From: Pecten maximus
Lineage: Eukaryota
Direction of reading: 5' to 3'
Length of the DNA stretch: 64,000 bases
Assembly (NCBI RefSeq): GCF_902652985.1
Contig: NC_047022.1
Span: 35,650,001-35,714,000, forward strand
Part shown: piece by piece, positions 1 to 64,000 of the stretch
How positions within the stretch are numbered: the stretch's first letter is position 1
How the letters are laid out: every line of letters starts with the position of its first letter
Made by a program: the position numbers and the translations under genes
The notes under the pieces: model-generated
Told to the model about the DNA's origin: nothing
Database searches by the model: none
Seen by the model: only the letters and a program-made list of their open reading frames with translations

Positions 1-770
1 CCTATTCTCCCCACACTTTTTATCATCACGTCCCATCCTATTCTCCCCACACTTTTTATCAACACGACCCATCTTTTTCTCCCCACCATTTTTATCAACA
101 CGACCCATCCTATTCTCCCCACACTTTGTATAAACACGACCCATCCTATTCTCCCCACACTTTTTATCAACACGTCCCATGCATCCTATTCTCCCACCCT
201 TTTTTATCAACATGACCCATCCTATTCTCCCCACACTTTTTATCAACACGTCCCATGCATCCTATTCTCCCCACCATTTTTATCAACACGACCCATCCTA
301 TTCTCCCCACACTTTTTATCAACACGTCCCATGCATCCTATTCTCCCACCCTTTTTTATCAACACGACCCATCCTATTCTCCCCACACTTTTTATCATCA
401 CGACCCATCCTATTCTCCCCACACTTTTTATCAACACGTCCCATGCATCCTATTCTCCCACCCTTTTTTATCAACATGACCCATCCTATTCTCCCCACAC
501 TTTTTATCAACACGTCCCATGCATCCTATTCTCCCCACCATTTTTATCAACACGACCCATCCTATTCTCCCCACCATTTTTATCAACACGTCCCATGCAT
601 CCTATTCTACCCACCATTTTTATCAACACGACCCATCCTATTCTCCCCACCATTTTTATCAACACGTCCCATGCATCCTATTCTCCCACCCTTTTTTATC
701 AACATGACCCATCCTATTCTCCCATCACGTCCCTACCTTTTCTCCCCACCCTTTTTATCAACCCGCCTTA
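1..770. repeat. Minisatellite, alternating 36/40-bp units (CCATCCTATTCTCCCCACACTTTTTATCAACACGAC)
   Basis: Unit repeats directly from the window start. The 40-bp variant carries GTCCCATGCAT. It produces the repetitive ORFs at 179-819. Confidence 0.95.
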
Positions 771-857
771 CATGTCAAGCCATTCAGTACACACTTTAGC
801 TGAAGGTCCGTCAAGATAGGTAAGGTTTAACAAGTTCACGAAACCATTGGTCCGCAT

Positions 858-1046
858 AGACTTACAGGCCCCAAGTAGACTAACAGGCCCCAAGTAGACT
901 AACAGGCCCCAAGTAGACTAACAGGCCCCAGGTAGACTAACAGGCCCCAGGTAGACTAACAGGCCCCAGGTAGACTTACAGGCCCCAGGTAGACTTACAG
1001 GCCCCAAGTAGACTAACAGGCCCCAAGTAGACTAACAGGCCCCAGG
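858..1046. repeat. 19-bp tandem repeat (TAGACTAACAGGCCCCAAG), about 10 copies
   Basis: Seen directly. Confidence 0.95.
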
Positions 1047-1940
1047 TCTTACAGTTCGGACACTGTCTGTACCACAATACATGGCTTTCCAATAAATTCG
1101 CTTTTATTATCCTAATCATTTTTAATGTTAGACATGTATTAAAATCCCTTTCGCTGGTGTGGGCCTCTGGCTAGCCTTTTTTGTAGACATTTGTCTATAC
1201 AATAATTAACGTTTCCCATTATTTTCTAACCTCTCACTTTTTCTATGGTCTGTTTTTTTCTTTAATCATCAGTTTGTGTCTTCAGTGATTTACTTTGTAT
1301 ACTTAGTTCTGGTTGAGGTGATTTAAACTCATCTGGGAGTTTAGTCCAAGTGAGATTTAATTGCCATGGGACAAGGTATGTTGTCTGTCCGTCATCAATA
1401 TCTTTAGACAATTACGTCTTCTAAAAACCTACGAAACACATTTCAACTTCATTTTGCAAGGGCCATGTATAAGGGAAGGGAAATAGAGCCTCTATCATAT
1501 GACTACATTTACATAATACACGACCAAGACATGGGGCGATACACACTATCATAACTGGCCTATAGTAGGACTTATCTCTGTCAGATTTCTTACCCAATTA
1601 CAATAAAATAAAACTATTCTACTAGATTTGGTCCTTCGGTCTGTGCTACCCTTACACTTTTGACCTACCCATCCCATAAGTGTATATATTTAGTAAGCAT
1701 AAAGAAGATTATAGTATTATGCCAATATTAAATGTAGGCTATGAAATGAGTGATACAGGCCTATTGGGCCTATTGTTTTGTATCAAGGGGCTAATTATTA
1801 CTGTAATTGATTCTAATTGCTCAAATCTTACATTTTCATCATACATTCATATCCCCCAATGCAATAATGTACAAGTCGTGTCATGTCATATATTAGTAGA
1901 TAGTTTTTATCATTACGGCGACATGGAAGCCGTTGCTATT

Positions 1941-2288
1941 TATGGCGCGGGAAGGATGTCATAATTAAATATTTTTGCCTAGGCAAAATTATTTCTGCCT
2001 AGGCAAAAATCGAATATTGCTTAGGCAAACATATTTCTGCCTAGGCAATATTCGATTTTTGCCTAGGCAAAATTATTTCTGCCTAGGCAAAAATAATTTT
2101 GTTTCGATTATTGCCTAGGCAAAAATCGAATTTTGCCTAAGCAGAAATCGAATTTTGCCTAGGCAATAATCGAATTTTGCCTAAGCAGAAATCGAATTTT
2201 GCCTAGGCAATATTTTATTTTTGCCTAGGCAAAATTCGAATTTTGCCTAGGCAAAAATATTTAATTATGACATCCTTCCCGCGCCATA
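1941..2288. mobile_element. Palindromic non-autonomous DNA element (TATGG...CCATA termini) with internal GCCTAGGC repeats
   Basis: Long perfect TIR TATGGCGCGGGAAGGATGTCATAATTAAATATTTTTGCCTAGGCAAAA. A 6-bp direct repeat GCTATT flanks both sides (1935-1940, 2289-2294). Confidence 0.85.
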
Positions 2289-2376
2289 GCTATTAGCAGC
2301 TATTAGAACAGGAATTTCGCGTCATATATTGGTAGAAAGATTATATCATCAAGATGTAAACAACATAGAGTTTTGT

Positions 2377-2520
2377 GATTACGTAATGTTAATTCCGGAC
2401 CCATTTCGGTTCGGTTACTGTAGTGGTGACGTCATGAAAACCCTTACATCAGTGTCGTACAGAGGACGCGCCACTAATACCGAGGAACGTTCGGATATAT
2501 ACATGTACATGTATATATGT
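2377..2520 (+). promoter_or_regulatory. Putative proximal promoter of the sulfotransferase
   Basis: Palindromic TTACGTAA (2379-2386), canonical CRE TGACGTCA (2427-2434) and TATATA (~2496, ~2511), all within 190 bp upstream of the ATG at 2564. Function is inferred. Confidence 0.35.
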
Positions 2521-2563
2521 GTTCCGGTAACGAACATACCCAGATTATCTATAAGAGTTCATC

Positions 2564-5500
2564 ATGTGTGAGTGGGTGGAGGAATCGGACTCGGAGGGAA
2601 ATATATTGAAAACCAAAAAATATGAAGGAAAACTGTACACGAGTATAATACCGGGGAACGTCAAGGACCACTTGGAGAGGCTAGAAAACATGGAGGTTCG
2701 GGACGATGATACATTCGTTATGTCCTACCCAAAGTCAGGTACAGCTACATACAAATGTACACCTAGAGATTTGTCATACTACAGACCTAGATTATTTTAA
2801 CATTTTCTTAATGTATTCAGAATTTTACTCCATGATAAAGAACATTTCAAATTTTTAGTTAAAATCGTGCTTTTCAAGCTATATTCTGTTTGAGTAAACG
2901 TCATACTCCAACAATGTAAGAGGTTTTACACGGCGAGATACTTTTGACAGGCGCAGTCGGCAAAATCATATCGGATAGAAAAAGAGCCCACCAGCGGCCT
3001 CTTATGTTATAGGAGTAGTCTATATAGATACCCTCCTAGTATGCACTGACGAGTTAAACCAGAGCGGTTAAACTGATAAATATTCTCACACACCTACATC
3101 ACAGACGTCTATATATACCACAAGTCTGGTTACACGTAACATACAATGTCTGAGGTAACGATGTAATGTGTAGATAGACCGTGTTATTTTGCCATATTTT
3201 TTTGAAAAAAATACTTTATATTTTTGTTAATTTCACGTTTGCTACGATGAAAGACAATGCTGTTACAATGTGTGTAATGGATGGCCATGACACGACAACA
3301 GGGCTGCTACGTGTCCGTCGTTAATTTCACGTTTGCTACGATGAAAGACGATGCTGTTACAATGTGTGTAATGGATGGCCATGACACGACAACAGGGCTG
3401 CTACGTGTCCGTCGTATGAGTGCTCTGACATGTTATATGTAATAAACAGCGCATTACGTATCCGGATAACCATGCAAGTGTATCACTAGCACTCGATCTG
3501 TAAGATCTAACTGGAATTTATTAATTTCATTAGTATCAAAAAAGTTAACTGTTCGTTACAAATGTGTGTTGCACTATTTTAAAAAAATACATGAGATTTA
3601 AACATATTTTCGTACGTGCTGTAAATAATTCATTTACAGACATTTTCAATGTCACACATGGGCGGACACCTACAACACAACATTTTTCTTTTTGAAGCGC
3701 AGTTTACCAGGGATTTAAACCGAGTAGGGTAGAAATGCATCGTCGAGAAAAGTAGTGAAAATTTATTCAAAATGCAGTTAAAGAATCCACATACATATAC
3801 ATGTCGGAGCAATTTGTTAGGATGGAATTTGAGTAGCCATTTTGCTGACCATTGTTCAAGTTTATTTAAATTGTTTTGCAAAGTGTCTTTATCATTGCTA
3901 TACCTAATTTCTGGGTATAACTTTGTATCGTCCGCAAAAAGGGGAGATTTAGATTTTGGGATTTCGGGTAAATCATTTATATATACTACAAACACAGGTG
4001 CAATCAGTGATTGCGAAAGCTCACCGGTGGCAGCAATCACACTATGCATTCATTTTTTATGTATGTACATTTATAAGCGTGTCATTTTGAAATTGTATGT
4101 CACATAATATCGCTCCTAGACCTCTAATGGATCTATAAACCAAATAAGAAGGGTGCAGACTTACAAACGTACGGTAACATTTTCTAATTGGTCTGAAATT
4201 AAGGCCGGGATTCCCCAAGGTTCGATAGTGGGCCCCTTTTTGTTTCTCTTATTATCCCCTCGCGACGAAAAGTCGGGGAGGGGATATAGCGTTCCGTTCG
4301 TACGTAAGTGCGTAAGTACGTAAGTACGTACGTACGTATGTTCCCTTTTTTTTCAGTGCTCTTGCAACTTCATTTCTGAACGGATTCTGACCAAACTTCA
4401 TATATGGGTCCAGCATAGGAATACCTCGAACGAGTTCGTGTTTCAGGGTGCCAAGGTCAAGGTCAAGGTCACCGTTACTATTTATAGAAAATCTTTGTCA
4501 GCACTCTTGCAACTTCATTTCTGAACGGATCCTGACCAAACTTCATATATGGGTCCAGCATGGGAATACCTCGAACGAGTTCGTGTTTCCGGGTGCCAAG
4601 GTCAAGGTCAGCGTTACTATTTATAGAAAATCTTTGTCAGCGCTCTTGCGACTTCATTTTTGAAAGGATCTTGACCAAACTTCATATATGGGTCCAGCAA
4701 GGGAATACCTCGAACGGGTTCAGTTCAGTGCAAATGACAACTGATGTTACTTATTTCAATGTCCTGCAATAACCCCACCCCCCATTTTGCGTCAGAGTTC
4801 ATGTGTTAGCACGCGAGGGGATTTGTATCGTTTGCGATGCCTTGCTTATAAATGACATTGTGAAAGACATACGAGCTAATATAAAATTATTTGCAGTTGT
4901 CTCCTCTTTGTATGTCATTATTGACTCGCCTACATGTAGGATTGGTGCTGTCGATTTAAATTTCGACCTTCGTAAAATTCATGAATAGTCAGCGAATTGG
5001 TTGCTTAACTTTAAATCCTACTAAAACGGAAACCCTATTACTATTTAAAATGACTCATTCCCCAATTCGTCCTCCTCTATACATGAATAATATTTTGCTT
5101 ACTGAGGTAAATTCACATAGGCATCTCGGTTTGATATTACATATTATATATGTACATGTCATATCAACTTGATCATGATATGCATGTAAAATTTATACGA
5201 CATTGATCGACATTGATTGACAATTTGACCTTTGACCTTTGGTGACCCATATAATGACCTTTGGTATAACTCATGACTCTTATAATATACTCATACATAT
5301 AACACGTACACGATATTGATCGACGTTAGTTGATAATTTGACCTTTCAACTTTGGTAACCGATATGATGACTTTGGTATATCTTCAAACTGTAATATGAT
5401 ATGCATATAAAATGTATACGATATTGATCAACATTGATAAACAATTTGACCTGGTACCTTTGAGTGACCCATATAATGACCTTTGGTATAACTTATCAGT

Positions 5501-8500
5501 ACGATAAGATATTCATGGAACAATTACACAATATTGATCGACATTGATTAACAATTTGACCTGGTACCTTTGGTTACTCATGTAATGACCTTTGGTATAA
5601 GTTATGCCTAATGTAAGTTATTCATATATGTTACATGTACACGATACTGATTGACGATGTGACCTGGGACATTTGGTAACCCATATAATAACCTTTGGTA
5701 TATCTTCAAACTGTAATATGACATGCATATAAAATGTATACGATATTGGTCGATATTGACTTTTGACCTTGGTTGGCCCATATATGACCTTTCGTATCAA
5801 TTTTAACAATAATAAGATATTCATGTATATGATATTGATCGACATGGATAAACAAGTTGTCCTATTAAGTGTTCGATTATTTATTCAAAAACCGAGATCC
5901 ACTGTAACATTTGAATATGGAACCGGTGTCATTTGTGTGTCTCCTTGAAAAGGTGACATATAGGTATTACTATATCAGCGGCGGCGTCCGCACAATGGTT
6001 TCCGTCCAATAACTTGAGTTCCCTTTGGCCAATCAAACTCAAACTTCATACAGTGCTTCCTTACTAAAAGTGCTTGTTTGGGATTGCTTTTCAGGTTCAA
6101 AGGTCAAAGGTCAAGGTCACCGTTTCTATTAATAAAAAATTGGTTTCCATGCAATAACTAGAGTTCCTTTGAGCCAATCAAACTCAAACTTCACACAGTG
6201 CTTCCTTACCAAAAGTGCTTCCTTAGGATTACTTTTCAGGTTCAAAGATCAAAGATCCTTGCTTCTATAAATAGAAAATAGAAAATAGGTTTGCTTGCGA
6301 TAACTTAAGATCCCTTGGGCCAATAAAACTCAAACTTGATGCATTGCTTTCTTATAAGAAGTGATTGCTTGGGATTGCTTTCGATATTCAAAGGTCAAAG
6401 GTCAAGGTCACTGTTGCTATTAATATAAATTTGGTTTCCATTTGATAACTCGAGTTCCCTTGGACCAATTAAACTCAAACTTGTGTAGTACTTCCTTATC
6501 AAAAGTGCTTGCTTGGGATTGCTTTTCAGGCTTTGGATAGCTTTTCAGGTTCGAAAGTCACGGTCACTGTAAATAAATAGAAAATCTGTCCAGTTCTCTT
6601 TGGGTCAATCAACCTAAAACTTACATTGTAATATAGTGCTTTCTGCTTTTGTATGAAAAACACTTAAATTTTGCATGAAACTTGTTTTGATTTGCAAAGC
6701 AGATCAATTTGATTTTTAAAATTCAAATCCTAGCTTGCTGTGCAGGTGTCATTTTGATTATTTGATACATAAATGGTTCAACACGTTATGTGGTCTATTT
6801 TCTACGTTTCAAATATCACACCCGGTCATTAAGAGTATCTATGCTATTGATTATCATATGTTTAATGTAAATGTTCAACGATGAACATGACCCACGTTAT
6901 CCTTCTTTTGTTGGATTAGATACAATGAATTTTAAATACTAGCTAAATGACGATGTCTTCAGTGACACGTTTGACTGATTACATACCTTGCAGGGGTATG
7001 AAAACATACTGTCGTTTCACTTATAGTTTGTATAGTGAATTGATTACGTTTTGTATTCTTGGCTGGTGTACAGGTGTGTATATATGTATTTTTTCTGTCG
7101 TTACAAACAGATCGTATGCAGGCATGCTCCATAGCGGACAACTTTTAATTAACTAAATGAAACTAGGTAAAACCACATATCTGTGTTTATACAGTTTATT
7201 CATCTCTTTACAACCAGGACATTAGTTGGAAATGATAATACTGTTTTGTAAAATTATTTGCGATATATGCTGCAACTGATATCAAAGTAAATGATTTGTC
7301 CTTTTAAACACAATTTAACCAATCATATCCATATACATAATGAAAATCTCATAAAATTAACGTTATCAATCAGTCCCGCCATTTATACAAAATTGAATCC
7401 TGTTCACCCAATTTTGAACAATATCCCGACATTCCAGACCCCAGGTGGGTCGGATCAACGGCTTATACAAACTGAGTTTCCCTTCATCCACGGACACTTC
7501 CAACCAATATCCTGTTCCTCCTTAAGAAGAAGACGGATTTTAAAGAATTTACTACACTTCCCCTGTGTGGTCTTAGTCCTCTGGCCCCCGGTTCAGTCTC
7601 ATCGTTTTTACGAAAGTAAATTCTCTTCACCCAATGATGCTTCAGACTAAAATTTGACAATGTCATGTAATTTCTACAGAAGCAGAAGTCTTTTTAAAGA
7701 ATTTACTAAATTTATCCTATTGGACCCCGCACCTCCAACCCCTGGGAGGCCTGAATCGCTGTTTATAAAAATTGGCCTCCCTTCATCCAAGGATGGTTAT
7801 GACCAAATATGGAACAAATAATTTCATTCCCACAGAAGAAATAGATTTTAAAGACATCGCTATATTTTCGCTATTGGCCCGTCCCTCAGGTCCCTGAGAA
7901 GCCAGACCTATCATTTATACGAAATTGGTTTCCCTTCATCCAGGGATGTTTCTGACCAAATATATGCGACAAATAATTTCATTACTTTAGGCGAAGTAGG
8001 ATTTTAACGAAATTGTTTTGTTTTCCCAATTGGGCCTGTTTATTCAAATTGATTCCTATTTGTCCTATTTGGTCCCGTCTATCAGGCGCATTTACCACAT
8101 ATTTATACAATGTATACTGTATAATATAACTGTAGTTACCCATGATGCCACTGCTGACGCAATATCTCATGGTCTAAATCTAAGATATTGCCCATTATAT
8201 ATTTCTTATGGTTTTTGGTGATTGGACTAAAAAGATGAGAAATGGTTTTAAATCAAAAGGAGTACATGAAAGTGGTATAAGACTCGGACAAGGTGTGAAC
8301 GTTAAATTACCCCCTCTGTTCCAATAGTGTGGGGACTGATAATCCATATGCCGTCAAGAACAATATGATAATGATTGAATACCGTAAACCCCCACTTACT
8401 CCAATTCGTGCAGAACTGATCGAGGTTTGAGGAATACATGGTGTTCAAGTAATTCGCGGTTGATTAAATACGTATGACTCTGTCGGAACCAAAGGAAATG

Positions 8501-11500
8501 TTCGACGAATGAAGGTATTCGAGTAAACCGGGTTCTTGACGGCATATAGATTTTAAAAAAAAACCCATAGAAAATGGACCCACAACGTGTTAACCCATTT
8601 ACATATCAAATGTTCAAAATAACACTGCTTTCGTATTTAACGTTCAATTGGGTTCCCAAGTTATGATCATCGAAAAGAAAATATCATCAACCTTTACCAA
8701 TTACATTAAAAATTAACCCGGTTCCATATTCAACGTTGAAAATGGACCCCTCAACATATTGACCCATGTCCATATTATTAGTTAAAAATGACACCGGTTC
8801 CATATTCAATGTTGAAAATGGACTTCGCAACATGTAGTGACCCATTTCGATATTATTTGTTAAAAATGACACCGGTTCCATATTCAACGTTGGAAATGGA
8901 CCCCACGACATACTGACCCATTTCCATATTATGTGTTTAAAATGACCCCGGTTCCAATTTCAACGTTGAAAATGGACCCATAACATATTGACCAATTTTC
9001 AAATTTTCAAAATGATACAAGTTCCATATTCAAACGTTACAGTGAATCTCGCTTTATGAATAATCTATGTCGATCAATATCGTATACATGTTTTATGAAT
9101 TGCTTATAAAGTTAAAATTTATACAAAATATCATTATATGTATCACCAAAGGTCAAAGGTCAATGTTGATCAATATCGTATACATTAGAATATGCATATC
9201 ATGTTACAGTTTGAATATTTACCTAGTCATTTCGTGGGTCACCAAAGTTCACAGGTCAGATTTTTCATAAATACTGACCAATGTCGTATATATGTCATAT
9301 GCATATCTTATATAGTTACACCAAAGGTCATAATTTTGGTCATCAAAGGTCATAGGTCAAATTGTTTATCAATGTCGATCAATATCGTTTTCATGCTATG
9401 TGAATATCTTATAACATTGATAAGTTATACCAAAGTTTATTAAATGGGTCACCAAAGGTCAAAGGTTAAATTGTTTATCAATGTTGATCAATATGGTATA
9501 CATTTCATATGCATATCATATTACAGTTTGAATATTTACCAAAGGTCATTACGTGGGACACCAAGGGTCACAGGTCAAATTCTTAATTAATGTGGACCAA
9601 TGTCGTATAAATTTCATATGCATATCTTATAATGGTGATAAGTTATACGAAAGGTCATTATCTGGGTAACCAAAGATCAAATATTAAATTGTTTATTAAT
9701 GTCGATCAATATCGTGTACATGTCATATGGATACCTAATAATAGTGATAATTTTTACCAAAGGTCATTATATGGGTCATCAAAGGTCAAAAGGTACATTT
9801 TGTACGCCTATTTTAAAACAGTGTAAAGTTATACGAAAGGCCATGAACTGGTTCAATAAAGGTCACGGGTCAGATTATCAATCAATGTCTATAAATCGTA
9901 TACATGTATAGGGGCATCTTATTTAAAGTGATGCTAATGGTCATTATCTGGGTCACCAGATGTCACGAGTTAAAGTGTTAATATAAATGTACATGTACAT
10001 AAGTATTATATACATTATATATACACTTCTCATAACAGCCTAATGTTATTTCAAAGGTCACCTAAGGTCACAGGCCATTTCATTCTACCAATGTCCTTCA
10101 ATATCGTTTATACATTGTATCATGTAAGCATATCTTATCGCAACGTCTATGACAATGTAAACTGGTACCGAGATCCAATACTTTTATGTGGTTCACTATT
10201 CAACGGGGTCCATTTTCAGCGGGTATGTAAAGAACATTAAATATTTGGTTCCGTTTTCATGGCATCCCGGTTCCATTTTCAACGTTACACCGCCGTTCCG
10301 CCATTTTGTGTTGACTGAAAACCCGCCCGTTGCATTGTGGGACTTATTTATATAGAAACATGGTCCGTCGGACCCAGTTATTAGTCCCCTACCGGTGAAA
10401 CCGGGGGGACTAGGTTTTACCTGCGTCCGTCCGCCCGTCCGCCCGTCCGCCCGGTTAAAGTTTTGGTTAAAGTTTTATAATGGCCCACCATTCACTTAAT
10501 AATGGTATACGGATGGTGATTCTTCGCATAGAGGCTGTTTGGATGTGTGGCATTACTTTTGTACAGTTAAAAATGAAAAAAAAAAAATCTTTTTTTTTGG
10601 AAATGTTTGCCATATTATGGACTGCTCTCTGTATTCTTGAGGTTAAAGTTTTGTAATGGTTCTCCATTCACTTAATAATGGTATTAAGATGCTGCTTTTT
10701 AATGATAAGTATTAATGAATCAATATACATGTATACATGTAACCTACTGGCATCTCCATTGGATTGCAGGAACAGTGCAATTCCATGTAACATTTTATCT
10801 TACTGATGAAAGATTGATTGATTAGAGTTTAACAGCCTATCATCAGCGAGGTCATTTAAGTCCACCCTTGAACAGAAGATGGTATTCCATGTGGATAACC
10901 CAATAGAGTTGAATTTACACATTGTTTGGAATGAACTTATTTTCATAAAATGATCATGTTTCAGTTTTGGCTAAACTTTTTTACTCAAATTTGGCTAAAG
11001 ATTTAACTTGAGGGCGCCGGTAGGGGACATGTATTTATACGTACTCAATGATACCATTACATCACTAGTTATACGTAATCAATGGTACCATTACATCATA
11101 TAGTTATACGTACTCCTCCATGATAGCATTACATCATATAGTTATACGTACTCAATGATATCATTACATCACTAGTTATACGTAATCAATGGTACCATTA
11201 CATCATATAGTTATACGTAATCAATGGTACCATTACATCATATTGTTATACGTACTCAATGATACCATTACATCACTAGTTATACGTACTCCTCCATGTT
11301 ATCATTACATCATATTGTTATACGTACTCCTCCATGTTATCATTACATCATATTGTTATACGTACTCAATGATACCATTACATCACTAGTTATACGTAAT
11401 CAATGATACCATTACATCACTAGTTATACGTAATCAATGGTACCATTACATCATATTGTTATACGTACTCAATGATACCATTACATCATATAGTTATACG

Positions 11501-14500
11501 TACTCAATGATACCATTACATCACTAGTTATACGTACTCAATGATATCATTACATCATATAGTTATACGTACTCAATGATACCATTACATCACTAGTTAT
11601 ACGTACTCAATGATACCATTACATCATATTGTTATACGTACTCCTCCATGTTATCATTACATCATATTGTTATACGTACTCAATGATACCATTACATCAC
11701 TAGTTATACGTACTCAATGATACCATTACATCACTAGTTATACGTAATCAATGATACCATTACATCACTAGTTATACGTACTCAATGATACCATTACATC
11801 ATATAGTTATACGTACTCAATGATACCATTACATCACTAGTTATACGTACTCAATGATATCATTACATCATATTGTTATACGTACTCAATGATACCATTA
11901 CATCACTAGTTATACGTACTCCTCCATGTTATCATTACATCATATTGTTATACGTACTCAATGATACCATTACATCACTAGTTATACGTACTCCTCCATG
12001 TTATCATTACATCATATACTAGTAGTCATAGGTACATATGGAGGTTTTATATTATTTTCAGGAACACATTGGGTGTTTACGATTGCCAGTATGCTCCGTA
12101 CCGGAAAGTCTTCTTATATCGGTTCCCCACATTTCTTGGACTACAACGATGTTGATACCCTGGACAAGTTACCATCGCCGAGGCTTTTAGCCTCTCATAT
12201 GACCTTTGACCGACTTCCTCGTCAGGCCAGAGAAGGAAAGGGGAAAATATTGGTTGTAACCAGGAATCCCAAAGATGTTGCCGTTTCCCTTTATATCTTT
12301 TTCACGAAATTAAACGCGCCGGATTTCTCGGGATCATGGGAAGGATTTCTAAGATTTTATAATCAGGGAAAAAGTAAGTACTAAACATTGACTTGATTGT
12401 GCGGTGGCTTACCGTGCTCCAGTTTCCGAAGTGATGAATTATAAAAATATCCTCGGAAGCGTGAAAAAGTGCTATAACACAAAAACAGTAATATATGATA
12501 TACATGTATGTAAGTATGTTTTTCAATTAAAACACACTGATTTAATGTTAGAGCCTAGTTCGAACTTGATACTATCGTAGATCTGTCTATCACGCGTACG
12601 ACTTTTTAAACACCACTTAATTTATACATACATATACAACCGAAGTGGTTTAGGAATAATTAATCTTGCCAGCAACAAATAATCAATAGTTACTAAATCG
12701 TTAGTCTGAATTATAGAATCTGTTGTCTTCAGTGTTATATGGGTCCTGGTTCGAAACGCTGTTTGACTGGGAAAAGGTCAAGGCCACGCATAAAGGAGAC
12801 AATACCATGTATTTGGTGTACGAAGACATGAAACAGGTATGTTCTTTTCTTCGATAAAAATGATTAGGTAAATGTTTGATTTGATATCACTGAGATAAAC
12901 ATAGTATATAATGCATGTAATAAATAATGGTATACTTGCTTTTCACATAATTGACCTGTTATGCAATGAATTTGTCCATGTGATAATTTTTTTATTATGT
13001 CACTAGTTTAATACACCATGGAGCGATTTCATCGGTTGCGCCAGGTCAAAAGTCGATTAGGACGTCGTAAATATCACCGCTCGCTTTTGCTACCTTAGGT
13101 CGAAAACGCGACGGCGAGGGGGCGAAATCGCGAAAACTCGACGGCAAGAGTGCGCACTCTCGCCGTCGCGTTTTCGCATTCTCGCGTTTTCAACCTCAAG
13201 TCGAAAAGCGAGATTCGGCCTATACGGCCGCCCTTGCACTCTCGCGTAAGAAAGCCTGCTTATTTACAGAACGTTATATATATATACGCGAGGGAGCGTG
13301 AGTGCGAGGACGGTCGTTATAAGACCTTATCTCGCGATTTCGCTCACTCGCCTACGCGTTTTCTCATTCTCGCGTTTTCGACCTAATGTCGAAAACGCGA
13401 GAACTAGAGATAAGGTCTTAACGGTGGTCCTTGCAATCTCACTCCCTCGCGTATATATATATCTAACGTTATGTTTATCCCTATATATGTTCCTCCAGAA
13501 AAAACTGACTTCCTTACGCGACTTGAGGTTTTCGCATTCTTCCCATCAAGTTTTCGCATTATAGTGTTTTCGCTCTTTCTCATTCTCGCATTTTCGCTCC
13601 TTCCCCTTCGCGAGATTTAATTTGTGGCCCTTGAGAGCCACCATATAATCATGACGATAACGTTACACATTGTAAAGAATAAAAAGCTTACAACCCCTCT
13701 TAAAATGTATGTTTTCTTAAAACATTAAAACCTTGTATATACATTATACAATGTACATGACATTGTCTTCTATAGATAAGAGGCTAACAATGAAGAGTGT
13801 CTGCAGCTTCTGGTGAAGCCATATTGGACAGACATCTTCAATTGGGATACATTCTCATGTTTTATCTTAATAGATTCCAAGATGATTCACATTGATACTG
13901 TTGTTGTTTGATCTATCTGATGCTTTTCCAGGATCTCTATGACAATGTCATTAAGATGGCGTCGTTCCTGGGTGTGACGTATGACAAACCATTCTTGGAG
14001 GAAGTCACGGACAGGTGTACATTTAAAACAATGGTGAAAACAATTATTGACGAAATCAAACCACAAGACCAGGATTTTATACATAAAGTATCAGACGAAA
14101 AGAAATTACCAATCTACAGGAAAGGTAATACTCTACGAGGGCTGATTGATAAGTTGTTTGCCTCATGTTGAAGGATATGAATTTTGTCAGACAAATTGTA
14201 TTATTTTTCAACATAAACCCCTTCAGTATCTATACACTTCTGCCAGCGGTGTTTAAGGGCATCAATGCCACTTTTATAGAACTCCTTTTCTTGGCTGTTC
14301 AGAACGTCATCCACTGCATGTTAGGGTTAGGGTGCTGAAATAGTTGTTTTTAGTTTTGGAAATAGATGAAAGTCTGATCGAGCGAGATCAGGTGAATAAG
14401 GCAGATACTCAATCAATTTAAAGCCACAATCGTGAATGGCAACCATGGCAATGACAGAATCTTTCACCCGAACCCTAACCCTAACCGATTTTATCCATTT

Positions 14501-25610: not shown

Positions 25611-26680
25611 TCCCGCCCCTCTGGCCCCCAGGGGGTTAGGTCCCCACCATTTATACAGTTTTGAATACTATGTATCCCCATAGTGATGCTATCATGGAGC
25701 TATGAGTGATATCCATTGCTAGGTTTCAGAGAAGAAGTCATTTATAACAATATAGCTAAATTGACCACATTTGGCCCCACCCCTCAGGCCCCTGGGGGGG
25801 TCAGCCAAATCATTTGTACAATTTTGAATCCCCACCCCATGGCCCATAGTGATGCTACCAGGCAAATATGAACGATATCTATGACTCGGTTTCAGAGAAG
25901 TTGTTTATATCAATTTAGCCCGATTGACCACATTTGGCCACACCCCTCAGGCCCCTTAGGGGTAATCATTTGTACAATTTTGATTCCCCACCCTATAGTG
26001 ATGCTACCAGAGAAATATGAGCGATATCCATTGCTTGGCTTCAGAGAAGAAGTCGTTTATATCAATATAGCCCAATTGACCACATTTGGCCCCGCCCCTC
26101 AGGCCCCTGGGGGGTCAGCCCCATCATTTGTACAATTTTGAATCCCCATTCCCTTAGGGATGCTACCAGACAAATATGATCGATATATATCCATTGGTCG
26201 GTTTCAGAGAAGAAGTCGTTTTTAGCTCGTCTCTTTGAAGAAGAGTGAAAGCTCATGTCGTCACTCCGGCGTCGGCGTTGGTTTTTCAAATGTTAAGTTT
26301 TTGGTGCAAGTGTTGAAAGGCATAGTAATTTATGATAATATGGTCCCTGTGGGGGTTAAACTATCCCCGGCTGGAGTTAAACAGATTTTTGATTTTTTTT
26401 TGGACTTAGAAAATTACTGCGTTAAGTTTTTGGTGCAAGTGTTGAAAGGTATTAATACATCACTTTATAATTGTACTAGGGTGCTGATAATTGGCAATAG
26501 AGTCCCTCTGGAGTTAAACTATCCCCTGCCGTAGTTAAACTAAAAGATTTTTTTGGGGAAAAAAACCAACAGATTTTTCAAATTTTTGGACTTATTTTGG
26601 TGCAAGTGTTAAAAGGTTTTAATACATCACTTTATATTTATACTAGGGTGTTGATATTTGGCAATAGAGTCCCTATGGAT

Positions 26681-29133
26681 GATTAATTATTATTTCATAG
26701 ATTGTGTTTCTGTACATGATGGGAAGGCCGAGACATTAAATGAATGCCATTGTAGACAAGTGTAGTGAACTGGGAATGGATTGTACTAAAATCGTGAACA
26801 TGGCCAGTGATGGAGCATCTGTAATGACGGGAAAGGCAAATGGAGTTGGAGCTCGAGTCCGTGCTGATCACAGCCCACGTCTCCTTCAAGTCCACTGTGT
26901 TGCTCATAGACTTGCTCTAGCCGCTAGACAGGCCTGCAGAGACGTTCCACTTTTTGATGATTTTCAGAGAAGCCTTAAGTTGATTTATAGATACTTCCAC
27001 AATTCTGCTGTTCGTTACAACCAGCTCAGAGCAGTGGAGGCCCTTCTTCAGGATGACAACATGCGCTGTCTGTCATTGAAGGAACCTGCCAGTTCCCGTT
27101 GGCTCTCTCTTGAGGCTGCAGTGACAGCTATCTTAGATACATATCCAGCTCTACTTGTGACACTGGATAGTGATGCTGCGAAGGGTAGTACTGCTGGAAA
27201 TGCTGAGGCAAAAGGACTTCTTAATCGCATCAAGCCTGTGACCTTTGTACTCACCACTGCTTTTCTGAAGGATGTCCTGTCATGTGTTGGTAAACTCTCC
27301 AAGGTATTCCAGCGTGACCACGTGGATGTAGATACTGTTAATGTGATGGTGGATGCTACCCTTCAGAAACTGGAGTCTATAAAGACTGACAATGGACGAC
27401 ACCCCCAGGAGGTATATGACAAACTTCAGCAGCGTGATGGATATTATCAAGATGTAAAGATTCAGGACCGCCAGTCTATGCGGATTCAATTCCAGACAGA
27501 GGCCAACAAATACCTTGACAAGCTGTGTGAAAATCTTCGTGACAGATTTGAGCAGGACTCCTTGGGGAAGATACAGATGCTTAACATCATCCTCAATCCA
27601 GAATGCCTGCCATCCTCATTGACTGCAGTAACTGCCCATGGGAAAGAAGAGCTCCAGACTCTTGTTGATTTATATGGAGGGGAAGATCCACTGGATGATG
27701 GAGACCAACTGAAAGAGGACTTTGAACAATTCAAATGTGTTTTGAAATCACTCCGTGGGAAGTCTCTGAAAGACAGTTGTGTCCATATTGTTAGTAAATA
27801 CTCGGATGTATTTCCAGACTTCGCTATCCTCGCACAGATTCTTCTGGCCGCCCCTATGACATCTGTGGCATGTGAACGTGGATTTTCATCGCAAAATAGA
27901 CTAAAAACAAAAGCCAGGTCTTGTTTGAAACATGCTACTGTGACCAAACTCATTAGAATCTCGGAGGAAGGCCCCAGTGTGACAGACTTTGACCCCACTG
28001 TTAGCATCAGGAAGTTTGTGAAAACCAAACAGAGGAGGAAGTGAAATGGTGACAATGTGACTGAGGTCTAATAGAACAGCTAGTGTAACCTGTGTCTGCA
28101 ATTATCTTTTAAGTGTGACTGTGATATACTCTTATAAGTTAACTTATTTGTGAAATCCATATATCTTCCCTTAACTAACAGAGGAGGAAGTATAGTGAAA
28201 ATGTGACAGAGTTCTAATAGTGGGTAATAGAGCTATGCAACCTATGTCTGCAAGTGTTTTTTAAGTGTGACTGTGATATAATATAATATTTTATGATGTA
28301 AATGTTTGTAAACAGTGGCAAAATGTGAAATTCAAATATCTTTCCCTAACTACCTGGTAATTATAAATTTATGATCTAGCATTGTTACTATTGTATGATT
28401 TGGGAGTGTGACTTTCAATTTGTTAAATTACTGTATGTTATGGAAGTGTGACTGAGACAGAGAAATATAATTATATTAATAACATAAGGATGTCGACTAG
28501 TGCTGCAGGTTAAGTTTAGGATAAATGTAGAGTTTATTGTTGAAAGTGTTTGGTACATGTTGGTATATTTATTCAGAGAAAATACATATCACACCATTAA
28601 ATTATTTGTCAGTCTAAATGTTAAACATTGTTTGTTTGTTAATTTCTTATTGATCAATTTCAGTCATTTTCATTTCTTACTTCTTGATCATAACTTTTAA
28701 TTTCAATTGAAAGTTTGAAAAAGTCATGAAACTGTTGTAAAAGTAGAGGTATCGAATGTTTGATTTAAGACATGAAAATGACACAAATTCCTTCAATATT
28801 GTGCTAAAATCTTCTCCCATTGATGGACCAGCTCTAGATCTTCACAACCTGCTGTAAGGAAAAGTTCTTGATGTTTAGTTCAAGTCCAGCATATTACAGT
28901 ATTTGTAGTCTATTAGGTAAATTAAAAAAAAAAAAAAAAAAAAGATTAATACATGGATACAAACAATACAGACATTGTGCCAAAGTACGCGTTGACTTAA
29001 TCGTTTGATAAAAACTTGACACCTGACTTTTTGACATTCTATAATTTTGACTCTCAGGATTTGAATTTGACTCTCAGGATTTACAAGTCAAGGGTCACTG
29101 ACTCTTGACATTTTCCACCTACTGGATGCCCTG
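26681..29133 (+). mobile_element. Left-truncated hAT transposon
   Basis: Contains the transposase ORF, subterminal TTGACTCTCAGGATTT repeats (29047-29082) and right terminus ...CCTACTGGATGCCCTG (CAGGG-type TIR). Confidence 0.8.
26740..28044 (+). pseudogene. hAT transposase (ZNF862-like), N-terminally truncated, 434-aa open frame
   Basis: SDGASVMTG (catalytic D), HCVAHRLALA (CxxH), SRWLS and SVACERGFS (catalytic E, hATC). Homology extends upstream (INYYFIDCVSVHDGKAETL, from 26682) across a +1 frameshift at ~26739. The first catalytic D and DNA-binding domain are absent. Confidence 0.9.
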
Positions 29134-31094
29134 ATTAAGGCAATCCATTTCTGGAGTTAAACTTTTCTTTTTTTGTAGTCTTTGGAATTTATGTTAAGTT
29201 TGTGTTGCGAGCGTTGAAAGGCATAGTAATATATGGTATTAGGTTCCCTGTGGGGGTTAAACTTTCCCTTGTCTGAGCGAAACTGAAAGATCTTTTTGGG
29301 AATAAACTAGATTTTTCAAATCAATTGTGCAAGTGTTGAAAGCTATTAACACATCACTTTATGATTGTACTAGGGTGCTGAAATTTGGTAAAAGAGTCCC
29401 TCTGGAGTTACACTATCCCTTCTTGGAGTGAAACTGAAAAAAAAACAATGTGAAAATGCTCACATTAGACAATGTATACCGGTCCACATTTTTCAAGGGA
29501 GACAACTCTCATAAGGATAATATTCTATCAAAAAATTGAAGAAATAGGTCCAAAAGCAATTACATTTGTATTTAATGTATTCATTCAATCTACAACAGCA
29601 TAACTTGTCTCCCAAATGTTTGTCAATAAATAATTTATATATATATAAACTGGTATGGTTTTGAAAATTGTATGAATTCACAAAACACAATCTGATCAAG
29701 TAAACAATATAAATATTATTAATGCAATTTGCGAAACCATACCAATTAATATATTTGAATTATTTATTGACAAACATTTGCGAGACGAGCTATGCTGTTC
29801 TCCAACAGCTCTTGTTATCAATATAGCCAAATTGACCCCTTTTGGCCCTGCCCCAGAGGCATCCAGGGGGTCAGCCTCATCATCTGTACAATTTTGAGTC
29901 CCCTACCCATAGGGATGCTTCTGACCAAATGTATTCAAATTCCGATTAACGGTTATGAAGAAGTCAAATTAGTCAATTGTTGACGGTCGGACGACGGACG
30001 GACGACAGACGCCACAGTATGGCATAAGCTCACCTTGGTCCTTCGGACCAGGTGAGCTAACAAAAACAAAACAAAAAATAAAAAGTAATGTTATTACTAA
30101 AGATATATTTTATTAAAATACCGCTGTGCTGACATCCAAATTTGTAATTCTTTAAAACATCTTCTGTACAGTACATAACTGCCACAATTTCATTCATAAA
30201 GAAATAAAACACTGTCAATCATATTAAACATAACAATAATATTTTGAAAAATAATTGTACGTTGAATTTCATTATTCACAATAAATATTCTTGCTGTTCA
30301 TACCGTCAATGGTGTAAAAAGTGTTTAGTAATATATATTCACACATGTCCGAACCTTTGAAGGGGTCCAACTTTGTTAATAAAACATTTCTCGACACAAA
30401 AACAAAAAGTATTTTGAATAAATATATTGTAAATCACAGGTAGTATCTATACTGACTGTATGGACGAATACTTATTCACATTATGTGAATAATAAAAACA
30501 ATTGCATCGACCAAGAATACAGCGATAAAGAAACACGATTGTACCTTTATTCCTTGTCCCCTCAGCAGTCTTTAAAATTATCAAGCCCGGTATCATGGAC
30601 AGTTCCAATTCAATGGTGGATTAAAGTACTTCAGATATGTTCTCATCAAATGTTTAACCTCATACATGCACAATGTAGGAAAACGTGTAACACATATTTA
30701 CTCTCAAGGCATCAAATAATTATTACAACTGTTGGATACTATTCATTTTTATTTTATACAACCTGTGGAATAAACTCTAAATACGTTTTGACTGGTAACC
30801 GGTTGACACGGAGACCTTTGAACGGGACTTTTTTGTAATAACGTGGTTCAATGCGTTTTGACTGGCTAGTGTTGAAGGCCGCTTTACGAGGTCCCGGAAA
30901 TGATAACGAACAATTAAGTTTGCAGTTGTATTTGTCACATTTTTTTTTTTTTTTTTTCGCACTCAGGAAAAGGTTTATTTTCAGCATCAATGCATGGTTA
31001 CAATGCAACATAAAACATACTGTACGTATTTCTTTTTTAATTTTCTATGGGCTTAAAAATAATAAATAAAGAGTGAAAACAGAAATAAAGTTAG

Positions 31095-31472
31095 ATTTAG
31101 AGAGGGTGTGTGATAGTGCAGAGGGGGTGGGGGTAGAGATGGGATAGGAATGAGCGGGAAGTGGAGAAAGAAATTAGATAAATTCAGATTGCGAGAGGGA
31201 GATAAAAAGTAGGGGTGCAGGACAGAGGGAGGGAGAGATTAGGAAAAAGAGAGAGAGGTAGAGAAAAAACACTAAAAACTGGATAGATTGAGGCGGAGAG
31301 AGAGATGAAAAGTGAGGTGTTAACTTGTACTGAGAGAGAGAGAGAGAGGAGACAGACAGACAGAGATAGACAGACAGACAGTCAGAGAGATACATAGTGA
31401 GACAAAAAGAGACAGATAGAGACAGAGAGATAAGAGAGAGACAGAGAGATACAGAGAGAGTCAGAAAGAGGG
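31095..31472. repeat. GA-rich low-complexity / (GA)n-(GACA)n microsatellite
   Basis: Seen directly. Confidence 0.9.
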
Positions 31473-32249
31473 GTCTACATACAGTAAGGTGTGTGTCACA
31501 AAAATATATTTCTTGTAAGCGTTCATTCTTTTGTTTTTTCTAAAAATTTCATATACAAATGTATATCCTATGTCGTATTTTTCCATATTTGCTGATGGTT
31601 TTCCTTTTTTCCTTGTCATCATAGTGCTTCATTTTTATTATTTATTTATTTTCTTTTTTTTATGCATTCAATTTTTTTTTTCCAAATATTTGAATTAGTT
31701 CATGAATCATGAACACGGTCATCTGATCTATCATATCGAGCGTTCAGTTTCCGTGTTGGTCATATCAACTCTTATCACTTCCACTGATGGTCAATACAAC
31801 AGACCAGACACCACAATTTTTATTTCCATTGTTATATCTAAAGGTTTCTCAATTTCAATGTTTAGCTAAAAATCACGATAGTTCGGTTTCCGTGTTGGAT
31901 GTATCAAATACTTGCCTATTCCACAAACCATCGACACAACAAACCAAACACAAGAGTTGACTTTAAATACAAAACTTGTTAAATCATTTCATAAATTTTC
32001 AATGAAATAACGTAACATTCTTTTCTTTTCATAGATGTTTAACAATTCATATTTAAGTACTAAACATGGGTTCACAATTTTCCGTTTTTGTTCACTCCGA
32101 TGAAAAGTTTAAAGTTTATTTGTCACATTTAAAAAAAAAAAAAAATATGTATCTTCTATCAATTATTTGCTTTGAAAATAATAAAGCTTATTATTTGTAA
32201 TGATTTGTAATAAATTGTAATATTCATACATTTCCGAAAAATCCTTACA

Positions 32250-33312
32250 CAGAATTGTTAACAGTACTCACAATGTTTCTGTCCTTTATAAGCTTGTTAA
32301 CAGTCCTCACAATGTTCCTGTCCTGTAGAAGCTTGTTAACAATCCTCACAATGTTCCTGTCCTGAAGAAGCTTGTTAACAGTGCTCACAATGTTCCTGTC
32401 ATGTGGAAGCTTGTTAACAATCTTCACAATGTTCATGTCCTGTAGAAGCTTGTTAACAATCCGCACAATGTTCCTGTCCTGTGGAAGCTTGTTAACAATC
32501 TTCACAATGTTCATGTCCTGTAGAAGCTTGTTAACAATCCTCACAATGTCCCTGTCCTGAAGAAGCTTGTTAACAGTGCTCACAATGTTCCTGTCCTGAA
32601 GAAGCTTATTAACACTCCTCACAAAGTCCCTGTCCTGAAGAAGCTTGTTAACAGTGCTCACAATGTTCCTGTCCTGAAGAAGCTTATTAACACTCCTCAC
32701 AATGTCCCTGTCCTGAAGAAGCTTGTTAACAGTGCTCACAATGTTCCTGTCCTGAAGAAGCTTATTAACAATCCTCACAATGTCCCTGTCCTGTAGCTAT
32801 AGAAACGTGTTAACAATCCTCACAATGCTCCTGTCCTGTGGAAGCTTGTTAACAGTCCTCACAATGTACCTGTCCTGTGGAAGCTTGTTAACAGTCCTCA
32901 CAATGTTCCTGTCCTGTGGAAGCTTGTTAACAATCCTCACAATGTTCCTGTCCTGTAGAAGCTTGTTAACAATCCTCACAATGTTCCTGTCCTGTAGAAG
33001 CTTGTTAACAATCTTCACAATGTTCCTGTCCTGTAGAAGCTTGTTAACAATCCTCACAATGTTCCTGTCCTGAAGAAGCTTGTTAACAATCCTCACAATG
33101 TTCCTGTCCTTTATAAGCTTGTTAACAATCTTCACAATGTTCCTGTCCTGTAGAAGCTTGTTAACAATCCTCACAATGTTCCTATTGTGTAGAAGCTTGT
33201 TAACAATCCAGCTTATTAACAGTCCTCATAATATTCCTGTCCTGTAGAAGCTTGTCAACAATCCTCACAATGTTCCTGTCCTGTAGAAGCTTGTTAACAA
33301 TCCTCACAATGT
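32250..33312. repeat. 39-bp minisatellite (AGCTTGTTAACAATCCTCACAATGTTCCTGTCCTGTAGA), about 27 copies
   Basis: Seen directly. Confidence 0.95.
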
Positions 33313-33800
33313 TTGTTTGTTAGTTAGTTACAGGCGCCTACAGGACTCACCTATTGCTACATAAATGTAGGTGTTGTCTCATATTTACAGTCAGTATATT
33401 CTGTCATTGTCATTGCTCAAAGCCAACATCCAATCACTATATAGGCTTGAAAGTGAGCTTCTACCAGCAGAAGTGATCTGTACTCTCAACCATTACAATA
33501 TTATAGCATTCAGAGGACACGGACCATAATTTACAAAGGCACTACACTACAACCAGAGTTGGTCAATTCTTTATAATGAATCAATCCTTGCATCCTTAAT
33601 CTATTTTCATAAAAAGCATTGTTTGAGAAGCTTACATTTATGGTATTACTAAAGTGAAAAGAAAATGCATATCATCAAGTAGAACTCACATTAAACAAAA
33701 ATACATAACACATTTAATTTTTTCAGAGCTTCAGACTATCATTTTTAAGGAACTCTGACAAACAGGTATTTAGCTTTTGATTTAGGAGACCAATATCTTT

Positions 33801-34602
33801 AACTAGAAGACCTATGGACATGTATTGATTGCTGACCTGCTACTCCATTACACAATCATAAAATTAATCTATGTGATTTATATGGATGCTAACCCAAATA
33901 CCTCATTTTAATGACAGGAGCCTTAGTGTATTCTTCCTAGCATACACCAAGCCTATAGGACCACCACAGCTTTTTTGTTTATTGGACACCTGTGACCTTG
34001 AAACTCAATGTTCTTCATTTGAACAAAATTGTTACCTCTTCATCTAAGGGATACTTGCTAACTCAATATCATTAAGCATCTTGCAACTGGTTAATGAGAA
34101 GAGATTGTTTAAAGATTTTACCACATTTGACTCTTGTGACCTGCAATGTAAATCTACTGTAGGTCATTTTACCTGAACAAAATCGGTAGCCGTTCATCCA
34201 AGCATGCTACATGCAAATTACTAGATCTCCCTGTACCTGGATTATTGAAAAGAAGTTTTTGTTTAAGGATTTTTGCATATATGACCCCTGGCCCAGTGAC
34301 CTTCAATGTAGGTCAAGTAATTCATTTGAACAAACTTGGTAGCTCTTAACTCTAGCATACTACAAAACCAATATCAGATCTCTGGGCCTCTTTGTTACTG
34401 AGAAGATTTTTTTTTAAAGATCTTACATTGAAATTGGTGAGTCTGAATATAGGTCAAGGTCATTCATTTCAACAAACTTGGTAGTCATTTACCTCATCAT
34501 GCTGTAGGCCCAATATCAGGTCTATGGTTCTTGGTTATTCAGAATTCAGAATTTGCCCCACTATGGCATAATAACACTTGGCCTTCGGGTAACTGTGTTA
34601 AA
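33801..34602 (-). mobile_element. Degenerate HINE
   Basis: Starts AACTAGAAGACC, ~155-bp cores (TGAACAAACTTGGTAG), ends AACACTTGGCCTTCGGGTAACTGTGTTAA. Confidence 0.6.
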
Positions 34603-35055
34603 CAAGAGGCTCAATAGGCCTTAACATTCACTTAAGTCTAAAGTCCCTTGTACTACCGTACTGTAGTGTACATATTCATGCAGTAGCAAGTATAGTGGTA
34701 CAGGTGGCAAAGGCTGCCATGGTGGCCATCTAGGATTTCAGACCCAAAAAGTTACAACACTTGGCCAGGACCATCTCAGGATCAATTCAGGTAAATTAGA
34801 GCTGAATCCCACTAGGGGCCTTAAGAATTGTGAAATATATGTTGTTCAGGAAAATGATGATTGCACAATCATGTTACAAAATGGCCAGAAAGTAAAAGAT
34901 TAATCTGTTTAAACTGTAAAGTAGTAGATTAGCTAATGTAATTTAGAAAGATTTGGCCCTGAAAACTACAATTCCATTGCTTCTTACAGTATACAATCTG
35001 CACACAGTAGGTAAAATATACCCACTTTGTTGTGAATATGTCTAAGATTTTTTCT

Positions 35056-37233
35056 TCATTTCACTTCCTTGAATACAAAGCCACTGAACTGTCCTTGTTT
35101 GATGTTTGTGCCATTCAGTCCTTTTTCATTTGGCATGAAGGTAATGGTCATTCCCTCCTGTTGTTTTTGAACGACACCTCTATCACCATAGTAACTGACT
35201 GGGCCTTCCATCGCCATCAACAGAGTGTAACAAATTTCTCTTTTCATCATCAATGGAGGATCAATCTCCAGTGGGTAAGTCTTGGTGTAGCCATCTGTTT
35301 CAAGTTCAATGCTTTTTTGACACAACTGATGTTCACCATCTTCTAATATCTTCAATGCTATTTTATATGAAGCTTGAAACTGGCAGCTCCCATAGATCAG
35401 CAATTCATGCAACCTGACATTATTGGATAGCATGAATGAGATGGCATCAGCATTTCCACGAAAATAACCTTTGCCACTCTTCACCCCAGAAAATCTTTCA
35501 AAAACGATTCTTCTATCTCTTGGTTGATCTGGATGGTCAGCCTTCTTTGAAGTTAAGAATCGGAAATTTTCCAGAATTTGATCTTGTGTCAATATCTCCA
35601 TGTGAGAGACTTTGTCTGAAAAATATGATTGTTCCATTCTTGCAAATCGAATATATGGCAAAATATTGACCAGGATACGGCGCATATTTTCACCGCTAGC
35701 TTCTATCGAATCAGTTCTACATTTTTGATTTGCCCACTTAATAACAGCTTCAAATATGTCTTTTTCTTCCATATTGATTCTGTGGAGTTTCAAAATCTCT
35801 ATCAGGCTGGCCTCGGTCAGTTCCAAGAATCCTCTTGTACCAAACACAGCATAGGAGTGAAGAATGATATGCTCCAAGCACAGTTCTTTGACCTCATCTT
35901 GAACCCAGATACATGCATGCATTAAAACCCAGCATACCCTGTTAGTTGAAATCATGCTTTTTATTCGCTCGATGCGTTTTTGAGCAAGACTTTTTAAGTT
36001 ATACTTTTGAGCTGCGTACAGCATAGGAAAGCTGTCCATCAAGTCCACTTTGGCATCATCACAGTAAATAAACCTGTAGAGAAGAAATTGATCATACTAT
36101 AATAGTATTTAAACTGAGAATCCAACAACTAATATGAACTGATGTAGCATGTTATTTTCAATCATAAGTGGGTCAAAATGCCATAATGGTGAAATGACCT
36201 GGGATCAAAATGCTATTATGGTGAGTTTACTGAAATGACCTGGGGTCAAAATACCATTAAACCATTCTGGTGAAATGATCCCCACAGTTGATCTGGATAC
36301 AGTAAGTTCAACTTGAATCCCAGTAGGGGAACATGAGAATAATTTCTAAATAGGTGTTATGCACGAAAACTTTGATTGTTTAATCCTAATACAAACAACC
36401 ACTATGACAACCATCAGATGACCTTCATAAATATAACAGCTACTTAAATGAATCACCTTCTGGTACTGTATATGATTGATTGTGTCTCACTTGCTTCATT
36501 TACAATAGTTGTTCTTGAAGCTTTTAATAATTTGACAAATATTTGAGGAATTAATTTTGTTAAGATGCTTTAGGTAACACATGATAATGTTGAGCGAGTT
36601 ATAACATAATGTACTAATTACGATACACTCTAGCCTAGCTCCTACACAGACTGGTTCAATCCCTTAAAAACCCATACCTGAAACATGCAATCATAAATGA
36701 AAGTGTTCTCCTCTACATGCCTGCACAACCAAGACTAAGTAATAAAAACACATTTCCACTTTCCAGTACACACATAATTACAGTATGTGTGCAGGTATAA
36801 AGCAAAGTCTCATATAGGGAATAGATGTTGGTAGGTAACTGATGACAGCCCTTGTTAAACCTTTAAATTAAATTATGTAAAATGGAAGCAATATAAAAAA
36901 TATAAATACAAATTATGAAATGTTTTACATGGAAAAACAGAAAACAAAATACCAATATACTTACTGTAACATCAACTTGAAGACAATAGGGTCAATATCA
37001 GGAATTGTTATCATGCTATTTAGTTCCGCCATAGATCCCTCAAACATGGCAAAGAACACATCACTTCTGGCCATTAATAGTGATTTATGGGCCCCAATTC
37101 GTCGTTGGTTGTCTGGTGGTCCGACAATAAAGTGGACATCACAGCCGATTTCCTGTTCCAGGATGTAGCGGTTACATTGAACCAGGGTTTTACCATCTCT
37201 CCAGTCCTGAGGTCCATCTCCTCCAGCTGCCAT
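35056..37233 (-). CDS. BTB-BACK-PHR protein (BTBD2/3/6-like CUL3 adaptor), paralogue 1, 428 aa
   Basis: Exons 37233-36965 and 36073-35056, phase-2 GT-AG intron. BTB (CDVHFIVG, AHK, RSDVFFAMF, FIYCD, AAQKY), BACK (EKDIFEAVIKWA, PYIRF) and PHR (DAISF, IYGS, NGTNIKQGQF). Confidence 0.92.
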
Positions 37234-37309
37234 TTATCTGTGTGGCGAGTAAATCTAGAAAGAGATACATTGTACATGCATACATTACCCCTGGGAGACT
37301 TTTCAGAAT

Positions 37310-38000
37310 CCTGTTAAAACTACTCTTATGACAATGGTCCTATCCTAGGCAAAAGGCATTGAATTAATATTGTTAGATTCTTAAGACAATAAGGGTTCTA
37401 TATACCCATTGGAGGCATTGAATAGTGTCAGAGTCTTGAACCTTTAGGGGTCCTTTACCCGACGGAGGTGTTAAATAGTGTCAGACTCATAAGCGTTAAA
37501 TAGTGTCAGAATCTTAAGCCACTAGGCGTCCTATATACCCAGTGGAGGACTGGAGGTACCCGTATTGATTAGTATCAGACTTCCTTAAGCCTTTAGGGGC
37601 CCTTTGCCAAATGGAAGCGTTAGATAGCATCAGAATCTTAAAACAATAAGGGTCCTTTATACCAAGTGGAGGCATTGAACAGCATCAGACTCTCAATTCT
37701 TTAGGGGTGCTACACTAACAGAGGCAATGAATAGCATCAGAATCTAAAGTCTTTAGGGGTCCTATACACAACAGAGGCATTGAATTCATAACATCAGACT
37801 CCTCTTAGCCACTTAGAGTCCTATACTGAATAGTGGCAGACTCTTAAGCAACTAGGTATCCTATAATACTGAATAGTGTCAGACTCTTATGCCACTTCCT
37901 GGGGTCCTATAACAAGCAGAGGCATTGAATTGAGTCCTATTAAAATCCTAAGCCACTTAGGGTCCTCATATATATCTAGCAGAGCAATTGAATAGCATCT
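37310..38000. repeat. Degenerate ~50-bp tandem repeat (GAGGCATTGAATAGTGTCAGACTCTTAAGCCACTAGGGGTCCTATAC)
   Basis: Seen directly, just upstream of the BTB paralogue 1 coding start. Confidence 0.8.
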
Positions 38001-38005
38001 GCTGG

Positions 38006-38117
38006 CTCTAAAGCTAGGGATCCCCTATCCCCAGTCGCAACATGTACATTTAACCTACAAAATGTATAAATGTGTTTAAAGGCCTCGACTGGGGATAGGG
38101 GATCCCTAGCTTTAGAG
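38006..38117. repeat. Perfect 32-bp inverted repeat with 48-nt spacer
   Basis: CTCTAAAGCTAGGGATCCCCTATCCCCAGTCG at 38006-38037; reverse complement at 38086-38117. Confidence 0.9.
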
Positions 38118-38669
38118 ACAAGCATGTTCCTACTGACCCCTGCTGAAAATAGTAACAGTGACCATGACCTTGCTCAAAAACCCTGAAACTTGAACTTGAT
38201 CTGTAGCTACTCATGCTTAAGCTACATACTTTCACCACCATACCTTAAGCATGGCTGTGAAAAGTACAGAAAACAGGGTGGACAGAATGACCGACTGACT
38301 GACAGACAGATGGGGAAGAAACATATACCCCCCCCACTCCCCGGTTTCACTGGTATGGGACAAATATGTAGTGACTCAAATTGAAAATATATCAATACTC
38401 TCACTTAGTAACAACTTTTACTGTTTCTCCTGGAAAGCTTGATGACTTATTTTCTGAAGGGAAGGGGAATAAAGCTCTACTGCCACCTACATGTATTGAC
38501 AGGTAGTAATGACTCCTCTCCGTGCATACAAAGCCTGGTCATCTCAGCTACTGTTTTGGATATTGTGGATATGGACATGAATGTGGTTTTGTGATGTTTT
38601 TCTCCAGTTTTCTCAAAACAAATTCACAGCTTGACATAAACAGGATAACATACGTAAAGATAAGAAAAT

Positions 38670-41300
38670 AATTTTTATTACATTTTTACCAGTGAAATAT
38701 CAAAAATTATTCATTCTATAAAAGTGATATTTTTCACTAGTGATTTGACCAATCAAATTAATGATTAGAAAATACCAAAATAATTGACCAATCAGAAAGC
38801 CCGACATATATGTCAGCATCTGGACAGGGGAAACTACTTTTTTTGTTTACATTAGGCCTACAGTTGGGAGCAAACTAAACTTGGTACCAAGTGCACTTCG
38901 TAGTGCACACGTAGTGAACAACGTAGTGCACTAGACTAAACATCGTAGTGCACTTGAGTTCACTACGATGTTAACTCCAGTGCATTACGATGTTAACTCC
39001 AGTGCACTACAATGTTAACTCCAGTGCATTACGATGTTAACCCAAGTGCACTATGATGTGCACTTCACTTCAGTTCTTGGGTAAATGTTATGAGCTATAT
39101 GATTTGATGTGTTGTATATTATGTGTGCAAGTCAAGTTTTGAAGGTATAGCTACTCATGTTCGTGTATGTAGCACAATTAAACCTTCTGACTCAGTACTA
39201 ATTTAGACTTGCTGACAGAGAGATTTCTTATTTAGACTTAAATAGAATATATTCTGTCAAAATGTCAGTCTTAACGTATAAAGGCCAGAGGAATTCAATC
39301 CATGCCGGATGCAGGAAATGTGTATTTTTAATACTATGCTAAAACAATATGAAATATTAAATTCCATCTTCAGACATTCTAGTGGTTTAATTTTATATTT
39401 ATTTCATGTTTGTAAATGATGTATTAATGAAACCTGACTACAGGTACATTCATCTTGCCAATTATTACTTGCATATTATGAGAGGTACCTATAGTTAGAT
39501 AAGGTATCGGTATAATGCCTGCTATAAATGGACCCCCTTGGAGTTAATTGGGGAAACCAGCCTGATCAGGTGTGACCCACACCACACAGGGTAATTAATA
39601 TGTAACAGGTATGAATGGCAGTGGTCTAGGGGTCCCAAGGGCACTGGACTGGTATCAGTCTTGCAGTTAAGGTTTTATTATGATTTAGTGGCACTATGTA
39701 ATTCATTGTGTGTAAAAGTATGTAGCTTCCCCTCAACTTATGTTAATTATTTGTTTTATATTGAATAAGCAAACAAATTTATATATTTTCCTGAAAGCTT
39801 CACATACAATGTTATAATTATAGTTATATTCATGAAATATAAATTATTAATTAATTAAGGAGTACCTAATTAAATATATATATGTAATCTCCATTGAAAG
39901 CCATGTTTGTTATAAAATGAGAAATCATTTTAGATTTCATCCATATACTAATTAGCAATACTGCATTTTGATTGTCATTTAAATAACGAAAATGAAAATT
40001 CAGTGAAACCAAAAGCAATTTTGTTTACTGCAAATACAAAATATGAAACAATTGACCAAGCACTGTTAACTATTGTAGACTGTTCACAGAACTGTATTAC
40101 ATGTAAGTTGAGTCGCGTTAAATAATTATGAAAACAGGTCAAACTGAGGAACAAGTTAATCTCCCTGTGGCTTCTCGGTTGTACCTTGTTGTGCCCATCT
40201 CCCCCACCAAAAAAGAAAGTCAAAGTGAATAATCCAACTTTAAATGTAAGTATTAATAAATTTGCATTCTTATAGATCAATATACGACACCCAGTGTTTA
40301 CCAGGTAAGACATTCTGAACTACGACACAGGTAAAGTATTTTCTTGGTCATGTGAGACTACAGGCGTGGGAGTAGAACAATAGGGGATAATTACAGGTAA
40401 GGTCTAACCAACAGATCAATTTTCACACCTTGGTCTTGTATGGTCATACCTGAGTGACCACCAGGTAAATTCCATGTAAAAGTGGTCAGTCAAATGCAAC
40501 ATTTTGTAATCAATCATTTCAGCAAAATAATAATGATAAGTAATTAACCTCCCTATAGACATTTGAAAAAAAAATCATTTGTTTATAATCTTATAAATAA
40601 AATAATGTTATAAGTAATGAAAAAGTAATCAAATTATAAATATATTTGTTTTACCTATTATTTTTAGATCTAGTCGATGCAGACATTTGGTCTAGCATGA
40701 CTGTAACTATAATTTTTGACACTTGAATTTGACCCATACTCTAATACACACAGCTTGGTGACACTTATCAAAACGACAGGTAAACTCACAAGTTTTTGTT
40801 TGGATTTTAAAAACCTTTATAATATTATCTCGAAAGTCTTATTATAAAATTATATAAACTTGCAAACCAGTATTTTTATTTCTCAATAATAATCAATAAT
40901 TTTAACGGGAAACTAATTTATACACTTATTAGGTACATACGATAAAAATTAGATTGGGGACTGATTATATATAATTACATGAGTGTTTAGGGGAGGGGTA
41001 GCCATGCATGACTAGTACAGTACCTGTACAGGTAAACCCTTAATTAAGCTTAATGCCCTTTGGCCATGCCCGGAACAGCTGGACTCCTTAGTTAGCATAC
41101 GGGGTAGGTTTTTCGTTGATAAAAAATGTAATAAACAGAATATCTAACAGTGTCTTCAGTAATACCAAATATATTTCACTCCTGTGGCTAATGTTTTGAT
41201 ATTTTTCACTCGTGCTGCGCACTTGTGAAAAATATTAAAATATTGGCCCCACTCGTGAAATATATTTGGTATTACTGAAGACACTGTTAGATATCCTCTA
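38670..41300. mobile_element. Hairpin-ended element (Crypton-like architecture), probably with internal insertions
   Basis: 14-bp IR TTTATTACATTTTT (38674-38687) / AAAAATGTAATAAA (41122-41135). Terminal hairpin with perfect 40-bp outer arms (41140-41179 / 41255-41294). GTGAAATAT arm motifs echoed at 38692-38740. Confidence 0.6.
38890..39065. repeat. 11/22-bp tandem repeat (GTGCACTACGATGTTAACTCCA)
   Basis: Seen directly. Confidence 0.85.
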
Positions 41301-41789
41301 TTTCACCTGATGGTGTCGGCCAATGCACTTGGCAGTACTCCTTTCTTGGACACACTCTACACCAGTTTGTAGTAGGACAAGTCAGGGCTCTGGGCCAATC
41401 ACACACTACTCTGGATATTATAGTGTGTCTCGAAGTCCCACATGTGTTGTCAACCCAACTTCTGAAGGTTACACAACTGTACGAATTGTGTTGGTTAATG
41501 AAGATTAAATAACAGACTCCAAAACATTAAGTTAACATTATATCTAGTTGGGATGACGATGGAATATATATATATACAGATGAATCAACACTTGTGCCTG
41601 CACTTATATACATGCAGTACCACACGGACCGGTGATGGGTCGTTTCACCCTAAATCTTGTTCGCCCTAAGGGTTGTTTTGCACTAAATCATATTCGCCCT
41701 TATTTTTCATCAGGTTGTATATATTTCTGTACAGATTATTAAACAAGTTACTAAACATACCAAACTTAAAATGTATATTCCTTTTCAAT

Positions 41790-42500
41790 ATGACAATATA
41801 TTTTATACATTTTTGTAGATCTACCTGGAATTGGGCACAAGTTATCAAACTTATATTAAGCCCTTTCCCTATATAATTTTACATACATATTAATACATTT
41901 ATTTTTACAAGATGACATAAATGATTTACAAAAAAATCATTATGACGATAGATTATCAAATGAATAAACAATTCAAGTAAACTATTCCAATAAACTATTC
42001 CGATGCCGATAGCAGAAGTTCACACTATTCACTTTTCAAAACACTCTGATCTGCTGTTTCTAAAGTTCATCACATATCCTGTGCCATGGTTAGCTCTCTC
42101 CGTTCGCTTCCTATGCCTCCTGGAAATTTGATTCTCTTTTGCCATCGGCATCGGAATAGATATGATAAGCACACATAAATTTACACAGATATAGATATAG
42201 AGAGATAAGGGGAATTAAAATCTATACGATAAAACACATGAACAATAGTGCATCAAACACAGTCATTAGTACAGGTATTGTTATATTTTGAGTATAAGTG
42301 ATACTTGGACAAGGACGAACGGAAACTTTTCCTTTAATCCACGGTAATTCCGTATAATGCTGAAAGTGACTATAACCTGACAAAAAAATCTATTTCCTAA
42401 ACTAAAAAAAATATTTGTGCATGAGTAAATATTCTTTGCATACATGGCATTTTATAGTTTATGTATTGAAATCTAGAGTATTTTGATTGAGTAACAATAT
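41790..42500 (-). mobile_element. 3' end of a diverged LINE related to 19384-21387
   Basis: Reverse complement contains GGGAAAGGGCTTAATATAAGTTTGATAACTTGTGCCCAAT (cf. 21306-21345) and a homologue of 20988-21133 at 42000-42154. Confidence 0.75.
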
Positions 42501-42779
42501 TACATGTAATTTGATATATTTAGTAGAAAGAGACAGGCAGACTAACATCCTTAAAAAAAATAGTAATAATCAAATATATTTGTAGGAAAGAGTCAGGCCT
42601 TAAAAAACATTAAAGAAAACCAGACTGACGTTTTCAATAGGTATGATAGGTTGTATAGGAAAAGGAGTTACCTCCCTTGCAAAGTTGTTTTTTTGGTTTT
42701 TATCAGGCCTTATGTCGTAATATTTACAAATTAATGATCACATTACATACAAATTGATGTCATAGAAGTGAATTTTATT

Positions 42780-42861
42780 TGTATTTGAGTATTTATTTTG
42801 TGTATTTGAGTGTATTTGAGTATATTTGAGTGTATTTGAGTATATTTGAGTGTATTTGAGT
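42780..42861. repeat. 12-bp tandem repeat (GTATTTGAGTGT-like)
   Basis: Seen directly. Confidence 0.8.
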
Positions 42862-43473
42862 AAAAAGTCAAGCCCTGGAAACTGAACGCACATGTTCATT
42901 TATCACCGAAGCCAAGAGCGGACATTCTAGGCCTACTATCAAGAAAACAAAACATCGTAACACATTGGATTGATACCAATGAATGTTAATTTGTGACTTG
43001 AAGCTACTAAATTGAAAAGAAAACACCAAACAATGTGTCGCCCAGGTTCGCAAAGACCTGATGACATCACATACCTGAAGTCTACCGTACTATCACCGGA
43101 CAATCCAATCCAGTAACGCACAGTTTACACAAACTATTCCATTAACGTGTAGTGGTATCTTACAAAAAAAGAAGTTGAATTAACCGGCAAGTTTTGCTTG
43201 GATTTGATTACACTAAGTAGGCCTAAACCAAAACAGTTTTCACTTACCAAAACTATGTTGAAACGAAAGTGAACCAAATACGGAAGTGTAGTTACGATTG
43301 TAATTAACGCAACCGTTCGTGACAAATCCGGATTAGGATAGACCATATGTATTTTGCTAACTAACATTTGAATGGAAAACATTAGGAAAATTCAAATAAA
43401 AAAAAAGAAATAAAATGATATATGTGTTTTTAACACATTTCATCGTTATACGTAGGTTAATTACAGGGAATGC

Positions 43474-44485
43474 GGGTCTCACTAGTTACCGACAAGAGCC
43501 GACAAGAGCCGACAAGAAACTAGATTTACCGACAAGAGCCGACAAGAAGTTAGAATTACCGACAAGAAGCCGACAAGAAAGGAAATGAGAGATAAAATAG
43601 TTTTTATTTATTAATACAATGTAAGATTTGTTGATTTTTTTTATTTAGGAATATTTTGTGGTCTGAAATAATGGTTGTGACAGGTAATATTGAGCCGACA
43701 AGAAGAATAGATCTACCGACAAGAGGCTTGAATTAACGACAAGAAGCCGATAAGATAGAAAATGAAATACAAAATAGTTGCTTTTTTAATTTATTTATTT
43801 GTACGAAGAAATAACCTTTCTATTCTTTCTTGTCGGCTTCTTGTCGGTAATTCTAACTTCTTGTCGGTTTCCGTTCAATGCAGTGAAATTATTAGAAACG
43901 AAGATACAGAAACAATTGTATCAATCATTTTCTGGTAATGCAATCATTGTCGATATATACATGTATTACTACATTGTACGTGTAATTAAATTAGTATAAA
44001 TCAAGAAATAAAAAAGATCGTATTGTTCATTTTCTTGTCGGCTTGTCGGTAGACTAATTATAACCTCTTGTCGGTAAATCATATTTTTTTCTTGTCGGCT
44101 CAATTAACTGTCGCCAACATTACATTAGACAACAAAACAATCCAAATAGATAATAAATAACTAATAAATGAACAAATCAAACATAGTTTTGATAAATAAA
44201 ATGTGTTTTATCTTTTATTTTCTTTCTTGTCGGTAATTGCAGCCTCTTGTCGGTAGATCTATTTTTCTTGTCGGCTCAATATTAACTTTCGCCAACATTA
44301 CATTAGACAACAAAATATTCCTAAATAAAAAAAATCAACAAATCATAGATTGTTTTAATAAATAAAAACTATTTTATCTCTCATTTTCTTTCTTGTCGGC
44401 TTCTTGTCGGTAATTCTAACTTCTTGTCGGCTCTTGTCGGTAAATCTAGTTTCTTGTCGGCTCTTGTCGGTAACTAGTGAGACCG
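43474..44485. mobile_element. Foldback DNA transposon with long modular TIRs (CCGACAAGA repeats)
   Basis: GGTCTCACTAGTTACCGACAAGAGCC... inverted at both ends over more than 200 bp. 8-bp TSD GGGAATGC (43466-43473, 44486-44493). Confidence 0.88.
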
Positions 44486-44852
44486 GGGAATGCTAGACGC
44501 CTCGGCACCTTATTTCGGCACTTGCACATCTCGGCACTTTTTTGTCCAGATGAGCGGGTTGTATGTATGTTTCGGCCTTTAGATATTGTTGGTTATCTTT
44601 TCTTTTGTTACTAAGTGGTTATATCTTAAAAATCTAAAAGACCAACAAAAATATTCTCCTTAGATATTCGACTTGAAATAAATCTCTATGGTCCAGAAAG
44701 CTAAGTTATCATTCTTTAATGGAGCAATGTTGATCCAGTAATCAAACAAATTATATAAGATATCTTATATACTTAAGAGATACGGTATCTTATATACTTT
44801 ATGAGATATGTTATAAAGTAAGTACGATACATTGTATAAAAATTATGTATCA

Positions 44853-44932
44853 TATCGCGCGGGAAGGATGTCATAATTAAATATTTTTGCCTAGGCAAAA
44901 ATATCTAATTATGACATCCTTCCCGCGCCATA
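44853..44932. mobile_element. 80-bp minimal palindromic copy of the 1941-2288 element
   Basis: Both TIRs joined at a single GCCTAGGC; flanked by GTATCA / GTATCG. Confidence 0.85.
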
Positions 44933-45859
44933 GTATCGTATACTTTATAAGACATTTGGATTACTTGATTAGCATTGCTCCATGAATTAATGACAACTTG
45001 GCTCGCCATAAAGTATGTGTAAGAAACTGCTGCTTATAATCAATGTTCTTGAAACTATCGCATATACAATCAAAGAAGTGAAATGCTAATGACAATACTG
45101 ATAACAGTATTAACCAAACTGTGCGCATGTCATGTGTATTGCACACCACATTTGTTGTTTTAAATTGAATAATTATAATTATTAAAATCTTTAATAGAGG
45201 TCTACCTAGTAACTGGTAAAGGCCCTTAGGTAATTTAAAGACAAATATAAATGACGGTCCTTGGGCGGAGAAAAATTAAGAAGTTTTCAATTTCATAATT
45301 GAAAAAAAAGTAGCAGAACAAACGATTGTCATTTATCCTGTCCTTGTTATTTTAGGGCCTATACATAATAATTATGTACTAGGTATTTAACTGCAATGTG
45401 ATATTATTTCAATTTAAAACTATATAGGGACTGAATGATTTCTATGGTGACTATGAATAGCAGTAATTATCCACATACCTTCATTTTATATACTTATATT
45501 AGGGCGATTTAGAATAAAAACATAAAGAACAGATTCGTTAAAAAAGCTTTTCTTAGCTGTATACGAAAAGATGATAAATTAATGAAATAGCCGGTGATCC
45601 CACCAATGTGCCATCGTTTACAGTGTCCTTTCGCTTCGCAGTTTCCAGTAATTTTGTTTGTGTTTGTTTGTTTGTTTTTTGTTTGTATTTTGATGTTTTT
45701 GTTTGTTGTTTTTTTCGTTTTTTATTTTATTCAAAACTAAAAGAATTCCAATCAATAGTTCGTGTTAAATTAGATTCAATGTATGTAAATAGATGGCAAA
45801 GAAAACATAATTTACAGTAATGAAACAGGGAATATTTTACCGGCGTATAGAGATTTAAC

Positions 45860-47150
45860 TTCTGACCACAGCAATTGCGCTGGTTGATATCGCCAGATAT
45901 TCATCCAGGTCAAATGACGTTCCTCAGTCTCCCATCTTTTCCATGCGCCAGACAACCCATCTCCTCCTCCTCCTCCTCCTCCTCCTCCTGAGTTCTAATA
46001 CACTCCTTACCATCCCCTCCTCTCCTTTGTGTTTGCCATTCTCTATGATTATCTGCGAGTTTTTACTATACCCTGTCTGCCCTGACATACTTTCCCAACT
46101 GTATATTTATGTCTCGGCCAGCTTTCTGCGTCCTCTAAAGCCCTGTTTGCCGACCACTTCCTCCTGTTTTGACAGGAACGCCGGCCTGCCTGACTTTCAC
46201 ATCATTTGAAATCTTCAGTGTCATGATGAGTCTGGCCTTTCCTTCCTTGTATTCCTCTAATAACGAGGTGATTGGTAATTATTGTACATGTAGCTTGGAC
46301 GTTCTGCTATACAATCCTACGTCAGAAAAAGATGGTGGCATTCCAAGCCAACTCCGTAAATGCCTGTTCTTGTTACCCCATCTCGTATAGCATCAGTGGT
46401 CAGGTCAGCTGGGGAAGCATTCCATGCTCGAATATCCAGGCCTTGTACTTGCCAGGTAGTCCAGTCTTGTCGATATTCCTCATCCCCTCTGATGTTTGCT
46501 GCTCTATTCGCTTGATGCTGCTAGTTTCACGAAGGCATTCATCGTACCATTTCCCAATGCATTTGATCTGATTGCCGACTATCGACGGAATCGTCCATTC
46601 TCTAGCCTCTGCTACGAAGTCGTAAAGTCATCTACAGAGAATCGAAGTTGAATACCGCTAAAATAGCTTCTGATCATTCTCTGTATGTGGTCTGGGTATA
46701 GTGCCGCAGTGCCTCCTCCCCAGTTTGTGGGGGACTGTTCCGTATACAAAATGTACATTAGCCAGATCGAGCCAAACGACATTCACGTCTCCTCTATTCA
46801 CCCTTGCTTCGTCAATGAGTTGACTGATGATGCTGGTAAGTTCCATACATCATAAACCCCGGAATCCCTCCTTTCTGTTCCGATGTGTCTACATACTGGT
46901 TGGACATCATCTTTGTTGTTAAACGCCGCGCCAGCACTGAGAAAAAGATCCTCCCTTCCACATTTAGCAAAGAGATTGTCCTGAACTGCCATATCTCCTT
47001 GGATGTTTTTTTTGGTACAAAACACCCTTCTACCTTTTTGCAGCAATAAGGTATAACTCCCTGCCTCCAAATGATCTTCAACAGCAGTCACAGGTGCCAC
47101 AGTAGCTTTGGATACTTGTATGGTATTCCATTTGGTCCTATGGCAGATGA
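45860..47150 (-). mobile_element. Degenerate non-LTR retrotransposon, Hero/NeSL (R2-superfamily) like RT
   Basis: Frameshifted peptides QFRTISLLNVEGRIFFSVLARRL, QKGGIPG, VVWLDLAN..YGTVPH and LPGKYKAWIFEHGMLPQLTWPLMLYE. Confidence 0.8.
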
Positions 47151-47326
47151 CGCTCAAATCAGCACGTGAAATGAAGTTTTCATACTGTATTCATAATGTT
47201 TTCATACTGTATTCATAATGTTTTCATAGTCAAATGCGTGTTGTTTTCACTTAGTATATCCATATAAAGAAGCAACACTCAGAATGTAAATATATGGCTA
47301 TAATACTACGATGACATAAACAACAT

Positions 47327-47990
47327 ATATATGGATTGAATAGATTTTTTTTAATTTTCATTGCGGCTATGAATACCAGTAGCTAGCTACATGTCCCGTG
47401 GCGCGCGGTAGCCTCGGAGGATATGTAGCTAGCTACTGGTATTCATAGCCGCAATGAAAATTAAAAAAAATCTATTCAATTCATATATTTACATAACCTT
47501 GATTTAAAAAAATTATATCGAGAAAACGAGAAATTTTATTAAAAAGAAAAATTAGTCATGTATACTACGAAACGCCAAATTATTAGAACAGCCGGGAGAT
47601 CCCGCCTATGCACCGCGCCATTGTTTTAATGTCGTTCCGCATTTTCCGGTCTTTTTTGTTTAATTTAGACGGGTTGTTAAAAGAACGAATGAGAACAGGT
47701 GTAGCACGGCCAACCGCACACAAAGAAATCATAACACCATTAGATCTAAATAAAATATATCTCAATATTTTTAACACTTATCTCGTACCAACGTTATCGA
47801 TCCAAGGGAAGCTACTCTTCCTGTCTTATTGTCGATGGCGTATTAATATGACCCGATTAATCAGGTGATTTGCACGAGAGACAATGTTTTCATACGGTTT
47901 TCATAGTGTATTCATGGTCATATGTTTGTTGTTTTCACTTGGTATGTTCATATCAGCAAACCACATTAGGAATGTAAATATATGTCTATA
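47327..47990 (+). mobile_element. Hairpin-ended element carrying a Crypton/DUF3504 tyrosine-recombinase-like remnant
   Basis: 70-bp arms at 47327-47396 / 47419-47488 (2 mismatches). Perfect 13-bp IR CATATATTTACAT (47482-47494 / 47972-47984). Peptide LDGLLKERMRTGVARPTAHKEIITPLDLNKI (47665-47757). A second right end lies at ~47175-47300. Confidence 0.65.
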
Positions 47991-48651
47991 TCTTTTGTAA
48001 TGAAGTAAAACAGTTATTTATATCAAATGATTTAAATACAACACATTAAAAGAAAAGCATTATAAACTACATTCGATAGTAAAAGAAAAAGAAGCACTTC
48101 ATTTGAATTGAATTTAAAGCAATTTTATTTCATAAAAGATACACAAAAGGTACTGCAGTTCTGAATAGTATCATTCATTGTGAACTTCATACAAGGCTAC
48201 TCCTACGACACAGATGTGTACGTTAGTTATCTTTTATAATACAATGAGTAATCGGTCATACATGTATGCAATTTCGCTGTTCATGATGTAGTATTTTGTT
48301 TTGTGATTCATAACTTCCGTCCGGCGAGGTCTTTCGAATTGAAATCAGCGGCCATTATTCTTATCTACTTTGTACCTTTAATCATTAAACGGTCATATAA
48401 TTTGTTTCTAGGAAGACATATTTCAGCCAATTGATGGTAATATCAACGTCAGTTTATTCATTAACAACCGTCATTAACTTAAAACGAGTCTAGCTAGCCA
48501 TATTGTTTATTATCCTTTTACATCGGCTCTTTGATAATTAGCGTGAACGTTTTAGGCTGTTTTTGAAATAGAGATACGGTGTGCGTATTTCGGATCGTTC
48601 ATGCTGGCCTTGTAAACGTGGTTATGTGATACAAACAATTTGATGTTAACA

Positions 48652-48882
48652 TTTGGTTTGTTTCTGGTTTGTTTTTTGTTTAACGTCCTATTAACAGCCA
48701 GGGCCATTTCAGGACGTGCCAGGTTTTGGAGGTGGAGGAAAGCCGGAGTACCCGGAGAAAAACCACCGGCCTACGGTCAGTACCTGGCAACTGCCCCACG
48801 TAGGTTTCGAACTCGCAACCCAGAGGTGGAGGGCTAGTGTTAAAGTGTCGTGACACCTTAACCACTCGGCCACCGCGGCCCC
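48652..48882 (-). mobile_element. Full-length tRNA-derived V-SINE (same family as 25387-25610)
   Basis: GGGGCCGCGGTGGCCGAGTGG head, box B, V core and tail. Perfect 11-bp TSD TGATGTTAACA (48641-48651, 48883-48893). Confidence 0.93.
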
Positions 48883-49376
48883 TGATGTTAACAATTTCGA
48901 AAAGTACTTTAAGGAAAGCACATTTATGAATATTTAACACATTAGTCAATGTACGTTCATTATATTTCAGTACATTTAGATCTGTACGATTGTGAGTGTA
49001 ATATCATGTAGTTCTTACTATGTTATCTAATCACTCGATTGTCTTTATCCTAATTCTCATTTTTCAAATTATCTAATCATTAGAATAACCAAGACCATTC
49101 ATACTACCGCACTTATTTGTTTGATAAGACAACCCGTATGGTCTTGGAATAAAAAAAGTAGATGTGGCAGGTGTACCGAGATAGTACACAAACCCCACCA
49201 TATCAATCTTTATAAGATTATAACCTTTCATATGCAAGAGCCTATTTACCAAAGGATAGTACCAGGTCTGCTTTGGAGATCCTTATCGACAGCTAATGTA
49301 ACAAGAGGCCCAAAGGGCTCGGACTCAATCAGAAGTTTAGTAAGTAACGATACCATTTCCCGCATTTTGATGTTGA

Positions 49377-49568
49377 CAGTGGCGTAGATAGACCTGATCT
49401 GATGTGTACGCAGATGTGGTGTCGAAAGTGAGGGGGGTGGTGTGGGGGGTGGGGGGGTATGGGGAAAACATATTTAAAAAAAACAATGACAATCAAAGCT
49501 TCAGGATCCTTTTTTTTTTAATTATGTGTACGCACTTGCGTACCCGCGTATAGGAAGCTACGCCCCTG
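49377..49568. mobile_element. Small MITE
   Basis: TIR CAGTGGCGTAG / CTACGCCCCTG, flanked by the direct repeat GTTGA. Confidence 0.55.
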
Positions 49569-49738
49569 GTTGACCTTTTAATTTGTTAGTGATGTGTAAG
49601 GCGATTGTCTGCATTATTTTTCTTAAACAGTAATACAGTTCAAAGTCAATCAAATGATGGAACAAACATGAAGTCTATCCAAGGTTCCTCCTGTCCAAAT
49701 ATCAGTACCCGGCAATTTGTTTTTGAATTTCCAGGAAG

Positions 49739-50975
49739 ATATATTTACATTCTGTGTTGCATTTGTCTATATGTCGTTAGTAAACCAAATTGTATTCATG
49801 AGACTGTATACTACAATTTACAGTGATTCGGTCAGTGTAGGAATACAGCTCCAAGTGTTGTAGGTTAAACAATGGCCGCCAGTTACTTTCGGCCTAGAGA
49901 GCTTTGGAATGCTAGCACTTATTTACAGAAGCCACAACGAAAAATAAAGCAACATCACAAGTTATGAGAGTATCATTTTATAACTCGAAAAATGTAGTCA
50001 ATACGAAATTACTATAAGTGCCATTCTTGATCTATACGAAATATGATCAAATTGTCAATGTCGTCACACTCACACTCACAGGGTCTCGTTCCGAATTTTC
50101 AGAAATGCAAGATACAACAACAATAAAAGTAATGTATTTAATTGATAAAATCAATCTTGTATAAATATCGGGAGTATCGACATGGTTTCCGGTTGTGTGT
50201 GTGTAGGCCTACTGGATTTTAGTTTTGTGGTTATTAACTGATGTCAAAGGCCTACCTTACGAAATCGAGCCCCTGTGAAGTTGAAAATCGTCTGCTAAGT
50301 TAGCCTAGCGACACTGAGTTGACCGGTTAGACTGGAATCTGTTTCGAACGAAATATCCTTGGAATCGTTTTCCCCTACTGACAAGACGACTTTCAGTTAG
50401 AATCTAAACGCTGGTATTCTTCTTAAAATAACGTAAATCCAGTCGATAGAAACATAAGTGTTTCCGAGGAATCGAGTCTGTCTTGGGCAATGCCCGTTCA
50501 AAGCCGCATCACTTCTAAATGTTAACTTTATATCATTGCGCAGAAAAAACGGTTTCGATTTTGAACAATCAGAAATTATGCAATTGTGAACAATTTGACG
50601 ATACCTACAAGCGTATATGAAATAAAAAATAAAGCCAAATTGTACAAAAACGATCTTATGTGCTTGCTATTAATAACGTCATCAGGGACTATATTATTCC
50701 TTCTGGAAAATTCGGCTGTTCCGGTATTTGAACTTGATGACGTCAGTGATAGGGTAAGCGGCAAATTTAAACGCTTCATAACCTACAGTAAATAAAAAAT
50801 CTTTATGAATGTAAATATGAGCATTGAACTGTTACCAAATGGTAGTATACAGTCGATATGAATACAATTTGGGTGACAGATAAATATTTCATGTCGGGCG
50901 GCATTCTATTTATCTGTCACCCAAATTGTATTCATATCGACTGTATACTACCATTTGGTAACAGTTCAATGCTTA
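49739..50975 (-). mobile_element. Hairpin-ended element (Crypton-like architecture)
   Basis: Perfect 67-bp arms at 50820-50886 / 50907-50973. 12-bp IR ATATTTACATTC (49741-49752 / 50807-50818). Partial arm copy at 49785-49814. Confidence 0.7.
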
Positions 50976-51529
50976 AATAGCACCCGTCCGTTCATCCGAC
51001 CTAACGTACAAGATCAATTTGTTTTGTCTCTGAACTTGTGGGTTATGAACTACAACTCGTATTGAAGTATAAAATTCATTTTAATATCCATTCATTTGGT
51101 TGCTGTAAAAGCACATGCGTAAGGTCTAATAATGAATTGTGGGAGGAAATACCAGTTAACGTCACTGTTGTCTTCTACAGCCATCGAAGATAGTATTATG
51201 GAATGAAAGACATGTGGTCGTTTGTAATTTACTTGTCTTGATTAAGAGAAAACTTGCCTAGAAAGTTCGACAATTAACGTGTCTGTACTGTCGTTATTTA
51301 ACATGACCAGACCATTTACTTATTTCTCGTGAATACGCAACAAGCGAATGTCGGTTTGTTAGGATACAATGTATAGTATAAATATATAATCTAGATAGGT
51401 CATCACTGGGAAATCAGGCTAATCAGGTTACCGTATTGTCTTCATATGAAGCTACAATGTAAGTTGATACCCTTGGATTTTATGTACAGTTTCATTTAAC
51501 ATGTACAGTATACAATTACAAAAGTGAGT

Positions 51530-53086
51530 CTACACTTTTTCAAAGACAAGGCTACTGAATTGCCCTTGTTTGACATTTGTGCCATTCAGTCCTGCTTCAT
51601 TGACCATGAAAGAAATGGTCACACCGTCCTTGGCAATTGTTGTTTCCCCATGTTGTCCGCTATAGCTGGCTGGGCCTGTCATTTGCATCACGAGTGAATA
51701 GCGGACATCTTTCTTCACTAACACAGGAGGCACAATCTCTAGTGGATAGGTTTTGGTAGCGCCATTAGTCCTTAAGTCAAAATATTTTTCTGGTAGCTTA
51801 TGCTCATCTTCTTGAATGTTAAGTTTTATTCTATACAGAGCTTCATTCTTACAGCTCCCATAAACAAAAACCTCATGTAGCTTAGCATCATCAGAGAGAA
51901 TGAAGGAAATGGCATCAGCATTTCCACGCAAATATCCTTTACCACTCATGTTGCCTTTAAATCTGTCAAATACGAGTCTCCGGTCTCTTGGAGGTTCTGG
52001 TGGGTCAGCTCTTTTGGTGGTTAAAAATCGATAATGTGTCACAAGTTCTGAATCAGTTAGTATACCTTTAAGAGAGACCTTATCTGTGAAATAAGAGGCA
52101 TCCATCCTTGGAAAGCGAATATACGGTAGAATATTGTTCAGGACACTGCGAGTGTTTCTTGCATTGACCTCTAAATTCTGTCTCTTGATTCTTTCTACGC
52201 CCCATTTTTCAACTGCCTCAAATATCTTTTCTTCTTGCATATTGACTTTGTGGTGCTGAAGTATTTCGATCAGACATTCTTCTGAGAGGTCCATGAATCC
52301 ATCTGCTGAAAATACATTCAATGCATGAAGATATATATACTGTAGACACAGCTGTTTAGTTTCCTCTGCACGAAATAGAACTGCATTCATCAGAACAAAA
52401 CACACATTCTCCACCGACATCCCTGCCCTCATTCGCTGGTCGCATCGTGTAACAAGGCCCTGGATATTGTACTTCTGTGCAGCATATAGAAGGGGAAAAG
52501 CTTCACTCAAATCTATCCCTGTATCATCACAGTAAATGTACCTGAGGGATGAAAACTGAATTTTTAAACAATTTATCGTTGAATCTAAAATCAATATGGT
52601 ACATGTAAGATCATGGAATCATGTACTTAGAATTAACCAGTGAAAATTATTCAGTTTTACAGTGAAATAAAGCTGATATTTCTTTAAATTATGGTAAATA
52701 ACATTTCTTTGTACTTCATACTAAACCGACAATTAAAGATTCCCTGCTGTAAAGTTTACTGTACATAAAGTATTGATTAACCTATGATTAGAAAGTCAAA
52801 AATCTGATTATACTTACAGTAACATTTTCTTAAAAGTAAATGGATCAATGTCTGGAACTGTTATCAAGCTATCTGGCCCTGCCATAAGCCCTTCAAACAT
52901 GGCAAAGAACACATCGCTTCTAGCCATTAAAATGCATTTGTGAGCCCCAATACGTTTTTGGTTGTCTGGGGGTCCGACAATGAAGTGGATATCACAGCCA
53001 ATTTCCTGTTCCAGGATGTAGCGGTTACATTGTTTCAGTGTCTTGCCATTCCTCCAGTTTTGTTGCTCATTGATAAATTCAGCCAT
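51530..53086 (-). CDS. BTB-BACK-PHR protein (BTBD2/3/6-like), paralogue 2, 426 aa
   Basis: Exons 53086-52818 and 52541-51530. Same 269-nt first coding exon and intron position as paralogue 1, with the same BTB, BACK and PHR motifs. Confidence 0.92.
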
Positions 53087-53286
53087 TTGTCCTCAGATGA
53101 TAAACAACACCCAACATCTGTGATAAAGATAGTAAGAACAGAGCAATCACTGCCACAATCAGTTGTGGTTATGATAATCTAAGAGAATTTGTTTTCAGCA
53201 GATGAGAAGATGTAGCCAGTTCTACAGTATTAATCAAGCAAAGTACCATATTCCTAATAGATATTTCAGTCACTTATCTTTTAAGG

Positions 53287-53290
<4 letters not shown>

Positions 53291-53351
<61 letters not shown>
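53291..53351. repeat. (TG)15 fused to a G32 run
   Basis: Seen directly. Confidence 0.9.
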
Positions 53352-53352
<1 letters not shown>

Positions 53353-54069
53353 TTAGACACAAACTGGTAAACATAGGCTACATGTACAGTGGTTCTGTTT
53401 CCTATAAAGATGCAACAATAAGTTGATTTGGGAGCGATTCTCTAGGTTTCAGACTAATAATAAGACAGGTTAAACTAGTAGAAATGTCCTGTTAGCCTAA
53501 TAGTAGGAGTTTGCATTAACAGCAAAAGGTCGATAGTTTTTAAAGGTACAACTACATTGTATACTGTTATGTACACACGTACATAAAACATATATATGTG
53601 TACATGTACATACATTTTGTATGCACAACTATATGTAAAAAATGCACAGCTAGGGACCGTGTAAAAAGTGAATGAATTTAGGTAATGTAAAGCATATGTA
53701 TACTGTATCTATAGTATACCGATGTGAAGTTTGAAAACTTATTTTATGTTTGGTTGTTGATCAGCTCCTAGATGTATCTATGTCAAACTATGATTATGAA
53801 ATACCAAAACAATCACATTAAGTATCTTACCAACAAGTCGTTTTCAGTCTTGAAAGGATACAAAACAGCGGAAATTCAATTGAAACAAACCGAAAGTGGA
53901 TTTCAAGCGCATAATTCGTGATGATCAATAGAACGTTTTAATGGAATTCCAATTTTAGATTCTCAGACCGTAATATCTTTCCGGATATCAACAACGTGGC
54001 CTATCGAAAATATAAAACAAAAATGTTATACAAATGATTTATAGTATACGGATATTTTTAAAAGAGAAA

Positions 54070-54500
54070 TTTTTTTTTTTTACAATATACACATAGAGGA
54101 TATATATTTGGATAAATTTTATAATCTACCCACATTTTCATAGGGATTTTTGGTTTTTATCATATACATGTACATACATGGTATTTGTATAAGGGTAATT
54201 GTTTTTTATAATATACAAGCAGGGAATTGTTGTAGGTATAATTGGTTTTTGTAATATAAACAAATGATATCTTTATAGTGATGATAGGTTTTTATAATAT
54301 ACACACATGGTATTTTTATAGAGATTATTTGGTTTTTTTATGATATACATTCATGATATTTTTATAGGGATTATTGTTTTTTATGCACACAGGGACCTTT
54401 TATATGGATTATTTGTTTTTATGATATACACATATAGCAGTTTTATACGGACTATTGGTTTTTATAATGTACACAGGATACTTAATAATTATTAATTTTT
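54070..54500. repeat. Degenerate ~43-bp AT-rich tandem repeat
   Basis: Recurrent TTTTATAATATACACA...TTTTATAGGGATTATTGGT. Confidence 0.7.
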
Positions 54501-54984
54501 GTAATTGGGTTTACATGTCTTAATTTGATGTTCAAGGGCATATTATCATGATTTCCATGACAGATTTCGACTTCTAAAAGAGAATTGAGCAACAACAGGT
54601 TTCGAAAGATGAATGTTGATGGAGACCACCGGAATGAAATGATAACTGGGGAAGCATCATTGTCTACATCATGAGCCCATTTAAAAAAGAAATCCTCGAC
54701 ATGGCTATTTACTCTAGTTTAGCTGCTACCCTAGTTCTCAGTTTAACAATGTAACGTAACGGATTTGACCTAGGGTTTCGTTTTTATGTCAGCACACTTC
54801 ATTGTTAGTGTAGTTATTAAGCAATACATTTGCATATCAAACATTAATGAGAATGGAAGTTTGTAATAAAAAAATTATCATATATGTTGTCTTGTACTAG
54901 AAAATGGAACAAGAAAGTAAGAATACAATACTTCTCTGAGATATTCAGACATTATGAGCGGCTAAAACCAAACGTTTAACTGAA

Positions 54985-55098
54985 AACTTTCCTTATCAGC
55001 CACACATATAAACGTTGGTTAAAAGAGCCATTCCTATCACCTTATCAGCTTACAGACATGCAGTGACCAAAATTGACTGACTGAGATAAAGTGCCACG
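54985..55098 (+). promoter_or_regulatory. Putative promoter of the secreted-protein gene (TATA plus GATA sites)
   Basis: TATAAA at 55007-55012; identical CCTTATCAGC at 54991 and 55040; AGATAA at 55084; strong Kozak GCCACGATGG. Confidence 0.45.
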
Positions 55099-57129
55099 AT
55101 GGCGTTTCTTCTTTTTATAACATATCTAACTTTATATTTGCAATTATCATTTGGATTTCTTTTTCAAGATTCTGCAGGTAGGATTATCCAACGTTACATG
55201 ATGCAATAGTCAAAATGTACATTATATCACGCTTCAAAATCACTCTTAGTTGTTAATTTTCACAAAACAAAGCTTGAAAATGTGTGAACCATGTATAAAC
55301 ATTACTTTTGGATTTCAAATACAGACCTGGACTTTCGGAATGGAACGTTGATTGGCACGGTTCAAGACAGCAGAGTTGTAAAAGTTTCAGGATGTGCAGC
55401 TAGTCGCAAACATCCGGGTATCTTGTACATCCACAACGACCATCATCACGCAGGCTCCACCGTATTTGCAATAGACGCAACGACAGCTCAAGTGGTCGGG
55501 AGTATTACTTTGACTAATGCCGTGAATGCTGATTGGGAAGACATAGCTGTCGGTCCTTGTCCGTTCCGAGCGGGATTAACATGTATATTTATAGGTGACA
55601 TCGGCACGGACAAAGGACACCCGGCAGCGGATAATGTGTATTTGATTGCAGAGCCAGATTCGGTTAAAGGAAACCACAATATAACGTACGAGAAGATACT
55701 ACAATACAGGTACGTGTATATTATGCATTTATGGCCCTGGATGCAGGGTAATATGAAGTTTTTTTTACTCGAAGGTACCATATTTCCCGAGGGCTTGCCC
55801 GAGGGAAATATGAGAGCTGAAGTTAAACGAACCTTCATATTACCCTACATCCAGGGCCATATATTGTTTATTATACCGAAATAATCAGTAATGATGCTAC
55901 TCAAAAATAAACTGAAGATACGAGATATCATTTTTATCACAAACCCCTGTGATCCCGGTCGCTCAATTGATACGATTCCAAGTCAATGTGTTATTGACAG
56001 TTTCTTTTAGAAACTCTTGGAAACAGTTGGCGTGTACATTTGTTGATATTTTCGTGTTCTGAGCAATCTTATTTTGCAGAATTTTATCTACATTTGTATT
56101 TCTGCCTCTTCGACTGCAGGAAAACGTTTGCGTTTCTGTTCGTCTGCCATTTGTAAATAACTGCAGACAACTCCTCGCAACAGAATGTGGGGGTCGCCAT
56201 GGGAGCATGCGGTCCAGAGAGATATGATATTTATCGCCCTGGCTCACGCGCCTTAGGGAGATATGATGTTTTTTACTAATAACAGGCATTTTTATAAACA
56301 TGAGGTATACAAATTAAGGTACTCCTGCTATTCTTAAGTTTTCACATACACAGTGATCCTCGTCTCAAAGGAATGTTATTGACTATATATATGTATATAT
56401 ATATACTCTGCATCATTTTGTAATAATTATTTTGCAATCATTTTGTTTTGTTCCCTTTTGCGATATTTTGCAGGCTTCCTTGTGAAACATGAAAAGACAA
56501 CTATTTTGTTTTATTTTGATGATCGCAAATATTTCATACAGACTTATCTGTTACAGTAAAGCTGAATACTGTTTAATTTATTATAGTTTGATTGATAACC
56601 AATGTTATATATGCCGTTCATTGTATGCTAAAGTAAAAGACCAAATCATAATTTTGAAGATTGACTTTATAATTACTTTTTTACCTGTTTATTAGTTCCG
56701 ACGAGCTAGGTTCTGACACTCTCATGGTGGACTCTAATGGCGAGCTTTACATGATAGCAATACAAAGAGGGGGTAATGGCGGATATTACCACATTCCTAA
56801 AAGCGCTTGGAATACAAACAACAGAGTTTCCTATAACAGCAAGTGGTCACATGGATTTGAACACAGGTCACGAAAAAGATCCGGTGGCCGGTGACATTTC
56901 TCCGGACGGAACGGCTTTGCTTGTGAAAACCCAACAACACATGTTGCTATGGAGATTTGATGTAAAACATTGGGCAGATATGTTCCAACGTCAACCTCAG
57001 ATGGTTCCCTATACCTACGTTTGGCAAGATGAGGCTGTGTGCTGGAACCATGATGGCACGGGATACTACACCATTCCCGAGGGCACTAACCCACCGTTAC
57101 ATTTTTATCCAAGCACTAAATCAGGTTAG
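55099..57129 (+). CDS. Secreted protein resembling a bacterial uncharacterised beta-propeller family (SG.AASR..PG / DWEDIA / GDIG / DISPDG); one +1 frameshift in exon 3
   Basis: Exons 55099-55177 (signal peptide MAFLLFITYLTLYLQLSFG), 55325-55709 and 56696-57129, GT-AG. Total 898 nt, one base over frame; about 298 aa if corrected. Confidence 0.75.
55730..56313 (+). mobile_element. Hairpin-ended element in intron 2 of the secreted-protein gene
   Basis: 29-bp arms at 55730-55758 / 55833-55861 (1 mismatch), inner hairpin CATATTTCCC..GGGAAATATG, degenerate IR TTTATTATACC / GGTATACAAA. Confidence 0.55.
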
Positions 57130-60100
57130 AGGATTAAATCATGGATCAATATACAATACAATTTCAATTTATATAGTTGTGATGTATTGTTATATTTTTT
57201 GACCTATTTTGTGCTGCTACCGTCGTCTCCTTGGTATCAACACTTTAGGCCCCTCAGCATCACTGACGAGAACGAAACAGCTTTATGGCGCAGTTTAATT
57301 AATTATAGGCTTTACTGTAACAGATTTACAGTTTGTATTCAAAGGTCTTATATCTTATGTATTCAAATGTGTACAATCCGTTGGGATTGCAGTTGGTAGA
57401 ATCTTCTGGTGGACTGTTGTTCCAAGGTTTCCTGTTATCAGCATGATACGCTTTTATTCATTTGGAAAACGGCACGGTTCATAAAAATACACATTTGTTA
57501 TAAGCAATTGACAATTACGAAATGTATTGAATTACAGAGATGTTGCACCTCCCCCGTCCATAGTTTGACATGTCTTTAGACCTATCTAGAGTTAATTCCC
57601 TCCGACGCCTCCTACGTTTCAACACTTGATACTATTATTACAATTACTCTAACTCAAAATGTGAAGGTGCTACTATGTCATATATAATATTGTACTCTGA
57701 AGGCAAACGATAGAAGGGTTGCACCGTATAAATGAGCAACCACCTTTAAAGGAAAATGGTGGATTGTCATGTTAAGCTCTCTTAACCTGTATTGCGCAAT
57801 ACCAATAATTAATTGAATGTGAGTGAGTAGTATATGTTATCTAGTTTCTAACATTGTTAGATGTTTATAATTTCATGAAATAAAAATTGTTTGAACTGCT
57901 CTTTGAACAAGACACTTTTTATTTTTTTTGGTTAAATACAATTTTATTTGCCTAGACATTTATACACAATACAATGGACTGTCTGGAGATAGGCAGCTCC
58001 AGCTACAGTCCATAATACAAAAATATTCTCAATCTGTTGTCCTTCACTCATCACGTCTGTTTTATATATATTTCACACACTCAATTTCACTTTAATCACA
58101 TATATACTTTATTATTATGTCATATATTATATCTCCTACATGTTGAATATATAGACCTTATTATAAATATAAATATCTTAAACAAGACAGATTTTAAACT
58201 TGACTACCATTTCATATCTTAGCAGGTAAGCACTATTATATTCCCAGATATCCAGCACGCTGTACAAATTACTTTGACCAAGTTAAAATAAATTGATTAT
58301 GGAATACCTGTAGGTCTTTTCGATGATTGGATTAAGATAATTTTCCATATGACTTGGGATATCTAAACGGAAGTGTAGGGCGGTAGAGTCGACGTTCTCT
58401 GATGGAGACCATAGCCGGTAATAACTAACAATCACAGGCTGTTTCCCGGTGGTAATCCTTCCATTTCTTCAATCATAACTTGCTTCCGCAAATTCATATT
58501 CCTTACGTTGTCACATATGTTTTGTTATACATCTTAAAAAACCTGAGAAGGATAGTGACGAGAAAGCAGTACTAGTAACTTATGTATTTTGACAAGAACT
58601 CATAAATAGAAACTTACCTAATATAGACGATTAGTACCATATTATATGTTCAAATATGAAAACACTCAGGAATACTATCTACTGGATTATATATTCCATA
58701 TTACAGTTCGGACAGGTACAATTTCATCAAACGGTAAATAAAGCTCATTTATGTCCTGTAACGCGATATGTTATAAAGTCAAGTATAAGGTATTGTAACC
58801 TTTGTAATATTTAAGGAGCTAAATAAGATATGGAGTACTGTATGATGACACTTCACAATATACACGATGTATTAGTGCATAGTAGCAGTATAATAAAGTG
58901 GTATACTACATAGTTTTAATGAAGATAATGATATAAAATTAAAATCAATAAAGTCAAGTCAAAATATGAACAAAATTATCACATCCAGAGGGTAAGAATC
59001 TTCAGCTTCATCACCGAAAATCCATGAAATACCGCGTTTTCAAAATTAGAGTCAATTAATAGACATATCAATGGGCATCGAATACGTCTGTCGTCATTAT
59101 AACAAAGGGAAATATGACTTTCTGAAGCATTTATATGTGTTAACGTGTCAACAAGATGATGCATATTTGTATTAGATGAATTCAAAGAAAATGAATAACA
59201 TATTTCAATAGAAAGGGAAATTATACCTGAGTGGATCGTTGATGACTTGCACAGCGGTGAATGTTAGAATGATAGTTAATATATATCAAAGCAATATGTA
59301 TAACCAGATGTTACTATCAGAAAATGAAAAACAATGTCGTTAATGAATATTCATATGATGTGTATTGACATAAATGATCATTTCATTTGTGAGTATCTAC
59401 TGTAATTACAACATGCCACAATATTGATACACACATAAAATAATTTATTGCTAAAGTCATTAATTAGATACAGAAACACAAGCAGTGGTATACAAGGGAA
59501 TTACTACAGACAGATGACGAGTTAGGTGAAGGGACAAAGACGTATGAGAAACAAATGAGAGAGTATGATTTAACAGAAGTACGAGAAGTAAGTACTAGTT
59601 TAGTATTAAGGTTCAAATGATTTTTCAACTCGTGCAAATAGGTAAAAAAAAAACCAGAAGACCAGTCAATTTCAAGTACTGTTCAAAGATTGGCCAGTGT
59701 TCAAGTGATATATTATCATTATGATTGTTGTAATATCCCAGAGCGCTAATTAACAGAATACATGTACATATGTTTGTTGTGTTAAGGTAATATATTCGTT
59801 TTAGAAGTCTGCGTTTTTTTTCAAAGGTCATGCTATGCATATACAGTCATTAAAAAAGATTTTAATTTTCAGTTCATATAGGTGGAACATTGTAGTTAAC
59901 GACTTTTGCAATGTACGTTTGTGATTTGGGATACAGTGAAGATACTTAAATAATAACAAATTAGTATCGAACATCAAGGTAACGAAGATGCCGAAATTAT
60001 GATTCTTTAATAACCACGTGGCGGCAATTATCCAAATGGCATCCATTGGTATATTCTAGCACGATATAAATACATTGTATCCGCAAACACAGATAACACC

Positions 60101-60394
60101 GATACTGTACAGATGACACTTGTAACACTAACAAGAGATATCAAAGTCTGATCAGAGCAGATATATTCACGATAAATAGTGTTAGTGATTATAGTTTAGT
60201 GACGGGATGACTATAATTTCAGTGTGCTTCTTTATTTGTGAAAAATGTTTGTGTCTGACAATTTTCACTTTACATCCGTCCGAAAAACTACGTTTAACAC
60301 TACTGCTATATTAGCTGGTTTATTTCCAGATTGGATGCTTTGATGACAGGTTGCACGAGTCTAGCAATCAGAAAACAATTATCAGTCCGGGAGA

Positions 60395-62130
60395 ATGGAC
60401 AGAGGACCAATGACACTGAGGGACCTATGGACACTGCGGACACTTGTTTTTGTTGTTGTTGCTTCCCTGGTGCCCATCCCCCTGCTCATCAATGGAACAG
60501 CGGTAGGTTTCTCTATACAACCATTACAAATCTACTAAAAGGTGAATATGTTATTTACACATCATAAACATCATCACTATATGTGCTAAGAAAAATATGA
60601 TTTTCAGAAGTTTATGGCTTTTAAAAGGCAAATAATTCATATTCATTAGTATATAATTCGCATTTCACTGGAAATAATTCGATGGCGGTACCAATTCATG
60701 ACGATGACAAATCGTTTTGTTTTCTCCTCATTATATCCATATAACAAACCTCTTGATTTTACTATGTGCTTGATTATATAATTGATTACAACATTAAATG
60801 GTTTGTTATTACAAAATGGCGATGATGTGACAAATTGCTGTTTAACATCTTCTTGATATTAATTTGAATATGTTGGTTTTGATGAAATAATAAACTACTA
60901 ATTCATTGTGGTTACTGAGTCATGTAGGACGCGTGATAACGACAGAAGTACATTAACAGTGGTAACACGTGTATGTATACAGCAGTATATTGTACACAGA
61001 TGTACTAACAGGTGATTTCGTACATACATGTCCGATATAACAACATTTAAACTGCAGGGTTTCCCTTTGAATATCTCGATTGTTTTCTTTTCATTTAAAA
61101 ACGTCCATAAAGTTAGCATAATCTCTATTGGAGTTTTGTAATGTACAGTGTATATTAATGATATCAGTAAAATCGAAGTTATTAATAGATTCGGGTCGAT
61201 ATTCCCTTATTTAGGTAAACGTATGATACAAAACAACATCTAAAATAAGGTTATAAAGGAAAACAACAATTAACTATTTTTGTTCCATAGTTTCTTTGTC
61301 ATGGCGCGATCCATTAATTATGCATCATCGTGTTGTTTATAAGCTGCTAAAATATAGAGTTTTAATTTAGGAGTCGCGGTGTGCATATGTCATGATCGTA
61401 ATGGCTTTGTTGTGGATTACGGAGGCCATTCCTATCCCTGTGACGTCACTGCTTCCAGTGTTCATGTTCCCTATGCTGGGCGTGGTTCCTGCAACTGACG
61501 TTTGTACAAAATATATAAATGTATGATTACTTAATTACTTGATAAACTGCAAAAGGAAATGTATGCCACTTAATTGGCTAGTCATCCAGCTTACTTTTCT
61601 ACTCTTTAATGTTCCATATGACCAAGAACTGTTGACAAATGTTATGATTTAAAGGTACTGTAAATATTTCACTTGGGAGTTATTTTCGTATTTATACCAG
61701 AGTCAATCACAAATTAAAATCCTTCGTGATTATTTGTATGAAAAAAACACCTTTGGCGACCGAACTATCGGCTACCAATATATAAACTTGTATAGCTCAT
61801 GACTCTGATAGCTCATCATGTATTAGTAAATACATGTATATATAAAAGGTAACTTCTCAAAATAAAGCATTCATGAAATCTACTTGATTTAAAGTGTATC
61901 TTGAACATTGAAGATATATAACAAAAATGATTTTGATAATTACATTGCAAGCCTGGTTTTTACATATAGCATAAACAAAATTAACTGATGTTGTTAAATT
62001 ATCACACGATACAGGATACATCCATGCTATTTATCGGAGGCTTGGTCATAGCTGTTGCTGTTGAGGAAGTCAATCTACACAAGAGGATGGCCCTAGGAAT
62101 CATACTGGTCCTAGGTACTCAGCCAAATAT
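60395..62130 (+). CDS. SLC13 Na+/carboxylate-sulfate cotransporter (INDY/NaDC-like), first three coding exons; continues beyond the window
   Basis: Exons 60395-60502 ([36 protein letters not shown]), 61371-61520 ([38 protein letters not shown]...) and 62015-62130 ([27 protein letters not shown]...). GT-AG, consistent phases. The paralogue cannot be assigned. Confidence 0.92.
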
Positions 62131-62899
62131 GTGAGTACCAGGGTCTTATTGCAATAGGAATATTCTTCCTTTGGAACTGACATATTCGTGAAACTGCTCT
62201 AAAATACCTGACCCGCATTACGTCAAAATACTGTTTTCACATTGTTAGGAGTAAAAACACCTGTTTTCTGGTTTGAGGGGAAAGTAGTTTACTCCTCTGT
62301 ATGAAGAGGGTATTTAAGATTTCTTATATTATCACTTTGATAAAAAGCAGTAACGTTTCAGTTTATTTTCATTTATTTCAGTTAAAATATTTTTGTTACA
62401 TATATGTCATCTACAACAATTAAAGAAATTTACGAATCTATAAAATTATGACATCATAAATTATCAAAATCGATGTAACACAAGTTTCAGCGTCATTCCT
62501 GATACGCAATTGACACGTTTGTCTACCTCGTATGCTGGTCTGACCGATTAGACATAAATGGATTGATTGATGTGTTTAAAGGCCCGTCGACAGCTATGGT
62601 CAATTTGGGCCAGACAATATTAAACTCGGGTATATAGAATTTTATGATGGCTGGGGTATATGGGTGTTTTAAACTGTTGGAGTTAAAACCACGTGGTAAA
62701 AGCCTATATATTTGTTTAAAAATGGATTTAAAACTGCAGATAAATTGTAACACACAAAACCAGATGGTAGACTGGATGTTGTAGAAAATTGATTATGGTG
62801 TGTAAAAAGTAATGAAACATATAGAGTTACATTTTCGTAACGAGATAAATCTCTTTCAAAATAATCGAATATTCGTTCCAATGCTACAAAGGAGAAGTT

Positions 62900-63090
62900 C
62901 GTATACATTTGACTTGGATGTTTATCTGTCACGAAAACGTTTGTGATCAGAGCAATGTGCAACGGTGAAAGGGGAGTCCCATCCAGAGCACACAGGTGGG
63001 TCTTTAAAGGTGTGAATGGTTGAGATACGCATGTCCAGTGAGAATTCGATTGATAACTACTTGTACCTTGCGACATTTTCGCTTTGATTA
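62900..63090 (-). mobile_element. Degenerate I/Nimb-clade LINE C-terminal remnant
   Basis: Frameshifted peptides QVVINRILTGHAYLNHSHL and DPPVCSGWDSPFTVAHC resemble the RLRIGHT / P.C..C...TV.H zinc knuckle. Confidence 0.5.
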
Positions 63091-63651
63091 GACATATTAT
63101 CTGTCTAAAATTACTGTCCTTTGTTGTTACATACTGACAGGATTGGCAGCACAACTTTTATTGAGGAGAAGATTTCCCTCCGAATAAAGTGTCAATTTGC
63201 TGCCAATGAAACTATTCTAATCCATCCATATAATCCGTCTAACGCAACACCACTTCTAAAACAAACATCGATAAACGGCTATAATCCCAAGCAATCGAGC
63301 AGTAAAACATTAACTGAATCATAATTTTGCGACACACACACACTTGTGTAAAATATTAAAACGAAGTTTATTTTTTACCTAAACCACTTAATAAGCTAGT
63401 TTATTTTGCCAGGATTTTCGCATGTTGACTGTTACCAGATAAGATATGAATCGTTTCTAATTACATTGTGTATGTATCCCCAAAATGGTATTTAACCACG
63501 CTGATCCAAAAGTTTGAAATAATAACCGGATGCATATGGATTTCCCTCTAATGATCAGATCACGCCCACCGTTCAACACATTGCATAGCTGATATTTATA
63601 AACTTATATATTTTCTTACCAATATTCTAACCACGTTCATTCGTCCGGTAT

Positions 63652-63800
63652 TTATAACATCTCTAGATATATATTTATTTGCATTTTGCCAGTGAAATAT
63701 TGAAATTGATCAAAGTAACAAAACTAATATTTTCACTGCAGAGATGAGCAGTGAAAATATAAGATTTTGCAGTGAAAACATAAGTTTTGCAGTGACAAAT
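63652..63800 (+). mobile_element. Probable end of another element of the 38670-41300 family
   Basis: TTTATTGCATTTTGCCAGTGAAATAT...ATTTTCACT closely parallels 38674-38738. The other end would lie outside the window. Confidence 0.4.
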
Positions 63801-64000
63801 CAAAGCGAACATTTGTATTCACCTCATTGAACTTGCAATTTTTCCAATCGAAGCGAAGATGGATATATTGGTTATACAAAATACTCACTTGACGTTAACT
63901 TTTCATGCACAGATTCTCCGATAACAGCAGAAAACGCTTAAATTGCGTTGATCAGTCCTTTCAAAATGGCGCCGTCAAGTTGACGTGGAACAACGTCACA

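What the first reader, a model, noticed from the sequence alone, without database searches (positions are those of the whole stretch)
55099..57129. Intron-containing secreted gene with a bacterial-type beta-propeller signature: horizontal-transfer candidate
Seen: a signal-peptide exon and two GT-AG introns, followed by the ordered motifs SGCAASRKHPGILYIHND, VFAID, DWEDIAVGP, IGDIG, EP, TLMVDSNGELY, AGDISPDG, QDEAVCW and TIPEG. Recalled knowledge: this motif series characterises a poorly studied family of secreted proteins of Actinobacteria and Bacteroidetes (SdiA-regulated / phytase-like propellers), and I know no vertebrate or insect counterpart. Inference: a bacterial gene domesticated in molluscs or lophotrochozoans that gained introns and a GATA/TATA promoter. 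Introns and flanking animal genes exclude contamination.
Basis: partly seen in the sequence, partly recalled or inferred. Interest (0 to 1): 0.75.

Follow-up and report, generated by a model that had tools for sequence, protein, structure and literature searches.

The report
Bacterial-origin secreted propeller gene in scallop
This is a real, expressed three-exon scallop gene for a secreted five-bladed propeller protein whose family occurs in molluscs, one brachiopod and many bacteria, so it is best read as an ancient bacterial gene captured by an early animal lineage.

Summary
A three-exon gene runs from the ATG at 55099 to the stop at 57127-57129. All nine motifs are present in the stated order. 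RNA contigs from two studies confirm both GT-AG introns.

The frameshift in exon 3 looks like an assembly artefact. All four runs laid (two DNA, two RNA) have one base fewer at 56827-56830, which restores a 298-codon frame. The public model for this locus (220 aa, P0218) is truncated at that spot.

The gene belongs to a family with at least eight loci in this genome, and paralogues share both intron positions. Named animal relatives are molluscs (chiton, gastropods, bivalves) plus one brachiopod, Lingula. No other animal phylum appeared in any list. Bacteria hold thousands of clusters, and Symbiodiniaceae carry a separate two-domain form.

The animal sequences form one clade (SH-aLRT 100). The donor is unresolved, and an AU test does not reject grouping the animals with the dinoflagellates (p 0.09).

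The predicted fold is a five-bladed propeller, closest to E. coli YjiK (Z 21.8). There is no Pfam membership, and the biochemical function is unknown.

I found no paper on this family.

The parts
54991..55049 (+). Two identical decamers (54991-55000 and 55040-55049) with a GATA core on the minus strand, flanking TATAAA at 55007-55012. This is a candidate promoter region and was not tested.
   Evidence: the decamer occurs 2 times in the window, both here. The expected count is 0.14, and 1 of 100 shuffles reached 2. TATAAA was read. The RNA contig starts at 55082, but a contig cannot define a transcription start.
55082..55177 (+). Exon 1: a short 5' UTR plus the coding sequence from the ATG at 55099. 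It encodes a 26-residue hydrophobic leader that looks like a signal peptide.
   Evidence: X6 record 24 covers 55082-55174 (table 8).
55178..55324 (+). Intron 1, 147 nt, GT..AG, phase 1.
   Evidence: table 5: a joint skipping 147 nt in X6 and X10. The same position and phase occur in the C5 paralogue.
55325..55709 (+). Exon 2: blades 1 and 2 and part of blade 3. It carries the motifs SGCAAS, HND followed by HHH, VFAID, DWEDIAVGPC, IGDIG and EP.
   Evidence: It is 127 of 127 identical to P0218 and 109 of 127 identical to each of the Mizuhopecten and Argopecten orthologues.
55710..56695 (+). Intron 2, 986 nt, GT..AG, phase 2. It holds high-copy repeats and a 68-nt-arm inverted repeat at 55727-55864.
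   Evidence: table 5 shows a joint skipping 986 nt in X6 and X10, and table 2 shows depth in the thousands over 55656-56327 in the DNA runs. One search found the inverted repeat. The same intron position and phase occur in the C5 and C17 paralogues.
56696..57129 (+). Exon 3 coding part: the rest of blade 3 and blades 4 and 5. It carries the motifs TLMVDSNGELY, AGDISPDG, QDEAVCW and TIPEG, with a TAG stop at 57127-57129.
   Evidence: Paralogues have this exon as one open frame of 170-188 aa.
56827..56830 (+). One surplus base in the window, in the run T-T-T-C. It breaks the frame and is absent from every run laid.
   Evidence: table 4: one base left out at 56827 in X4, X6 and X10 (4 contigs, full depth) and at 56830 in X1 (1 contig, full depth).
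57130..57905 (+). 3' UTR, with AATAAA at 57879-57884.
   Evidence: table 8: X6 record 24 is 1690 nt long, of which 1185 nt are laid up to 57400. AATAAA was read.

Best explanation
The locus is an intact, transcribed, three-exon gene for a secreted protein of about 298 aa that folds as a five-bladed beta-propeller.

It belongs to a gene family found in molluscs and a brachiopod. An early lophotrochozoan ancestor most likely acquired that family from a bacterium by horizontal transfer. The family then gained spliceosomal introns and a eukaryotic signal peptide, and it duplicated repeatedly, leaving at least eight loci in this genome. The frameshift in the window, and the truncated 220-aa public model, come from one surplus base in the assembly.

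Mechanism (inferred, not shown): each blade's innermost strand begins with a conserved Ser, Asp or Glu. These are SG in blade 1, DWED in blade 2, D/E-x-LMV in blade 3, GDIS in blade 4 and D/G-EA in blade 5. This is inferred to put carboxylates at the mouth of the central channel, the usual site for a bound divalent cation and a ligand. I therefore expect an extracellular, metal-dependent binding or hydrolytic protein that acts on a microbial or dietary substrate.
For: Gene reality:
- Both introns and the UTRs are covered by RNA contigs from two studies.
- The flanks carry animal BTB-BACK-PHR genes and transposons.
- The window lies at 35.65 Mb of contig C8 in a 918-Mb genome.

Artefactual frameshift:
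- 4 of 4 runs lack one base at 56827 or 56830.
- The orthologues P0201 (299 aa) and P0206 (295 aa) are open through this point.

Family in this genome:
- There are 28 exon-level matches on C5, C8, C16, C17, C19 and C2049.
- Intron 2 has the same position and phase in the C8, C5 and C17 genes, and intron 1 in the C8 and C5 genes.

Distribution:
- 35 of the 44 rows above 250 bits carry an organism name, and all 35 are molluscs.
- In the cluster look-ups of unlabelled tree rows, 11 of the 12 queried clusters that returned an organism name were molluscs; the twelfth, P0106, was a Myxococcales bacterium.
- Lingula anatina is the only other named animal.
- The profile search found 9275 clusters at E<=1e-3 and 4575 at E<=1e-10. 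Named bacteria span Myxococcota, Bacteroidota, KSB1, Calditrichota, Krumholzibacteriota, Gemmatimonadota and Acidobacteriota.

Phylogeny:
- The animal rows form one side of a branch: support 100 with 45 of 128 rows, and SH-aLRT 100 with branch length 0.73 and 30 of 85 rows.
- Exon 2 is 41 of 100 identical to a KSB1 protein. That matches its identity to its own C5 paralogue, 51 of 123.

Fold:
- The AF2 model of the orthologue has pLDDT 90 and pTM 0.88.
- The best structural match is YjiK 3qqz, with Z 21.8, rmsd 2.9 and 225 residues aligned.

Extracellular setting in bacteria:
- Many bacterial homologues carry T9SS sorting domains (PF18962) or lipoprotein-type leaders.
Against: - The trees are unrooted and the bacterial backbone is poorly resolved. 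In one search the sister group is Myxococcota-like, while searches give a polytomy. So 'nested inside bacteria' and the identity of the donor are not shown.
- The AU test does not reject a tree that joins the molluscs with the dinoflagellates (delta lnL 32.1, p-AU 0.0935).
- Absence from other animal phyla rests on lists capped at 120-150 rows and on records that happen to carry names. P0059 and P0345 sit at the base of the animal clade and are of unknown origin.
- No biochemical evidence exists. The carboxylate ring was read from the alignment and the strand list, not from coordinates.
- No Pfam or NCBIfam family hits this protein.
- hhalign against a bona fide PF06977 protein gave a probability of 5%.
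- Bacterial gene neighbourhoods gave no recurring partner.
Confidence: 0.8

Rival explanations
1. The family is an old eukaryotic gene inherited vertically. It was lost in nearly all lineages and kept in molluscs, brachiopods and dinoflagellates.
For: The AU test does not reject joining the molluscs and dinoflagellates in one clade (p 0.0935). Within the animal clade the order is unknown rows, then Lingula, then molluscs, which looks like a species tree.
Against: No named hit from any other animal phylum, fungus, plant or holozoan appears or 68 (120 rows each), or among the look-ups's 150 rows. The free trees place the dinoflagellates among bacterial two-domain proteins, apart from the animals. 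Bacteria hold thousands of clusters across many phyla. This reading needs dozens of independent losses.
Confidence: 0.08
2. The locus is a pseudogene. The frameshift in exon 3 is real and the transcript is non-functional.
For: The window itself carries the extra base. The public 220-aa model P0218 ends at the resulting stop.
Against: All 5 contigs from the 4 runs covering the site lack one base, at full depth (table 4). Both halves of exon 3 stay 82-83% identical to intact orthologues. The exonic differences among runs are 3 silent and 5 conservative or semi-conservative changes, with no further stops or indels.
Confidence: 0.05
3. Two or more independent transfers, or animal-to-animal transfer, produced the brachiopod and mollusc genes, rather than one acquisition in a common ancestor.
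For: Only one brachiopod gene was seen. No annelid, nemertean or phoronid relative was seen. The dinoflagellates show that the family can enter eukaryotes more than once.
Against: Lingula and the molluscs share one clade with support 100 against all the bacteria sampled. Lingula is 41-47% identical to molluscs and 35-42% identical to the best bacteria.
Confidence: 0.07

Closest known systems
YjiK of E. coli, C-terminal domain (PDB 3qqz; Pfam PF06977 'SdiA-regulated')
   Same: It is the best structural match: Z 21.8, rmsd 2.9 A, 225 of 243 residues aligned. It also has the highest TM-score in Foldseek, 0.58/0.70. It is the best sequence hit of the family profile in the PDB, with E 0.016 over blades 3-5, and acidic residues align at the start of the inner strands. 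The ESM Atlas lists PF06977 clusters as the nearest clusters that carry a Pfam family.
   Different: Sequence identity is 15%. No PF06977 hit was found for this protein's pieces at E<=1, and only 1 of 66 family members hit it, at E 0.022. hhalign of the family profile against a Myxococcota PF06977 protein gave a probability of 5%. YjiK's own function is unknown. In the passages I read of PMC1084347 it is described only as a conserved region of outer-membrane proteins.
Pfam PF13449 'Phytase-like' (esterase-like activity of phytase)
   Same: 14 of 66 family members, mostly bacterial, match it weakly, with a best E of 2.2e-5. One bacterial relative carries it in precomputed Pfam (P0263).
   Different: The window's protein pieces and the scallop orthologue P0201 do not match it. 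No activity is known for either family.
Bacterial or plant-type glutaminyl cyclases (PDB 3mbr, 3nok)
   Same: These are the second and third structural matches, with Z 19.7 and 18.4 over 214-219 residues. That these cyclases are five-bladed is recalled knowledge.
   Different: Identity is 9-10% and there is no sequence-level signal. The cyclase catalytic residues were not compared.
Documented bacteria-to-animal gene transfers that gained introns and expanded into families
   Same: The signature is the same: chromosomal integration, spliceosomal introns, a eukaryotic signal peptide, transcription, a patchy animal distribution and rich bacterial diversity.
   Different: Here the product has no known activity and the donor is unresolved. 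The acquisition appears to predate the split of molluscs and brachiopods.

Membership tests
Unnamed bacterial/lophotrochozoan five-bladed propeller family (no Pfam entry) | Ordered motif series: SG.A.S, HND, DWED..G, G(D/E)xG, EP, (D/E)xLMVD, GDIS.DG, (G/D)EA..W, EG. | tested here: met
   Searches show the motifs in the window. The invariant and near-invariant columns of the 66-row alignment A3 fall on these motifs.
Unnamed bacterial/lophotrochozoan five-bladed propeller family (no Pfam entry) | Significant profile similarity to both animal and bacterial members. | tested here: met
   The exon-2 profile found 4575 clusters at E<=1e-10. Exon 2 is 41 of 100 identical to a KSB1 protein.
Unnamed bacterial/lophotrochozoan five-bladed propeller family (no Pfam entry) | Five-bladed beta-propeller fold. 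| tested here: met
   This was tested on the orthologue P0201, which is 86% identical over exon 2, not on the joined window protein. The model has pLDDT 90. My reading of its strand list gives five four-stranded blades closed by the N-terminal strand. The top match has Z 21.8.
Pfam PF06977 SdiA-regulated | Match to the family HMM at or above its gathering score. | tested here: not met
   One search found no hit at E<=1. One search found 1 of 66 relatives at E 0.022. One search gave hhalign probability 5%.
Pfam PF06977 SdiA-regulated | Same fold as the solved member YjiK. | tested here: met
   Z 21.8, rmsd 2.9, 225 residues aligned. E 0.016.
Pfam PF13449 Phytase-like | Match to the family HMM. 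| tested here: not met
   One search found no hit for the window pieces. One search found 14 of 66 relatives at E<=0.1, and P0201 was not among them.
Animal gene of bacterial origin (horizontal transfer) | Integrated in a host chromosome among host genes, not a contaminant. | tested here: met
   One search places the window on C8 at 35.65 Mb. One search shows BTB-BACK-PHR genes, a reverse transcriptase and a hAT transposase in the window. In one search, DNA contigs of two studies span the exon-intron borders.
Animal gene of bacterial origin (horizontal transfer) | Spliceosomal introns and transcription. | tested here: met
   tables 5 and 8: two joints with GT..AG ends in two RNA studies.
Animal gene of bacterial origin (horizontal transfer) | Restricted distribution in animals and a wide one in bacteria. 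| tested here: met
   the only named animals are molluscs and Lingula. The limit is that the lists are capped and many rows carry no name.
Animal gene of bacterial origin (horizontal transfer) | Animal clade nested within bacterial diversity in a rooted tree, with an identified donor. | tested here: inconclusive
   The animal clade has support 100, but the trees are unrooted and the sister group changes. The AU test of animals plus dinoflagellates gave p 0.0935.

The most novel reading that the evidence does not exclude
A secreted propeller from a bacterium was captured before molluscs and brachiopods diverged. The donor would be from the FCB group (KSB1, Calditrichota, Bacteroidota) or Myxococcota. 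The gene was kept for more than half a billion years and diversified into a lineage-specific extracellular family. Forms include single- and double-propeller proteins, sushi-domain fusions and a membrane-anchored version. The pectinid branch has a conserved His-rich HND-HHH loop that hints at a changed metal site. On this reading the family is an undescribed lophotrochozoan innovation in microbial recognition or extracellular digestion.
Probability: 0.4. Interest if true: 0.7.

Novelty: new member of a known kind. Interest (0 to 1): 0.55.

Why it matters
Well-supported ancient transfers of bacterial genes into animals are few, and each one shows how foreign genes become animal genes. This case has introns shared by old paralogues, a eukaryotic leader peptide and repeated duplication. 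It is retained across chitons, gastropods, bivalves and a brachiopod. It also draws attention to a very large bacterial protein family (thousands of clusters) that has no Pfam entry and no known activity, and the animal copies offer a tractable way to study it. On the practical side, the public model of this locus is truncated by an assembly error and should be corrected.

Tried and rejected
Contamination was rejected on the chromosome context, the introns and the DNA contigs that span exon-intron borders.

A real pseudogene was rejected because 4 of 4 runs lack the extra base.

Pfam and NCBIfam scans of the three coding pieces gave nothing apart from a chance-level AvrE_T3Es hit at E 0.24.

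Foldseek against the PDB ranked generic WD40 propellers first by E-value, with TM of about 0.4. Only 3qqz had a good TM, and VIA-align resolved this.

hhalign of the family profile against a PF06977 protein from a Myxococcota genome failed, with probability 5%.

Same-strand neighbours of 74 bacterial loci gave 125 candidate neighbours. The largest recurring group was 4 loci from closely related genomes, and none of the neighbours was a family member. So there is no operon clue.

Six paper searches found nothing on this family or on any of five locus names. Passages I read in PMC11460185 and PMC10795318 concern other matters. Supplementary files were not opened, and tables of large horizontal-transfer screens could list this family without my seeing it.

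I could not fetch the Lingula, chiton or limpet loci, so intron positions in other species and the origin of P0059 and P0345 remain unchecked.

The later trees did not keep it, and KSB1 and Calditrichota proteins are more similar. The genome-contig scan used a pattern that requires the G-x-C cysteine, so it is biased towards the Myxococcota subtype.

Rows dropped before the trees:
- Near-identical cluster members (17 ids).
- Hand thinning of molluscs, Myxococcota loci and unnamed bacteria. The lists are in those scripts.
Full report
THE OBSERVATION. The sequence at 55099-57129 (+) reads as a three-exon gene.
- Exon 1 (ATG at 55099 to 55177) encodes a 26-residue hydrophobic leader.
- Exon 2 (55325-55709) encodes 127 full codons with SGCAASRKHPGILYIHND, VFAID, DWEDIAVGP, IGDIG and EP.
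- Exon 3 (56696-57129) carries TLMVDSNGELY, AGDISPDG, QDEAVCW and TIPEG, and ends in TAG.

Both introns begin GT and end AG. In the window as written, exon 3 switches frame between TLMVDSNGELY and AGDISPDG, and the first frame runs into a TGA at 56892-56894.

READS. I laid contigs of two DNA runs (X1, X4; different studies) and two RNA runs (X6, X10; different studies) on 54900-57400.
- Both RNA runs contain the two joints: one skips 147 nt and one skips 986 nt, both with GT..AG ends.
- One 1690-nt RNA contig runs from 55082 through all three exons and beyond 57400. By length it would end near 57905, about 20 nt after an AATAAA at 57879-57884. A contig cannot prove an end.
- At the frameshift, every run has one base fewer than the window: at 56827 in X4, X6 and X10 and at 56830 in X1. 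That is 5 contigs in all, each at full depth (table 4).
- With one base fewer the three exons add up to 897 nt, which is 298 codons plus a stop.
- The two shorter forms differ from each other by a single base at one position. The assembly looks like a merge of two alleles.
- Other exonic differences among the runs are 3 silent and 5 amino-acid changes, with no further indels or stops.
- RNA in a library is not proof of function, and the contigs give no expression level.

PUBLIC ANNOTATION. The protein search returned P0218, 'uncharacterized protein LOC117333344 [Pecten maximus]', 220 aa. It is 127 of 127 identical to exon 2. By eye it equals exon 1, exon 2 and exon 3 in the first frame up to the premature stop. 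The public model is therefore truncated by the surplus base. The orthologues are open through that point: Mizuhopecten yessoensis (P0201, 299 aa) and Argopecten irradians (P0206, 295 aa). They are 109 of 127 identical over exon 2, and 78 of 95 and 73 of 94 identical over the last piece. These database proteins served as stand-ins.

CONTEXT. The window is G000:C8:35650001-35714000 in a 918-Mb assembly. It also holds two BTB-BACK-PHR genes, a reverse transcriptase and a hAT transposase. Contamination is excluded.

A FAMILY WITH OLD, SHARED INTRONS. A profile of 13 relatives found 28 exon-level matches in this genome. They lie on C8, C5, C19, C17, C16 and the unplaced C2049. The C16 matches are at 1.20-1.23 Mb (two tandem genes), 5.55 Mb and 22.66-22.67 Mb. 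That makes at least eight loci, 35-44% identical to the window gene.
- Intron 2 interrupts the same codon in phase 2 (…[YF] | S/R …) in the C8, C5 and C17 genes.
- Intron 1 lies in phase 1 at the same aligned residue in the C8 and C5 genes.
- In the trees, the C5 gene groups with gastropod and other bivalve sequences, away from the window's branch.
- The shared introns are therefore probably older than much of mollusc diversification. This is an inference.

WHO HAS IT. A profile of the exon-2 pieces was run against 1.84 billion representative proteins. It gave 9275 hits at E<=1e-3, 4575 at E<=1e-10 and 37 at E<=1e-30.

With a 13-sequence full-length profile, 35 of the 44 rows above 250 bits carry an organism name, and all 35 are molluscs:
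- a chiton, Liolophura;
- gastropods Lottia, Patella, Haliotis, Gigantopelta, Batillaria and Babylonia;
- bivalves from oysters, scallops, pearl oyster, ark clam, unionids, Mercenaria, Mactra and Dreissena.

Below that the named rows are 8 bacteria and 2 partial mollusc entries. Cluster look-ups of unlabelled rows named 11 further queried clusters as molluscs (Haliotis, Mya, Biomphalaria, Mactra, Ylistrum, Magallana) and one, P0106, as a Myxococcales bacterium. The Haliotis entries include double-propeller proteins and a sushi-domain fusion, and the Mya protein has a membrane-anchor-like leader.

The unnamed row P0059 sat at the edge of the mollusc group, so I searched with it. That search found Lingula anatina LOC106178750, a brachiopod gene. 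A search with the Lingula protein returned only Lingula itself, molluscs and then bacteria among the named rows. No annelid, arthropod, vertebrate, cnidarian, fungal or plant name appeared anywhere. No cephalopod appeared either. These lists are capped at 120-150 rows and many rows have no name, so this is 'not seen', not 'absent'.

One other eukaryotic group does carry the family: Symbiodinium and Effrenium, as a 671-aa two-domain protein.

Named bacteria include Myxococcota, Bacteroidota, KSB1, Calditrichota, Krumholzibacteriota, Ignavibacteria, Gemmatimonadota and Acidobacteriota. Many carry T9SS sorting domains or lipoprotein-like leaders, which means they are extracellular.

TREES.
- FastTree on 243 domain rows put all the molluscs in one clade, with a Myxococcota-like sister group.
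- IQ-TREE (quick, LG+C20) on 115 rows kept the molluscs plus P0059 on one side of a branch with support 97. The rest was left as an unresolved three-way split.
- After I added Lingula and the new bacterial hits, FastTree (128 rows) and IQ-TREE (85 rows) both gave one animal clade with support 100. The stem length was 0.73.
- Inside that clade the order is (P0059, P0345), then Lingula, then the molluscs (support 81-93).
- The dinoflagellates sit elsewhere, among bacterial two-domain proteins.

Two results cut against a tidy story. The trees are unrooted and the bacterial backbone is weak, so neither 'nested in bacteria' nor a donor is demonstrated. In addition, an AU test of molluscs plus dinoflagellates as one clade gave delta lnL 32.1 and p 0.0935, which is not rejected.

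The case for transfer therefore rests mainly on distribution (thousands of bacterial clusters against two or three eukaryotic lineages) and on similarity. Exon 2 is as close to a KSB1 protein (41 of 100) as to its own paralogue on C5 (51 of 123).

FOLD AND KNOWN FAMILIES. An AlphaFold2 model of the orthologue P0201, built with a 66-row alignment, has pLDDT 90 and pTM 0.88. Its strand list reads as five four-stranded blades, closed by the N-terminal strand.

An exhaustive structural comparison put the C-terminal domain of E. coli YjiK (3qqz) first, with Z 21.8, rmsd 2.9 and 225 residues aligned. Two bacterial glutaminyl cyclases followed (Z 19.7 and 18.4), and then NHL and glycosidase propellers at about Z 13-15. 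The family profile's best PDB sequence hit is also 3qqz, at a marginal E of 0.016. The ESM Atlas places the protein in a mollusc-dominated cluster next to bacterial clusters. The nearest clusters with a Pfam family carry PF06977 or PF13449.

At sequence level, membership fails:
- No Pfam or NCBIfam hit for the window's pieces.
- PF13449 in 14 of 66 relatives, and PF06977 in 1 of 66.
- hhalign probability 5% against a genuine PF06977 protein.

HOW IT MAY WORK. Shown: it has a leader peptide, it is transcribed and spliced, and its relatives in bacteria and animals are extracellular. Inferred: the invariant and near-invariant columns fall at the start of the innermost strand of each blade and in the adjoining loops. 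In P0201 numbering these are S47/G48, N63/D64, D95-W96-E97-D98, E135-P136, D220, E266 and E282. That would place a ring of carboxylates at one mouth of the central channel, the usual seat of a divalent cation and substrate in small propellers. I could not inspect coordinates.

I commit to an extracellular metal-dependent binding or hydrolytic protein acting on microbial or dietary material, at roughly 35% confidence for that mechanism. The pectinid branch has HND followed by three histidines where most relatives have HNDSG. That may alter the metal site, but this is speculation. Bacterial neighbourhoods gave no clue.

PROMOTER. A decamer with a GATA core on the minus strand occurs twice, at 54991 and 55040, and nowhere else in the window. 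The expected count is 0.14, and 1 of 100 shuffles reached 2. The two copies bracket TATAAA at 55007-55012, upstream of the first transcribed base seen (55082). This is suggestive only.

NOVELTY. Six literature searches and passages from three papers turned up nothing on this family in animals. Supplementary tables were not available. The gene is annotated only as 'uncharacterized'. I class it as a new member of a known kind: an ancient bacterium-to-animal transfer.

LIMITS.
- The lists are capped.
- The trees used quick searches.
- The structure is that of an orthologue.

Noticed in passing
window 55717-56330 (intron 2): High-copy repeats. DNA-run word depth rises from about 17-55 to thousands here, with many partial contigs and loose ends. 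A 68-nt-arm inverted repeat, 78% complementary with a 2-nt spacer, lies at 55727-55864.
   Followed up: partly
window 35059-36048 (-) and 51533-52594 (-): Two large open frames with BACK and PHR domains, which look like paralogous BTB-BACK-PHR genes, lie about 16 kb apart upstream of the finding.
   Followed up: no
window 19378-20547 (+) and 26740-28041 (+): A reverse-transcriptase open frame and a hAT-type transposase open frame with a dimerisation domain.
   Followed up: no
P0003 cluster (Symbiodinium / Effrenium, 657-671 aa): Dinoflagellates carry a two-propeller version of the same family. In the free trees it groups with bacterial two-domain lipoprotein-like proteins, which suggests a second entry into eukaryotes. 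The AU test did not reject a common clade with the molluscs.
   Followed up: partly
P0059 and P0345 (unnamed transcript-sized contigs): Two unnamed proteins branch at the base of the animal clade, outside Lingula plus the molluscs. They lack the G-P-C cysteine, as bacterial members do. They may come from a further animal phylum.
   Followed up: partly
window 57250-57257 and 57252-57335: A variable homopolymer or indel site in the 3' UTR differs among the DNA contigs. A short stretch at 57252-57335 has raised depth in all runs, which suggests a small repeat inside the UTR (tables 2 and 4).
   Followed up: no
G000:C16:1203162-1226304: Two tandem family members about 13 kb apart have more exons than the window gene. 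Their propeller is split into at least four or five pieces.
   Followed up: no
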